Notes under the pieces: model-generated
What the model was told of the DNA's origin: nothing
The model's database searches: none
What the model saw: the letters and a program-made list of their open reading frames with translations, nothing else
Shown here: positions 1 to 64,000 of the stretch, in pieces
Numbering within the stretch: the first letter of the stretch is position 1
How the letters are laid out: each line of letters begins with the position of its first letter
Source: an uncultured Chloroflexia bacterium
GTDB taxonomy: Bacteria; Chloroflexota; Anaerolineae; JAAYZQ01
Direction of reading: 5' to 3'
DNA: 64,000 bases
NCBI GenBank assembly: GCA_963700285.1
Contig: CAVOXA010000007.1
Coordinates: 64,001-128,000, forward strand
Made by a program: the position numbers and the translations under genes

Positions 1-822
1 ACGTTGAGTAGGAGCCTGCTGGCGGATCTCGTGCTGTTCCGCGCCGTATCGGTTTCATCTGATACTCAGGAACTTCTGGACAAAGCAGGGCTGGACTCTG
101 ACGTGCTGATGAGGCACCTCGAAACCGAAGCCGATGAGTACTTGCAGGCGACTGCCCATTTGCTGCTGCAAAAAACCGGTGCGAGGGCCGACCACATCGT
201 CCAGCGTGGTCTCGCGGCGGATGCCATCGTCGACTATGTCGACGAGAAAGACTTCCACCTGATCGTCATGGCCTCCCATGGATACAGCGGGCTGGAATTG
301 TGGACACACGGCAGCGTGGCCGAGCGAGTCATGCAAGCGGCCAGCGTGCCGGTACTCCTCGTGCGCGCTCAAGCGACGGCCCCGCACGATCTGAAGCCCA
401 AGCCGTGCCGCGGCATCCTGGTGCCGCTGGATGGTTCGGCCCTGGCTGAGCAGGCTCTGCCCCAGGCTACGACGGTTGCTCGGGCCTTGGGCTGCGAGAT
501 GACCCTCTTTCATGTGTCAGTTGCCTTTCTCTTTGAGTTTGCCTCTCAGGCTGCGGATAGAATGGCCGTGGCTTACCTGAACAAGGTTGCCAACCGCCTC
601 AGAGAGCAGGATATTCGGGTGTCTGTGGCCATAGGCACGGGTCTGGTGGCGGAATCCATCCTTTCCTATGCCAACACCCACTCCGTAGACCTGATCGCCC
701 TATGCACGCACGGCCGGACGGGGCTGGTACGTTGGACTCTGGGCAGTGTAGCCGACCGAGTCTTTCGCGCCGGCACCATTCCGATCCTCATGGTGCGCGC
801 CAAGAAAACTAGACACAAGTGA
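1..822 (+). CDS. Tandem universal stress protein (two USP domains), probably truncated at the window start
   Basis: Two USP signatures, LIVMASHG...GSVAERV and ILVPLDGS...LIALCTHGRTG...GSVADRV; the frame is open from base 1. Confidence 0.9.
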   Translation, partial: TLSRSLLADLVLFRAVSVSSDTQELLDKAGLDSDVLMRHLETEADEYLQATAHLLLQKTGARADHIVQRGLAADAIVDYVDEKDFHLIVMASHGYSGLELWTHGSVAERVMQAASVPVLLVRAQATAPHDLKPKPCRGILVPLDGSALAEQALPQATTVARALGCEMTLFHVSVAFLFEFASQAADRMAVAYLNKVANRLREQDIRVSVAIGTGLVAESILSYANTHSVDLIALCTHGRTGLVRWTLGSVADRVFRAGTIPILMVRAKKTRHK

Positions 823-843
823 GCCAGTTGTTGTGTGCCTTCT

Positions 844-889
844 GTCACAAGGCTGATACAGATTCGTCACAAGGTCTGTGATCACAGAC
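844..889 (+). promoter_or_regulatory. 11-bp-phased GTCACAA-like direct repeats plus a perfect 16-bp palindrome upstream of the kinase/hdr region
   Basis: gtcacaa (844), gatacag (855), gtcacaa (866); palindrome GTCTGTGATCACAGAC at 874-889. Confidence 0.45.
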
Positions 890-960
890 GTCCAACGTGG
901 AGATTGCGCGCCAGATGAACCTTTCATCGAGCGGCGCCTGACCATCCAGGGCGAACTAGG

Positions 961-1935
961 GTGGAATTACGGTGGAGCCTGAAGAATAGCATGAAACTGC
1001 AGACAAAGCTTCGCCTGGGCCTGATCGCCCTCCTTGCCCTGCTCGCTGCCCCAATAGCCGCCATTGGCTGCAATTATCTGGGTAAGAGGGCTTCGGGCGA
1101 GGTCGTCATCCTGTCCCTCGGAGTCATCCTGGGAAGCGCAGCAGGTGTCCTCCTGATCTCCCGTTCTGTACTGCAAGCGATGCAGTGCAGACAGCACGAC
1201 CTGGAGGCTCTAAACAACGAACTGTGGGCCACTAACCGCAACTACATGGAGATGCTGGGTTTCGTGGCCCATGAACTCAAGAACCCACTGGCCTCAGCCG
1301 TGATCAGCCTCTACACCGTCAAGGACGGCTACCTGGGAGAGATCACGCCCGGACAGAAGAAAAGCCTGGAGTCGGTAGCTCGCAACCTGGAAGATTTCCA
1401 GGACATGATCCGCAACTACCTGGACCTGTCCCGTCTGGAGAAAGGGGAACTTGCCGTAGCCAAGACCTACTTTCCCCTGCAAACCCGCGTGATCCGGCCG
1501 GTACTGGAAGAGCTGGAAGGCGAACTGCAAAGGCGGCAGATGAGGGTAGAGAATCACATTCCAGAGGGCAGGGTGGTGTATGCCGACGCCAGCCTGCTCA
1601 AGATCGTCTACTGTAATCTGTTGTCAAACGCTGTCAAGTATGGCCTGGAAGCGGGGACAATCCTGCTCGAGTCGCAAGACGGTGACAGCACCCTGATGTT
1701 CAGCGTGCGGAACGACAGTGCCGGTATTCCACAGGACCAGATCCCGCTGCTCTTCCGAAAGTTCAGCCGGTTGTTCAATCCCGAATACGAAGGCAAGCGG
1801 GGCACCGGCCTGGGCTTGTACATTTGCCGGGACATCGTGGAAAAGCATGGAGGCACGATTTGGGTAGATTCTCAGATGGGACAGTGGGTGCAATTCAGTT
1901 TCACCCTGCCAAAGCAGGACGAGGCACAAACGTGA
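961..1935 (+). CDS. Membrane sensor histidine kinase (2 TM, HisKA, HATPase_c); alternative start ATG 991
   Basis: H-box FVAHELKNPL, N-box NLLSNAVKY, G2 box GTGLGL. Confidence 0.92.
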   Translation: MELRWSLKNSMKLQTKLRLGLIALLALLAAPIAAIGCNYLGKRASGEVVILSLGVILGSAAGVLLISRSVLQAMQCRQHDLEALNNELWATNRNYMEMLGFVAHELKNPLASAVISLYTVKDGYLGEITPGQKKSLESVARNLEDFQDMIRNYLDLSRLEKGELAVAKTYFPLQTRVIRPVLEELEGELQRRQMRVENHIPEGRVVYADASLLKIVYCNLLSNAVKYGLEAGTILLESQDGDSTLMFSVRNDSAGIPQDQIPLLFRKFSRLFNPEYEGKRGTGLGLYICRDIVEKHGGTIWVDSQMGQWVQFSFTLPKQDEAQT

Positions 1936-1948
1936 GAGAGGTGGATCG

Positions 1949-2743
1949 ATGAGCGAAAAGAGACAGATTCTGGTAATTGACGACGACGCCCAGTTGGTGG
2001 CTGGGGTCAAGACTCTGTTGGAAAGTGTCGGCTACCAGGTCTACTGCGCCTACCGGCCCAAAGATGGGTTGGCGCTGGCCAGGGAGACGCGGCCGGATCT
2101 GATCGTCATGGACATCCTGTTCGCGGGACCGCCGGGGCCAGACGGTGTGGCAGTCTCGCGGCAGCTTGCCCAGGACCCCGAGCTGAAAGATACGCCGGTG
2201 ATCATCCTGTCTGGGGTGAAGAAGGTGCTGGACATGCCGGTAAAGCTCGGCCCGGATGAGACCTACATGCCGGTGCAAGCGTTTGTGGAAAAGCCCTTCA
2301 AGCCAGAGGAGTTGCTGTCAAAGATCCAGCAAGTGCTGGCCCTTCGAGAATCGGTGAAGGAGGAAGGAAAGGGAAGAATCCTGGTTGTCGACGACGATCC
2401 GGACTTTCTGGCGATCACCACCCGCATTCTGACTGCCGCCGGCTACGAACCTGTGACCGCGGCCAACGGAGCGCAAGCTATGGCTGCCATGCGGCGGCGA
2501 AAGCCGGACCTGGTGTTGCTGGATATCATGATGAGCACCGTGCTGGATGGGCTGGGTGTCAGCGAGGACATGCAAGCCGATGAAGAACTGAAGGATCTAC
2601 CTGTCATCATGGTGTCCTCTATCGCGGAAACAGAGTATGCCGCGGTCTTTCCCACGGATGGCTATGTCCACATGGATGCCTGGATCTCGAAACCGGTCCG
2701 GCCCGATGAACTGCTGCAAAAGATCAGCAGATGTCTGGGATAG
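1949..2743 (+). CDS. Response regulator with two receiver domains and no output domain
   Basis: ILVIDDD...PDLIVMDI...EKP and ILVVDDD...PDLVLLDIMM...SKP. Confidence 0.9.
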   Translation: MSEKRQILVIDDDAQLVAGVKTLLESVGYQVYCAYRPKDGLALARETRPDLIVMDILFAGPPGPDGVAVSRQLAQDPELKDTPVIILSGVKKVLDMPVKLGPDETYMPVQAFVEKPFKPEELLSKIQQVLALRESVKEEGKGRILVVDDDPDFLAITTRILTAAGYEPVTAANGAQAMAAMRRRKPDLVLLDIMMSTVLDGLGVSEDMQADEELKDLPVIMVSSIAETEYAAVFPTDGYVHMDAWISKPVRPDELLQKISRCLG

Positions 2744-2785
2744 TTGTGGGCCAGAGGGAAACATATTCACTGCGGCTGGGAGGCG

Positions 2786-3367
2786 ATGACGATGAACCAT
2801 GACCGAGTTGATCTGACCGGGCCGGCACTCGAGCGCGACTTTGTGGCTACGCTGAGCCCGGCAGGGGAGACCCTACGTACATGCATGCAGTGTGGCTCGT
2901 GCACGGCCACCTGCGCCAGCGCCTACGCCATGGACTATACGCCCAGACAGATCTGGCACATGGCCCGGCTGGGCATGAAAGACGAGGTGCTCAACAGCAA
3001 GACGTTGTGGCTGTGCAGCACCTGCTACTCCTGTACGCTGCGCTGTCCCCGCGATCTGCCTCTGACCGAGACCATCGGCACTCTGAAGCGAATGGCGGAG
3101 CGGGAGGGCATCCGGGGCTATAAGGAGAGCCGCTACTTCTACCGGGCCTTCATGGAAACGGTGCGGCGCTACGGGCGCACCAACGAAGTGGAGATCATGG
3201 TCCGCTACTTTCTGACCACGAACCCGTTTCTGGCCGTCGAGTACGTGCCATTGGCGCTGGCCATGCTCCGTCACAGCAAGGTGCCCCTCAGCCTGCCCAA
3301 GGTCGCCGGCCCGGGCAAGCTGGACCGGCTGTTCGCCCGGGTCGAGGAATTGGAGGGTGAGCGATGA
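2786..3367 (+). CDS. hdrC: Heterodisulfide reductase subunit C
   Basis: CMQCGSCTATC and CSTCYSCTLRCP ferredoxin motifs, MDYTPRQ; GGAGG RBS before ATG 2786/2792; stop overlaps the hdrB start. Confidence 0.9.
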   Translation: MTMNHDRVDLTGPALERDFVATLSPAGETLRTCMQCGSCTATCASAYAMDYTPRQIWHMARLGMKDEVLNSKTLWLCSTCYSCTLRCPRDLPLTETIGTLKRMAEREGIRGYKESRYFYRAFMETVRRYGRTNEVEIMVRYFLTTNPFLAVEYVPLALAMLRHSKVPLSLPKVAGPGKLDRLFARVEELEGER

Positions 3368-4224
3368 AGGAATACGCCTACTTTCCCGGCTGCTCCCTGG
3401 AGAGCACGGCCAAGGAGTATGACCTCTCCGCCCGGCTGGTGATGCGCGAGCTGGGAGTGGAGCTGTTAGAACTTGAGGATTGGAACTGCTGTGGAGCCAG
3501 CGCCGCCGAGATCAGGAGCCACCTGCTCGCCTTGGTGCTGCCTGCTCGCAACCTGGCTCTGGCCGAACAGATGAACGGCAACGGTCAGCTTGTAGCCAGT
3601 TGCAGCGCCTGCTATGTCAATTTGCGCAAGGTGGAGGAGACGGCCAGGGCGAACGCAGCCATGCTGGGCACCATCAACCAGGCGCTGGAGGTGGATGGTC
3701 TGACCTACGCCGGCAGGATGCATGTGCGTCACCTGCTGGACGTCATCGCCAACGATGTAGGCCCGGAGGCCATCGCCGCGCGGGTGAGGAGGCCGCTGCA
3801 GGGACTGCGCGCGGCGCCCTACTATGGCTGCCAGACGGTCCGTCCCTACAGCCCCTTCGACGTCCCCTATTTCCCCGAGACGATGGACAGGGTGCTGGCC
3901 GCCATGGGCGTGCAGGTTCACCCCAACCCCCTGAAAGCGGCTTGCTGTGGGGGCACCCTATCGACCACCAAACGCGAGGTAGGGCTCAAGCTGGTGAGTG
4001 ACCTGTTCCGCGCCGTGGAAGGGGCGGACTGTATTGTCACCGTCTGTCCCCTGTGCCAGATGAACCTGGAGTCGTACCAGGGGCAGGTGTCGAAACAGCT
4101 CGACCAGCCGCTAAACATGCCGGTCGTGTACCTGACCCAGCTCTTGGGGCTGGCCTTTGGCTTGCCGGAGCAGGAGTTGGGGCTAAAGCACAACATCGTG
4201 CCCCTCAAGCTGACGGAGGTTTGA
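3364..4224 (+). CDS. hdrB: Heterodisulfide reductase subunit B (two CCG domains)
   Basis: YFPGCSL, WNCCGA, SCSAC, YYGCQ, ACCGG, VCPLCQMNL, YLTQLLGLA. Confidence 0.93.
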   Translation: MKEYAYFPGCSLESTAKEYDLSARLVMRELGVELLELEDWNCCGASAAEIRSHLLALVLPARNLALAEQMNGNGQLVASCSACYVNLRKVEETARANAAMLGTINQALEVDGLTYAGRMHVRHLLDVIANDVGPEAIAARVRRPLQGLRAAPYYGCQTVRPYSPFDVPYFPETMDRVLAAMGVQVHPNPLKAACCGGTLSTTKREVGLKLVSDLFRAVEGADCIVTVCPLCQMNLESYQGQVSKQLDQPLNMPVVYLTQLLGLAFGLPEQELGLKHNIVPLKLTEV

Positions 4225-4226
4225 GC

Positions 4227-5072
4227 ATGGATGACATCAAGATCGGAGTCTACATCTGCCAGTGTGGAGTGAATATCGCCAGCGTGGTGGACGTGGCCGA
4301 CGTGGCCCGCTTTGCCAGTGGGTTGCCCCACGTGGCGGTTGCCCGAGACAGCAAATACACCTGTGCCGAGCCAGGACAAAAGATGATCAGACAGGACATC
4401 CAGGAGTTGGGCATCAACCGCGTGGTCGTGGCCTCGTGCACACCGCGGATGCACGAACTCACGTTTCAGGGTGTGCTGGAGGAAGCGGGTCTGAACCCCT
4501 ACTTCTTTGAGATGGCCAACATTCGCGAGCACGTTGCCTGGATCAGCAAGGACACAGCCAAGGCCACGGCCAAGGCCAAGCGCCTGGTCAGTGCCGCAGT
4601 GGCCCGCGTGGCTCTGCAGCAGCCGCTCCAGGCCCGGCGCGTGCCGGTCGCCGACAAAACGCTGGTGGTCGGGGGCGGCATTGCCGGCATTCAGGCCGCG
4701 CTGACCATCGCCAACGCTGGCTACCACGTCTACTTGGTGGAGCGAGAGCCGGCCATCGGCGGCTACATGGCCCAACTGGACAAAACCTTCCCCACCCTGG
4801 ACTGTGCCACCTGAATTCTGGGCCCCAAGATGATGGATGCCGGTCGGCATCCCAACATTGAGCTCTTGACCTGGAGTGAGGTGGAGGAGGTTTCCGGCTA
4901 CGTGGGCAATTTCAAGGTGCGGGTCCGCAAGAAGGCCCGCTACGTGGACGAGAGCAAGTGCACCGGCTGCGGCGTGTGCTGGACCGAGTGCCTGACGCGG
5001 CGCATCCCGCAGTTCAAGCAGATTGAGAAAGGTGCGTTGCGCTTTGGGGAGAGGAGGCCAGGCGAGCGATGA
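4227..5072 (+). CDS. hdrA: HdrA N-terminal half, predicted selenoprotein (Sec at codon 196, TGA 4812-4814), 281 aa
   Basis: IGVYICQCG, VVVASCTPRMHE, GGGIAG FAD motif, LDKTFPTLDCAT-TGA-ILGPKM in frame with ORF 4830-5072; ends after one CxxCxxCxxxC. Confidence 0.9.
4830..4858 (+). promoter_or_regulatory. Bacterial SECIS-like hairpin within hdrA
   Basis: GGATGCC-GGTC-GGCATCC (4835-4852), a 7-bp stem with a GGUC loop starting 28 nt after the UGA; imperfect lower stem ATGATG/CAACAT. Confidence 0.8.
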
Positions 5073-5548
5073 ACGCGCAGCGTGTGGACGAGATCATCGA
5101 CAACTATGAGGCCGACCGGACCTGTACCCTGGCCATCCTGCAGGACGTGCAAGCTGAATACAAGTACCTGCCCCGCGAGGCTATCATCCAGACGGCCAAC
5201 CGGCTGGGCGTCACGCTGGGCGAGGTCTACCAGATGGCGACCTTCTTCCGGGCCTTTAGCCTGGAGCCCAAGGGCGACTATACCATCAGGGTGTGCATGG
5301 GCACAGCTTGCCACGTACGCGGCGCGGTCCAGATCCTGGAGCAGTTCGAGCGCGATCTGGGCATCAGGGCTGGCGAGACGTCACGCGACCGCAGGTTCTC
5401 TCTGGAAGTGGTCATGTGCTTGGGCGCCTGCGCCCTCGGCCCGGTGGTGGTCGTCAACGAGGAAACGCACGGCGAGATGTCGCCCGACAAGGCGCACGCG
5501 CTCGTGGCCGAGTTGACGGATGGGGGCGACGGGAGGGAAGGGTCATGA
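5069..5548 (+). CDS. NuoE/HydC-like thioredoxin-fold [2Fe-2S] subunit
   Basis: [34 protein letters not shown]; ATGA overlaps with both neighbours. Confidence 0.92.
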
Positions 5549-7326
5549 GCGAAACAAGGACCATAACTGTCTGTCAGGGGACCGGTTGCGAGTCGCACCG
5601 CTCCGGGCAGCTGCGGATGATGCTGGAGGCGGAGGTGGCCCGGTTGGATCTGCCGTGCCAGGTTAAACGTACTGGCTGTCATGGCTTGTGCGAGCGTGGC
5701 CCCATCGTCACGGTGGAGCCAGATGGCATCCTCTACCTCAAAGTGCAGCCCAAGGATGTGCCCGACATCGCCAAGTCGCTGGAGAACGGCGACCTGGTGA
5801 AACGGCTGCTGTACCGCGACCCGGTGACCAAAAAGCCGGTGCCCTACTACAAGGACGTGGACTTTTACAGCAAGCAGACGCGGCTGGTGCTGCGCCACAA
5901 CGGGCATATCGACCCTGAGTCGATCGATGATTATGTGGCTGTGGGCGGCTACCAGGCGCTGCGCAAGGCCCTGCAGGAGATGACGCCACAGCAGGTCGTC
6001 GCCGAGGTCAGGGATTCCGGCCTCAGGGGGCGGGGCGGGGCCGGGTTCGTCACCGGACTGAAGTGGGAGTTCACCCGCAAGGCCCCCGGCGAGATCAAGT
6101 ACATCATCGCCAACGGCGACGAGGGCGACCCCGGCGCTTTCATGGATCGCAGCATCATGGAGGGAAACCCCCACAGTGTCATCGAGGGGATGCTCATCGG
6201 CGCCTACGCGGTGGGTGCTCAGGAAGGTTATATCTATGTCCGCAACGAGTACCCGATGGCTGTCCAACGCCTGCGCCTGGCCATCGAGAAGGCGCAGGAG
6301 CGTGGCCTTCTGGGCGAAAACATCCTGGGCTCTGGTTTTGCCTTTTCCGTCAAAATCGTGCGCGGGGCAGGGGCCTTTGTCTGCGGCGAGTCGAGCGCGC
6401 TGATGGCCTCGGTGGAAGGCCGCGTCGGCGAGCCGCGCCCCAAGCACGTCCACGCCACCCACAAGGGCCTGTGGGACCAGCCCACGGCGTTGAACAACGT
6501 CGAGACCTGGGCCAACGTGCCGGCGATCATTGACCGCGGCTCCGACTGGTACGCGAGCTATGGCACCGCCCGCAGCAAGGGCACCAAGGTCTTTTCGCTG
6601 GTGGGTAAGATCAAAAACACCGGCCTCATCGAGGTGCCGATGGGCACGCCGCTGCGCGAGATCATCTATGACGTCGGCGGCGGCCTCCTCAAGGATCGGG
6701 CGTTCAAAGCGGTGCAAACCGGCGGGCCATCGGGCGGCTGCCTTCCGGCCGGCCTGCTGGATCTGCCGGTGGACTTTGAGCGGTTGGCCGACGCCGGTTC
6801 GATGATGGGTTCCGGCGGCATGATCGTCATGGACGAGCGCAATTGCATGGTCGATGTGGCCCGGTACTTTGTGGATTTTCTCAAGGAGGAGTCGTGCGGC
6901 AAGTGCACGGCCTGCCGCGAGGGCATCAAACAGATGCTCGAGATCCTGACCGCCATCACCAAGGGTGAGGGACAGGAAGGGGACGTCGAGCTGTTGGAGG
7001 AGTTGGGTGCGGTCGTGCAGCAGACCTCGCTGTGCGGACTGGGCAAGTCGGCGCCCAACCCGGTCCTGTCTACCATCCGCTACTTCCGGGATGAGTACGA
7101 TGCCCACATTCGCGAGCAGCGGTGCCCGGCCGGTGTCTGCCGGGCGCTGATCACCTTTGCCATCGACCCTGACCTGTGCAAGGGCTGCACGATCTGCGCC
7201 CAGAAGTGCCCGCAGGAAGCGATCTCCGGCGAGCTAAAGCAGATCCACGTTATCGACGATGCCAAGTGCATCCGCTGTGGAGTCTGCCGCGAAGTCTGCC
7301 CGTCGGATGCGGTGCTGGTGCACTGA
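5545..7326 (+). CDS. NuoF/HydB-like FMN- and NAD(H)-binding subunit with N-terminal [2Fe-2S] and C-terminal 2x[4Fe-4S]
   Basis: CQGTGC...[78 protein letters not shown]. Confidence 0.93.
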
Positions 7327-7341
7327 TGCGGAGGAAAGAAC

Positions 7342-9138
7342 ATGATCAACTTGACGATAGACGGCCAACCTTTCAAAGCTGACGAAGGGCAGACTATCCT
7401 GGAGGTCGCCCGGCGGGCAGGCGTCAAGATCCCGACGCTGTGCTACCATCCCGCCCTGGAGCCCTATGGCGCCTGCCGCCTGTGCACGGTCGAGATCCGC
7501 TGGGGCCGGCGCTCATCGTTGGAAACGGCCTGTACCTATCCCGTGCGCGAGGGGATTGAGGTGCTGACCAAGTCCGAGGCCGTACGGGCGACAAGGCGCA
7601 TGATCCTGGAGCTGATGCTAGCCCGCTGTCCCAATGTGCCGGTGATCCAGGACCTGGCCCGCGAGTATGGCATCGAGAAATCCCGCTTCAAGACCGAGGA
7701 CCCGGACGAGGACTGCATCCTGTGCGGCCTGTGCGTGCGGGTCTGCAACGAGCTGGTGGGTGCAGGGGCCATCAACTTTTCGGAGCGAGGCATCAGCCGC
7801 GTCATTGGCCCGCCATTCCTGGAGACGAGCGACGCCTGCATCGGCTGTGGGGCGTGCGCCCTGGTCTGTCCGACCGGCGCAATCCGCATCCTGGACGAGG
7901 CGGCAGCCATCTACGAGGCGCTGCCGCTGGGGCCAACCTCGGCCATCCACGTGCCATCGCTGCAGGCGGTACCACGGGTGCCGGTCATCGACACCGATGC
8001 CTGCATCCACTTCCGCACGAGGGATCTGGGTATGGTCGATGGCTGTGGGGTGTGCCAGACGCTCTGCGAGGTGGAGGCCATCAATTTTGACGTGGAAGAC
8101 GAGTTCCTGGATCTGGAGGTGGGCGCCATCATTCTGGCCACCGGCTTTGCTAACTTTGATCCCGGCAAACTCGACCAGTATGCCTACGGTCGCTCGCCCA
8201 ATGTCATCAGCGGCATCGAGTTTGAGCGGATGTCCAACTCGGCCGGGCCGACGGGCGGCGAGATCCTGACCGCCGACGGCAAGCGGCCGGAGCGGGTGGC
8301 CATCATCCACTGCGTGGGCAGCCGCGACAAGGCCGGCGCGGCCGCCGGAAACAGCAACGAGTACTGCTCGCGTGTATGCTGTATGTACGCCTTGAAACAG
8401 GCCCACCTGGTGCGTGACAAGACCGACGCCGAGGTATTCGAGTTCTACATGGACATGCGTACTTTTGGCAAGGGCTACGAAGAGTTCTACGAGCGCATCC
8501 AGGAGGAGGGCGTGATCTTTGTTCGAGGCCGGGGCACGGAGGTCATGGTCGAGAAGGATGGCCGGCTGACCGTCAAAGCCGAGGACACCAACCTGGGGCA
8601 GCCTGTATCGGCCACTGTGGACATGGTCATCCTGGGTGCGGGCATCGTACCCCAGGCCGATACCGCCGACGTGGCCCAGACCTTTGGCATCAGCCGCAGC
8701 CCCGATGGCTTTTTCATGGAGGCCCACCCCAAGCTGCGGCCCTTCCACACCAACACCGATGGTGTGTTCCTGGCCGGTGCTTGTCAGGCCCCGCGCGATA
8801 TACCCGACACGGTGGCTCACGCCAATGCCGCGGCCGCGGAGGCCCTGGCCCTGATGTCCGCTGGCGAGGTGACCATTGCCCCGACGACCGCCTGGGTCGA
8901 CGAGAACCTATGCTCAGGCTGCAAGACCTGCCTGGATCTGTGTCCCTACAAGGCCATTTCGTACATCTCTCGAAACGGTACCGGCGTGGCCGAGGTGAAT
9001 GAGGCACTGTGCAAGGGCTGTGGCACCTGTGCCGCTGCCTGCCCGGCTGGGGCTATCACTGCCCAGCACTTTACGGGTGCCCAGATCCTGGCCCAGATCG
9101 AGGGGCTGTTCCGGGTAGGACAAGGAGTGACGATATGA
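7342..9138 (+). CDS. Fusion of NuoG/HydA-like N-terminal Fe-S domains with the C-terminal half of HdrA
   Basis: IPTLCYH...GACRLC...AC, CILCGLCVRVC, CIGCGACALVCP, then HdrA motifs AIHVPSLQAVP, GAIILATG, EFER, HCVGSRD, YCSRVCCMYALKQA, HPKLRP, GVFLAGACQAPRDI and a C-terminal ferredoxin. Confidence 0.9.
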   Translation: MINLTIDGQPFKADEGQTILEVARRAGVKIPTLCYHPALEPYGACRLCTVEIRWGRRSSLETACTYPVREGIEVLTKSEAVRATRRMILELMLARCPNVPVIQDLAREYGIEKSRFKTEDPDEDCILCGLCVRVCNELVGAGAINFSERGISRVIGPPFLETSDACIGCGACALVCPTGAIRILDEAAAIYEALPLGPTSAIHVPSLQAVPRVPVIDTDACIHFRTRDLGMVDGCGVCQTLCEVEAINFDVEDEFLDLEVGAIILATGFANFDPGKLDQYAYGRSPNVISGIEFERMSNSAGPTGGEILTADGKRPERVAIIHCVGSRDKAGAAAGNSNEYCSRVCCMYALKQAHLVRDKTDAEVFEFYMDMRTFGKGYEEFYERIQEEGVIFVRGRGTEVMVEKDGRLTVKAEDTNLGQPVSATVDMVILGAGIVPQADTADVAQTFGISRSPDGFFMEAHPKLRPFHTNTDGVFLAGACQAPRDIPDTVAHANAAAAEALALMSAGEVTIAPTTAWVDENLCSGCKTCLDLCPYKAISYISRNGTGVAEVNEALCKGCGTCAAACPAGAITAQHFTGAQILAQIEGLFRVGQGVTI

Positions 9139-9575
9139 TCGACAACGGCTTCGAACCAAGAATCGTCGGGTTCCTATGCAACTGGTGCACGTACGCGGCC
9201 TCCGATGGGGCGGGCGTAGCCCGCATGCAGCAGCCGCTGAACGTGGACATTATCCGGGTGATGTGCTCTGGCCGGATCGAGCCCGCTTTTATCCTGAAGG
9301 CCTTTGCCGAGGGGGCCGACGGCGTCATCGTCTCGGGCTGCCATCCGCCGGGCGACTGTCACTACACCGACGGCAACTACAAGACCTTCCGCCGCATGCC
9401 GCTGGTCGAGGCGTTGCTGGCGCAGTCTGGCATCGAGCCCGGCCGCTTTCACTGGGGCTGGATCTCGGGGGCGGAGGCGCCCAAGTGGGCCGGGCTGGTG
9501 CGTGATTTCACCGCGCAGGTGCGCGCCTTGGGGCCGCTGAATTGGCAGCACGAGCTGGCGAGCAAGGAGGACTAG
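9135..9575 (+). CDS. mvhD: Methyl-viologen-reducing hydrogenase subunit D ([2Fe-2S]), Cys form
   Basis: FEPRIVGFLCNWCTY, RVMCSGR, GADGV, GCHPPGDCHY; ATG 9135 overlaps the upstream stop. Confidence 0.93.
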   Translation: MIDNGFEPRIVGFLCNWCTYAASDGAGVARMQQPLNVDIIRVMCSGRIEPAFILKAFAEGADGVIVSGCHPPGDCHYTDGNYKTFRRMPLVEALLAQSGIEPGRFHWGWISGAEAPKWAGLVRDFTAQVRALGPLNWQHELASKED

Positions 9576-9577
9576 CC

Positions 9578-10552
9578 ATGACCACCAACGGAAAGCTGAA
9601 GCTGGGTCTCTACTGGGCAGCCTCGTGTGGCGGTTGCGACATCGCCATCGTCGAGCTCCGGGAAAAGATCCTGGATCTGGACGCAGCGGCCGATATCCTG
9701 TTCTGGCCGTGCGCCATGGATTTCAAATACAAGGACGTCAGGGCCATGGTCGAGGGGCAGATGGACGTCTGCCTGTTCAATGGCTCCATCCGCAGCACCG
9801 AGAACGAAGAGATGGCACACCTGCTCCGGGAGAAAGCCAAGGTTTTGGTCGCCTTTGGCTCCTGCGCCCACGAGGGTTGCATTCCCGGGCTGGCCAATCT
9901 CTTTGACCGGCAGTCGATCTTGGCGCGAGTCTACCTGGAGACACCCTCGACCGAGAACCCGCAGGGCATTTTGCCGCAGACGAGCTACCGGATGCCCGAG
10001 GGCGAGGTGCACATCCCCAAGTTGTTTACTACGGTCAAGACGCTGGACCAGGTGACAGAGGTGGATTACTATGTGCCCGGCTGCCCACCGCAAGCGCCGC
10101 AGATCTGGGCCGTACTCGAGGCGATCCTGGGGGGCAACCTGCCGCCCAAGGGCAGCGTGGTGGGCGCCACTGAAAAGACGGTTTGCGACGAGTGCAAACA
10201 CGTCCGCGAGGAGAAGCGCATCACCCGCTTCTACCGGCCCCACGAGATCATTCCCGACCCGGAGCGCTGCTTGCTTGACCAGGGCATCATCTGCGCCGGG
10301 CCGGCAACGCGGGGCGGCTGCGGGGCGCTCTGTCCCACGGTAAACATGCCCTGCCGGGGTTGCTACGGCCCGCCGCCAAACATCGTTGACCAGGGCGCGG
10401 CATTGCTCTCGGCTGTGTCTTCGGTGGTGGCCGCCGACACGGAGGAGGAAGCAGCCCGCATCGTGGGGCAGATTGTGGACCCGGTGGGGACGTTTTACCG
10501 CTTTGGGCTGCCGGCATCGCTGCTCCACCGTGCAAAGCTTGTGGATTCGTAG
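9578..10552 (+). CDS. mvhG: Group 3c [NiFe]-hydrogenase small subunit
   Basis: WAASCGGC, GSCAHEG, PGCPP, VCDEC, CLLDQGIICAGPATRGGCGALCP, PCRGCYG. Confidence 0.92.
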   Translation: MTTNGKLKLGLYWAASCGGCDIAIVELREKILDLDAAADILFWPCAMDFKYKDVRAMVEGQMDVCLFNGSIRSTENEEMAHLLREKAKVLVAFGSCAHEGCIPGLANLFDRQSILARVYLETPSTENPQGILPQTSYRMPEGEVHIPKLFTTVKTLDQVTEVDYYVPGCPPQAPQIWAVLEAILGGNLPPKGSVVGATEKTVCDECKHVREEKRITRFYRPHEIIPDPERCLLDQGIICAGPATRGGCGALCPTVNMPCRGCYGPPPNIVDQGAALLSAVSSVVAADTEEEAARIVGQIVDPVGTFYRFGLPASLLHRAKLVDS

Positions 10553-10613
10553 ATCTGGAGAACCGGCTGGATGAATCTCGGATCACGAATCTACCTACCC
10601 GCAGGAGGATACT

Positions 10614-12086
10614 ATGCAAAAGATTAGCATTGACCCGATCACCCGCCTGGAGGGGCACGGCAAGATCGACATCTTTCTCGACGAGGAAGGCAACGTGGCC
10701 AACGCCTACCTGATCATCCCCGAGCTTCGCGGCTTTGAGAAATTCGCCGAGGGCCGGCCAGTAGAAGAGATGCCGCGTATCACACCGCGCATCTGTGGCG
10801 TCTGCCCCGAGGCGCACCACATGGCCTCGGCCAAGGCTTGCGACGCCGTCTACCACGTCGAGGTGCCGCCGGCGGGCAAAAAGCTGCGCGAGCTGCTTTA
10901 CTCGGCCTTCTACGTGGCCGACCACACCGTCCACTTTTACATCTTGGCCGCGCCCGATTTTGTGCTGGGGCCAGACGCCCCACCTGCCGAGCGCAACATC
11001 CTGGGCTTGATCCACAAGGTCGGCGTGGACGTCGGCAAGCAGGTTATCGAGAGCCGCGGAAAGGCCATGGACATCATCGGTCTGTTGGGCGGCAAGACTA
11101 TCCATCCTGTGGGCGCGCTGCCCGGCGGGGTGAGCAAATCGATCAACGAGGAGGAGCGGGCCGGGATCGAGAGCTGGGGCCACGATTTGGTGGGCTTTGG
11201 ACTGTTCAGCCTCCAACTCTTCAGGGATGTGGTGCTGGGCAACAAGGCCTATCTGGACCTGATCCTGTCCGACGCTTACACGACGCCGATGTATTATATG
11301 GGTCTGGTGGACGGGGACAACAAGGTCAACTTTTACGATGGGAAGGTGCGCGTCGTGGACCCTGAGGGCAAAGAACTGGTCAAGTATGGCCCAGAGGAGT
11401 ACCTGGAGGTCGTCGCCGAGCACGTCGAGCCTTGGACCTATCTCAAGTTCCCCTACCTCAAGCAGGTAGGCTGGAAGGGGTTTGTCACCGGCAAGGACAG
11501 CGGGGTCTACCAGGCGACGCCCCTGTCGCGGCTCAATGCCGCCGATGGCATGGCCACGCCCGAAGCCCAGGCGGCCTACGAAGAGTTCTACACGACGATG
11601 GGCGGCAAGCCGGTCCACGGCACGCTGGCCACCCACTGGGCGCGCCTCATCGAGCTGCTCTACGCCGCCGAGCGCCTGGTCGAACTGGCCACCGATCCTG
11701 GCATCACCGACCCGCACGTGCGCAACATCCCCACCGCCATACCGACCGAGGGCGTGGGCATCGTCGAAGCGCCGCGCGGCACGCTGACGCACCACTTTGT
11801 CACCGACGAGCGGGGCATTGTCCAGAAATGCAACCTCATTGTCGGCACGACCAACAACTATGCGCCCATCTCCATCTCGATCAAGAAAGCGGCCGAGGCC
11901 TTTATCCACAAGGGCCAGGTCCTGACCGAGGGCATGCTGAACCGGGTGGAGATGGCCTTCCGCGCCTACGACCCCTGTTTCGGTTGCGCCACCCACACGC
12001 TGCCGGGCCAGATGCCGCTGGAGGTGCGGGTGTGCGACGCGGAGGGGTGCGTGGTCGAGGTGCTATGTCAGCATCTGGGCAAGTAG
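10614..12086 (+). CDS. mvhA: Group 3c [NiFe]-hydrogenase large subunit
   Basis: TRLEGHG, L1 RICGVC, EAPRGTL, L2 DPCFGCATH followed by a cleavable C-terminal tail. Confidence 0.94.
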
Positions 12087-12143
12087 GGTGACGGGGGATT
12101 GGGAGATCCAGATCTCCCGATCCCCCAGATAGGTGAGTTCCCC

Positions 12144-12674
12144 ATGAAGAAGCTGGTCCTCGGCCTGGGAAATCCAATCCTGACGGATGACGGCGCCGGC
12201 ATCCACGTGGTGCGGGCTGCGGCCGCCCGCTGCGCGCCGGCGGACGGCGCGACCTTTGCCGAGGCGAGCCTGGGTGGCCTGCGGCTCCTGGATTTGCTGG
12301 CCGGCTACGACCGGGCCATCGTGGTGGATGCAATCCAGACGCGCGGCGGGCAGCCAGGCGCCCTCTACCGGCTGGGCCCCGGCGACCTGCGAGCCTCCCT
12401 GCACTCCGGCTCCAGCCACGACCTGTCGCTGCCGGCCGCCCTGGACCTGGGCCGGCGGCTGGGCATGGCGCTGCCCGGCGAGGAAAACCTGATCCTCCTT
12501 GCCATTGAGGTCGAGGATGTGCTGACCTTTGGCGAGACCTGTACCCCCGCCGTGACGGGGGCCATCCCCCAGGCTGTGGAGGCGGTACTGGCGGAACTGG
12601 CGGTTCAGCCGTGGGCCGCTGAGGTGCGGCCGGACTGGCAATGTTTCCCGCGGGCAGGGCATAACTCGACATAA
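12144..12674 (+). CDS. Hydrogenase maturation endopeptidase (HycI/HybD family)
   Basis: LVLGLGNPILTDDGAG, IVVDA, SSHD; follows mvhA. Confidence 0.9.
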   Translation: MKKLVLGLGNPILTDDGAGIHVVRAAAARCAPADGATFAEASLGGLRLLDLLAGYDRAIVVDAIQTRGGQPGALYRLGPGDLRASLHSGSSHDLSLPAALDLGRRLGMALPGEENLILLAIEVEDVLTFGETCTPAVTGAIPQAVEAVLAELAVQPWAAEVRPDWQCFPRAGHNST

Positions 12675-12979
12675 AGTATTCTTCGCCCTAACCTCTGCGT
12701 TCTTTGTGTCCCTCTTCGATGACTGCCCACAAGTCTCTCCCGGCCAGGGGAATGGGGCAGCACGCTCAGCTTGTCCGCTGGGCGGTATGATGGTATACTG
12801 CTCCCGGCCGCAAGATGGTTGGAGTCTATTGACGTCGTAAGGGCGGGGCATTCCCAGCGTCCGTTTGCCATGCAGAAGCGCCTCCGCTGTGCATGGACCC
12901 CTGGGGTAACCAAGAGACCTCGTGGAATGCCTCACCGCTGCTTTGGCGAAGTGCCAGGACGAAAGGAGTACACGACCCC

Positions 12980-13813
12980 ATGGAGAAGGAAGTCTATCCG
13001 TTCAGCCTTGGCGATCTGGCGTGCGCGGTGATCCGCGATTTCTCCCGCGAGCGGGAGGTGCGCGAAGTGATCGCCAATCCCCAAGAGGAGGTGCCCGCGG
13101 AGGTCCCGGCGGGCGAAGGAACCAGCGACTACAACTGCCTGCTCGTCAGGATCGGCCAGCACAATGTCCTTTTTGACGCCGGTCTGGGGGACCGTGTTGA
13201 CTATGCCCAGGGGAGGCTGTTGGCGAACCTGGGCTCGATGGGCGTAGGCCCGGGCGATGTCGACCGGTTGGTCATCACCCACGCCGATGGCGATCACATC
13301 GGCGGCACCCTGGACAAAGGGGGCGAGCCGGTCTTTTTCAATGCGCGTTACGTACTATGGCAGGGGGCCTGGGAGTACTGGGCATCCTCCGGCGCGTCCG
13401 CTGACTGGCCCGAGGACCGGGTGGCGTTCGTCCGGGGCACCTACGCGGCGATCGAGGATCGGTTGGATGTGGTGGACGCCGAGTCGGACTTTCTGCCGGG
13501 CTTCCGGCTGGTCCCAGCCGTGGGGCACAAGTCTGACCATGTGGCGGTTCGCATCACTTCCGGGGGCGCGCGCCTGCTGCACATTGCAGATAGCGCGGCC
13601 CATCCTGTCTTTCTGGAGTACCCGGACCTGTACTCTGTGTTTGACTTGAGGCCGGAGCAGGCCCTGGCCAGCAAGCGGCGGCTTTTGGACTGGGCTGCCG
13701 CTGAGGGAGCCCTGGTCTTTGCCCCCCACTTTCCATTTCCGGGACTGGGCCAGGTCCACAAAGAGGGGAGCGGCTGGCAGTGGCAGCCAGCAGGCAGGCT
13801 TGCACCGCCGTGA
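12980..13813 (+). CDS. MBL-fold metallohydrolase (AHL-lactonase/MPH-like)
   Basis: LFDAGLG, ITHADGDHIGG, GHK, ADSAAH, HFPFPGLG; AAGGAG RBS. Confidence 0.85.
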   Translation: MEKEVYPFSLGDLACAVIRDFSREREVREVIANPQEEVPAEVPAGEGTSDYNCLLVRIGQHNVLFDAGLGDRVDYAQGRLLANLGSMGVGPGDVDRLVITHADGDHIGGTLDKGGEPVFFNARYVLWQGAWEYWASSGASADWPEDRVAFVRGTYAAIEDRLDVVDAESDFLPGFRLVPAVGHKSDHVAVRITSGGARLLHIADSAAHPVFLEYPDLYSVFDLRPEQALASKRRLLDWAAAEGALVFAPHFPFPGLGQVHKEGSGWQWQPAGRLAPP

Positions 13814-13870
13814 ACAGGCGGTGCTGGGCAGATCCCTGAACAGGCGGTGTTGGGCAAGTCTCTGTCGATT

Positions 13871-14248
13871 TCAGTGTCCAGCACCGGCTCTTCCAGGCCG
13901 GTGCTGGACATATTCCCTCATCCGTTCAAACAGCTTCCTGTAGATCGTGATTTCCCCCACCTGGGGGTCGCCTACCGTCATGCGCACCCCCTGCAGCCAA
14001 TAGAGCCTGGCTTCCTGAACCTCTCTGATCTCATCCCAGGGGATTAGCAGCTTCCCTGCCCTACCCAGCGGTGGACGCACCCAGAGGTACAACCCCTCTG
14101 GGCTGATCGTCACGGTCACGCACCTGCGGTACTGCACAACTCCGATCTTGGCCGTTTGTTTGGTCTGGCGAACCCCGCTGGGCTCGTAGGTCGCAGGATA
14201 GCGCTCAGCCAGTCTGTTCAGGCCGCTCATTCTGGCAAATACTCCCAT
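13871..14248 (-). CDS. Hypothetical protein
   Basis: Plausible ORF with GAGGTG RBS; GLYLWVRPP...LIPWDEI. Confidence 0.6.
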   Translation of the reverse strand: MGVFARMSGLNRLAERYPATYEPSGVRQTKQTAKIGVVQYRRCVTVTISPEGLYLWVRPPLGRAGKLLIPWDEIREVQEARLYWLQGVRMTVGDPQVGEITIYRKLFERMREYVQHRPGRAGAGH

Positions 14249-14495
14249 ATCATGCACCTCGCTTTCAGCAAGCACGGCTGCGTGCGTCTGTTGAGCAGAG
14301 CAAACGATGCCAGCCCCTCCACCGGGGCTGCAACACTGGACAGGGCCAGCACTGCAACCGCGGCAGGTTGGACGATCCCGGATTCTGGCTGTCGTAGAAG
14401 CCCGGTGATGGGGATATCATGCACCCGAAATCCTGTTTTGTCAAACGGCGTCTGAACCGGTCAGACAATTGGACTTTGCCCGGCGCCGGATCCGC

Positions 14496-14890
14496 CTACG
14501 CCAGGCCGAATGCCTGCTTCAGCTCTTCCAGCGCGGCTTCTTCCTGCTCGCTGACCCGCACCGAGCCGATGCCCAGGAAGCCGCCTTCGCGGCCGGCCTC
14601 GGCTGTGGCCTGGGCAACCTGCAGCAGCCATTCGCAGAACCCGGCTTTTTCGGCGGGGCTGCTCTTGGCGTCCAGTACGGTGAGGGCCTCCTGGATCTGT
14701 TCCAGGACCTGGGCCCTGGGATCCCGGCTCTTGTCGATCTGGGGCTCCTCCATCTTTTCCTTTCGCTGGGCCCTGGCCATCGTACCTTCGAAAGACCACG
14801 ACGGCGATTAGAGCCGCCGCACTGCCGATGAAGTAGAGCAGTCGCCAGGCTGGATCTGGGCCATTGGGATCACCAGCTCGACCGGCTGGC
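14496..14890 (-). pseudogene. Chimeric relic: N-terminal fragment of a membrane protein abutting the C-terminal fragment of an unrelated hypothetical protein
   Basis: WRLLYFIGSAAALIAVVVFRR breaks off near 14780, and another frame gives EWLLQVAQATAEAGREGGFLGIG...AALEELKQAFGLA. Confidence 0.45.
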
Positions 14891-14898
14891 TGTGGCAT

Positions 14899-15400
14899 CT
14901 AGGGGCGCTCCTTCTGCGGGCCGCGCCAGCCCATCCGGAAAAGCTTACGGGCGATCAGGATGTACCAGATCAAGTAGCCCAGGACGGACAGTAGGGAGAG
15001 GTAGACGCCGATCCCGGGTACGTAGAGACCAAAGACGACGATGTTGGTCACGATGCCGACATAGGCCGTGGCCCTGCTGAACGTAGCGCTGCGCAGCATG
15101 AGGAACGAGCTGATTAGCAGCGAGGCAGAACCGAGGAGATAGTGGGCATGGTAGGCCATCCCATGAAAGTGGGTCAGCACGGCCTCTCCAGCCGCCTGGT
15201 AGCTGGCTCTCTCGGCCTCCGTGGTCGCGGCCGCCCACCGGTCGCTGAGAGCGAACATCTCGGGGATCGGTCTGGAGGGGACGAGGCAAGCCAGCCCTGT
15301 GAGCCCCAGGACCAGGGCGATGAGCGCCCAGCCCTCATCGACCTCCTTTAGCATGACATAAAGGACCAGAAAGAAGGGATTGACTCTTTCACCGAAACAC
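14899..15400 (-). pseudogene. 5'-truncated DUF4386-like membrane protein
   Basis: Four hydrophobic helices, MFALSDRWAAATTEAER...AAGEA, TAYVGIVTN; the upstream part of the ORF is not protein-like. Confidence 0.5.
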
Positions 15401-15491
15401 TGCGAACGATCTTGGACCGCACGGTCCCGCCCCTTGCCTTCCAGCACTGCTAGGAGCATACTGTAGCTACCTAGATCCAGAGAGGGCTGCC

Positions 15492-15806
15492 GTGAAACGT
15501 GGGGTTCCAGGCTTGCGAAGTCTGTCGGTACAGATGATCCTGAGCTCTGTCGCGGTGGTGCTGCTGACGGCGGCGGCCGTGGAGCGCTGGGTCGAGGAAC
15601 AGCCCGACCTGATCGTGCTGGATGTCAACATGCCCCGGCTCGACGGCTTTGCCGTCTGCCGCCGCATCCGGAAGCAGGCGGACACGCCCATCATTCTGCT
15701 CACTGTGCGCGGCGAGGAAGACGACATTGTGCACGGCCTGAAACTGGGCGCCGACGATTACATCACCAAGCCCTTTAGCCCCCGCCAACTTCGTAACGTG
15801 TACTGA
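15492..15806 (+). pseudogene. Truncated OmpR-family receiver fragment fused to a kinase-like N-terminal TM segment
   Basis: [15 protein letters not shown]...[16 protein letters not shown] without the N-terminal DD strand or the winged-helix domain. Confidence 0.6.
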
Positions 15807-15829
15807 CTCCCCTCTGCCTATCCGGCTGA

Positions 15830-15894
15830 TTCACCATTTGTCACAGCTTTATCACAGACTTATCACGGCGTTTGGAACGCCCTCAGGCTATGAT
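15830..15894 (+). promoter_or_regulatory. Pho-box-like tandem repeats and -10 element upstream of the USP-pst operon
   Basis: TCAC cores at 15831, 15841, 15852 and 15863 (10/11/11 spacing); TATGAT at 15889-15894. Confidence 0.6.
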
Positions 15895-15922
15895 CCTGGC
15901 ATAGCCTGGGGAGGTAGCACGT

Positions 15923-16963
15923 TTGGGTGGAACCAGTCAGCGCAAAACTGCATACCTGACGCTTGAAGAATTGACTGCGGACCGAGAGCTGGCACGGCGT
16001 CTTCCGCTTGATCTGGCCTGGAGTTGCCATGCCCTGCCGTTGGCGGAGGATAATGGACGTGTCACAGTCGTCATGGCCGACCCGGATGATGACAGGGCGC
16101 GTGAGGCGGTGGTTGCCGCGTTGGGACCCAGGTTGTGTGTGGTCAAGGGATCACCGTTGAGTATTGAGGCGCGACTCGCCGAAATCTGGGGGGATGAAGC
16201 TTGTCGTCGTCCAAGACTAGAAGTCTGTGCTTTTCCTGATCCCCTTCCTGGCGAGCTGTGGGACTATGCCCAGGCTCTTGGGGTCTTGCTGGGTGCGCAC
16301 CTGGGCCGCATGAGTACGGCAGGAGAGGTGAACGCACTGGCCAAGGAAGGGGGTCGCGCCAACTCCGACCTGGTCATTTTGGGGGAGTATTGTCATCCTC
16401 TGCTCCGGTGTTTGCTCTCCCGATCGACTGAGGACGGTGATTTGCCGATACTGCAGAGCGCTGTTCCTTTTGGCATCCTGGTAGCTCAGCGGCCGCGCTG
16501 GCCGCTCGAACGCATCCTCCTGGTCATCTGTGGTGAAAGCGCAGACAACGGGGCGGTGGATTGGGCCTTGCGCCTGGCCAGCCCAAGCACCGCTGCTGTC
16601 ACCGTGCTGGCGGTGATACCACCGGTGCCGATCATGGTGCACGGACCTGCCCGCCGGGAACAGGGTATGGCTGCCTTCCTGACCAGCAACACGATTCTGG
16701 GAAGGCAAATGCACCAAGTAGCCCGGCGTTTGGCAGAGTGCCAAGTCGACGGCACCTTGCGCTTGCGCCAGGGAGCACCCGACCAGCAGATCTGTCGACA
16801 GGTGGTTGAGGGCGACCACGATCTGATCATTATGGCCGCCAGGCCCCGCAAATGGTGGTTGCGCCAACTGAAGGGAGACCCAATCTGCTCACTGCTGAGC
16901 CAGGTCGACCGGCCCGTGCTCTTTGCGGAACCAGACAAGGCGGGGAAGTCCGACCCGACATGA
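15923..16963 (+). CDS. Universal stress protein with an N-terminal GSPII_N/T2SSE_N-like domain
   Basis: LARRLPLDLAWSCHALPLAEDNGRVTVVMADP at the N-terminus; RILLV...DLIIMA...RPVL USP at the C-terminus; GGAGG RBS before TTG. Confidence 0.7.
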   Translation: MGGTSQRKTAYLTLEELTADRELARRLPLDLAWSCHALPLAEDNGRVTVVMADPDDDRAREAVVAALGPRLCVVKGSPLSIEARLAEIWGDEACRRPRLEVCAFPDPLPGELWDYAQALGVLLGAHLGRMSTAGEVNALAKEGGRANSDLVILGEYCHPLLRCLLSRSTEDGDLPILQSAVPFGILVAQRPRWPLERILLVICGESADNGAVDWALRLASPSTAAVTVLAVIPPVPIMVHGPARREQGMAAFLTSNTILGRQMHQVARRLAECQVDGTLRLRQGAPDQQICRQVVEGDHDLIIMAARPRKWWLRQLKGDPICSLLSQVDRPVLFAEPDKAGKSDPT

Positions 16964-17047
16964 CTTCCGCGCCAGCACTGTCGTCTAAAAGGGAGCCGCA
17001 GAGCAGTGTCTGCGGCCCTTCTGTCACTTGACAATGGGGAGATAACC

Positions 17048-18031
17048 ATGCAGATGCAAAGCAGAATCAAAAAAGTCCTGCTCACCCTGCTGACCGTTGG
17101 CTTGGTGATACTTGCTGCCGGCTGCGGTGGATCCACCGGTGAGTCAATGGCCTCGTCAGAGGGTGGACTACAGGGCACCATCACTGTTTCCGGCGCCTGG
17201 GCGCTCTACCCTCTGATGGTTCGATGGGGCGAAGAGTTTCAGAAGCTGCACCCTGACGTTCGCTTTGACATCTCGGCCGGCGGGGCAGGCAAGGGAATGG
17301 CCGATGTCCTGGCAAACGCAGTGGACATTGGGATGGTTTCCCGCGAAATCCACCCCGAAGAGGTCGCAAAGGGCGCCTTCTGGGTGTCGGTCACCAAAGA
17401 CGCCGTATTTCCCACGATCAATGCAGAGAATCCCGTACGGGAGGAGTTGTACGGCAAAGGGTTGAGCCAAGAGATCTTGATCGGCATCTTTATCACAGGC
17501 GAGATCACAACCTGGGGGCAGGTGATAGACAGGCCAGAGGTGACAGACCCCATCCACGTCTTTACCCGCTCAGATGCCTGCGGGGCAGCAGACACCTGGG
17601 CCGATTACTTGGGCAAGGCACAGGAGGATCTCCTGGGCATTGCTGTTTACGGCGACCCCGGTCTCCTGGGCGCGGTGATCAAAGATCCTCTGGGAATTGG
17701 CTTCAACAACCTGAACTATGCCTTCGACGCCGAGACAGGAATCCCGGTGGCTGGCGCAGGGGTCGCGCCGATCGATGTTGACGGCAACGGCTCGGCCGAA
17801 GCGAAAGAGGTTTTTGATACCAAAGACCAGGCGGTGAAGGGCGTCGCTGTGGGGGATTATCCCTCGCCGCCAGCGCGCGACCTCAACCTGGTCAGTCAGG
17901 GCAAACCGGAAGGACTGGTCAAAGCCTTCATCACCTGGGTCCTCACCGATGGGCAGGATTATGTAGCCGAGGCAGGGTACATCACCCTGCCCCAGGACAG
18001 ATTGCAGGCAGAGCTGGAAAAGCTGGACTGA
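17048..18031 (+). CDS. pstS: Phosphate ABC transporter substrate-binding lipoprotein
   Basis: Lipobox LAAGC, ITVSGAWALYP, SAGGAGKG, DIGMVSR; upstream of pstCAB. Confidence 0.9.
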   Translation: MQMQSRIKKVLLTLLTVGLVILAAGCGGSTGESMASSEGGLQGTITVSGAWALYPLMVRWGEEFQKLHPDVRFDISAGGAGKGMADVLANAVDIGMVSREIHPEEVAKGAFWVSVTKDAVFPTINAENPVREELYGKGLSQEILIGIFITGEITTWGQVIDRPEVTDPIHVFTRSDACGAADTWADYLGKAQEDLLGIAVYGDPGLLGAVIKDPLGIGFNNLNYAFDAETGIPVAGAGVAPIDVDGNGSAEAKEVFDTKDQAVKGVAVGDYPSPPARDLNLVSQGKPEGLVKAFITWVLTDGQDYVAEAGYITLPQDRLQAELEKLD

Positions 18032-18061
18032 ATCGGTGCCGAGGCCCACAAAGTGAGAGCG

Positions 18062-19066
18062 ATGCACAGCATGAATGAGATTCTGACGTCCCTGGTTCAA
18101 TACCGGCCACAGGCTTCGAGCCAGGTTGTCTCCCACAGGCACGCTCGGCGGAGGAAGGATCGACTGTCGGCGCGGTTGATGGGTTTGCTGACGCTGGCGA
18201 CCATGCTGATGGTGCCCCTTCTGGCCGTGGCGCTCTTTATGCGCGCCCGGCCGATCCTGCTGGCCAAACCGCTGGGGGAGTTGTTGTTGTCCACGGACTG
18301 GCACCCGCTGAGGGGGGAATTTGGCTTTTTGCCCTTCATCATGGGCACCCTCTGGGTAACGGGCGTGGCCATGGCCATCGCTGTCCCCCCTGCCCTGCTG
18401 GTCGCCATCTACCTGGCCGAATACGCCCCAGCGCGGTTCCGCACGCTGGTCAAGCCGTTCATTGACCTGCTGGCAGGCATACCATCCGTGGTCTTTGGCG
18501 TCTGGGGGATGCTGACCATTGTGCCCTTTGTGGAACATACCGTCGCCCCCACCCTGAATCGGTGGCTGGGTGTTCTCGGTCTGTTCCGCACCGACAACCC
18601 CACCGGCTATGGCGTGCTGGCGGCGGGGCTGGTACTGGCCGTGATGATCTTGCCCATTATCATCGCCGTGGGCGACGAGGTGATCAGGGCCGTACCCCAG
18701 GGGTTTCGTGAGGCATCGTGGGCCTTGGGCGCGACCCGCTGGCAGACGATCATAAAGGTGGTGCTGCGGCGGGCCTGGCCCGGCGTGATGGCGGCCGTAG
18801 TCCTGGGCTTTTCCCGAGCCTTTGGCGAAACAATGGCCGTGTTGATGGTCGTGGGCAACGTACCCCAGATGCCTCACTCCCTCTTTGATGCGGCCTACCC
18901 CTTGACCGCCCTGATCGCCAACAACTATGGGGAGATGATGTCCATCCCCCTCTATGATGCAGCGCTGCTGGGTGGGGCCTTGATCTTGTTGTTGATCGTG
19001 TTGGTCTTTAACACCGCCTCGCGGCTGGTGCTTGTGCGGTTCGTGCAAACTGGACAAGAGAGATGA
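18062..19066 (+). CDS. pstC: Phosphate ABC transporter permease
   Basis: DLLAGIPSVVFG, EASWALGAT, SRAFGETMAV; start codon uncertain (18053/18062/18071). Confidence 0.92.
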   Translation: MHSMNEILTSLVQYRPQASSQVVSHRHARRRKDRLSARLMGLLTLATMLMVPLLAVALFMRARPILLAKPLGELLLSTDWHPLRGEFGFLPFIMGTLWVTGVAMAIAVPPALLVAIYLAEYAPARFRTLVKPFIDLLAGIPSVVFGVWGMLTIVPFVEHTVAPTLNRWLGVLGLFRTDNPTGYGVLAAGLVLAVMILPIIIAVGDEVIRAVPQGFREASWALGATRWQTIIKVVLRRAWPGVMAAVVLGFSRAFGETMAVLMVVGNVPQMPHSLFDAAYPLTALIANNYGEMMSIPLYDAALLGGALILLLIVLVFNTASRLVLVRFVQTGQER

Positions 19067-19936
19067 AGAGCCGAAAAGCAAAGGCTTTCTCCCGCAGAAA
19101 GATAGAGGAAGGTTTCTTCAAAGTGCTGATGATCGGTTCGGCCGTCGCCGTGATGGGCAGCCTGATCCTCATCCTGGCCACCGTGGTCTGGCGAGGTCTA
19201 CCCGCCCTGAACCTGGCTATGCTGACCCAGACCCCCAAAGGGGGGTACTATCTGGGCAAAGAGGGCGGTATCCTCAACGCCATTGTTGGCTCTATCTACC
19301 TGGCCGGTGGGGCGACGGTCCTGGCCTTGCTCACCGGCTTGCCCATTGCCATTTACTTGCAGGTCTACGCGGCCCACTCCCGTAGTGCCGAGCTAGCCCG
19401 TCTGGCTCTGGATGTCCTGTGGGGGGTACCCAGTATTGTCTATGGAGCTTTTGGCTTCATCATCATGCTTGGGCTGGGAATGCGGGCTTCGCTGCTGGGG
19501 GGCATCATCACCCTCGCCCTATTGGAATTACCCATCATGGTCAGGGGCATGGACGAGGCCATCGCCATGGTTCCACCTGCGCTGAAAGAAGCCTCCTATG
19601 CCCTGGGCGCCAACCGGCTGGAGACGGCGACCAAGGTGGTGATACGGCAGACGGCGCCGGCATTGCTCACGGCGATCTTGCTGGCCTTTGGCCGGGGCAT
19701 CGGTGACGCGGCGGCGGTCATGTTCACGGCCGGCTACACCGACCGCCTGCCCGACTCTCTCTTCGAGCCCGGCTGCCTCGCTGCCGTTGGCCGTCTTTTT
19801 CCAGCTCGGCACTCCCTTTCCAGCCGTACAGGAGCGGGCCTACGCCTCTGCACTGGTACTGACCTGTATCGTCCTGGGACTCAGCCTGATCTCGCGGCGG
19901 CTGGCCGGGCGGCTAACCAAGCATGTGGTCCGGTAG
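19063..19936 (+). CDS. pstA: Phosphate ABC transporter permease with a frameshift near 19765
   Basis: [24 protein letters not shown]; the C-terminus [14 protein letters not shown]...AYASAL lies in another frame ending at 19936. Confidence 0.85.
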
Positions 19937-19948
19937 GAGGTGCGAAGC

Positions 19949-20725
19949 GTGTCGGAGCCCCAGATTCGGATTGAAGACCTGAACGCCTGGTACGGAAGCG
20001 AGCAAGCTCTGAAAGACATCACCGTCGGCATTCCGGCCCGGCAGATCACGGCCATTTTTGGTCCCTCGGGTTGTGGCAAGACAACGCTTCTCCGGAGTCT
20101 CAACCGGCTCCTGGAGGAGGCCGACGGGACCCGGGTGACGGGTCAGGTTTGGCTGGATGGCATGGCCATTTATGGCCGTGGCGTTGACCTAACCGAGGTT
20201 CGCACCCGGATTGGCATGCTGGCCCCCAAGCCCTTTCCCCTGCCGATGTCCATCTATGACAACGTGGCCTATGGGCGGCGCATCCGCGGCCTGCAGGGAC
20301 ACTTGGACAAAGGAAACGGCCGCAACCTGGACCGGATCGTGAAACACTACCTGCAGGCGGCTGGATTGTGGGAGGAAGTGAAGGACCGGCTGCGCGCACC
20401 CGCCTCGGGACTGTCCACCGGGCAGCAGCAGCGCCTGTGCCTGGCGCGTGCTTTGGCCGTGGAGCCGGAGGTGCTGCTATGCGACGAGCCAACATCCGCC
20501 CTGGACCCGATCTCGGCGCAACGGATCGAAGAGCAGCTCGTGACCCTCAAGGAGCAGATGACGATTGTCGTGGTCACACACTCGCTGCAGCAAGCGCGCC
20601 GCCTGGCCGACCACGTGATCTTTCTCTGGATGGGGGAGCTGGTGGAATCCGGACCTGGTACGCAGGTATTTCACGCCCCAAGGGATGAGCGCACCCAGGC
20701 TTATCTGGCGGGCGACGTCGGTTGA
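19949..20725 (+). CDS. pstB: Phosphate ABC transporter ATPase
   Basis: [30 protein letters not shown]; start GTG 19940 or 19949. Confidence 0.93.
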
Positions 20726-20795
20726 CGCGTGAGGCAAGAATGCCAAACTGTCGGATGCAACAGAGGGTTCTGGTGAGGGTATTAGGAGGTGTGGT

Positions 20796-21854
20796 ATGAG
20801 GCACTTGGTCATGCGGTGTATTAGGGATGGGGATTGGCGCTGCCGGGCGGCCAGAGCCCTGGGCTTGGCATTGCTGGTTGTGACAGTCATCTACGGGCGG
20901 ATCATCATGGCCAACTCGCCCGCAAGGGCGCAATTGAGGGTATATGCCTTCAGCACGCAGGAAGAGTTGATGACGCAGCGTATCTTTCCCGACTTTGAAA
21001 AGCTGTGGAAGGCCGAGACGGGACAGGACCTGACTATCGAGGGTATGTTCGGCCCGTCGGGGACGCTGGCGGGGCAGATCAACCTGGGAGCGCCAGCAGA
21101 CGTGGCCTTGTTCAGCAATGCCCAGGATGTGATGCATCTCAAGATCGGCCGGCGCGTGTGGGTGAACAACCAGCCGGTTGTGTTCGGCCACACGCCCATG
21201 GTGCTCGTCACGCGTGCAGGCAACCCACACGCGATCGCGGGGTTCTCCGATCTGGCCCAGCCCGGCTTGTTTCTGCTCCACGCTGACCCCAGCACCTCTG
21301 GTGCCGGCCAGTGGGCCGTTCTGGCAGAGTATGGCAGTGCCTTGCCAAAGGCAGGAGACCAGGCAGCAGCCGAGGCGCAACTCCAGGCCATCTGGCGCAA
21401 CGTCCGGCTGCTGGGTGAGTCTGCCCGGGCGACGATGACCCTGTTCGAATTGGGGGCCGGCGACGCTTTCGTGACCTACGAGAACGATGCCCTTCTGGCC
21501 AGGGAGCGGGGCGCGGCGCTAGAGGTCGTGGTGCCTCCGCGCACCATCGTCGCCCAGCACGTCGCCGTGGTTGTGGACGACAACGTGACGCCCAGCGAAC
21601 GGCCGGTAGCCCAGGCATTTCTGGACTATCTCCTGAGCGAGGCCGGCCAGTCAGCATTGAGACGCTATCACCTTCGACCGGCGGATCTGGAAGCTCGGGA
21701 GTTTCCGAAAATAACGCAGCCCTTTACAGTGGAGGACCTGGGTGGCTGGCCAAAGGCCTACAACGAGGTGGTGGAGGGCTTGTGGAAGAGAGTGATTGGG
21801 CCACATCTCAATCTGGAGCCGATGCCCAGGGCGTTGGGTACAGGAGAGCTCTGA
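20796..21854 (+). CDS. Sbp/CysP-like oxyanion-binding protein
   Basis: FGPSGTLA...GAPADV, RAGNP, ADPSTSGAGQW, GAGDAFVTYEND, GGW. Confidence 0.75.
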   Translation: MRHLVMRCIRDGDWRCRAARALGLALLVVTVIYGRIIMANSPARAQLRVYAFSTQEELMTQRIFPDFEKLWKAETGQDLTIEGMFGPSGTLAGQINLGAPADVALFSNAQDVMHLKIGRRVWVNNQPVVFGHTPMVLVTRAGNPHAIAGFSDLAQPGLFLLHADPSTSGAGQWAVLAEYGSALPKAGDQAAAEAQLQAIWRNVRLLGESARATMTLFELGAGDAFVTYENDALLARERGAALEVVVPPRTIVAQHVAVVVDDNVTPSERPVAQAFLDYLLSEAGQSALRRYHLRPADLEAREFPKITQPFTVEDLGGWPKAYNEVVEGLWKRVIGPHLNLEPMPRALGTGEL

Positions 21855-23011
21855 TGCCAGAGATGCACAATCCGAATACGACGGCTTCGGGCCCGCCGCC
21901 AGGAACGCACGCTGTTCCCCTGGTACGAGCCGAGGTAGTCAGGCCAACCACCGTCAGGCGCGCCTGGTGGGCACGGGTTCGCGCAGACAAGATCGGGCTG
22001 TTTCTCTCCAGCCTGTACTTGTTTATGCTGGCCATCACGCTGATGAAAGATGGTTCGCGCGCGGTTACGCCGCTGGTGAACACGCTGCTGGACGTCAACA
22101 GCGCGGCCAACGCCCTTGGTTTCGGCTGGCTGTTTGCCTACGCGATCATGAGCGGCTCGCCGGTCGCCGCTGCGGCCTTGACCTTCTTTGACGCAGGCGT
22201 AGTGGACAAGTTGGGTACCTTTGCCATGATCACAGGCAGCCGGCTGGGAGCAAGCTTTATCGTGCTCTTGATCGGCTTCCTGTACGTGCTGCGCGGCCGG
22301 GACCGAGGCACGAGCTTGAGCATGGGGCTGCTATCCTTGGTGGTCACGGCAACGACCTATCTGCCGAGTCTGCTGCTTGGCGCTGTCTTCCTCCGAATGG
22401 GGACGTTCGACGGGCTTCAACTGCGTTCCGGTGCACTTCTCAACTCGCTGGTTGATCGGTTGGTGCAACCAGTGGCAGGCGTGGTGGTCGCGCTATTGCC
22501 TAGCTGGGGCGTCTTTCTGGTCGGGCTGGGCATTGTCTGGTTCAGCTTTAGTCTGTTTGACAAGTGTCTGCCCCAGATGACACTGAAGGAGAGCCAACTG
22601 GGCTGGATGTCGCGCCTGGTGTACCGGCCGTGGGTGATGTTCCTCCTGGGAGCGCTGATCACAATGATCTCCATGTCGGTCACTCTGTCCCTGGCCATCC
22701 TGGTCCCCCTGAGTGCCCGGGGCTTTGTGCGGCGCGAGAACGTGATCCCCTACATCATGGGAGCCAACATCACCACCTTCATCGATACGCTGTTTGCGGC
22801 CGTTTTGCTCAACAATCCGACCGCCTTTACCATCGTCCTGGTCGGGATGCTCAGTATCGCAGGTGTCTCCATGGTCATACTCGCCTCCGTCTACTTCCGC
22901 TACCAAAGGGGGATGCTGAGCCTTGTAGCCTGGGTGACCGCCCGCAACCGCAATCTAGCCCTGTTCCTGGCTATCATCTTTATCGTGCCCATCGCCCTGA
23001 TGTTGGTCTAG
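21854..23011 (+). CDS. Na+/Pi-cotransporter (PNaS)-like membrane protein
   Basis: About 10 TM, with repeated re-entrant motifs MSGSP...GSRLGAS and MSVT...MGANITTF; TGATG overlap with the upstream gene. Confidence 0.65.
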   Translation: MPEMHNPNTTASGPPPGTHAVPLVRAEVVRPTTVRRAWWARVRADKIGLFLSSLYLFMLAITLMKDGSRAVTPLVNTLLDVNSAANALGFGWLFAYAIMSGSPVAAAALTFFDAGVVDKLGTFAMITGSRLGASFIVLLIGFLYVLRGRDRGTSLSMGLLSLVVTATTYLPSLLLGAVFLRMGTFDGLQLRSGALLNSLVDRLVQPVAGVVVALLPSWGVFLVGLGIVWFSFSLFDKCLPQMTLKESQLGWMSRLVYRPWVMFLLGALITMISMSVTLSLAILVPLSARGFVRRENVIPYIMGANITTFIDTLFAAVLLNNPTAFTIVLVGMLSIAGVSMVILASVYFRYQRGMLSLVAWVTARNRNLALFLAIIFIVPIALMLV

Positions 23012-23023
23012 GAGGACCCGGCC

Positions 23024-23917
23024 ATGCCTATCTTGGTAGCTGTTAATGGTTCGTGGCACACGGAGGCGGCGCTGCGCCTCGCCGCGCAGATTGCGCGGCA
23101 AGGCCATGAGCCGCTGACCATTCTGACTGTGATCAAGCAAGAGGCGGATCGGTCCCAAGCCCCGGTAGACACGATCCTGGCCCGAGCCTGCGAGATCGTA
23201 CGGCCCCAGCCCGAGGAAGTGCAGACCAGGGTCCGGATTGGGCATCCGGCAACAGAGATCGTCCGCGAGGCTGAGGCAGGCAACTATGACCTGGTCATCC
23301 TCGGCCAGGGGCAGACCAGAAATCTGGTGGCGCGTTTTCTCTTTGGTTCGACGGCAGTCCGTGTTGTGGAGCATGCGCCGTGCCCGGTTATCGTGGCCAA
23401 GGGCAAGGTCGGACCCATCCGGCGCATCCTGCTCTGCGACAGTGGCAGCCAGGATCCTTCGGTTGGCCTTACGTCGACTTTGCTTTCTCCGGCCACAATC
23501 GAGGCAGGCGGCGCGGGCCCTTCGGTCCTCTGCCGTTTCGCAGAACTCCTGGTTTGTCTGCTTGTTGGCGTCGAGGAGATCGTTGTTCTGCACGTGATGT
23601 CCCAGATGAGCGCCGGCCCGGGGGTCAAAGGCAAGCAGTTGCGCAGCAGCGTCGATGAACTACTCGAGGAGTGGGCGCCCGAAGGCGGACTACTCGAACG
23701 GGACATCCAGGCATTGGAGCACTTGGGCCTTCGTGCCCGTGCCAAGGTGCGCCACGGTTTGGTCGTGGAGGAAATCCTGGAAGAGGTGCAGGGTGAGGAC
23801 TATGATCTGGTGGTTATCGGTGCCTATCGTGGGGAAGGCTGGCAGCGCATTCTGCTTGATGATTTGGCCCACAGGATCGTGGTCGAGCTGGACCGGCCGG
23901 TGCTTGTGGTGCGATAG
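23024..23917 (+). CDS. Tandem universal stress protein
   Basis: ILVAVNGS, DLVILG...GSTAVRVV, DLVVIG...RPVLVV. Confidence 0.88.
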   Translation: MPILVAVNGSWHTEAALRLAAQIARQGHEPLTILTVIKQEADRSQAPVDTILARACEIVRPQPEEVQTRVRIGHPATEIVREAEAGNYDLVILGQGQTRNLVARFLFGSTAVRVVEHAPCPVIVAKGKVGPIRRILLCDSGSQDPSVGLTSTLLSPATIEAGGAGPSVLCRFAELLVCLLVGVEEIVVLHVMSQMSAGPGVKGKQLRSSVDELLEEWAPEGGLLERDIQALEHLGLRARAKVRHGLVVEEILEEVQGEDYDLVVIGAYRGEGWQRILLDDLAHRIVVELDRPVLVVR

Positions 23918-23955
23918 AGCGCCGGTCTGGCCAGATGACTGCTGGAGACAGTAGC

Positions 23956-25929
23956 ATGCACAAGGTTCTGGCACGTCTAAGCGGCCGATGGCTGCTGCGT
24001 GTCCTTGTCGCTGGCTTTGCCTTGACAGCAGCCATCACCGTCACCGTTGCGACCTTGGGCACCTACAAGGTCATCAACGATTACCTGTTGGAGGCTCAGG
24101 ATAAGCGCGTCGGCCGGGACATGGACCTGGCCGAGGCCTTCTACCAGCTCAAGTTGGACGAGACGGCTGCCATCAGCATGCGGATGGCGCGAGACGAGCG
24201 TGTGATCCAGCACTTGCTGGCCGCCTCGCAGGGCCAGCCTGAGGCCACTCAGATCATCGATGAGCAGACCATCCACAAAATCACGGTGCCGACTGTCGGT
24301 GGAACCTACCTTCTCGCCGTCCTGGACACCCAAGGCAACATGGTAGCAGGCCGTACTCTGCGCACCAATGGCGATCTGTCACCGGTTTTCACCAAGGGCG
24401 GATGGGGAGACCTGCCGATTGTCCAGGACGTGCTCTCGTCTGGCGTGGGGGAAGCGGCGACCGAACTCATCCCGGCCGAGTTCCTGGCGCAGGTCCAGCT
24501 GGATGGGCAGGCGCGCGTCGACCTGATGGATACGCCCCTAGCCGCACCTGAACCGTTCGATCCCCGTGAGGGCACCGCCGGTCTGGCGCTGACGGCCGTC
24601 CACCCGATCCAAGGCGAGGATGGAACGGTCGCTGGGGCCGTGCTGACAGCGTATCTGTTCAACAACGACTTTACCCTGGTGGATCGCATCCAGGAGGTCG
24701 CCGGCGTGGATACGGTGACCATTTTTTTCGGTGACCTGCGCGTCTCCACCAACGTGCTGAACGAGGCCGGCAAACGGGCCATCGGCACGCGCGTCTCGCA
24801 GGAGGTCTTTGACCAGGTGCTGGTGGACGGCTCAGGATTCACAGGGCCAGCCTTTGTGGTCGACCAGTGGTACATCACTCGCTATGAGCCGCTCTTGGAC
24901 CATCAGGGGCAAGTGGTTGGCAGCCTATATGTGGGCGCCAAGAAGGCTTCCTTCCAAAGATTGGTGGACTCGTTCCGGGATCAGGTTCTTCTCATCGCCG
25001 GGACCACGGTTCTCCTGGCCATGCTTGTTGCCATTCCGCTGGCCTGGTCTATCTCCCGTCCCCTGACGGACCTGGCCATAGCGACCGAAACGGTGACCCA
25101 GGGCGATTGGACAGTGCGGGTACCAGCCAACGGGCGAGGAGAAATGGGCGTGCTGGCCAGGTCGTTCAACACCATGGTCGAGAGGCTGCAGGTCACCCAG
25201 GAACGCCTGGTTCAAAAAGAGAAACTTGCCTCGGTGGGGCAACTGGCCGCCGGCGTGGCCCACGAAATCAACAATCCCCTGGGCACGGTGCTGCTCTACG
25301 CCGACATCCTTCTCAAAGAGACGCCGGCAGACAATGGACAACAGCGCGAGGACTTGAAGATGATCGTCCGGGAAGCTACTCGCTGCAAGGCCATTGTCAA
25401 CGATCTGCTGAATTTCTCCCGGCAGAATGAGGTGTTGGCTCAGGAGACCGATCTCAACGACTTGCTGCGGGAAATGGCCGAGGAAATGCGCCACAAGGAT
25501 CTCTACCAGCAGATCGAAATGGTGGTCGATCTGGAGCCCGATCTGCCGCTCATCCAGGCCGATCCTCTCCAGCTTCGCCAGGTTTTCCTGAACTTGATGA
25601 GCAACGCTGCCGAGGCGATGCCCGCTGGTGGCCGGCTGATCCTGCGCACGCGGAAGGGGTCGGCAGCTGGGTTCGTGACCATCCAGGTGCAGGACACCGG
25701 TGTAGGGATCTCTGAAGGGAACATGAAAAAGCTCTTTACGCCTTTCTTCACGACCAAACCCATCGGCAAAGGGACCGGGCTGGGGCTGGCGATCATCTAT
25801 GGCATTGTCAAGATGCACATGGGGCAGATCAGCGTTCAGAGCCAGGTGGGAGAGGGCACGACGTTCACCGTCATGTTGCGAGAGCGACTGCCAACCCAGA
25901 CTGACAAGGGGTCGGTCATCCTGCAATAG
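23956..25929 (+). CDS. Cache-HAMP sensor histidine kinase
   Basis: TM, TVTIF...RVSTNV...RAIGT, YEPL (Cache), HAMP, AHEINNPL, NLMSNA, FFTTK, GTGLGL; alternative start 23935. Confidence 0.92.
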   Translation: MHKVLARLSGRWLLRVLVAGFALTAAITVTVATLGTYKVINDYLLEAQDKRVGRDMDLAEAFYQLKLDETAAISMRMARDERVIQHLLAASQGQPEATQIIDEQTIHKITVPTVGGTYLLAVLDTQGNMVAGRTLRTNGDLSPVFTKGGWGDLPIVQDVLSSGVGEAATELIPAEFLAQVQLDGQARVDLMDTPLAAPEPFDPREGTAGLALTAVHPIQGEDGTVAGAVLTAYLFNNDFTLVDRIQEVAGVDTVTIFFGDLRVSTNVLNEAGKRAIGTRVSQEVFDQVLVDGSGFTGPAFVVDQWYITRYEPLLDHQGQVVGSLYVGAKKASFQRLVDSFRDQVLLIAGTTVLLAMLVAIPLAWSISRPLTDLAIATETVTQGDWTVRVPANGRGEMGVLARSFNTMVERLQVTQERLVQKEKLASVGQLAAGVAHEINNPLGTVLLYADILLKETPADNGQQREDLKMIVREATRCKAIVNDLLNFSRQNEVLAQETDLNDLLREMAEEMRHKDLYQQIEMVVDLEPDLPLIQADPLQLRQVFLNLMSNAAEAMPAGGRLILRTRKGSAAGFVTIQVQDTGVGISEGNMKKLFTPFFTTKPIGKGTGLGLAIIYGIVKMHMGQISVQSQVGEGTTFTVMLRERLPTQTDKGSVILQ

Positions 25930-26215
25930 TCATCGGGCGCATGGAGGGAGCCAGCGATATGTATGAACCGGGATTGCTGCCTGACCTGTAGGGGAGCATC
26001 ACCTTCGGCAAACGGCAACTGGCCCAGTACCTGAGGGTGAGATGTCCCATTATCCCATGAGATGGCTCAGCCGCGGAGCTCGAGGCCGAAAAACTTGTTG
26101 ATAGCGGGCTTGAGTTCTGCTTCGAAAGCCCTGCCCGAGCCCAAGTTGCAGCCGAGGACTGGGTGTGATACAATGCTGCCGAGAATGAAACGTCTGACCG
26201 CGAGCTCGACAGCCC

Positions 26216-28099
26216 ATGGAAACAGCATCCAACATCACGCCGCAGCCTGCAATGATTGCCAAAGCGACCCGCCTGCACTCCCTACGGCGCCAGATCGACC
26301 GCGTCGAGCTGCGTCTGGACCGCCTCCGCAGCGTCAGCTACCGCTACTCCTGGCTGCGGATCGTCGCCTTCCTCCTGACTCTGTTGGCCACTGGTCTGGC
26401 ATTCTACCTGGCTGGTTGGCAGGCCGCCGCCATCTGCCTCGCCGCCGGGCTGGTCCTCTTTGGCCTGGCGGTCTATGCCCACCGCAGGTTGGAGGCAGCG
26501 ATCCGGCGTCACCGGGCCTGGATCCAGGTCCAGTCGGCACACCTGGCCCGGGCAGACCTCGATTGGGACCAGATGCCGGCCGGATTCCGCCAGCGGCCCA
26601 GGCCCGACCACCCCTTTGAGGCGGACCTGGACATCGTGGGCCGCCGTTCGTTGTTGCGCTTGCTGGACACAGCCGTGTCTGCCGAGGGCAGCCAGCGTCT
26701 GAGGGACTGGCTTGCCGCGCTGGTTCCTGACGGGGAGGCCGTCGCCCGCCGCCAGCCGCTGGTGCGCGAGCTGGCCTCTCGCAGCCTGTTCCGTGACAAG
26801 TTAACGCTGAACGCCATGGCGGCTGCTGGCGGTAGCAAGACCTGGGATGCGGATTCCTTGCTGGACTGGCTGGCCAAGGGCACCGTCCAAGCTGCGCAGG
26901 GCCGCTGGTTGCTTCTTCTGGCCGGGCTGGCGGCTTTGAATGCCCTGCTTTTCGTGGGCAACCGCCTGGGGATGCTGCCGCCCTGGTGGCAGTTCTCGCT
27001 GGTGCTTTACCTGGGCTTGATGCTGGTCCGATCGCGGAACACGGCTGCCGCCTGGGACGAGGCGCTGGCCCTGGGCGATGCCCTGCGCCAGTTGCGCGCC
27101 GTTTTTCAACAGCTCGAGTCTTTCGGCTACCACGGTACGCCGCGCCTGAAGGCGTTGTGCGCTCCTTTTCTCGACCCGGCCCACCGCCCTTCCCGCTACC
27201 TGGCCCGCATCACGCACGTCGTGGCCGCCATGGGCATCCGCGGCAACCCTCTCCTCTGGTTTGCCGTGAATGCCGTGCTGCCCTGGGACGCCTACTTTGC
27301 CTGGCGTTTGACTCGGACCAAGGCCGGCCTGGCCGCGCACGCCCCGGCCTGGATGGAGGTCTGGTTCAAGCTGGAGGCGCTGGGCTCGCTGGCCAATTTC
27401 GCCTATCTGAATCCGGGATACGCCTTCCCCAGGATCCTGGAGAACGATGGCCGGGAGCAGCCCACTGTCTTTCAGGCGCAGGCTTTGGGCCACCCCTTGA
27501 TCCCCAGGATGGAACGGGTATGCAACGACCTTGCCGTGCCCGGCCTGGGCCAGGTGGCCATCGTCACCGGGTCGAACATGGCCGGCAAGAGCGTCTTTCT
27601 CAAGACCGTGGGCCTGAACCTGGCGCTGGCCTACGCCGGCGGGCCGGTGTGCGCCCAACGCCTCGAGGTGGACCTCTTCCGCCTCTTTACCTGCCTGGAG
27701 GTGGCCGACTCGGTGGTCGACGGCATCTCTTATTTCTACGCCGAGGTCCGGCGCTTGAAGGCGCTGTTGGCCGAACTGGACCGCCAGGGCGCCCTGCCCC
27801 TCTTTTTCTGCATCGACGAGATCTTTCGCGGCACCAACAACCGCGAGCGCCTGGCCGGCAGCCGGGCCTACATCCGCGCCCTGGCCGGCAAACGCGGCGT
27901 GGGACTCATCGCCACCCACGACCTGGCCCTCACCGAACTCGCCGCTGAGGTACCGCAGGTGGTCAACTATCACTTCCGCGACCACGTCGCTGATGGCCGC
28001 ATGGCCTTTGACTACACCCTGCGCCCCGGCCCCTGCCCGACGACCAACGCGCTGACGATCATGCGCCTGGAAGGGCTGCCTGTTTCCACCAGCGAGTAA
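26216..28099 (+). CDS. Membrane-anchored MutS-domain-V ATPase (MutS-related)
   Basis: TM helices, LGHPLI, TGSNMAGKS, GISYFYAEV, IDEIFRGTN, ATHD. Confidence 0.85.
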   Translation: METASNITPQPAMIAKATRLHSLRRQIDRVELRLDRLRSVSYRYSWLRIVAFLLTLLATGLAFYLAGWQAAAICLAAGLVLFGLAVYAHRRLEAAIRRHRAWIQVQSAHLARADLDWDQMPAGFRQRPRPDHPFEADLDIVGRRSLLRLLDTAVSAEGSQRLRDWLAALVPDGEAVARRQPLVRELASRSLFRDKLTLNAMAAAGGSKTWDADSLLDWLAKGTVQAAQGRWLLLLAGLAALNALLFVGNRLGMLPPWWQFSLVLYLGLMLVRSRNTAAAWDEALALGDALRQLRAVFQQLESFGYHGTPRLKALCAPFLDPAHRPSRYLARITHVVAAMGIRGNPLLWFAVNAVLPWDAYFAWRLTRTKAGLAAHAPAWMEVWFKLEALGSLANFAYLNPGYAFPRILENDGREQPTVFQAQALGHPLIPRMERVCNDLAVPGLGQVAIVTGSNMAGKSVFLKTVGLNLALAYAGGPVCAQRLEVDLFRLFTCLEVADSVVDGISYFYAEVRRLKALLAELDRQGALPLFFCIDEIFRGTNNRERLAGSRAYIRALAGKRGVGLIATHDLALTELAAEVPQVVNYHFRDHVADGRMAFDYTLRPGPCPTTNALTIMRLEGLPVSTSE

Positions 28100-28392
28100 T
28101 GGGTCTCAATCAGGGCAGGTTTTTGTGATCTGCTTGTTGCGTGCTCAAGCTTTCACCGCCAAGACGCTAGGATCTTGGGCCACTTGATCCTCCTTGGCCT
28201 TCGTTGTGCCTTTGCAGTCGGGTCACGTGCCACGCCTCCCAAAACCTGACGGGAAACCGCTTTTCCTGTATAATGCTCATATAGATCAGACCTCGGGAAT
28301 TTTCAACAAACCGACGGTTTCGTCCCCCTGAGGTCTAGAGCGAGCATCATCACGGACTCCAACCTGCCCCAACCCGGGCGGAAAGGCACCAT

Positions 28393-29160
28393 ATGCACAC
28401 GGTCAAGAACTTTATCACCGACATGGACGGTGTACTCGTCAAGGGCAAGCAGCTCATTCCAGGAGCCGATCGCTTCCTTCATCGCCTGGAGGAGTTGGGC
28501 AAGCCTTACCTGGTCCTGACCAACAACCCCCTCTACACGCCCCGGGATCTGGCCCACCGCCTGCGCAACATCGGCCTGGAGATCCCACCCGAGCGCCTCT
28601 TTACCTCGGCCATGGCCACGGCCAGTTTTCTGCACAGCCAGAGGCCCAGGGGCACGGCCTTTGTCATTGGCGAGAGCGGCCTGACCCAGGCCGTCCACGA
28701 GATCGGCTATGTCATCACTGACACCGAACCCGACTATGTCGTCCTGGGCGAGACCGAGACCTACAACTATGAGGTCATTACCAAGGCGGTGCGCCTCATC
28801 GAGGACGGCGCGCAGTTCATCGCCACCAACCCCGACGTCAGCGGCCCCACCGAGTCCGGCACCGTACCCGGATGCGGGGCCATGGCCGCCCTGATCGAAA
28901 AAGCCAGCGGCAAGGCGCCCTTTTTCGTGGGCAAGCCCAACCCGCTGATGATGCGCTCGGCGCTGAACTACCTGGACGTCCACTCTGAAGACTCGGCCAT
29001 GATCGGTGACCGCATGGAGACCGACATCGTCGCCGGGGTAGAGAGCGGCATGCGCACGATCCTGGTCCTGACCGGCGTGACCCGCCGCGAGGATATTGAG
29101 CGCTACCCCTACCGCCCTACGTGGGTGGTTGAGTCGGTGGCGGAAATAGAGCTATCTTGA
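28393..29160 (+). CDS. HAD-IIA hydrolase (NagD-like)
   Basis: [28 protein letters not shown]. Confidence 0.9.
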
Positions 29161-29321
29161 ACCGGGGCAGAGAGGACTGTGAGTGGGGTCCCCTATCCGG
29201 CCGCAAGAGCTAGCTACATCGCAGATTCATGAATGGGTGTCTTGCTCGCCGGGCCCAAGTGTGCTATAATCCCCATGTTCGAGGTTTCCGCGTTCCAGTA
29301 TTCAGGAAAGCAGGTGATCCT

Positions 29322-29576
29322 ATGGATGAGGCTTTGACCATACACCTCCCAGGCCAAATTAGGCAGATGCTCAATCGCACGCCGGAGGAGTTGGCCCGCG
29401 ACTTGCGATTGTACTCGGCGCTGATGCTGTTTCGCGTCGGCAAGCTTTCGTCTGGAGCGGCTGCAGAAATGGCCGGTTTGCCACGCGTCATGTTCCTTGA
29501 CCTGTGTGCCGAGTATGATATCCCGGTGTCTCAGATCACCGGCGACGATCTGCGCCGGGAGTTGGACGGTGCCTGA
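29322..29576 (+). CDS. UPF0175-family putative antitoxin
   Basis: ALMLFRVGKLSSGAAAEMAG...F; overlaps the PIN gene. Confidence 0.85.
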   Translation: MDEALTIHLPGQIRQMLNRTPEELARDLRLYSALMLFRVGKLSSGAAAEMAGLPRVMFLDLCAEYDIPVSQITGDDLRRELDGA

Positions 29577-30066
29577 AAGGTCTATCATATGTGACACCAC
29601 AGTGCTTTTGTACTTGGGCCGCATCGGGCAAAGTGGGTTGCTCCCCGCGCTGTTTTCCACGATTTGTGTTCCAGAAGCTGTCTTGCTAGAATTGGACATG
29701 GGCAGAGTGCTGCGGCCCGATACGTTTGACCCGCGCAGCCTGAGCTGGGTCACACCGGTTTCGGTATCTCGAGCTATGGTCGATGATCTGCCAAGCAACC
29801 GTCTGGGGACGGGTGAACGTGCTGTCATTGCCTACGCACAAGCTCGAGGCGGGTTCCCGGCAGGGCTAGACGATCTTCGGGCTCGCCAATTGGCTGAGAG
29901 CGTGGGAGTGAAGGTAATTGGTACGTTGGGCATCCTGTTGCGCGCCAAGCAGACTGGTCTGATTGGGACTGTGGTACCCCTTGTAGAAGATGTCGTTAAC
30001 CAGGGCTTCCGTATTGGTCCTGATCTGTATCAAGCAGTACTAGCGCTGGCGGGCGAAGGCCCCTAG
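29569..30066 (+). CDS. DUF3368 PIN-domain putative toxin
   Basis: ICDTTVL, VPEAVLLEL, LGTGE, DDLRAR, GTLGILLRAK. Confidence 0.85.
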   Translation: MPERSIICDTTVLLYLGRIGQSGLLPALFSTICVPEAVLLELDMGRVLRPDTFDPRSLSWVTPVSVSRAMVDDLPSNRLGTGERAVIAYAQARGGFPAGLDDLRARQLAESVGVKVIGTLGILLRAKQTGLIGTVVPLVEDVVNQGFRIGPDLYQAVLALAGEGP

Positions 30067-30125
30067 TCGTTCTGCCCGAACCATCGAAGAACGCGGAGAG
30101 TCTGGGGAAGGCGGGAGACGGCTGA

Positions 30126-30821
30126 ATGCCTTTCATCTCAAAGCAGGGCAGCCCGGCTGTAGCCAACGCCCTCAAACGCGAGATCCGCAGGGCGCTGCCC
30201 ACCACCAAGCAGCGCAGGCATTCCGCCCTGTTGATGCTCTCCGGCGGCCTGGACAGCGTCGCGCTGCTGGCCAACGTCCTCTCCGAGACTGACCAGCAGC
30301 TGCACGTCCACCACATCGAGATCCAGAATTTCGAGAACCGGCGGCAGGTGGAGAACGAGGCTGTGGAGCAGGTCTTGGCCTACCTCCGGCAGCGCTACCG
30401 GCCCTTTTCCTACTCTAGCTCCAGGAGCGAGTTTCCGCTGGGCAAGGGGGGCGGCTTTGATCTGACCCTCGTGCTCTTTATGGCGGCGCGCGTCCACACG
30501 GCGCTGGCCAGCGTCGTAGACATTGTCTACACCGGTCACATCGCGCCCAACCGGCCCGAGATCCTGGAGGGGTCGGCGGTGTTCAATGCTTGCTACATCA
30601 ACAAGCGCTTCAAACCGGTCTGGCTCTGGCCCCTGGCTCGCCTGAAAAAGATCGAGATCTACGAGTCGATCCCGCGGGAGCTGGCCGAACTGACCTGGTC
30701 CTGCCGCAAACCGGTGCGCGACGGAGATCTCTTCCGGCCCTGCGGCCAGTGCCACGCGTGCCAGAGCCGCGACGAGGTGGGTCGGCTGCTGGCAGCCAGG
30801 AGCAAGGGCTCCGGTTCGTAG
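30126..30821 (+). CDS. QueC-like PP-loop ATPase
   Basis: SGGLDS PP-loop and Zn motif TWSCRKP...PCGQCHAC. Confidence 0.75.
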   Translation: MPFISKQGSPAVANALKREIRRALPTTKQRRHSALLMLSGGLDSVALLANVLSETDQQLHVHHIEIQNFENRRQVENEAVEQVLAYLRQRYRPFSYSSSRSEFPLGKGGGFDLTLVLFMAARVHTALASVVDIVYTGHIAPNRPEILEGSAVFNACYINKRFKPVWLWPLARLKKIEIYESIPRELAELTWSCRKPVRDGDLFRPCGQCHACQSRDEVGRLLAARSKGSGS

Positions 30822-31453
30822 TGCGCGCTTCAGCGCGCCTAAACGGCGCTGAAGCGCCTACTACAAACCTCTGAGCGCTGCCAGACCGAAATATTGATTT
30901 GTGCTGAAATGACGGCTCCGGTTTGTAGTGCGCGCTTCAGCGCGCCTAAACGGCGCTGAAGCGCCTACTACAAACCTCTGAGCGCTGCCAGACCGAAATA
31001 TTGATTTGTGCTGAAGTGACGGCTCAGGTTTGTAGTGCGCGCTTCAGCGCGCCTGAACGGCGCTGAAGCGCCTACTACAAACCTCTGAGCGCTGCCAGGC
31101 CGGAATATTGATTTGTGCTGAAGTGACGGCTCAGGTTTGTAGTGCGCGCTTCAGCGCGCCTAAACGGCGCTGAAGCGCCTACTACAAACCTCTGAGCGCT
31201 GCCAGGCCGAAATATTGATTTGTGCTGAAGTGACGGCTCCGGTTTGTAGTGCGCGCTTCAGCGCGCCTAAACGGCGCTGAAGCGCCTACTACAAACCTCT
31301 GAGCGCTGCCAGGCCGGAATATTGATTTGTGCTGAAATGACGGCTCAGGTTTGTAGTGCGCGCTTCAGCGCGCCTAAACGGCGCTGAAGCGCCTACTACA
31401 AACCTCTGAGCGCTGCAAGCGAGGGCTCGGTTTGTGTGCGCGCTTCAGCGCGC
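30807..31453. repeat. Tandem array of 107-bp units, each an inverted GTAG-type REP doublet (REPIN/BIME-like)
   Basis: Units start at 30807, 30914, 31021, 31128, 31235, 31342 (truncated) and 31424 (partial); arms GGTTTGTAGTGCGCGCTTCAGCGC and GCGCTGAAGCGCCTACTACAAACC. Confidence 0.92.
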
Positions 31454-31589
31454 TTCTTTCGCGAGAGCCACGAGGGCCGCGTCCTTTGCCACGGACTCGG
31501 AACCTGCTTCTCCCTGCTCGCACTGGTCCGCGAGCAGTGGCACAGGTACTGCGAGTACGGCCCTCGCCACCGAAGGCCGGCGCCAGCTT

Positions 31590-32012
31590 TCTATGACCTG
31601 TGTTCTTGGCCGTCCGTCGCATAGGGCTCTTGTCTCAGCGACTTTTACGTGCCCCAGCGCTTGGCCTGCTGTCTCCAGCTCATCCCACCCACGAGCCGGT
31701 ACACCCAGTAGGGGACGACCGGCTTGGCCATCAGCGTTTGCGCCTCTTCCGGAATGGCCTGCCCCTGCCCAAGCGCTTCGGCGGCCAACTCCAGTGGTTT
31801 CTTGACGAGGTTGGCACGCCCATCTGCCTGTGCCAGTGGGGCGCCGGTGTTCATGGCCGGCAGGTTCGCCGGACCAGACGCCAGGCCGTTGTCCAGCTCA
31901 CCCAACCAGGCCCGCATCACCTCGACCGACTGGCCGTCCAGGACCACCCCGCTGGCGGATTTTTGGGCGAAGAAGTTGATGGCGTTGCGCTGGACGAGAT
32001 GGCGGAAAACCC
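31590..32012 (-). pseudogene. Relic of flavodoxin-like/NAD(P)H oxidoreductase gene(s)
   Basis: FRHLVQRNAINFF...LELAAEALGQGQAIP...WRQQAKRWG, no good start, stop followed by LRQEPY; family assignment is from recall. Confidence 0.4.
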
Positions 32013-32120
32013 ATTATGCATCAATTAAGTAAAATGGTCAACTATTCAGCCAGATTCACCGGGAGAGGGCCAGCCATGCCTGGAACCCCGGCGCCTGCAT
32101 CCCCAGGATCGACAGGCGGA

Positions 32121-32871
32121 CTAGGACATCCACACCATCAGCTCCTGCTGGACCTTCCAGCCGTCCTCCTCCTTGACCAAGAGGTAGAGCCCGCCGGCCC
32201 CGCACAGGTCGCCGCAGCGAAACCCCATGAGCACCAGGGCCTTGTCCCCGTCCGCACCAAAGCCGACGCGCGAAAGGTGCACCACGCCACCAGACTCGGG
32301 ATACTCGATTTCGAACTCGGCCCAAGTCCCGCCCCCACGAGGAAAGAACCTCGTCATACTCTTCCTGGGACATCAGGACATAGTCCTGCTCCAGGTCCAG
32401 GTTCGGACTCAGCGTGTACGACGCCGCGTTTCGCGACCGGTAGCTGTCCGCCAGCGCTCCCGGCAGCGCAGGGTCATGTTCCAGCGTGCGCTTGAACTGC
32501 TCGGCGTCCAACACTGTAGTCTGATCCCGAATGACGAGGGTGGAGCCCAGATTATACCCGATGGGATTCTGCTCGATCAGGGCCGAATAGACGGCATATT
32601 CTTCCGCCTCGATGATGGGTGGTGGGGTTACCGTTGGCCCGGGCGAGGGTGTATGGCTTGGCACAGACGTAGGCGCAGGAGGTTCTGTCGCTGTTGCTGT
32701 CGCGGCAGGCTCTGGCGTACTGGTCGCGGTTGGAACCAAGGCTGTCATGGTGGCGTGAGCCGCGATCTCGACAGCGATCTGGGTTGCCACCAGGTCAGGG
32801 GTTGGGGATGGTTCGCCACCGCAAGCGGCGAGAACGCACAGAACGAGCGTTAGAATCAGACACTTTTTCAT
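32121..32871 (-). CDS. Lipoprotein with a Pro/Thr linker, frameshifted near 32345
   Basis: MKKCLILTLVLCVLAAC lipobox, AGGAGGAG RBS; the C-terminus LSRVGF...CGDLCGAG is in frame 32121-32357. Confidence 0.75.
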
Positions 32872-32915
32872 TCTCTCTCCTCCTCTTGAGCGACCCTGGT
32901 GTACCAGAACCGGTG

Positions 32916-33949
32916 CTACAGATACCCGATGGTGACTGCCACCAGCAAGCCGAGAAAATACCCCAGGACTCCCCCAACAGCAGCGCCCAACCAGATCCAG
33001 GGCCTCGGGTCTGGCCTTCCGCAGGACTCGTCCTATCTCGAGACCCACGTAGCCGCAGCCAACGCCCATCGGAATGGAAACCAGCGCGATGGTGGGGATG
33101 CACACCGGAGTAGCGTATATGGCGGTAAGGGCATAGATCGTCAGGTCCAGAGAGTCCAGAGAACCCTCTGCGAACACCGTGAGAATCAAGGGAGCCAAAT
33201 AGGTGCACAGTACGGCGGCGATCAGCCCACTAATGCCGCCCGCAATCATCACCCGCCTGCTGTATGGCGCCTGCGCCGCCACACTGTCAGGCGGCAGAAC
33301 GCGGACTCGCGACTGCACGATCAACGCGGCGCCCGTGATGGTTCCGCCTGTGGCCCCGCAGACAGCACCCATCAGAGCCAAGCCTGCCATGGACCAGGTC
33401 CGAGACGTTGCCGGGAGAGGGGAAAGCATTGGGTCTGTGGCGGTAACCTGGAATACGTCCAAGGCCCAGCCCATTGCCCCACTGACAAGCCCGGCCGTGG
33501 CCCAGCCGGCAAGGCTCGCAAGCATCCACCAGCGGCCTGGAACGACCCGCTGGAGCAGCACACCCAACACGGCTCCGTAGACGGCCCAGGCGTAGGCCCA
33601 ACCCGCAAGCAGGCCGGCTGGCATTTCAGCCAACGACGTTGGCAGGATGCTCACGCACGCGGCAAGTAGACCTGCCAGGCAGCTTGCCACGAATCCATCT
33701 ACGGGCAGGGGGAACCCGTTGCCGCAAGGCAAAGCCCTGCACTCCCCCAGCCAGCAGTCCGAATAGCACCATCGCCGCTGGTGGCAGTGTGAATTCGGCC
33801 AGGGGTGCGAATGCGCCCACGAGGTAGCTCAGCGCCCCTACGGCGGCAAGGGCCGGTACCCACAGGGCCCAGAAGCCCCATCCACCCTGCGCGCGCCCGG
33901 CGGCTCTCTGGTCTGGTGTTTTTTCTGTGGGCGCATTCTGTTCCTTCAT
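32916..33949 (-). CDS. Gly-rich multi-TM membrane protein with at least two frameshifts
   Basis: WGFWALW..., GVLLQ...WWMLAS...; ends PWIWLGAAVGGVLGYFLGLLVAVTIGYL-TAG in a third frame. Confidence 0.6.
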
Positions 33950-34096
33950 TGGCAGGCTCCTTGTGAGGGGCTCGGTCGAGCTGTCCGTAGCTCAAGGCAG
34001 CTCTACCCACGGATCCGTACCAACCAGGATGCCCCGCCCTCGAACGTAGCCGTGGCCTTTAGCAAGCAGCCCATTTGGAACGGTTCTTGTTCGCCG

Positions 34097-36675
34097 CTAG
34101 TGGTGCTCCGCGTGGTCCTCCAGTGGCGTGTGCTCGTGGTAGTGTCCCTGCTGGTGCATCCGGTTGTGCAGGCTGCGATGGGCCGACGTCAGCACCAGGC
34201 GCATCCGCTTGTAGGCCGCGTCCTCGGCCCGCGTGCCCGACCGTGTCCAGGTAGGCCAGCGCGCCCTCGATCTGCTCCAGGATGGTGACCGCATCGGCCG
34301 CCGCCAGCATCGGCGAGCCCTGCGACGTCGACCATCACCGGCGACGAGTGCGCGGCGATGATCTCCGGCTTGTCGGCGTAGTGCCCGCGCACCAGCAGCG
34401 CCAGCCAGCGAGCTCTTGTCCACCTTGACCGACCAGCTGCCCGCTGGCCTGCTCCGGCGACACGGCCACGCTCTCCCGGATCTCGCCATTGACGACCAGC
34501 TCGACGCGCGACATGGGCACGGTGACGCTGGCGACCTGCCAGGTCACGTCCACCGTGCCGCCCGCTGGCCGACATCTCGATGCGGCTGCCCATCGGCTGC
34601 CCATCCACGGCGAACTCGAGCAGCGGGCCATAGGTCACAAAGGTCTCTGCCCGGCGCACGGCCTCCATCCAGGCCTCGTAGGTGAAGGGCTCGCCGGGCG
34701 CGATGCGGGCATAGGTGCGCACCGTGCCCACCGCCGTGCTGGCCGACATCTTGTCCGTGCCGCCCACCGCCGCCACCAGGTAGCCGCAGTTCAGGTAGCG
34801 ATACCAGTCCGAGAGCGAGTAGGGGTCGATGCCGCCGTACAGGTTGCCCCAGGACGTCATCTCGACGGCATCGATGTCGCCGCTGACGATGCTGGCCGCG
34901 TGCTCGGCGCGCGGGTTGGGAAAGTGGGGCAGGACCACCAGCGCCGCCCTGCTTCTTGCACTGCCGGGCCCACTCGGTCAGCAGGATCTCGATGGGGTCG
35001 CCCAGGGCCGACTCGTCCGGGCCGCCGGTCGTCATCGGCGCGATGATCCTGCCGCTGTAGCCCAGCAGCGAGATGTGCCCCAGCACGTGCTGCCGGTTCT
35101 CGGTGCCCACGCGCACCAGGTATTCGCCGTCGCCGCCCGCTTCCCGCGAGCCCCAGGTGGTGCTGGCCGTCGAAATCGCCCACGTTGGTCATCAGCTCGC
35201 CCCACTGGCTGGCCAGCAGGTTGACCACGTTCACGCCCTCCGCCGCGCCTTCCAGCAGCGCCGACATCGGCGAGAGAAAGTGGACGTGGGTGTCGGCGGT
35301 GACCCAGCCCCGCTCGCGCCAGGGCAGCACCTTCTCGATCTCGATCACGATCTCCTCGCGTGTCCGGCGTCACCTCGACCACCTTGCGCACGGGCCGGAT
35401 CTCGAAGCCCTTGGAGACCTCGACGTACACCTTGCCCAGCGGCAGGTCGATGCGTCGTCTCGCCCGGGATGTAGGTGCAGGCTGATGCGTATCGCCCAGG
35501 TGGTGCAAAAGTCGACGCTGTAGTCCTCGAACCAGGCCGGGTTGAGGATGCGGTGGCGGTCCACCGGCGCCAGGTACTCGCCCCACTCGCCGTGGACGTG
35601 CAGCTTGACCGGCACCGGCTTGCCGCTGCCCTGCTCGACGACTCCGCAGCGTGACCCGCTGCGTGGCCGGCGGCACCGGACTGCAGAGGCGTGCTCCTGG
35701 TTGCGCGCCCTCGACCTGGGCCACCGGCACTACGCTGCCCGCCGGGCAGATGGAAACAGGCATCCGGGTGGGCCGTGTACTCGATCAGCACCTCGCTCTC
35801 AGACGGTCTCCGGGATCTGGTTGTTGTAGGTCGTCAGCCCACGCGTCGTTGGGATAGACCAGGCGCGGCGTCGCCGAGATGACCTGGCCCATGTCGAGCT
35901 GGATCTGCTGCAGCAGCCCGTGCTCGTCCAGCTCGGGCTGGAAGGCCTCCCCGCGCGGCAGCGTCAGACAGGCCTTGCGGCGCGGCGCCAGCGCAGGGGC
36001 TGCGCCGACGCGTCGCCCGCCGAGATGCCAGACACGATCACCGCGCCCGACACCGGCTCGAAGCGGACGCCGACGATGGCCTTCTCCGGGTGCGGATTCT
36101 CCCAGGCCCAGAGCCAGTTCACCCACGGCCCTCGCGTCCGCCGGCATAGCGCGCGTCTGGCTCCGCCCCCAGTCGGCGCTTGCCTGCTCGTGCGACGCCC
36201 GCACCGGGAAGGGCTTGTTGTGGGCGACCGCCTCGAAGGAGTTCTCGCCCCAGCGCCGCTGAAAGGCGCCGATCTGGAGGCGGCGCCGGATCGGCGCCCG
36301 CTCCTCCGTGCCATCCTCGTAGAGCACGACATAGTCGGCCGCGTGCTCGCCCAGCTGCCCCTGGCCGCGCATCGGCGAGAAGAAGCCATCGGGACCGGGC
36401 TCAAACGGTCGCAGATCTGAGGTGTGCATAAAGACCAGCCACTGCGCCGTCACCGGCGGCAACTCGATGGCGATGGGCCGCTCCTTCAGGACAATCACGT
36501 CCTCCACCTGGAATGGAATGCCCCAACCGGTGCACTCGCCAGCCGGCGCGTGTTCCAGGGCGGCCGCCATCTCGGGCGACAGCCCTGCGCCAGCCAGGTC
36601 AGATAAGGCTACGTTGCCCTGAAAAGTCAGGGGGTGAAAAAGCGCTGTTCGAGGACCGTCCTGGACGCCAATCAT
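34097..36675 (-). CDS. CehA/McbA-like PHP-fold metallohydrolase broken by many frameshifts
   Basis: Consecutive fragments in different frames: ADTHVHF, GTENRQHVLGH, PHFPNP, WYRYLNCG...GGTDKM, TFVTYGPL, AHSSPV, His-rich tail. Confidence 0.7.
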
Positions 36676-37072
36676 TGTTCCCTCCTTGCACAAGTATCAA
36701 CTGCTTGCCAGTATAGCACTATCTCGGCTGGCAGACAAGAGCCGCGGATGACTCATTCGGGTGATTGTCAAACCCTATCTCCAACCGAACTGCCGGCCGC
36801 GGACGTGGTGCCATTCTGGCACCACACGCACTTCTCGCAAGGGAGAAGTGATGTTCCTCCGAAAGAGGACTCGAGATTAAGCGAGATCCGGCTTGTGGTA
36901 TAATACCAATCTCGGATGGAGAGCTTCGGTACCTTGAAAGGCGTGCAGGAGTAATATCCTGAGCAAGCTCTGCTAGGCGGACCGAACCCAGACCGCAGTG
37001 TTTGCCTGACGGGAAGGGACGATGCGCCGGGACTGAGGAGCGCTGGCCAGGAGACCCAGAGAGGAGAATTCC

Positions 37073-37487
37073 TTGCTCAAACTGATTATTGGCCTGTTCA
37101 TCGTGCTGCATGGCCTCGTTTACCTGGTGTACGTTGGACAAAGTTTGAGGCTCTTTGAGCTTCGACCCGGGATGGTTTGGCCTGACGGCTCGTGGGCGTT
37201 CTCCAAGCTTCTCGGCAGCCAGGCAACAAGGTGGCTGGCGGGCATTTGCTACGTACTGGCAGCCGCCGGGTTCGTGGTTGGTGGGCTGGGAATCGGGGGG
37301 GGTGCTGGGCCTGGCCTGGTGGCGCCCAATCGTCGTGGCTTCCGCCCTATTCTCTTCCCTGATCATAATCCTCTTCTGGAATGGAAAGCTGAAAAAGCTG
37401 AGTGATCAGGGCCTGTATGGCATCCTCATCAATGCTGCGATACTAGTTGCCGTGCTTGTCTTTCGCTGGCCTGGCTCCGGGTTCTAG
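37073..37487 (+). CDS. Small membrane protein, frameshifted at a G8 run (37295-37302)
   Basis: GLFIVLHGLV...WAFS in one frame continues as WWRPIVVASALFS...GILINAAIL in another; GAGGAG RBS. Confidence 0.7.
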
Positions 37488-37547
37488 ATCCACGGTCAAA
37501 GATGCCCTACGGGGATCCTTGCCAAAGCCGACGCCCGGTCGCTGCTG

Positions 37548-37835
37548 GTGGTCCTAATGCAGATCGACCGCGTCTTCATGGGCGAGGTATTGGCCCGAGA
37601 AGGGGCAGCGCCGGCCGGCTTGGCCGGGGAACAGGTCCGCCGGGCGCTGGAGCCCCGGCACAGCGTAGAGGCCTCCGCCCACGACGGGGACCAGGCGCCA
37701 GCCGCCGTCGCCCGCTCCATCAAGGAAGCCTGGGATCTGTTGCGCGCGGATCGCCAGCAGGTGGAAAGCTCCCGCCGTGCAGTCGTCGAGGCCAGAGAGA
37801 AACTATGCCAGATCGTGCGCAAGATGTTCATATAA
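37548..37835 (+). pseudogene. Possible C-terminal remnant of an argininosuccinate-lyase-like gene
   Basis: EQVRRALEPRHSVEA...APAAVAR followed by a helical tail resembles ArgH C-termini (recall); no N-terminal part present. Confidence 0.35.
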
Positions 37836-37846
37836 TGGTCGCTGCT

Positions 37847-37888
37847 ATCTAGACTTCCGAAGGTTTCCGAAACTTCGGAAGTCTAGAT
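37847..37888. repeat. REP-like palindrome
   Basis: ATCTAGACTTCCGAAG-GTTTCCGAAA-CTTCGGAAGTCTAGAT. Confidence 0.8.
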
Positions 37889-38007
37889 CCAACTCCAGTA
37901 GACAGAATGGCCGCGGGATAGAGACAAGTGGCCCCGAGGAACCGAATCCTCATACCTTGCCTATTCCCATCTTGCGGTTTCTCCCCGCTTCTGGTACAAT
38001 GGGCGGC

Positions 38008-39285
38008 ATGAAAGCAATCGTGACGATTCTCACATTCGCATCTGCCCTCCTGAGTTTCGCGGCTCTCATCCGCCCCCCGGGTACGGCTCGGGCCCTGTTC
38101 TCCTGGCTGCCCAAGCTGCTGGGCGGCGCTTTGACGCCCAGCCTGGGCATCACGTCTGCTTTGGGCGCTCTGGTGGGAATCTCGCGTCGCGATCCCAAGC
38201 TGGTCGCCGCCGGGCTGCTGGGCGTAGGCCTGGCCGGCCGCCACGTTAAGGACGTGGCCGGGGCCCGTGGCAACTTTGCCGCAGCCTTTGGTCCCGGCTG
38301 GCAGGATCGGGTGCCTGTTGCCTGGCGGCAGCGTCTTGCCCACCGGCGTATCTCGCTGTGCGCCCCGCGGCCGGAGCCCACGATCTTTCAGTTTGACGTG
38401 CCCTACGGCCAGAACCCCGAGACCGGCGACGACTTGTTGGCCGACCTGTGGCAGCCCGCTGTCGGCACGCCGCGCACCGGCCTGGGCCTGATCTACGTCC
38501 ACGGCGGTGGCTGGCGCATCGGCGACAAGGACGAGTGGACGCGCCCCTTCTTCCGGCGCCTGGCGGGGCAGGGCCACGTAGCATTGGACATCGCCTATAC
38601 CCTCTGGCCCCGGGCCGGGATCCCTGAGATGGTCTCCGAGGTCAAGCAGGCGGTGCTATGGATGAAGGGCCGCGGCGCGGACTATGGTGTCGATCCCGAA
38701 CGCGTCGTGCTCATGGGTGGCTCGGCAGGTGGGCACCTGGCCTTGATGGCAGCCTATACCGCCGCCCATCCCGATCTGCCACCGCCTGTCGACGGCGCCG
38801 ATACCTCGGTTCGGGGTGTGATTGCTTTTTACCCGCCCACCGACTTGGCCGCGCTATACAGCGATCTGAACGGCGTCCGCCAGGCGTCGGGCTGGGTGGA
38901 GGAAACCGCTGAGGCTGCGCTGGACCGCATCTTCCAGCTTCACGCCGGGGACATTGATTTTGAGCTGCACACGCGGGATCTGTTACCCGCTATTCTGGGC
39001 GGCGCGCCGGACGAGGTCCCAGATGCCTACCGGTTGCTGTCGCCCAGCGGTCACGTTGGGCCGGACTGCCCGCCCACGCTCCTGCTTCAAGGTAGCGACG
39101 ACATTTTTCAATTGGCGCCCGGTGTGCGCCGTCTGCATCACGACCTCTGCAGCGCCGGTGTGCCCTGTGTCCTGGTCGAGTTTCCCCACACAGAACACGC
39201 CTTCGACCTGGTCTTGCCCCGCCTCTCGCCCGCCACCCAGGCCGCCACCTACGACATCGAGCGTTTCCTGGCTGTGCTGGCGTGA
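38008..39285 (+). CDS. Alpha/beta hydrolase (HSL/BD-FAE-like esterase) with an N-terminal membrane anchor
   Basis: HGGGW, GGSAGG, QGSDD, EHAFD. Confidence 0.9.
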   Translation: MKAIVTILTFASALLSFAALIRPPGTARALFSWLPKLLGGALTPSLGITSALGALVGISRRDPKLVAAGLLGVGLAGRHVKDVAGARGNFAAAFGPGWQDRVPVAWRQRLAHRRISLCAPRPEPTIFQFDVPYGQNPETGDDLLADLWQPAVGTPRTGLGLIYVHGGGWRIGDKDEWTRPFFRRLAGQGHVALDIAYTLWPRAGIPEMVSEVKQAVLWMKGRGADYGVDPERVVLMGGSAGGHLALMAAYTAAHPDLPPPVDGADTSVRGVIAFYPPTDLAALYSDLNGVRQASGWVEETAEAALDRIFQLHAGDIDFELHTRDLLPAILGGAPDEVPDAYRLLSPSGHVGPDCPPTLLLQGSDDIFQLAPGVRRLHHDLCSAGVPCVLVEFPHTEHAFDLVLPRLSPATQAATYDIERFLAVLA

Positions 39286-39313
39286 CATGGTGGTTTTGCG
39301 TATGAGCAGAAAA

Positions 39314-39346
39314 AGACCCGTCAGGTCTTCAAGGCCTGACGGGTCT
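39314..39346. repeat. REP-like palindrome or bidirectional terminator between convergent genes
   Basis: AGACCCGTCAGG-N9-CCTGACGGGTCT. Confidence 0.7.
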
Positions 39347-39377
39347 GGTCGTTGTTGCGGCCGAGCTGTGTGCAGTC

Positions 39378-39749
39378 CTATTCCTGTGGTACTGCCTGCA
39401 TGACACCGATCCGGTTGCCGCCGGGATCGCCAAAGACCGCCATCCAACCGACGGTCGGGATCTCCATCTTGTCCAGAAAGATGGGAGCACCCAGTTCCTT
39501 TGCCCGCGCGATGGTCGCGTCGATGTCCGCTACATCGACATAAACCAGGATGCTGCCGGGTTCGGCATTTGCTCGTTCATCGTTCGTGTCAGTAAAGCCC
39601 ATGCCCACCTCGCCCTGCTCAAAGGCGGTCATGGTGTAGTTCATTTTTTCGTCGGTCACGATAGGCCAGCCGAACAGGTCCCCGTAGAACTTGGCCGAGG
39701 CGGGGACGTTGGTCGAGGCCGATTCAAACCACATGATTTTGTTGGACAT
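39378..39749 (-). CDS. VOC/glyoxalase family protein
   Basis: WFE...FYGDLFGW, VYVDVADID, DPGGNRIG; AGGAGG RBS. Confidence 0.9.
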   Translation of the reverse strand: MSNKIMWFESASTNVPASAKFYGDLFGWPIVTDEKMNYTMTAFEQGEVGMGFTDTNDERANAEPGSILVYVDVADIDATIARAKELGAPIFLDKMEIPTVGWMAVFGDPGGNRIGVMQAVPQE

Positions 39750-40054
39750 TTTTCCTCCTGTGTTGGGTACGCTGGAAATCAATCATCCTTAGCTCCATAG
39801 TATCATATCCAGGTTCCAGCGTCAATAGCCCTGCCATTAATTCTTGGTTAAGATTGTCTGGTACCGGCACCCGTTTCGCCCTCTGCGCTCTCAAATCCTG
39901 TCAGTCTGACCGGAGCGCAGCGGAGTGAAGGATGACGGCTTCCCGAGGAGCGGGTTTCTGACACATAGAGTGGCGCCCCGCGCCATGGAACACTGGGTGA
40001 TGGCGTCCCGAAGGCCGAGATACTGCCACTTGGAGTGGTGCCCTGCGCCATGGT

Positions 40055-43000
40055 TCACTCAGAATGATGCGCTTCGTCGTGGCCTTTATGTTCGACCGAG
40101 GCGTCCATCGTTTCTAGTTCTTGCAGACGTTCCCGGGCAATGGCCGCGTAGCGCGGCACGCCCATGTCCTGGAAGGCTTCCTCGCCTCGCGGAGCAGCTC
40201 TGCGGCCCGCTGCCGGTCGCCGGGCTGGCCGCGGGTGGCGTGGGCCTCGGCCCAGTCCAGGAGCCCGCGAGCCCGCCACCAACGCCCACCTGAGCGGACC
40301 AGGACCTCGCTGGACGCCCTGAAGAAATCCATCGCTGCGGCCCAATCCCCTGCTGCAGCAGCTACCTGCGCTGCAAAACGCAGCCGGTCGCTTTCAATGT
40401 GGGCAGGCACGGGCACCGCCTCAGCCTTCTTGTTGGCCTCGGCCAGCAGGCGCCTGGAATCGGCCAACCTGCCCTGTAGAAGGTACAAGGTACCCCACAC
40501 AGCCCGAGTCACGATCGCGATTGCGTTCGACAATGAACGATCAAACACCTCGGTGGCTTCGGCCAGGGCCGCCTCAGCTTCGACCCAGTCGTCTGCGTGA
40601 AGGCTAGACTCCCAGATGAGGGATTCCAAGATCGCCCAGCCCAACCAAGCTGCTGCTAGGGCCCGATCCCTCTCTGCACCTCGCTCACGCATCGAGGTCC
40701 GCAGTGCCCGAGCCTGTTGAGCACAGGCCGCCCAATGCCCAATATGCCCCAGGTAGCGGATCTCAGCCAGTTGAATTGCTGCGGCGGCTTTGGTGGGCTC
40801 GTTGAGGTCCTTCAACAGCAAATGGGCTCTGCCAAGGGTCTCCGCTGCCTTTTCGAATTCACCGGACTGGAGCAAGGCTGATGCCAGAAGGGCGAGTATG
40901 GCGCTCTCTGACGCGACGAGCCCAGCCTGCCTTGCCAGCTCTGCGCCCCGCCGGAAGTGTTCCTGCTCAGCATGGGGGTCGTCCTGCTGGAACCTAGAGC
41001 GAAAAGCTAGGTATGTGTGGGCTCGTTGGCCAGCGACTAGCAGCCCATTCTCCTCGGCCAACGCCACAGCCCTGGCTGTCACCGCCGTGGCGTCCTCGCC
41101 TGAAGTAGCAAAGATGCCCCAGGTTGTCAGAGCATGGACCAGAAGCTCTACGTCACCCAGCCGCTCGGCCATTTCCAGGGCTCGTTGGGCAAAAGGCTTG
41201 CCCTCTTTGCGCAAAGCGTGATCAGAGTAGGCGATTGCTGTCTCGTGTAGCAGAAGGGCGAGGCCAGGTCCGTCGGGTGCCTCACCGGCGCGAGCCAAAC
41301 CTTGGAGGCAGAGCCTCAGGTACTCTGCCGAGTCATTTGCCTGGGAAGCAGCCCAACCCGAGCGGGCGTACAGGCGGGCGATGGCATCCGTGTCCTCCAG
41401 CGCCTGGTAGCGTTCGAGCCCGTCACGCCAGATGGCTATCGCCTCCTGAAAGCGATTTTGGCGGGCCAGCGTTTCACCCAGCTTGGAGAGGAGAGCCGCT
41501 TCCTCTGGGACTGAGGGTTCCAAGTCCAGCGCCCGCTGGTAGTGACTCTCAGCCTGCCGGCTGGCGTAGGCAGCCAGCGCTACGTCGCCGGCCAGAGTGA
41601 AGTACTTTTTCGCGTGGTCATGGTTGTGGGCCTCAGCATAGTGGTGCGCTAGCAGGACGGCGAGCTCCTCGAGCCGGCCTTGGTGCAGTTCTTCCAGAAC
41701 CGCGGCAACCTCGCTGTGCAACTGCGCCCGTTCGCCCGTACCGAGGCTGCTGTACAGATACTGCTGAAAAAGGGCGTGGCTGAAGCGATAGCGCGCCAGC
41801 CAGCGGCTGCCCTCACAGGAGACCGAGTGCTCGCGCACCAGGCGGTGGTGTGCCTCCAAGTCCCGGGACAGTAACTGCAATGCCTGCCTGTCGCTCAGCC
41901 CCTGCAACCCGGGCCACGACCTGGGCCGTAAAGGTCTCGCCCTCGACGCTGGCCACACGAAGAAAGTTCTGCAAATCTCTGTCGAGCCGCCCGATGCGGG
42001 CTTTGATGATGCCCTCCACCCGGGGCGGCAGCGAGGTCCAATCGAGGGCAGGGGCCTCGACCCAGGCTCTGTCCTCGTCCTGGACCAGGTCCCCGCGTTC
42101 CTGCATGGCCCGCAGCAGCTCGACGGTGAAAAGGGGGTGGCCGTGTGTATGGGCAAGAAGGGCTGATTCGAAAACCCTCGCCGAGGCGATTGGGCTCGGC
42201 ATCCAACAGGCTATCGACGAAACGGCGGTCTTCCGGTTCCTGGACCGCGGCAAGGTCCAGCAAGAGGTCGCCGTATTGGCGCTGCAACTCGGCCAACACT
42301 TGCTGCAGTAGGTGGGGCATGGTGCGGGGGTCGCGGGGGCTGGCCGGGCGGGGGACGACCTCTTCGGGCCGGTAGGCGCCGGCGATGAGGATGCGGCTGC
42401 CTGCGATGCGTCGTCCCAGGTGGAAGAGCAGGGCGGCCGAGGCAGCATCGACCCACTGCAGGTCGTCCAGCGCCAGCAGCAGGGGCTGGTCCCTGGCCAG
42501 GGCGCGCAGCAGGTTGGTGACCTGCTGGAAGAGGTCGGTCTCTTCAAGAACCTCGGCGGCGGTCTGGCTGCAGTCGATTCGGTCGCTCAACTGCTGGAGC
42601 CAGGGAGCTCCGTCTGGCGCAGCTAGCGCTGCTCTGTCCAGGAGGGCAAGACAGGGGATCAGGGCGGGGGCCAGGTGGGGGCCGTGGTCCACCAGGGCCT
42701 GGCAGGTCAGTGGCAGGGCAGTCCAGAGTCGCTGGGCGTGATCGCGGGAGATGGCTCCGGCTGCATAGGCCGCTTCCACGTCGCCGGTGAGCATGGCCAG
42801 TACTTCGCGAAAGGGCAGGTAGGGGTCGCCCACGCCCGAGTAGGCGTTGCAGGAGCCAGAGGCGACCAGTAGATCGGGATGGGCTTCCATGGCTCGCCGG
42901 GCGAATTCGTCCAGCAGGGCGGTCTTGCCCCGGCCTGGCCCGCCGGTGACAAAGACGACGTTGCTCTGGCCGGCCAGCGCGGCCTCCAGCTTTTCCTCCA

Positions 43001-43883
43001 GCCAGGCCAACTCCTGCTCGCGGGCGACAAAGAGTGGGGGCGGCGCTTGCTCTCCCGCATCGATCAAGAAGGCCGGGAGCTGCGGGACCGCTTCAGGTGC
43101 CTGCGTTGGTACTGGCACCAGGCCCGGCTCGTCGAGCTCGCCATCGCGGATCTGCTTGTAGAGGCGCGTCGTTTCAGGCTCGGGTTCCACATCCAGCTCG
43201 TTAGCCAGAACCTGGCGGCAGGCTTCATACTGCGCCAGGGCGGCGGTACGTTGGCCGTCCAGGGCCAGCAAGCGGATGAGCAACCTCTGCGCATCTTCGC
43301 GCCAGGGATCTAGTTCAACATAACGCCAGGCATAGGGCAGCCCTTGTTGGTATGCCCCGCGAACCTGGTGTCGATGGGCGAGTTCCTGCAGGACCTCTCC
43401 GACGTAGCGGACGTACTGTTCTCGGGTGAGCAGCAGCCATTCCTCAAAGGCCGGGCTGTCGGGCGTGGAGAAGCCCTCCAAAAAGGGACCCCTGTAGAGA
43501 TCCACTGCACGTTCCAGTGCGGCGATTGGGGCTCTCGTGGCTGGCACCGCGGAAGAGACGTCATGCGCGTCAACCCAGCAATCGCTGTCACCGTTGAGAT
43601 GGATGCTTTGGCGAGTGGTGAGCAGGTGGCGGGGTGAGGCAGCATGGTCGCCGATGGCCCGGCGGAGAATGCCCAGGGCGTTGCGCAGGCTGGCCCGGGC
43701 AGAGCGCTCCGGGTACTCGGGCCAAAGGAGTCCGGCCAGCGTCTCGCGGCGGTGGGGTCGGTCGGGGTTCATGACCAGGTAGGCCAGCAAGGCACGTACC
43801 TTGTCGGTGGCGAAGCCGGTGACGGTTTCTCCATCCAGGATGACTTCAAAGGGGCCCAGGAGTCGGATCGATAGGCGTGCCAC
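40055..43883 (-). CDS. SARP/BTAD-AAA ATPase-TPR transcriptional regulator, frameshifted (about 42175, 41910, 40180)
   Basis: LLGPF...ALLAYL...LAGLLW, YRGPFL, GGPGRGKT, LDDLQW, GHPLF, YRFSHAL and TPR helices spread over successive frames. Confidence 0.85.
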
Positions 43884-44154
43884 AGGTCCTCCCTGCTTCT
43901 TCAGCACCCACGCCGGCCCTCATCCAAACGACTCCCCTGTGCCCTGCGTGATGCTGTGGGGACATTGTACCTCTTTGGCGCTGGCGCGTCAAGCTCCGCT
44001 ACAGCAGGGCGCCCATGATGTTTTGATTTTGTTCATGTATTTCGCTCATTTTGCGGTTCCATTACTCTCTTGTTACGCCCGTCTGTTATACTGCCACCAA
44101 CAAACAGATCGGGAGAGACTGACTCTTCCACAAATACAGGTAAGGAGGAAGATT

Positions 44155-44694
44155 GTGAACACGAGAAACAGAGTCCATCGATCCAGAATCAGAGGCCAAG
44201 ATCAGTCCAGAGTTCGCCAGATGTTTCTGCTGTCTGTAATCGCTCTGTCTGCGGTGGCGCTGGCCTTTCCTGCAGCGGCTGATGCCGATGTCACACGCCA
44301 GCACGACGAGGGGTACGGAACCGCCTGGTACGTGGACCCGGGTGAGTGGTTCGAGGCGACGCAGGATTCCGTCGCCCTGACCGGCAAGGCTCTGTCCAGC
44401 GACGACGAGGGATATGATACCGCCTGGTTCATAGACCCGGGCGAGTGGTACGAGACGACGGAGGCATCGGTCGCCCTGGCCAGCAAGGCTCTGTCCGGCC
44501 GAGAGAGGTACGAAACCGCCTGGTACGTGGACCCGAGTGAGTGGTCCGAGGCGACGCAGGATCCCGTCGCCCTGACCAGCACGGCTCTGTCCGGCCAAGA
44601 GAGGTACGGAACCGCCTGGTACGTGGACCCGGGTGAGTGGTCCGAGGCGGAAGAAGCCACCTTTGCCTTGGGTGAGACGTGTGAGCAGTGCTAG
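44155..44694 (+). CDS. Secreted protein with four 32-33 aa Trp/Tyr repeats and a C-terminal CxxC
   Basis: AAGGAGG RBS, signal-like FLLSVIALSAVALAFPAAADA, Y-x-TAW-(Y/F)-(V/I)-DP-x-EW four times, ends CEQC. Confidence 0.8.
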   Translation: MNTRNRVHRSRIRGQDQSRVRQMFLLSVIALSAVALAFPAAADADVTRQHDEGYGTAWYVDPGEWFEATQDSVALTGKALSSDDEGYDTAWFIDPGEWYETTEASVALASKALSGRERYETAWYVDPSEWSEATQDPVALTSTALSGQERYGTAWYVDPGEWSEAEEATFALGETCEQC

Positions 44695-45175
44695 GAGACC
44701 CGGCTCCCAAGGCAGTGCCAGGTGCCTATCATCTAGCAGCATCCTGCTAAGGCACTAGATCGAGTGGCACGCAGTGAGATGGGTCCAGTCCCTGAGACTG
44801 GACCTATCTTCTATGCGCCAATCGCGGCGGGAGGCCCAGACCAGATTCCAACATACCAATGACAGGTGGTGCTCCTAGCCCTCGTCTCGAGGGCGATGCG
44901 CCTGAAATAGGCAGGGATCCGCACATTGGACTGTGCCAGATGCCCCGAGACAGGGGCTGTGGGCGAGTTTGAGGGATCAGCCGCCACATGAGGTAGCCCT
45001 GAAGGCCCAGGCTCCATCCGCTTGACTGGGGATGTGCATCGTGATAGAATGACCCTGCGCGACAAGGCATGTCGAGGCAGCATAGGTGCAGTGAGATGTT
45101 GGGCGGGGAGGGCGAGTATCGAGGCACTCCCGGGAGGAGGACCCACTGGCTAACCGGGCAGATACGTCCAGAAGT

Positions 45176-46966
45176 GTGAGCCGTCGCGAGTTCCTCAAGG
45201 CCGCAGGTATTGGACTAGGGTCTTTGGCCGGAGCTACCCTGGCCTGCGGCCAGGTGGCGCGTGAGGCCACCCCGGTTGCCCAGACGCAGGCCACTGCAAC
45301 CAGCGCTCCCACGCCTTCCCCACCGGTTTCCACACCAGTGCCGATTCCCATTGAAACTGCAGCCTTCCTGCCCGATCAAGAAGCCGATTTGGTGCTGCAT
45401 GCGGGCAAGATCCTCACCGTAGACCCCCAGGACTCGATCCTCGGGGCTGTGGCCCTCCGGGACGGGCGGATCGTGGCCGTGGGTGGTGACGAGGAGGTCT
45501 TGGCCCTCGCTGGGCCGCTGACCCAGAAGATAGACCTGGCTGGCCGGGCGGTCACCCCGGGTCTGATCGACGCCCACAATCACCTGCAGGTGACGGGCCT
45601 GATGCACGGCTACTATACGCCTTTTCTGCCCCCAGAGGTCAGGTCGCTCGACGACCTACGGGCCAGGCTGGCCGAAATCGTAGCCCAGACACCTGAAGGC
45701 GAGTGGGTACAGGGTTACTTTATGGTGGTGAACGAAGGGCGGCTGCCCAGCCGCCAGGACCTGGATCCGGTTTCCCCCGACCACCCGGTCTGGATCATTC
45801 AGCAGGGCGGTCACTATGGCTCGGCCAACAGCCTTGCGCTCCAGATGGCGGATGTTACCGCGGCCACGCCCAACCCGGTGGGGGGCGTCATCGAGCGCGA
45901 TACTGGCGGCGAGCCGACGGGGGTTTTCTACAATCACCGGGCTATGGACGTCCTGCGCCGGGTGATCCCCCGCTACACCCAGGAGATGGTGCGGGAGAAT
46001 ATCGTCTCATCGCAACCGCTCTTTGCCGCCGGTGGGGTCACCAGCTTCCAGGACAACAACGTGCGTGGCACGGACACTGTTGCGACCTACCTGGAGGCTG
46101 GCCGGTGGGGTGACATGTCCCTACGTGGTGCAGTCTACTATACGCTGGAATGGCCTCAGGATCTCGATCGCGCGCTGCACGAGATACCCTACGCCGGTGG
46201 GGACGATTTGATGCGCTTTGCCGGTTTCAAGTTCCTGCTTGACGGCCAGGCCAAGATGGCCTACTGCCACGAGCCCCACGCCGGCGTGCGCTGGGATACG
46301 CCGACCTGGGACCCTCAGAGTTTCAAACAAGCCGTCCGCAGTTTGCATGACACGGGCTTGCAGATCTGCGTTCATTGCGCCGGGGATGCCGCGGTGGATC
46401 TGACGCTTGATGCCTACGAAGAGGCCATGAATGCCAACCCCCGTCCCGATCCCCGCCATCGCATCGAGCACTGCATCTTGAGCACGCCGCAGGCGACGCA
46501 GCGGATGGCTGACCTGGGTGTGGTCGTCAGCACCCAGCCCCAGTTTCTGCGCCTGGGAGGGGATGCCTACACGCCTCTCTATGGGGAGGAGCGGTCACGA
46601 AGGGCGATCGTCACGCGCGAGTGGCTGGATGCCGGCGTTCCGGTGGCCCTTGGCTCTGACGCGCCGACCACGCCCTGGACCACGCCCCAGATTACGCTCT
46701 ATGGCGCGGTGACCCGCGTTACGGCCTCCAACCAACGGCATGAGCCTGACCAGGCGCTGACCATCCAGGAAGCGCTGCGAGCGCACACCATGGGCTCGGC
46801 CTATGCGGCCCACGAGGAAGGGGTCAAGGGCTCCATCGAGGTGGGAAAGCTGGCCGATCTGGCGGTGTGGAGCGAGGACCCGACAACCGCCCCGCTGCAG
46901 CGCCTGTGGCAGATACCCATAGACATGACGATTGTGGGCGGGCGGCTAATCTATGAGGGCACCTGA
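45176..46966 (+). CDS. Tat-exported YtcJ-like amidohydrolase (Amidohydro_3)
   Basis: SRREFLK Tat motif, PGLIDAHNH, KFLLDG, VHCAGD, HRIEHC, GSDAP, GKLADL. Confidence 0.9.
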   Translation: MSRREFLKAAGIGLGSLAGATLACGQVAREATPVAQTQATATSAPTPSPPVSTPVPIPIETAAFLPDQEADLVLHAGKILTVDPQDSILGAVALRDGRIVAVGGDEEVLALAGPLTQKIDLAGRAVTPGLIDAHNHLQVTGLMHGYYTPFLPPEVRSLDDLRARLAEIVAQTPEGEWVQGYFMVVNEGRLPSRQDLDPVSPDHPVWIIQQGGHYGSANSLALQMADVTAATPNPVGGVIERDTGGEPTGVFYNHRAMDVLRRVIPRYTQEMVRENIVSSQPLFAAGGVTSFQDNNVRGTDTVATYLEAGRWGDMSLRGAVYYTLEWPQDLDRALHEIPYAGGDDLMRFAGFKFLLDGQAKMAYCHEPHAGVRWDTPTWDPQSFKQAVRSLHDTGLQICVHCAGDAAVDLTLDAYEEAMNANPRPDPRHRIEHCILSTPQATQRMADLGVVVSTQPQFLRLGGDAYTPLYGEERSRRAIVTREWLDAGVPVALGSDAPTTPWTTPQITLYGAVTRVTASNQRHEPDQALTIQEALRAHTMGSAYAAHEEGVKGSIEVGKLADLAVWSEDPTTAPLQRLWQIPIDMTIVGGRLIYEGT

Positions 46967-47071
46967 CGCGAAAGAATCGAGCCACCGAACAAGGCTTCGA
47001 ATGCGCTCAGCCGAATGTTTGGGATTCCCTCGCGCCAGTTGTCCCTGGCAAACCTGTGACGAGCGCGCCTT

Positions 47072-48193
47072 CTAGTCCTTGTAATAATCCTCGGGATAGG
47101 GGCCGACGAGCGACGCGTCATCGCGGACGGCCAGGCTGAACAGGGCGTTGCCCGGGTAGTAGTAGATGCCGTGACTGCGACCCAGGACGACACCGTCGTG
47201 CTCGGAGCGCAGGAGGCCACCCTCCAGCGGCCGGCCCCAGATATCGAGTAGCTCGGCCACCGGATCGCCGATGGCCAGCAGGTCGCCCCCTTCCACCAGG
47301 TGCAGGGCCACGCACGCCTCCTTGACCAGGGGCGCCCTGAAACGCCGCACCGGGAAACCGGGATCGACTACTTTGATGCCCTCGATCCTTTCCCCCTCGC
47401 CAGCCAGCATGCCGGCCCAGCGCAGCACGTTGCGCGTGCCAGCGCCCGCCGCGGAGACGATGGCCCAATCAGGCATGTGGCCGGTCCCCAGTTCCACGGT
47501 GAAAGCCGGGATCTTGGCCAGTAGCAGTGCGGCCGCCGAGGTGGACCGGTGGAGCTTCTGGTCGATATACTTGTCGACGGAAAACTCGTTGACCGTGGTG
47601 TGCCCGTAGGCGCGCAGCATGTCCTCCAGTTTCGCTGCCAGCCGCTTGGCCTCTGTCTCGTTGCGGTCAGCGTCCTGGTCGTCGCGATAGAGAACGCGGT
47701 CGCGGATGGCAAAGGAGATAGAGCCCGTGGACGAATTATGGTAGTCGATCAAATAGTCCGCGCTGGCGGCGATCACGACGAACAGGCGCGCGTAGGCTCG
47801 TTCGAGAGAGGAAGGGGAAGCCTTGTCGGGATCGAGGGGCTTCTCGGGCCTGCCGTCGGGCCACAGCCGGTTGGGGTCATCGTCGACGTGGTAGGGCCGG
47901 CGCTCCATGGTGCGCAGGCCTGCGGGATTGAGCGCTGGAATGGCGACGATGGTGCCCCGCAGCTTGTCGACCAGTTCCTGGCTGATGAGCCGGTAGATCA
48001 CGGCCGGGCCGGCTTGCTCCGGACCGTGGATGCCTGCCGTCAGCCAGATGCAGGGTCCTTCCTCCCGCCCCTGGGCGATGATGACGGGCAGAAACTCGAC
48101 ATGGCCGGTGGGGTGGCTGAGCGCGTCCCAACGTCCGTACTGGATGGTGCCAGGTACAGCGGTGGCGGTTCCTACAGTGAGTGAAGTTGTCAT
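47072..48193 (-). CDS. Succinylglutamate desuccinylase/aspartoacylase (M14) family protein
   Basis: AGIHGPE, DPNRLW, IDYH, TVELG, C-terminal biotinyl-like domain. Confidence 0.88.
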   Translation of the reverse strand: MTTSLTVGTATAVPGTIQYGRWDALSHPTGHVEFLPVIIAQGREEGPCIWLTAGIHGPEQAGPAVIYRLISQELVDKLRGTIVAIPALNPAGLRTMERRPYHVDDDPNRLWPDGRPEKPLDPDKASPSSLERAYARLFVVIAASADYLIDYHNSSTGSISFAIRDRVLYRDDQDADRNETEAKRLAAKLEDMLRAYGHTTVNEFSVDKYIDQKLHRSTSAAALLLAKIPAFTVELGTGHMPDWAIVSAAGAGTRNVLRWAGMLAGEGERIEGIKVVDPGFPVRRFRAPLVKEACVALHLVEGGDLLAIGDPVAELLDIWGRPLEGGLLRSEHDGVVLGRSHGIYYYPGNALFSLAVRDDASLVGPYPEDYYKD

Positions 48194-48436
48194 AAGGGTT
48201 CTCCTTCATGAAGGTTCAGAGTCTCTGGGGACATGCTCCTGATTATACCACCGTAGGGATAAAAGCCAAAGCGGGACGAGACGGGGCTTTGCTCTTGCTC
48301 ATTTGCTCAGCCAAAGCCGACCTGCGATAGGGTAGGAAGGGCGACTGTGTGTTATAATCTCGCCGGATACTGTGGTTCCCAATGCCTGGAGCCACCAGTC
48401 ACAGCAGAAAACAACAGGGAGCGAGCCGAGAAGCCT

Positions 48437-49148
48437 ATGGATGATCAGATCCGCGCCATTCTCTTTGACCTGGATGGCACACTCTTGGACAATGACATGC
48501 ACGAATTCCTGCCGCACTATTTCCATAAGCTATCGGCGCGGGTTGCCCATCTGATCCCACCGGACGAATTCATGGACTGCCTCATGAGGGCCACGGATGC
48601 CATGCTGGCCAATGATGGCCAGGCGACGAACGAGGAGGTCTTTGCCAGGGTATTCTATTCCCTGGTGGGAGTGGCCCGGGAGGAGATGGAGTCCACCCTG
48701 CTGGAATTCTATGCGGTTGACTTTCCGCTTCTGAAAAAGTACACACGGCGCAAGCCGGAAGCCCCAGGGGTGGTGCAACAGGCATTTGACCTTGGCTGCG
48801 ACGTCGTTGTGGCCACCAACCCACTCTTTCCCGCGACGGCCGTTGAGCAGAGGATGGAGTGGGCCGGCGTGGCAGGTTTTCCCTACCAGTTGGTGACGAG
48901 CTATGAGAACTGCCGGGCCGCCAAGCCCAGTCTCCTCTACTTTGCAGCAGATCTTGGAGGCTTTGGACTGTCCTGCCGGTTCGGCCCTGGTCGTTGGCGA
49001 CGAGGACATGGACATGGTGGCGGCGCACCTTGGCTGCCGGACCTTTCTGGTACCAGGATCCCGCACCGAGCTGGCTCCTACCACGCCGGAACCCGACTAC
49101 CGTGGCTCGCTGGTTGATGTAGGCGCCCTGCTTGAGCGTTGGCGCTAG
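48437..49148 (+). CDS. HAD-family hydrolase, frameshifted near 48942
   Basis: FDLDGTL, ATNP, KP; motif IV VGDEDMD is in frame 48903-49148. Confidence 0.85.
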
Positions 49149-49208
49149 CGCAGTCATGCTTCCTGAACGAGAGGTACCGGGCTTGTGACGCAGATGGAGA
49201 GATTGAGC

Positions 49209-50249
49209 ATGATTTTCGATCCGACGGAACATCCACACCGCCGCCAGAACCCGCTCACGGGCGATTGGGTCCTGGTGTCACCCCAACGCACCCAGCGCCC
49301 CTGGTTGGGGCAGGTGGAGAAACCGCCGCCTGATGAGCGGCCGGCCTACGATCCAGGCTGCTACCTGTGCCCAGGCAATGAACGGGCGGGGGGAGCGCAT
49401 AACCCCCAGTATGAGACTACCTACGTTTTCACCAACGATTTTGCGGCCTTGCTGCCTGACACGCCCTTGGCTCAGGATGCTCAGTCGCTGCTTCGTCAGG
49501 AGAGCGAGCAGGGCACCTGCCGCGTGGTCTGTTTCTCGCCGCGCCACGACCTGACGCTGCCAGAGATGGCGGAGGAGGACATTCGCCGGGTGGTGAATGT
49601 GTGGGCCGATCAGGTCTCCGAGCTTGGGCTGTCGTACCGTTGGGTACAAGTATTCGAGAACAAGGGGGCGATGATGGGCGCGTCCAACCCCCACCCCCAC
49701 GGCCAGGTTTGGGCGGGAAGCGTTCTGCCCAACGAGCCGGCCAAAGAGGATGAACACCAGCGCCGCTACCTAGAGGAGCATGGCAACCCGCTTTTGCTGG
49801 ATTATCTTGCGCTGGAGAACGAGTCTGGGGAGCGCGCGGTCGTAGAGAATGCACACTGGCTGGCTGTCGTCCCCTTTTGGGCCGTCTGGCCCTTTGAGAC
49901 CCTGCTTGTGCCGCGCCGGCACGTGCTGCGGCTGCCGGACCTGAGCGGTGAGGAGCGGGACGCACTGGCAGCCATCCTCAGGTGCTTGCTCATCAGGTAT
50001 GACAACCTGTTCGAGATCTCGTTTCCCTACTCGATGGGCTGGCACGGGGCGCCCTTTGACGGTGGCAGCGGGGACCACTGGCAGCTTCACGCGCATTTCT
50101 ACCCGCCCCTGCTGCGTTCCGCCACTGTGCGCAAGTTCCTCGTGGGCTATGAGATGCTGGCCGAGGCTCAGCGCGACCTGACGGCGGAACAGGCAGCAGA
50201 GCAACTGCGGGCTCTGTCAGAGCGACACTACAGAGTCCTCGCGGAGTAA
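49209..50249 (+). CDS. galT: Galactose-1-phosphate uridylyltransferase
   Basis: [49 protein letters not shown]. Confidence 0.96.
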
Positions 50250-50253
50250 CGAT

Positions 50254-50350
50254 CCTGTCATGCCCGCATGGTTCCAGCGGGCATCCTCTCTGCGGAGGTG
50301 ACGGTTGCTGTTGGCGTGGATTCCCGCCAAAAGTACGCGGGAATGACAGG
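50254..50350. repeat. REP-like inverted pair between convergent galT and ridA
   Basis: CCTGTCATGCCCGC...GCGGGCATC and GGATTCCCGC...GCGGGAATGACAGG. Confidence 0.7.
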
Positions 50351-50378
50351 TTAGCGCGGTGACGTCCCCCGTTGATTC

Positions 50379-50795
50379 TCAGCAGCAGTCCTGATGGCAG
50401 TCGCAATCCCCCTGACAGACGGCTGCGACGGCCTCAATCTCAACGCGGCCGCCGAGGGGCAGCGCGGCTGCCTGCACGGCAGAGCGCGCCGGCGGTTTGC
50501 CGGCAAAGAACTCGGCATAGACGCCGTTCATCTGGGCGAACTCGCCCATGTCCTGCAAAAAGACCGTCGTTTTGATGACGTGCTCCAGGCAGGAGCCGCC
50601 CGCTTCGAGAACCGCCTTGAGGTTCTGCAGCGCCTGCCGAGTCTGGCTCTCAATATCCGGGCCGGCAAAGTCCTTGCTGCCGGGTACGAGGCCCAACTGC
50701 CCGGCGGTGTACACAAGGTCGCCTACCCGCACGGCCTGGGAATAGGGGCCAACGGCCCCGGGTGCTTTGTCCGTAGCGATAATCTGTTTCTCCAT
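50379..50795 (-). CDS. ridA: RidA enamine/imine deaminase with a Cys-rich tail
   Basis: GPYSQA, AGQ, KTTVFL, PPARSAV, VEIEAVA; tail CQGDCDCHQDCC. Confidence 0.9.
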   Translation of the reverse strand: MEKQIIATDKAPGAVGPYSQAVRVGDLVYTAGQLGLVPGSKDFAGPDIESQTRQALQNLKAVLEAGGSCLEHVIKTTVFLQDMGEFAQMNGVYAEFFAGKPPARSAVQAAALPLGGRVEIEAVAAVCQGDCDCHQDCC

Positions 50796-50898
50796 GGTGT
50801 ACCTCTCCTATTGTGCTGTGTTGGGTTTCACATGCGCCGGACTGTGCTCCAGCGCCAGCTCTTTTGAGTCAGTCCTGGTTCAGAATCTCCAATTCACA

Positions 50899-51963
50899 TT
50901 AGAAATCAACGGTACAGCCCAGCCCAGGCACATCTCGAGCGATGAGCCAACCGTCCTCGAATAGGAAGCCCGCCCGGGTGGGGTCGTTTACCAGATCAAA
51001 GTGGCCGTCCAGGTCGCCATAACGGACGTTGGGGCTGCTCAGGGCCAGTCCCAAACCGGCGGCGATGAGCAGCGCAGGCTCGTGGATGCAACCCACCATG
51101 GTGGCCATCTGGGCCGCGCGGGCGATGCTGTCTACCTGACGGGCACAATGCAAGCCCCCACAGGTGGCAAGCTTGATGCTCACGCCAGTCGCAGCCCGCT
51201 GGCTGGCCAGCGCCAGCGCTGAACGCGGTCCTCGCAGGCTTTCGTCAGCGAGAATGGGAACCGGGCTGTGCTGGGTCACTTCCTTCAGAGCGCCAAGATC
51301 AGCAGCGGGCGTGGGCTGCTCCAGCATTTCCAACTTGCCCTCAAGGGCCCGGGCCACATTCAGCGCCTGCTGGACCGTGTAGCCCTGCTCCGCATCCAGG
51401 CGCAGGGCCAGACCGGGCAGTGCGGCGTGAACGGCCTGCACCCGGCGGACATCTTCTTCTGGCTCGAGGCCGCCTTTCAGTTTCAGAATGCGGAAGCCCT
51501 GCCGAGAGCGGTCAAGGGCCAGTTCCACCGTCTCTTTTTCCGGCGCCATGCTGAGGGTGATGGAGGTCTGGATGCGATGGCGGTAGCCGCCCAGGAGCCG
51601 GTGGAGGGGCAAGCCGGCCGCCAGGCCAAGGAGATCGTAGAAGGCGATGTCAAAGGCGCAGCGAGCTGAGGGCGTGCCCTCGGTCAGAGGAATCAATTCG
51701 GCCAGGGCGTATTCCGTATTCAGGGGATTCAGGTCCAGAGAGCGGTCGGCACAGGCCTGACAGACCTGGATGACCTGCTCCAGGGTTTCGCCCGTCAGGG
51801 TGGCGTCAAAGGCTGCACAGCCCCAGGCCACCCGTCCTTCCCGTGTCTCGATGCGCACAAAGATGCAGTCGATGCTGGTGATCTCTGTCTGGTGGGTGGC
51901 CGTCCGGTAGGGCAATCTCAATTGCAATTCAACGGGCACGACCTCAACCTTCGAAATCTGCAT
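50899..51963 (-). CDS. Dipeptide (L-Ala-D/L-Glu) epimerase-like protein, enolase superfamily
   Basis: LKLK, LDAE, LEQP, ADES, IKL, DLDG. Confidence 0.85.
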   Translation of the reverse strand: MQISKVEVVPVELQLRLPYRTATHQTEITSIDCIFVRIETREGRVAWGCAAFDATLTGETLEQVIQVCQACADRSLDLNPLNTEYALAELIPLTEGTPSARCAFDIAFYDLLGLAAGLPLHRLLGGYRHRIQTSITLSMAPEKETVELALDRSRQGFRILKLKGGLEPEEDVRRVQAVHAALPGLALRLDAEQGYTVQQALNVARALEGKLEMLEQPTPAADLGALKEVTQHSPVPILADESLRGPRSALALASQRAATGVSIKLATCGGLHCARQVDSIARAAQMATMVGCIHEPALLIAAGLGLALSSPNVRYGDLDGHFDLVNDPTRAGFLFEDGWLIARDVPGLGCTVDF

Positions 51964-52262
51964 GAGAACCCCGCCTCCTTCCTCGATAACCCATTATACC
52001 CGCAATAGCCGCTGAAGGCAAAGCTCCTGTGGGACTGTTGCGGGGCAGTGGAGAAACAGGGCTGGTGCAGAGTACCTTGACATACACTATCGGCCAGATC
52101 TGTCCTTGCGAGGCGCGCCGTTTGCGCCGTGGCAATCCCCAGGGCAAAGGTGGAGATCGCGTTCCCTCGGCAGGCCCTTCGCGGACTCAGGACATGCTCG
52201 GGACAGGCGCTGACGCTCGCGATGACGACTTTGCTATGGCCCTAGTGAAGAAAATCGGGGTA

Positions 52263-52291
52263 TTGACTTGTGCCCCTGCTTCTGGTATAAT
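52263..52291 (+). promoter_or_regulatory. Near-consensus sigma70 promoter
   Basis: TTGACT-N17-TATAAT with extended -10 TG. Confidence 0.75.
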
Positions 52292-52552
52292 GTAGCCGGT
52301 CGAGACCTAACCCCCACTGACAGGTGTGGCTCAAGCACCGGCGCACGGGCCGCGCTCTGTTCTCGCGACTGCTGACCTTGGCTGGTTCCAGGCCTTGGGA
52401 GCGGTGCTGCTCGCAGTCGACATGGACCACCAACCGACATGAGACCCGTTCGATCGATAGGGTACGGGCTTGGCGCTATCCCAGTGGCAGTGTCGCGACA
52501 CGCGCCGCCGCCGGCCCCTGCGGCGCGTTGAACGTGGAGAGGAATCGAAATC

Positions 52553-53671
52553 ATGTTGAAGCTACGCATCGTTCAGGCTGAGCAAGGCGACTGCCTGGTT
52601 CTGGAATATGGTACAGATTCGAGTCCCAGGTACATCCTGATCGACGGTGGACCAAACCAGATCTATGCTGATCACCTCCGGTTCGTGCTTGGCGAGATAC
52701 GCGAGGCCGGTCACAAGCTAGATCTGGTCATCCTGAGCCACGTGGATGATGACCACGTGAATGGCCTGCTGGATCTGACGGCTGAGCTACAGGAGCAGCG
52801 CATGGAAGGCGACAAGGAGACCATTGCCATTGACGAGATGTGGCACAACACCTTCAGCCAAACGGCGGGCGCTGACGTTGAGCAACGCTTCCGGTCTCTC
52901 ACCGAGCGGGCAGGCGCCTCTCGCGATATCATGAGCCGCACTGCCGTGGCCGGCCGCAGCATCCGCCAGGGGGATGAGCTTACCAGGGAGGCCAGCGCCC
53001 TGGAGATCCAGGTCAACCCCCGCTTTGCCCCAAAATACCTTGTTTCGGTCGACGATGTCCCCGACGCTGTTGTGCTCGGAAATCTGAGCCTGCAGGTAGT
53101 CGGCCCTACCTCAGACAATCTGGACCGGCTGAGAACAGAGTGGCAGGAGTGGCTGGAAAAGTACGACAAGCCTGTCCTGTCGCGGGACCCAGCCGAGGCC
53201 GAGCGAGCCGCCCTGGCCGCTGACAGCAGCATCCCGAACCTGAGCAGTATCATGCTGCTGGCCGAAGCCGACGGCAAGAGGCTGCTGCTCACCGGCGATG
53301 GGCGTGGAGATCATTTGCTCGAGGGCTTGGAGAAAGCCGGCTTACTCGAGCCTGGGGGGAGCTTTCATGTGGATGTCCTCAAGGTCCCCCACCACGGGAG
53401 CAAACGCAACGTCACGCCCGCGTTCTTCCAGACTGTGACGGCCGACCAGTACGTGGTCTCGGCCAACGGCAAGCACGACAATCCGGACCTCGATACGCTC
53501 CACTGGATCGTGGAAGCGGCCCGAGCACAGGGACGATGTATCGAGATCTTGGCCACCAATGCCACGGATGCCACGCGACGTCTTGTCGTCGAACGCGATC
53601 CTGGCGAGTATGGATACCGATTGTTCGAGATGGCGCCGGGTGAACACTCGATGGTTCTGGAGCTTGCCTGA
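52553..53671 (+). CDS. ComEC/Avs1a-like MBL-fold hydrolase
   Basis: GDCL, LIDGG, SHVDDDHVNG, NLSSI, LTGDG, KVPHHGS, HDNPD. Confidence 0.85.
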   Translation: MLKLRIVQAEQGDCLVLEYGTDSSPRYILIDGGPNQIYADHLRFVLGEIREAGHKLDLVILSHVDDDHVNGLLDLTAELQEQRMEGDKETIAIDEMWHNTFSQTAGADVEQRFRSLTERAGASRDIMSRTAVAGRSIRQGDELTREASALEIQVNPRFAPKYLVSVDDVPDAVVLGNLSLQVVGPTSDNLDRLRTEWQEWLEKYDKPVLSRDPAEAERAALAADSSIPNLSSIMLLAEADGKRLLLTGDGRGDHLLEGLEKAGLLEPGGSFHVDVLKVPHHGSKRNVTPAFFQTVTADQYVVSANGKHDNPDLDTLHWIVEAARAQGRCIEILATNATDATRRLVVERDPGEYGYRLFEMAPGEHSMVLELA

Positions 53672-53879
53672 AGGACTGGGGCCAGAGCTGCGCGGGCCAC
53701 GCGTGACGCCCAGCAGAGGAGAATCAAATGGCGTTGCCTTTCCGGGCCCGACCTGGTTGTTATCCACGGAAGGAGGTGGTGTAGATCTGGTGTCAGCAGA
53801 GCTGTCCGTGAGCGTCCCGTCTGGGACGCTGCCAGAAGACACAGCGTTAGGAGCAACTACAGAATAAGGAGAGCACATC

Positions 53880-54803
53880 ATGTCCAAGAAGGCGTTAATT
53901 GTTGGGATCAACGACTTTGCGACCGTTAGTGGCCTGCGCGGATGCATCAACGACACCTACGAGATGCAGGGGGTTCTCAGAGACTATGCTGGGTTCCAGG
54001 ATGACGATATCAGACTGCTGCACGACAAGGATGCGTCTTCCCAAGGCATACGCGACGGACTTGCCTGGCTTCTGAGTGACTATGCCGGCGGCGGACAGGA
54101 CGTCCGGGTCTTTCACTTTTCCAGCCATGGCACCCAGGTGGCTGACCAGGGCGACGACGAATGGGAGTGCCAGGATGAGGTCATTGTGACCTATGACCAC
54201 GACTGGGGTGATCCTTTTCGGGACGATGACCTGAGAGAGATCTTTGAGGACGTCCCGGAGGACGTGGCCTTTACCTTCCTCGCGGACTGCTGTCACAGCG
54301 GTACGATCCAGAAGGGCATCATTGACGCTCAGGTGGACTTTTTGCCGCGCTATGTAACGCCGCCCGAAGAGGTCCTGATAGAGATCGAAAGCAAGGTAGC
54401 CACGCGGGACGCCGAGGCTGATGCCTGGGCCGCTGCCCAGTTGGCGCAGATGCTCAAGGATATCCCGCCCGAACAATGGGCTGAAAAGATGCAAGAGTAC
54501 CTGGCGCTGCTGAGGCGAAGGTTCCGGGAGAACCGCTATGCCATCGTGCCGGCGGGCAGGGACGTCCTGCTGGCCGCTTGTGAGGACCGCCAGACCGCGG
54601 CGGATGCATATATCGATGGTGAGTACCGCGGCGCCTTTACCTGGGGGCTGGCCAAGGCCATCAAAGAGGCCAACGGCATTCTCACCTATGATGAACTCAT
54701 CACCCAAACAGGGGCAAACCTGAACAAGTATGAGCAGAGGCCGCAGCTCGAGTGCCCGCCGGAGCTCTATGGGCACCAGGTTTTTGCGCCACTGGGCTCA
54801 TAG
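53880..54803 (+). CDS. Metacaspase (peptidase C14)
   Basis: ALIVGIN, LRGCIND, SSHGTQ (catalytic His), DCCHSG (catalytic Cys), GAFT, QRPQL. Confidence 0.92.
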   Translation: MSKKALIVGINDFATVSGLRGCINDTYEMQGVLRDYAGFQDDDIRLLHDKDASSQGIRDGLAWLLSDYAGGGQDVRVFHFSSHGTQVADQGDDEWECQDEVIVTYDHDWGDPFRDDDLREIFEDVPEDVAFTFLADCCHSGTIQKGIIDAQVDFLPRYVTPPEEVLIEIESKVATRDAEADAWAAAQLAQMLKDIPPEQWAEKMQEYLALLRRRFRENRYAIVPAGRDVLLAACEDRQTAADAYIDGEYRGAFTWGLAKAIKEANGILTYDELITQTGANLNKYEQRPQLECPPELYGHQVFAPLGS

Positions 54804-54902
54804 TACGAGCGTTGTTTTCTTCACCGACCGCCGGGAGGTTCGCGTAGGGCAGGACCTCTCGGTGGACGGTGGGTGCCAGGCCGCCCAGCAAAGGAGATCT
54901 CG

Positions 54903-55574
54903 ATGGGCTCTCAGTTACCCCAACCCGCTGGGCGTAGGCCGTGGGTCGAGGTCCTCGATGAAAGGGAGGATTATCGGTTCGGCGGCCTCTTTTGCATTGT
55001 GCTCGCCACGCTCCGCTACCGGCGCTTTGACGGAGAGATGAGCGCACAGGTGCAGCGTATCAACTTTGAGCGTGGTGACTCAGTGGGGGTACTGCTCTTC
55101 GACCCAAAGGCAGAGGCAGTGGTCCTGGTGCGCCAGTTTCGCTACCCGGTCTATGCCGGCCTCGAGCCTGAGGCGCGAACTGGGGCTGGAGCCCAGAGGG
55201 CATGGCTGCTGGAGATCGTCGCCGGCATGCAGGACAGCGGCCGGACGGTACGCGAGGTGGCTCATCGGGAGTTGCTGGAGGAGGCGGGCTACGGGCTTCA
55301 GGGGAGTTTGCAGCCAATCGCCACCATCTATGCCAGCCCGGGCGGTACCTCGGAGCGTATCCATATTTTCCTGGCTGAGGTCAAAGGCGGTTCGCCCGTG
55401 GGTCCTGGAGGTGGGTCCGCGTCGGAGGGGGAAGATACGCAGGTCGTTGTCCTGCCCCTGCTAGAGGCCATGGCCATGGTTGCCCGTGGGGAGATACAGG
55501 ACGCCAAGACCGTCGTGGCCCTCCAGCATCTGGCCCTGCAGCGGGCCCTTGGTCAGGAGATGGCGGGCGCCTAG
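54903..55574 (+). CDS. Nudix hydrolase (NudF/NudK-like nucleotide-sugar pyrophosphatase)
   Basis: LVRQFRYP, AGMQD...AHRELLEEAG, SPGG, EGED, DAKT. Confidence 0.88.
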   Translation: MGSQLPQPAGRRPWVEVLDEREDYRFGGLFCIVLATLRYRRFDGEMSAQVQRINFERGDSVGVLLFDPKAEAVVLVRQFRYPVYAGLEPEARTGAGAQRAWLLEIVAGMQDSGRTVREVAHRELLEEAGYGLQGSLQPIATIYASPGGTSERIHIFLAEVKGGSPVGPGGGSASEGEDTQVVVLPLLEAMAMVARGEIQDAKTVVALQHLALQRALGQEMAGA

Positions 55575-55649
55575 ACCGTCCATGTTTGGGGGTGGTGGCT
55601 GGGGCCAAGTTGTGGTAAAATGTGCCCCATCCTGGCCCGAGGTCCGAGC

Positions 55650-56771
55650 ATGAAACGTACTGCTGACGTTGTCATCATTGGTGGAGGTATCCAGGGGCTG
55701 AGCCTGGCCTATCATCTGGCTATCAAGGGTCTTACCGACGTATGCCTCCTGGAGATGAACACCCTGGGCAGCGGCTCGTCGGGGCGTTCGGCGACCATCA
55801 TCGGCTACACTTTCCAGTCGGAGCAGTCGCTGCCCCTCACGCGCTGGTCCTTTGCCGCACTGGGGCGTTTTGAGGACGAGCTGGAGGCAAGCCCTGGCTT
55901 CGAGCCGATCGGTTGCCTGTTGCTGGCTGGCCCACAGTCCGGCCCAAAGCTGCGAGATCGCAGCACCCTCCTGCAGGGTATGGGCATCGCCAGCCGTCTG
56001 GTGGACGACGCGGAAATCCTCGGCCTGACACCGGGCCTGAACCTGGCGGACATCGACACGGCTGTGTACAATGCCGGGGCAGGCGCCATCGATGCTCACT
56101 CGATGATGATGGCCTATGCGGCTCAGGCCCGCCGCTTGGGCGTGGAGCTTGTCGAAGGGATTCGGGCGACCGGACTGCTGACCCAGGGGCAGCGGGTGGT
56201 GGGGGTGGAGACGACGGCGGGCGCCGTCGCAACGCCTTGCGTGGTCAATGCAGCCGGCTTTCGGGCCCGCCAGGTCGCTGCCTGGGCCGGGCTGGACCTG
56301 CCCATCACCAACCTGAAGCGCCACATCTTTTTCACGGGCCCTGTTTCCGCCTATTCCGGCCCCATCCCGTTCACCTATGACCATGACGCGGCCTGGTACA
56401 TGCGTCGCGAGGGGCCGGGTTTACTCATGGGCATGGGATCGGTGGAGAGCGACGAGGAGGATCCCAAGGTGGACTGGTCTTTCCTCGACGAGGTGATCGA
56501 TCACGCGCTGCACCGCGCTCCACCGCTGGAGACCGCAACCGTCCAGAGCGCTTGGGCGGGCCTACGTCCCATGACACCGGATGAAGATCCCATCCTGGGG
56601 CCGGCGCCCCAACTGCGGGGGTTCTACAACGACTGCGGATGGGGTGGCCACGGCGTCATGCACTCGCCAGCGGCGGGCATGGCGCTGGCTGAATGGATCG
56701 TAGATGGCCGGGCGAACTCGGTGGACCTTGCTTGCTTTGGCGCGGAGCGCTTTGAGGGGTTGGGGGGCTAG
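55650..56771 (+). CDS. FAD-dependent oxidoreductase (DAO/sarcosine oxidase beta family)
   Basis: IGGGIQG, GSSGRSA, VNAAG, WAGLRPMTPD, GHGVM. Confidence 0.9.
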   Translation: MKRTADVVIIGGGIQGLSLAYHLAIKGLTDVCLLEMNTLGSGSSGRSATIIGYTFQSEQSLPLTRWSFAALGRFEDELEASPGFEPIGCLLLAGPQSGPKLRDRSTLLQGMGIASRLVDDAEILGLTPGLNLADIDTAVYNAGAGAIDAHSMMMAYAAQARRLGVELVEGIRATGLLTQGQRVVGVETTAGAVATPCVVNAAGFRARQVAAWAGLDLPITNLKRHIFFTGPVSAYSGPIPFTYDHDAAWYMRREGPGLLMGMGSVESDEEDPKVDWSFLDEVIDHALHRAPPLETATVQSAWAGLRPMTPDEDPILGPAPQLRGFYNDCGWGGHGVMHSPAAGMALAEWIVDGRANSVDLACFGAERFEGLGG

Positions 56772-56799
56772 TACTTTTTCAGGGTGAAAATGACATACT

Positions 56800-56900
56800 T
56801 GTCATTGCGAGCGCAGCGAAGCAATCCCTATGAAATCGTGAGAAATCGACAGCTTGGCGCAAGTGGGGATTGCTTCGTCGCTTCGCTCCTCGCAATGACA
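56800..56900. repeat. REP-like inverted pair (GTCATTGCGAG type)
   Basis: TGTCATTGCGAGCGCAGCGAAGCAATCCC ... GGGATTGCTTCGTCGCTTCGCTCCTCGCAATGACA. Confidence 0.8.
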
Positions 56901-56954
56901 CGCATCATAACCATGTTGGACAGGTACTAGGGCGAGAGGCGTCCTTTGGATGGT

Positions 56955-58208
56955 TCAGTCCCTACGATAGAGAGTCAAGACCATCCTTGTGCCGCTGCCC
57001 GGGATGCTCTCCAGCCGCAGGTGCCCGTCCATCCGCCTGGCTCTTTCCTGCATGCCGGCCAGGCCGTAGCACTCTGGCCGGCGCATGCTCTCTGCCACGT
57101 CGAATCCGACGCCATCGTCTTCTACTACGACCTTCAGTTCTTCCCCGGCCGTAAGTACCTGCACGTGCACCAGGTCTGCCTGCGCATGGCGGGCCACATT
57201 GCTCAGGCTTTCCTCGACGACGCGCAGAATCCCCTCGGCCATTGCTGGCGGTACCTCTACCGCCAAGTCATCCACCTCGAGGGATGCCTGGATCCCGGCA
57301 GAACCAGTAAAATCATCAACCTTCCCGATCAGGGCCTCGATGAAGCTGCCCGGTTCCAGCGTCGTCGCGCGTAGGGCCTGGCTGGCGTGGTCCGCGATCT
57401 CCTGGGCCACCCGGGCCTGCTCCAAAGCCTGCTGCAGCTCAGTCAGCAACTTCTCTGGTTCCGGTTGGCCCTCTTCCAGTTCGCGGCCGGAAGCCTCCAA
57501 CTGTCGCGCCAGTTCGGCCAGATGTTGGACCAATTCATCGTGCAGTTCAAGGGCCGCGCGCTGCTTTTCCTGAGCGACAGACAGGTCCTGTACCAGGGCG
57601 GCGTGGGACCGCAAGCGCTGGCGGGCAAGATCAAGCTCCTGGTCCAAAAGGCGCACGCTCTCACGAGCTTGGATCTGGCGAGCGTAGAGCAGTACGCAGA
57701 GGAAGGCAAAGGCCACCATCAGGGCGACCACGGGCAAATAGCCAACCAAGAACCCGATGTCCCACATCAGGATACCGTTCAAGGCGAACAGGCCGAGACA
57801 GGCCAGGACAGCCAGGACCGCAGCGCGGGTATTGGGCCAGACGATGGCCACTGCTTCTCCGACCAGGGCGATGTAGAGGCCAACGATCAGGCCCTGGCTC
57901 TGGATCAGCGCGCTCATGCCCAGGAGCAGCAGGCCCTGCACGGCCAGGTAGGCGGCCAGCCATGACCAGCCCTGGTCCTTCGCCGCGTGCATTCTCAGGC
58001 GCGGGCTGAGCCCATGCAGGACCGCGTGCATGGCCATGAGCGCCGTGAACAGGGCAAGCTGTAGCGGATCCCGCATCGATCCGGCAGAGACGACGACCAC
58101 CAGGTAGGTCGCCCCCAGCACCGCATACAGAACGAGGAGGAAGGGCAGGGCGGCGGCCGCCTCCTCTTTGGTAGAGAAGCCCAGGCTGGAAGATAGACGT
58201 TGGACCAT
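56955..58208 (-). CDS. HisKA_3 (NarX/DesK-type) membrane histidine kinase
   Basis: About 6 TM, ELHDELVQ, EESLSNVARHA, DDGVGF, GLAGMQER. Confidence 0.9.
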   Translation of the reverse strand: MVQRLSSSLGFSTKEEAAAALPFLLVLYAVLGATYLVVVVSAGSMRDPLQLALFTALMAMHAVLHGLSPRLRMHAAKDQGWSWLAAYLAVQGLLLLGMSALIQSQGLIVGLYIALVGEAVAIVWPNTRAAVLAVLACLGLFALNGILMWDIGFLVGYLPVVALMVAFAFLCVLLYARQIQARESVRLLDQELDLARQRLRSHAALVQDLSVAQEKQRAALELHDELVQHLAELARQLEASGRELEEGQPEPEKLLTELQQALEQARVAQEIADHASQALRATTLEPGSFIEALIGKVDDFTGSAGIQASLEVDDLAVEVPPAMAEGILRVVEESLSNVARHAQADLVHVQVLTAGEELKVVVEDDGVGFDVAESMRRPECYGLAGMQERARRMDGHLRLESIPGSGTRMVLTLYRRD

Positions 58209-58411
58209 GGTGAAACCTCAAGGCCATTGTACCACAAAAGAGGGTCATGAGATAGTTGTAGAGTGGCAGGCTGTGGCCCGCTTGGCAGGGAGTCTGGTTT
58301 GCTTGCCAAAACCACGTCCCGTTGCTATACTGGATGGGTTGAGCCCGGGTTGCTTGCTCCGTGATCTCGGACCAGGCTGGGCCGACAGCAGGAGCGGTGG
58401 ACTGTGGTCCA

Positions 58412-58533
58412 CCTGGAGCTGTTGAGAGAGCTTTCACACAGTCTGGCTTGTGCTGGACCACAGTCCAGCACCTGCGCGCAGGGACCGCCAGACTGTGGCC
58501 TGCCTGGAACTGTTGAGAGAGCTTTCACACAGT
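58412..58533. repeat. Two 31-bp direct repeats with internal dyad symmetry
   Basis: CCTGGARCTGTTGAGAGAGCTTTCACACAGT at 58412 and 58503. Confidence 0.7.
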
Positions 58534-58581
58534 TTGGAGCTGTTGGGGTGAGGATGCGGTGATCCGAGAGCAATCGCTTGC

Positions 58582-59796
58582 CTACACCAAGGGCTTTGTC
58601 TCAGTCGCTGGCTGCTCCGGGACGGGGCTTTCTCCTTTGAGCCAGCCCAGGCTCAGGAAAAAGCCGATGAGCATGATGAAGGAGCCACTCCAATAGGGGT
58701 AGCTGATATTGCTGTCAAAGACAAAGCCTGCCCAGGACGGCCCGACCATCCTTCCCAGGCTCATGAAGGAGTTGTTCAGGCCCATGGCCACGCCCTGGCC
58801 GCCGCTGGCCCGCTGGGAGATCAGGGCCGAGACCGCGGGCCGGAGCAGGGCGTTGCTGATGATGAAAAAGCTCACGGTCAGCAGGACGGCGACGTAGGTC
58901 TCAGCTTGCAGCATGAGGACAAAGCCGATGGCGCTGCCCAGCAGAGAGGCGCGGATGATGGCCACCTCGCCCCAGCGCTTGGTAAGCGGGCCGGTCAGCC
59001 CACCCTGGACCAGCGCCGAGGCCAGGCCGATGACGGTCAGAATGGTACCCACGCGCGCCGGGCCATAATCGTAGCGCTGCAGCGCGTACAGGCCAAAGAC
59101 TGCCTCAAAGTTGGCGAGCCCGTAGGAAACCAGGAAGGCGAGGATGAGTAGAAAGCCAATGGGCCCAAAGAGCGCTTTCCACATCTCGCCAAACTGCGGT
59201 CCCTGCAAGCCCTTGCCGCCCTGCGTGCGCGCCTCTTTTGGCAGCGACTCGGGCAGGGCCAGCCAGACAAAGGGCAGCATCAGGGCGGAGAGCCCGGCCG
59301 CGATAAAGAAAGGCAGCGATAGCGACTGCGTGGCCAGCCAGCCGCCCAGTCCGGGGCCCAGAACCATGCCTACGCCCATGGCAGCGCCGAGCATGCCCAT
59401 GCCGCCGCCCCGATCCTCGTCGGAGGTACTGTCGCCGATGTAGGCCATGGCCGTGGGCAGCGTGGCGGCGGACAGGATGCCCGCCAGGGCGCGGGAGGCG
59501 AAGAGCATCCACAACTCGGTAGACAGGCCAAAGAGCAGTTGGGAAACGGCATAGCCCAGGATGCCGATCATCAGCACCCCTTTGCGCCCATGCCGGTCTG
59601 AGAGCTGTCCCCAGAGGGGTGCAAAAAGGAACTGCATCGCGGCAAAGGTCGCCATCAGAAGGCCCAGTTCGCTGCCGCTGGCGCCAAAGCTGTCGATGTA
59701 GAAGGGGATGAGCGGGATGATCATCCCAAAGCCCAGCATGATCACGACCAGCGTGATAAAGAGGATGGCCATGCTGCGGCGGTTGTGCTTTGTCAT
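58582..59796 (-). CDS. MFS transporter (TetA/DHA1 family)
   Basis: 12 TM, GQLSDRHGRK motif A, GMVLGPGLGG motif C. Confidence 0.92.
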   Translation of the reverse strand: MTKHNRRSMAILFITLVVIMLGFGMIIPLIPFYIDSFGASGSELGLLMATFAAMQFLFAPLWGQLSDRHGRKGVLMIGILGYAVSQLLFGLSTELWMLFASRALAGILSAATLPTAMAYIGDSTSDEDRGGGMGMLGAAMGVGMVLGPGLGGWLATQSLSLPFFIAAGLSALMLPFVWLALPESLPKEARTQGGKGLQGPQFGEMWKALFGPIGFLLILAFLVSYGLANFEAVFGLYALQRYDYGPARVGTILTVIGLASALVQGGLTGPLTKRWGEVAIIRASLLGSAIGFVLMLQAETYVAVLLTVSFFIISNALLRPAVSALISQRASGGQGVAMGLNNSFMSLGRMVGPSWAGFVFDSNISYPYWSGSFIMLIGFFLSLGWLKGESPVPEQPATETKPLV

Positions 59797-59882
59797 AGAC
59801 TCTTGTCCTTTCCGGTGACGGCTGATTATAGGTAGGCATCACCGATCTGTCAAAAACGAACGGGTGGGGGGAATCAAGGACC

Positions 59883-60707
59883 ATGCACGAATCGGAGACC
59901 ATCGAGCGGAACCGGCGCGGTTGGAATGCCATAGCAAATAGCTATCAGGCTGAGAGGCGGATCTCGCTCAACGATGTGCACTATGGCCCGCTGGCCGCGG
60001 GCGAGCGGGAGCTTGGGCTGCTGGGGGAGGTGGCCGGCTTGCGGATCCTTGAGGTCGGCTGTGGCGGCGGGCAGAACAGCCTGGTGCTAACCCGCTGGGG
60101 CGCAAGCTGTGTTGGGATTGACCCTTCAAGCTTTCAGTTGGCCCACGCCCGGCGCCTGGCCCAGGAGCAGGGCCTGTCAGTACAATTCGCCATCGGGATC
60201 GCCGAGGATCTGAGCGATTTTCAGGATGGCAGCTTTGACCTCGTACTCTCGTCCTATGCCTTTGACTATGTGGCAGACCTGGGCAAGGCCTGCAGCGAAG
60301 CGTGGCGCGTCCTCAAACCGGGCGGGCTGTTTGTCTTTTGCCAGAGCCATCCCTGGTTCCAGGCTGTGGGCTGGCACCTGGCCGGCGACGCCGACGCAGC
60401 CGAGGTAGGAGACTATGCCGCCTGGCCCGATCTGGAGGAGTGGGACTGGGAATTCGAGGACGGCACATCGGTGCCGATGCGAGGACACCTGCGGCCGCTG
60501 GCGCAGATTGTCAACTGTGTGATCGACAGTGGCTTTCATCTGGAGCGGATGGTGGAGCAGGCCACGGAGGATGTGGCGGGGGCCTCGGCCGAAGAACTGG
60601 CCCGCCTGCCTTACTTGAACTCCTATGATACCAGGAGCAAGGAGTACGAAATCATGCGCAAGCTGCCCTTTACGCTCATCATCCGGGCCAGAAAACCGGA
60701 TCGGTGA
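59883..60707 (+). CDS. Class I SAM-dependent methyltransferase
   Basis: ILEVGCGGG, GID, FDLV, RVLKPGG. Confidence 0.9.
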   Translation: MHESETIERNRRGWNAIANSYQAERRISLNDVHYGPLAAGERELGLLGEVAGLRILEVGCGGGQNSLVLTRWGASCVGIDPSSFQLAHARRLAQEQGLSVQFAIGIAEDLSDFQDGSFDLVLSSYAFDYVADLGKACSEAWRVLKPGGLFVFCQSHPWFQAVGWHLAGDADAAEVGDYAAWPDLEEWDWEFEDGTSVPMRGHLRPLAQIVNCVIDSGFHLERMVEQATEDVAGASAEELARLPYLNSYDTRSKEYEIMRKLPFTLIIRARKPDR

Positions 60708-60872
60708 GGGGTAGGGTCTTGCATTCCTGCTAGAGTGCCTGGAAAGGGCCATCCTCCCGCAGGCTCGCACTGGTATCGGCCTCGCTGCAGACCGCTTCTG
60801 CCAGGGCTTGGCATAGTACCCCGTGCCACAAGCCTGCGGGAGGATCCCGATGGCGATTTGTAACTGGAGTGC

Positions 60873-63317
60873 CTACTCGGCGGCGTAGCGGGCGAGATTC
60901 TGCCAGAAGGGCAGGTTGTCGGGGCCATCCCAGCCGGAGGCGAGTATGCCCAGGTCGGCGAGGGCCAGGACCTGGCCCCCGGCGTCCCCATGGTCGACCA
61001 GAACCACGGCTGGCTCGTCGCCCACACGGGCCAGCACAGTCCCGTCCACGTCATCGATGGGATCGAAGCGCAGACTGTTGTTCTCCAACAGGGAAAGCGT
61101 GGCTACGTCTGACACAAGGGGATGCTGCCCCTCGGTCTTGGCCCGGATGCCATCCAGCCCCCGGCCCTGGTATGTCAGGCCAAAGCGCGATGCCAGAGCA
61201 TTGGCGTCCATCACGTCCTCGTTGGCATCCTCGACCCTGGCCCCATACTTGAGACGGTGGCCGCTGTTGGTCAGGACCAGCAATCCGCCATCCGCCACGT
61301 AGCCTTCCAGTGCATCCACCTCTTCCGTCGTCCAGGCTTCGTCGTACAGGTTGAGGTTGGTGTCCAGGCTGGGATAGTCTACGACCGGGAGGGCGATGAC
61401 CAGGTCGGTCCCTGCCAGGTCCGCCCCAGTCACAGGCTGGCCATAGGGGATCAGGTCCACGTCAAAGCCTTCCATGGCCAGCGCCATGCCCAGGTCGGTG
61501 AACCAGGCGGGCGTCATGTGCACCGCTTCGGTGTGGCTGGCGACAAAGAGCGCGCGGTGTTCCGCTTCGGGTGGGACGCGCAGGTCGGCCGTGCCGGCCG
61601 GGACCTCCAGCGCTGCGGCCAGCGCCACGCGCGCCATCTCCTCCAGGACGTCCCCCACCTCGCGGGCCAATTCCACCGTATCGTAGGGGTCGTGGATGTG
61701 CGCCGCGTAGTGGAGGCTGCCCGTGGCTTCCATGGCCTCTTCGTCCACGTAGATCAGGTCGGCGTGGGGAACATTGTAGGCGCCAAACACGCTGTTGTCC
61801 GAGTAGGTGGTAAAGAGGTCCTCCGCCACCGTCTGGACACCGTGGCCGGCCGAAGCCTCGGCCAGATAGTCGGGCCACAGGAGCCGGCCGTCGCCCAGCC
61901 GGCCGTAGGACCAGGTAACCAGGGTGATCTCGGCGGGGATGCCGTCCAGGGGATGGCTCAGCATGTCGGTCTGCAACATGGCCTGCGTCCGGTCGAGCAG
62001 CTCCTGGTGGGTGGCCACAAAGTGGGAGGCGCCATAGAGCCCCAGCTCCTCGCTGCCAAACCAGACCAGGTACAGGTCGGTGGGCGGGGCGGTCTGCGAC
62101 TCATCGAGCACGCGGGCCACCTCCATCAGGATCACCGAGCCGCTGCCATCGTCCATGGCCCCGGGCGAGTTGGGGCTGTCAATGTGGGCGCCCAAGATCA
62201 TGGCCCGTGACGGATCTGCACCGGGGATGCGGGCGATGAGGTTGCTGGAGGTCGCCGGCGAAAAGACATCCGCGTCCCAGGTCAGGCGAGCTGACTCTAC
62301 GCCCTCCAGATCCTGCCAATCCTCAATCCCAGCAGGGCTCAGATCCTCCAGGCGGACGTAGAGGGTGGGCGGCGCCGTGGCCGTGCCCACCCAGTTGAGG
62401 GCGCTCAGGTCGCCGGCAAAGGCGCCATGGCTTTGCCCCACCCGGTTGGAGAAGGTCGTGACCAGCACCAGGCCCGCGGGCTCTTTTTCCAGCAGCTCCC
62501 AGGCGACCTGTACCCCCTGCTGGGTACTGCCCTGCACGATGCGGTCGACGGCCGCATAGTCCAGGAACACCACCTTGCCCTCCACGTCCTTCCGCTTCAG
62601 GGCATTGACCTCGTCGGCGGAGCGGACCAATAGCGTGGGACCCTCAACCACTACAGGGTCGCGGGCCGAATCGTTGAGCGCGCCGTCGGAATCAAAGCGC
62701 AGCGCCTGCGTAACGTCATCGCGCGGCCCGCGCAGGCCGTCGGCTGGCACCTCCGTCTCCTGCCCGTCAACGGTCAGATGGAGACGGGTGTCCCAGAGTT
62801 CGGTGCCCAGAAAGACGTGAAAATCCTGGCGCTCGAACTCTAGCCCCAGCTCGCGCAGATACTCGTGGCTCCCAAGTGTCTGCGTGACATAATCCTGGGC
62901 TTCAGCCTCGCCCTCGCTGGCCGAGTTCCGCCAGCCGGAATAGGGCTGAATGGCAGTCAGGTCCTCCAGGTAGCCAAAGAGGCTGTCCTGAGATATGAGG
63001 TCAAAGGGGTCAGACTCTGGCATCGGGCTGGCCGTGGGAGCGGAGCCTTCGACGGCGGTGGTGGGTGTGGCTTGGGCCTCTGTTGGCTTTGATTCCGGTG
63101 CGGGAGCCGGCGTCGGGGAGGATCTGGCCATTTCCACAGTGGGCTGAGGGGGCGAGGTTGGCGCTGGTGGTGATGGGCTAGGGGCCTTTGCCTGGGCAGT
63201 GGGCTGGTCCGCAACGCCGGCAGGGGAATCCGCTTGCCGGGGCAGGAGCTGCGACGCAAACCAGACAGCAATCGCGACGACGACAACAGCCAGTAGAATG
63301 TACAGCAGTTTTCTCAT
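60873..63317 (-). CDS. Membrane-anchored M28 metallopeptidase with a Pro-rich linker
   Basis: N-terminal TM, GAHIDS, GAMDDGSG, SEELGL, SDN, HDPYD. Confidence 0.88.
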   Translation of the reverse strand: MRKLLYILLAVVVVAIAVWFASQLLPRQADSPAGVADQPTAQAKAPSPSPPAPTSPPQPTVEMARSSPTPAPAPESKPTEAQATPTTAVEGSAPTASPMPESDPFDLISQDSLFGYLEDLTAIQPYSGWRNSASEGEAEAQDYVTQTLGSHEYLRELGLEFERQDFHVFLGTELWDTRLHLTVDGQETEVPADGLRGPRDDVTQALRFDSDGALNDSARDPVVVEGPTLLVRSADEVNALKRKDVEGKVVFLDYAAVDRIVQGSTQQGVQVAWELLEKEPAGLVLVTTFSNRVGQSHGAFAGDLSALNWVGTATAPPTLYVRLEDLSPAGIEDWQDLEGVESARLTWDADVFSPATSSNLIARIPGADPSRAMILGAHIDSPNSPGAMDDGSGSVILMEVARVLDESQTAPPTDLYLVWFGSEELGLYGASHFVATHQELLDRTQAMLQTDMLSHPLDGIPAEITLVTWSYGRLGDGRLLWPDYLAEASAGHGVQTVAEDLFTTYSDNSVFGAYNVPHADLIYVDEEAMEATGSLHYAAHIHDPYDTVELAREVGDVLEEMARVALAAALEVPAGTADLRVPPEAEHRALFVASHTEAVHMTPAWFTDLGMALAMEGFDVDLIPYGQPVTGADLAGTDLVIALPVVDYPSLDTNLNLYDEAWTTEEVDALEGYVADGGLLVLTNSGHRLKYGARVEDANEDVMDANALASRFGLTYQGRGLDGIRAKTEGQHPLVSDVATLSLLENNSLRFDPIDDVDGTVLARVGDEPAVVLVDHGDAGGQVLALADLGILASGWDGPDNLPFWQNLARYAAE

Positions 63318-63371
63318 TGACCGACTCCTCAACCGCTACAACGCCCTATCCCTGTTGTCTGTTCACCCGCC

Positions 63372-63408
63372 AAGATTCTTCATTCCGCTGCGCTCCATTC
63401 AGAATGAC
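63372..63408. repeat. REP-like half element (CAGAATGAC type)
   Basis: AGATTCTTCATTCCGCTGCGCTCCATTCAGAATGAC; related sequence at 39899-39930 and about 40054-40067. Confidence 0.55.
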
Positions 63409-63673
63409 GGAACACCGGATCCTCGCTCCTTCGATGCCGTGTCGCTGCCAGGTACAGTCGCGGTCACCTGGCGCAGTCCATTGTGCCTGAAGAGGTCGGC
63501 CTTGTCAATCTCCAGGATATGGCTTGCGTCCTGAGGCAGCGGCCTGGTGTTGCCTTTTCTTACTGACAATGGTATACTCGTCTCGCTCGTTTAGCGCCGG
63601 GGCCACCATGCCACAGGGGCACCAGTGGCTCGGGCTCGCTGGCCCAGGTATTGTGCGCCCAAGGAGATCCATC

Positions 63674-64000
63674 ATGCACTTGACCTTGCTTGCTCAGCAG
63701 CCATTCATGCTATCGTCCGTACTGGGGTCGCACGGTTGGATCCGGTTGGCGCCCAATGGCACGGACGATGCTCTGAGCTGTCTGAACCGTGTGGAGCGGC
63801 TGGACTCTGGTTGCGTGGTCGAGATCCTCGTCCAGGAGGCGGCGGGCGGCGCCAGTGTAGTGGTCGATGGCGATTTGACGGCATTGGACCAGCGCGAGGT
63901 CGCCAGCAAGGTAGGTTGGATGCTGGGCCTGGAGCAGGACCTGAGCCCCTTTTATGCCCAGGCCCGCCAGGAGCCCAAACTGGCGCAGGTGGAAGCACGC
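63674..64000 (+). CDS. Probable AlkA/OGG-like DNA glycosylase N-terminus, runs off the window (not in the ORF track)
   Basis: AAGGAG RBS, ATG 63674, open frame MHLTLLAQQPF...SHGWIRLAP...WMLGLEQDLSPFY to the window end. Confidence 0.6.
   Translation, partial: MHLTLLAQQPFMLSSVLGSHGWIRLAPNGTDDALSCLNRVERLDSGCVVEILVQEAAGGASVVVDGDLTALDQREVASKVGWMLGLEQDLSPFYAQARQEPKLAQVEAR

Follow-up and report, generated by a model that had tools for sequence, protein, structure and literature searches.

In structures of the methanogen MvhAGD-HdrABC complex (PDB 5ODC, 8RVU; PMC12350162, PMC9012536), the inserted ferredoxin is the electron exit of HdrA. A complex with two bifurcation modules has a precedent in class II benzoyl-CoA reductase, Bam[(BC)2DEFGHI]2 (bioRxiv 10.64898/2026.04.10.717634; 'Bam-Bfu' in PMC9304861), which joins HdrA-type and HydBC-type flavin modules with an MvhD adaptor; there, BamGHI is a separate input that delivers through BamF to the C-terminal ferredoxin, and the inserted ferredoxin feeds BamBC. 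Two bifurcation sites have also been proposed for HdrA with an NfnB-like insertion (HdrA9-11 of ANME-1, PMC9012536; HdrL-like proteins, PMC12142623), which places a pyridine-nucleotide flavin module between the two cysteine motifs of the inserted ferredoxin. In WorABCSL (PDB 9MQX; PMC12318220), a docked partner, with its cluster at a distance of 10.7 A, supplies electrons to cluster A4 of WorA. The relevant part of a report on Desulfotignum phosphitoxidans (PMC4046663) describes nuoEFG adjoining hdrA and mvhD.

The window (the whole 64,000-nucleotide stretch that was analysed) carries ten genes between 2786 and 12674 on the plus strand, in the order hdrC, hdrB, hdrA-N, nuoE, nuoF, nuoG'::hdrA-C, mvhD, mvhG, mvhA and a protease gene (Table 1), and hdrABC and mvhDGA lie together in this one cluster. 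Its nine junctions comprise four ATGA overlaps and five gaps of 2, 15, 2, 61 and 57 bp, much as an earlier note on this DNA had described them. A scan of the operon for promoters and terminators gave hits at chance level.

Table 1. Coordinates of the features of the split-HdrA operon (positions in the window).
Feature	Position	Strand	Details
hdrC	2786..3367	+	two CxxCxxCxxxC motifs
hdrB	3364..4224	+	two CCG domains; Cys 10, 42, 43, 80, 83, 156, 194, 195, 228, 231
hdrA N-half	4227..5072	+	281 aa if Sec counted; N-terminal cluster domain, FAD domain part 1, inserted-ferredoxin half 1, split-specific conserved tail
in-frame TGA, likely selenocysteine	4812..4814	+	at HdrA Cys197 site
SECIS-like hairpin	4835..4852	+	7-bp stem, GGUC loop
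inserted ferredoxin, first CxxCxxCxxxC (CTGCGVCWTEC)	4959..4991	+	alignment to 5ODC C246-C256
nuoE/hydC/bfuC	5069..5548	+	[2Fe-2S] ligands C76, C81, C117, C121
nuoF/hydB/bfuB, 593 aa	5545..7326	+	thioredoxin-like [2Fe-2S] domain, FMN/NAD core, B1, B2-site residues, C-terminal 2[4Fe-4S]
fusion head, Type 2 BfuA-like	7342..7890	+	A1 [2Fe-2S], A2 and A4 [4Fe-4S]
hdrA C-half (same ORF as head)	7927..9138	+	ferredoxin motif 2, remaining FAD domain, C-terminal 2[4Fe-4S]
inserted ferredoxin, second motif	8002-8067	+	C221, C235, C238, C242 of fusion
mvhD adaptor, 146 aa	9135..9575	+	
mvhG, hydrogenase small subunit	9578..10552	+	
mvhA/vhuA-type [NiFe] large subunit	10614..12086	+	C61/C64, C455/C458
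hydrogenase maturation protease	12144..12674	+	

The break in HdrA falls inside its inserted ferredoxin, after the first cysteine motif and before the second, and the halves are two ORFs 2.3 kb apart. The alignment to methanogen HdrA that the earlier note had proposed leaves them near-complementary: hdrA-N matches residues 1-257 of 5ODC HdrA and ends 26 residues past CTGCGVCWTEC, and HdrA restarts at LGPTSAI (nucleotide 7927; approximately 5ODC 268-651) inside a 598-aa ORF (7342-9138) whose residues 1-183 match the N-termini of HoxU, HydA and NuoG. This agrees with the note's placing of the break after the first motif (gene end 5072) and of the restart near 7925 behind a NuoG/HydA-like N-terminus; the complete nuoE-like and nuoF-like genes that it saw between the halves are there, as are its EFER, MYALKQA and GAFM segments. 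Measured against an intact 662-aa paralogue in L036, the halves span residues 2-259 and 269-653, with 9 loop residues uncovered. All four HdrA domains are present when summed over the two ORFs, unlike in MvhAGD-HdrABC, where they share one polypeptide. All 33 aligned N-halves keep the four cysteines of motif 1, and the tail that the split adds at the C-terminus of the N-halves is conserved as well. Among 121 aligned fusions, C235, C238 and C242 of motif 2 occur in every one and C221 in 120, and the FAD-site Lys (5ODC K409), the FAD-site Glu (5ODC E356, presumably with a role there) and the four HA4 cysteines are again invariant (121/121; E295, K352 and the HA4 cysteines in the C-half here). 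The Arg following the conserved Glu is replaced in an Ignavibacteria-type clade.

The earlier note ran hdrA-N to 5072, and these coordinates stand, but it overlooked an in-frame TGA, and 5072 is reached only if this codon is read as selenocysteine. In the alignment the TGA falls at the position of 5ODC Cys197, a ligand to the partner's N-terminal cluster; of 47 split N-halves, 18 have TGA at this position and the other 29 a Cys codon. The genome contains selA, selB and tRNA-SeC, and the SECIS-like hairpin, weak alone (z = −1.4), has a T-A pair in place of C-G, a compensatory exchange, in L022, L023 and L125. To judge by the sequence, the TGA is likely a selenocysteine codon.

The best PDB matches of NuoF are the B subunits of bifurcating Wor-, NiFe- and FeFe-Bfu enzymes, and it has the B1, B3, B4 and B5 ligands and the FMN/NAD core. 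At the B2 site (7T2R C438, C476 or Thr, H525, C531, C536) the alignment places C434, Thr, H521, C527 and C532, which is four of the five residues plus the common Thr. These ligands agree with the earlier note, which gave NuoF the extra clusters typical of bifurcating HydB. NuoE has the C1 [2Fe-2S] cluster of BfuC. The fusion head, whose best PDB match is WorA, has A1, A2 and A4 motifs, with neither an A3 motif (none of 240 homologues has one) nor a C-terminal catalytic or docking domain, and the last A4 ligand is tethered immediately ahead of the ferredoxin half by a linker of about 20 residues. A single-chain model of the fusion (pTM 0.46; pLDDT < 50 at residues 186-211) is uninformative about the orientation of head to HdrA. 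Assignment to a respiratory complex I N-module was rejected: NuoF is longer and falls below the TIGR01959 cut-off, the G component is a 183-aa head, and there are no nuo neighbours.

The nuoG'::hdrA-C junction was found in 70 sequences, the window and 69 other loci, and this recurrence makes an assembly accident very unlikely. The whole order is present in 46 of the 70, so the genome search for hdrA(N)-nuoE-nuoF-nuoG::hdrA(C) suggested by the earlier note yields 45 further cases. Named matches with the junction belong to Chloroflexota, Ignavibacteria and Bacteroidetes. A search of 2 of 64 parts of genome contigs gave one full-junction locus among 35, and a phylum search gave at least 6 positives among 401, an undercount since just 9 candidates were scored per genome. 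Databases label the fusion 'heterodisulfide reductase subunit A' or '4Fe-4S binding protein', and metabolic reconstructions therefore miss it.

Of the 65 rows for which downstream genes are listed, 28 have mvhG after the fusion, and in L023, L097 and L099 FdhAB-type genes follow. Where nuoF is in view (65 loci), it has a short ferredoxin-ended form in 54; in 8 the match ends early and a 1.3-1.5 kb extension follows, which in L105 is an NfnB/GltD-like domain. L131 has the split without nuoE or nuoF in the gap, and ETF genes flank both it and the tandem-HdrA type. L039 and L158 have no mvhD behind the fusion and no adjacent same-strand mvhD or Mvh genes. L077 was considered as a single-chain N+G+C protein and rejected, its N-half being a separate 175-aa ORF in the order nuoE-nuoF-N-G::C. 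In the C15 operon of this genome the corresponding slot is taken by an NfnB-like domain, and in the orthologous operons of relatives by NuoEFG (in L031, flanking proteins are 62-91% identical to those of C15); by inspection of its sequence, a paralogue in L080 is a single HdrA chain with an in-frame NfnB-like insertion. A NuoF tree (65 rows, 5 free references, quick method) did not cleanly separate simple from tandem types; from an HdrA-C tree (117 rows), in which several contig-end rows were wrongly labelled tandem type, the nesting pattern alone was used.

Reasoning from the sequence and by analogy, we consider it probable (about 60%) that the operon products form one HdrBC/MvhDGA complex with two electron-bifurcating sites in series, the Bfu module on the low-potential arm of HdrA yielding NADH and reduced ferredoxin. 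The earlier note had proposed such a graft within one complex; bifurcation-related residues are indeed kept in both modules and the graft does lie in the inserted ferredoxin, and the single complex is a prediction. The HdrA halves would re-associate, each inserted-ferredoxin [4Fe-4S] cluster taking cysteines from both chains. By analogy with Mvh-Hdr structures, electrons from H2 (or formate) would pass through MvhAG, the C-terminal ferredoxin and MvhD to FAD, from which one electron would go through HdrC and HdrB to a high-potential acceptor, with two-cysteine DsrC as a candidate, and the other by way of the N-terminal shuttle cluster, for which the likely selenocysteine would be a ligand here, to the inserted ferredoxin. 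The tethered A4 of BfuA would accept in place of soluble ferredoxin or FmdF/MvhB, and BfuBC would divide these electrons between NAD+ and ferredoxin. The net reaction would be 4 H2 + 2 RSSR + NAD+ + 2 Fd(ox) -> 4 RSH + NADH + 2 Fd(red); in principle it could run either way, with H2 uptake as our preferred physiological direction. The series wiring is favored by an intact input arm, occupied by Mvh or Fdh genes in many loci. It is disfavored by the one solved HdrA-plus-Bfu complex, where Bfu is an input and not an output, and any single mechanism is strained by the nuoF extensions (8/65), by L131, L039 and L158 and by the Ignavibacteria-type Arg replacement.

Acetyl-CoA synthase and MetF are present in this draft genome (89% complete, 6.5% contamination), and their route needs NADH and reduced ferredoxin. 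Neither rnfC nor [FeFe]-hydrogenase nor dsrA was found in the 89% complete genome, which does encode a two-cysteine DsrC. In a sketch of equilibrium H2 from literature potentials (disulfide −140, Fd −500 mV), the series would reach about 1 Pa, Mvh-Hdr alone 68 Pa and a HydABC-type reaction 16,000 Pa, an advantage that shrinks to 80-220 Pa with an acceptor near −280 mV.

If the same wiring ran in reverse, Bfu would merge NADH and reduced ferredoxin, at the HdrA FAD a second merger would bring in thiols or ETF as the high-potential donor, and H2 or formate would be released in fermentation or syntrophy. In favor of this, either module can in principle run backwards, ETF genes lie beside L131 and the tandem-HdrA type, and with no [FeFe]-hydrogenase found in the genome an H2-evolving route may be needed. 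Mvh-Hdr, however, is characterised as an H2-uptake enzyme, and the Wood-Ljungdahl genes are a sink for NADH and ferredoxin, though that pathway can also run oxidatively; we regard reversal as unlikely, if worth keeping in mind. We give slightly less credence to NuoEF as a plain NAD(H) diaphorase, with HdrA the sole bifurcating site and its low-potential arm reducing NAD(P)+, or NADH feeding the FAD. That the slot also takes an NfnB-like NAD(P)H domain, that eight loci have an altered NuoF C-terminus and that NADH alone largely reduced BamGHI (68%) would fit this, but the B3, B4, B5 and B2-site features kept by this NuoF are missing from non-bifurcating homologues, and the short ferredoxin-ended NuoF prevails (54/65 loci).

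The head might instead fold off the inserted ferredoxin and deliver electrons on the input side (C-terminal ferredoxin or MvhD), where it would be an alternative to H2. This would match the solved benzoyl-CoA reductase, the linker is poorly resolved in the model, and L039 and L158 lack adjacent same-strand mvhD or Mvh genes. Set against these points, the last A4 ligand is tethered right before the ferredoxin half, Mvh or Fdh already occupies the input arm in many loci, and the benzoyl-CoA reductase adaptor is of an enlarged MvhD type, compared with 146 aa here, which makes an input-side head quite improbable. An assembly error or dead insertion, for which the draft state and contamination of the genome could speak, is scarcely credible: the junction in 69 other loci, 45 with the full order, refutes it as a general explanation, and a dead insertion is at odds with invariant catalytic residues and a conserved new tail.

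Should Bfu sit on the output arm of HdrA, the series arrangement would be a second, oppositely wired and widespread case beside the one solved complex with two kinds of bifurcation module. Its proposed donors, H2 and formate, are simple and easier to assay, and natural orthologues (intact, NfnB-inserted and Bfu-inserted) are ready controls. The layout opens a route to the role of bacterial Mvh-Hdr clusters and, if the mechanism is true, may explain low-potential electrons at very low H2 in uncultured sediment bacteria. More tentatively, at somewhat worse than even odds, the inserted ferredoxin of HdrA would be an exchangeable socket, here made of two polypeptides and carrying a whole Bfu, in a bifurcation-into-bifurcation cascade that mirrors class II benzoyl-CoA reductase; with it, sediment bacteria that lack both Rnf and HydABC could draw on a few pascals of H2 for NADH as well as reduced ferredoxin.

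Compared with known systems, the locus shares with MvhAGD-HdrABC the six subunit types, the FAD-site Lys and Glu, the HA4 ligands, both ferredoxin domains and the Cys197 site. It differs in that HdrA is two chains with a divided inserted ferredoxin and that a tethered Bfu takes the docking place of FmdF, MvhB or ferredoxin, and this host would not be expected to use CoM/CoB as substrate. Intact bacterial hdrA-mvhDGA operons also exist (L035, L036, L081), and MvhA here is 80-86% identical to that of intact-type neighbours. In contrast to class II benzoyl-CoA reductase, Bfu is fused at the inserted ferredoxin, the hydrogenase is on the input arm and there is no tungsten subunit; none of the ten genes encodes the BamB tungsten subunit, BamC, the fused HdrA dimer BamE or the enlarged BamF, and we rejected that identity. 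HdrL or HdrA-NfnB was rejected likewise: those are continuous chains with an NfnB-type FAD domain, inserted about 20 residues further on than the split here, after the PQAxP segment, whereas the insert here is a three-gene, NuoE/F/G-type FMN module that breaks the HdrA chain.

Type 2 BfuABC modules, notably that of WorABCSL (also PMC9304861), are the best PDB matches and share A1, A2 and A4 without A3, but half of HdrA here replaces the zinc finger and docking helix of WorA. The Desulfotignum phosphitoxidans clusters have whole neighbouring genes, with neither split nor nesting mentioned in the relevant part of that report. Bam is the sole Hdr- or Mvh-linked class in the Bfu classification sections and supplement (PMC9304861, PMC12318220), and no description of the split-HdrA/Bfu layout was found in the literature searched, outside which lies the HdrA classification review (Appel et al. 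2021). What appears to be new here is the split-gene graft of a Bfu module onto the low-potential arm of HdrA.

HdrA in this operon is encoded by two genes, and a nuoE/nuoF/nuoG' module lies nested between its halves, as the earlier note had read from the sequence and as alignments to methanogen HdrA (PDB 5ODC), to WorA (9MQX_A) and to an intact HdrA paralog in locus L036 bear out. The first half, hdrA-N, matches 5ODC residues 1-257 and ends 26 residues past the CxxCxxCxxxC that comes first in the inserted ferredoxin, a 2[4Fe-4S] domain of HdrA. The second half belongs to a fusion, nuoG'::hdrA-C, in which residues 1-183 form a HoxU/HydA/NuoG-type head with WorA as best PDB match, and residues from 196 onward are HdrA, corresponding to approximately 5ODC 268 to 651. 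With the intact paralog as reference, only residues 260-268 are covered by neither half. The cut thus falls between the two ferredoxin motifs, and given the known ligation pattern of the 2[4Fe-4S] ferredoxin fold, each cluster would take cysteines from both chains. The close gene spacing described previously also held, with ATGA overlaps at 4 of 9 junctions and 2-61 bp at the others.

Coordinates of the operon and related features (unprefixed, window; G000, the window's own genome, with contigs C1, C10 and C15; L077, L080 and L131, compared loci)
Location	Strand	Feature	Remark
1-822; 15923-16963; 17006-20725		Universal-stress-type proteins and pstSCAB-like phosphate transporter	Presumed, from sequence inspection
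961-2743	+	Histidine-kinase-like and double-receiver response-regulator-like ORFs	By inspection; directly 5' of operon, same strand; possible regulators of it
2786-12674	+	hdrC, hdrB, hdrA-N, nuoE, nuoF, fusion, mvhD, mvhG, mvhA, maturation protease	Operon, in gene order
4227-5072	+	hdrA-N	First HdrA half
4812-4814	+	In-frame TGA in hdrA-N	On 5ODC Cys197 site
7342-9138	+	nuoG'::hdrA-C fusion	598-aa ORF
G000:C1:64769-69924		Separate nuoEFG module, then formate-dehydrogenase-like ORFs	Fdh-Bfu-like, by inspection
G000:C10:562506-563766		Second [NiFe] large-subunit homolog	Match in two pieces, different frames; possibly a frameshift
G000:C10:781755-782057		DsrC-type protein, both C-terminal cysteines	Candidate HdrB substrate
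G000:C10:1001876-1006848; G000:C15:239672-245213		Near-identical hdrC-hdrB-tandem hdrA-mvhD blocks	Largely equal match scores; either duplication or assembly redundancy
G000:C15:235631-238411		hdr/ETF operon (L080)	
L077:7688-13934		nuoE-nuoF-hdrA-N-nuoG'::tandem HdrA	Halves adjacent, module genes upstream
L131:5396-11922		Split HdrA and NuoG-like head, gap without nuoE/nuoF	ETF-like genes lie upstream, as does a CCG-domain protein

A protein search across the junction returned at least 120 proteins; among the matches listed, 119 span the whole junction at 61-92% identity, under the names Anaerolineae, Chloroflexi, Thermoflexales and Chloroflexia. Searching with a divergent member gave at least 120 more, those listed being named Ignavibacteria and Bacteroidetes, and the named matches listed in both searches are MAGs throughout; the closest of those listed point to a probable Anaerolineae host. 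Of 41 related genomes, 5 (the window's among them) have the full-length fusion listed and 10 have a tandem-HdrA type that is shorter. A junction pattern scan covering 11 of 64 parts of a metagenome set returned at least 120 loci; 76 were retained (longer than 1.5 kb, three with a human-gut label excluded), and 48 of these have the junction. Adding the window itself and 21 loci from genomes gives 70 junction-bearing sequences; they include near-copies, so that counts among them are not counts of independent events. The whole order hdrA(N)-nuoE-nuoF-nuoG::hdrA(C) was found in 46 of the 70, the window among them; L077 and L131 have other arrangements, and the remaining 22, judged by coordinates, end too early upstream to reveal an N-half. 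Recurrence of the junction in 69 other loci rules out misassembly as the general cause of the layout, and the split is real and conserved.

Both bifurcation modules look intact from their conserved residues. The cysteines of the HdrA cluster HA4, a Lys matching 5ODC K409 and a Glu matching E356, presumed to have a role at the HdrA FAD site, are invariant in 121 aligned fusions, and motif-2 cysteines of the inserted ferredoxin are retained in 120-121 of the 121. All 33 aligned N-halves keep the motif-1 cysteines, despite the position of these residues near the chain end, and the new hdrA-N tail is itself conserved (W56, P65, I70 and G73 in alignment A2 numbering). The preprint on class II benzoyl-CoA reductase (BCRII; bioRxiv 10.64898/2026.04.10.717634) treats the K409-type Lys as a hallmark of bifurcation. 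NuoF scores 822-672 bits against B subunits of the Wor-, NiFe- and FeFe- members of the HydABC/NuoEFG-like bifurcating family (Bfu) versus at most 400 bits against complex I. It contains GAFM, FVCGE and GGPSGG segments, which we take to be diagnostic of bifurcating-type NuoF. It also has ligands for B1, B3, B4 and B5, together with residues of the B2 site, all by the definitions of PMC9304861. The head of the fusion has clusters A1, A2 and A4, with the A3 motif in 0 of 240 homologs; in Type 2 Bfu, which shares this pattern, electrons enter through A4 (PMC9304861). In WorABCSL, a Type 2 member, a C-terminal helix of WorA docks the donor cluster 10.7 Å from A4 (PDB 9MQX), whereas in the fusion this C-terminal part is replaced by half of HdrA.

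The in-frame TGA was absent from the earlier note. Of 47 split N-halves, 18 have TGA at this site and 29 a Cys codon; L075, L105 and L113 are among the Cys-codon orthologs. selA, selB and tRNA-SeC are all present in the genome. A hairpin begins 20 nt 3' of the TGA (z −1.4), and in three relatives one of its base pairs differs by compensatory substitution. Since Cys197 is a ligand to the N-terminal cluster of the partner HdrA (PMC9012536), the low-potential shuttle cluster of HdrA probably has a selenocysteine ligand here.

Synteny indicates that the slot in HdrA is exchangeable between an NfnB-like insert and the NuoEFG module. The hdr/ETF operon on C15 is syntenic with L031, L025, L029, L032 and L033, with flanking proteins 62-91% identical to those of L031, and one of its HdrAs has an NfnB-like insert exactly where these loci have nuoE-nuoF-nuoG'. 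In a tree of HdrA FAD domains (117 rows, quick method), intact canonical-loop HdrAs and NfnB-inserted HdrAs nest within the split clades. The interval between hdrA-N and nuoE exceeds 3 kb (about 3.8-4.1 kb) in 8 of the 46 full-order loci (L089, L092, L101, L104, L111, L113, L139 and L152) and holds hydrogenase-operon accessory genes, in L113 including an [FeFe]-hydrogenase-like Fe-S protein and a HATPase; such extra genes inside a split hdrA suggest the insertion of a hyd-type operon block. Where nuoE is in view, the nuoE-nuoF gap exceeds 250 bp in 32 of 55 loci and, in those inspected, contains a 120-130 aa gene, presumably HydD-like, that the window's operon lacks. A long NuoF, with a C-terminal extension replacing the ferredoxin end, occurs in 8 of 65 loci (L075, L076, L105, L111, L133, L147, L152 and L153). 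The extension in L105 is an NfnB/GltD-like domain, and an extended NuoF may make the complex an NAD/NADP-linked three-flavin machine.

According to published structures (PMC12350162, PMC9012536), electron input to HdrA is through its C-terminal ferredoxin and MvhD, and the inserted ferredoxin, where FmdF/MvhB dock, is the low-potential exit. Because the input arm is already complete in the window's operon and the inserted ferredoxin is a known exit, Bfu would be the recipient at A4. Electrons would enter HdrA via the MvhD/C-terminal ferredoxin arm, low-potential electrons would pass from HdrA to Bfu at A4, and Bfu would divide these between NAD+ and ferredoxin, with a predicted ratio of 4 H2 : 2 RSSR : 1 NAD+ : 2 Fd. 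We assign this series wiring with H2 uptake a probability of roughly 0.6. Of 65 rows for which downstream genes are listed, 28 have mvhG there; Fdh-type genes lie downstream in L023, L097 and L099. With potentials from PMC9304861 (disulfide −140, NAD −280 and Fd −500 mV), the computed equilibrium H2 would be about 1 Pa for the series versus 68 Pa for Mvh-Hdr alone, and about 220 Pa for the series with a −280 mV acceptor. Counting against the series are a fold model of the fusion that gives the head with confidence and leaves the linker and domain orientation uncertain (pTM 0.46), the absence of adjacent mvhD from two loci, and the long NuoF variant. Elsewhere in the genome, acetyl-CoA synthase is present and MetF adjoins hdr genes; searches of this 89% complete assembly gave no rnfC, dsrA or [FeFe]-hydrogenase.

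No description of the split, nested hdrA/nuoEFG form was found in the accessible parts of the literature searched, and supplements and the HdrA classification review might alter its novelty. In Desulfotignum phosphitoxidans, nuoEFG lies next to hdrA and mvhD (PMC4046663). BCRII combines two flavin modules in one complex, a coexistence that its authors describe as not reported before (10.64898/2026.04.10.717634), but there Bfu is the input, whereas here we propose it on the low-potential output of HdrA. The HdrA of ANME-1, for which two bifurcation sites have been proposed (PMC9012536), shares with the window's HdrA an insertion in the same ferredoxin, the insert being NfnB there and NuoEFG here. 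The split hdrA with its nested Bfu is a variation on kinds of system already described.
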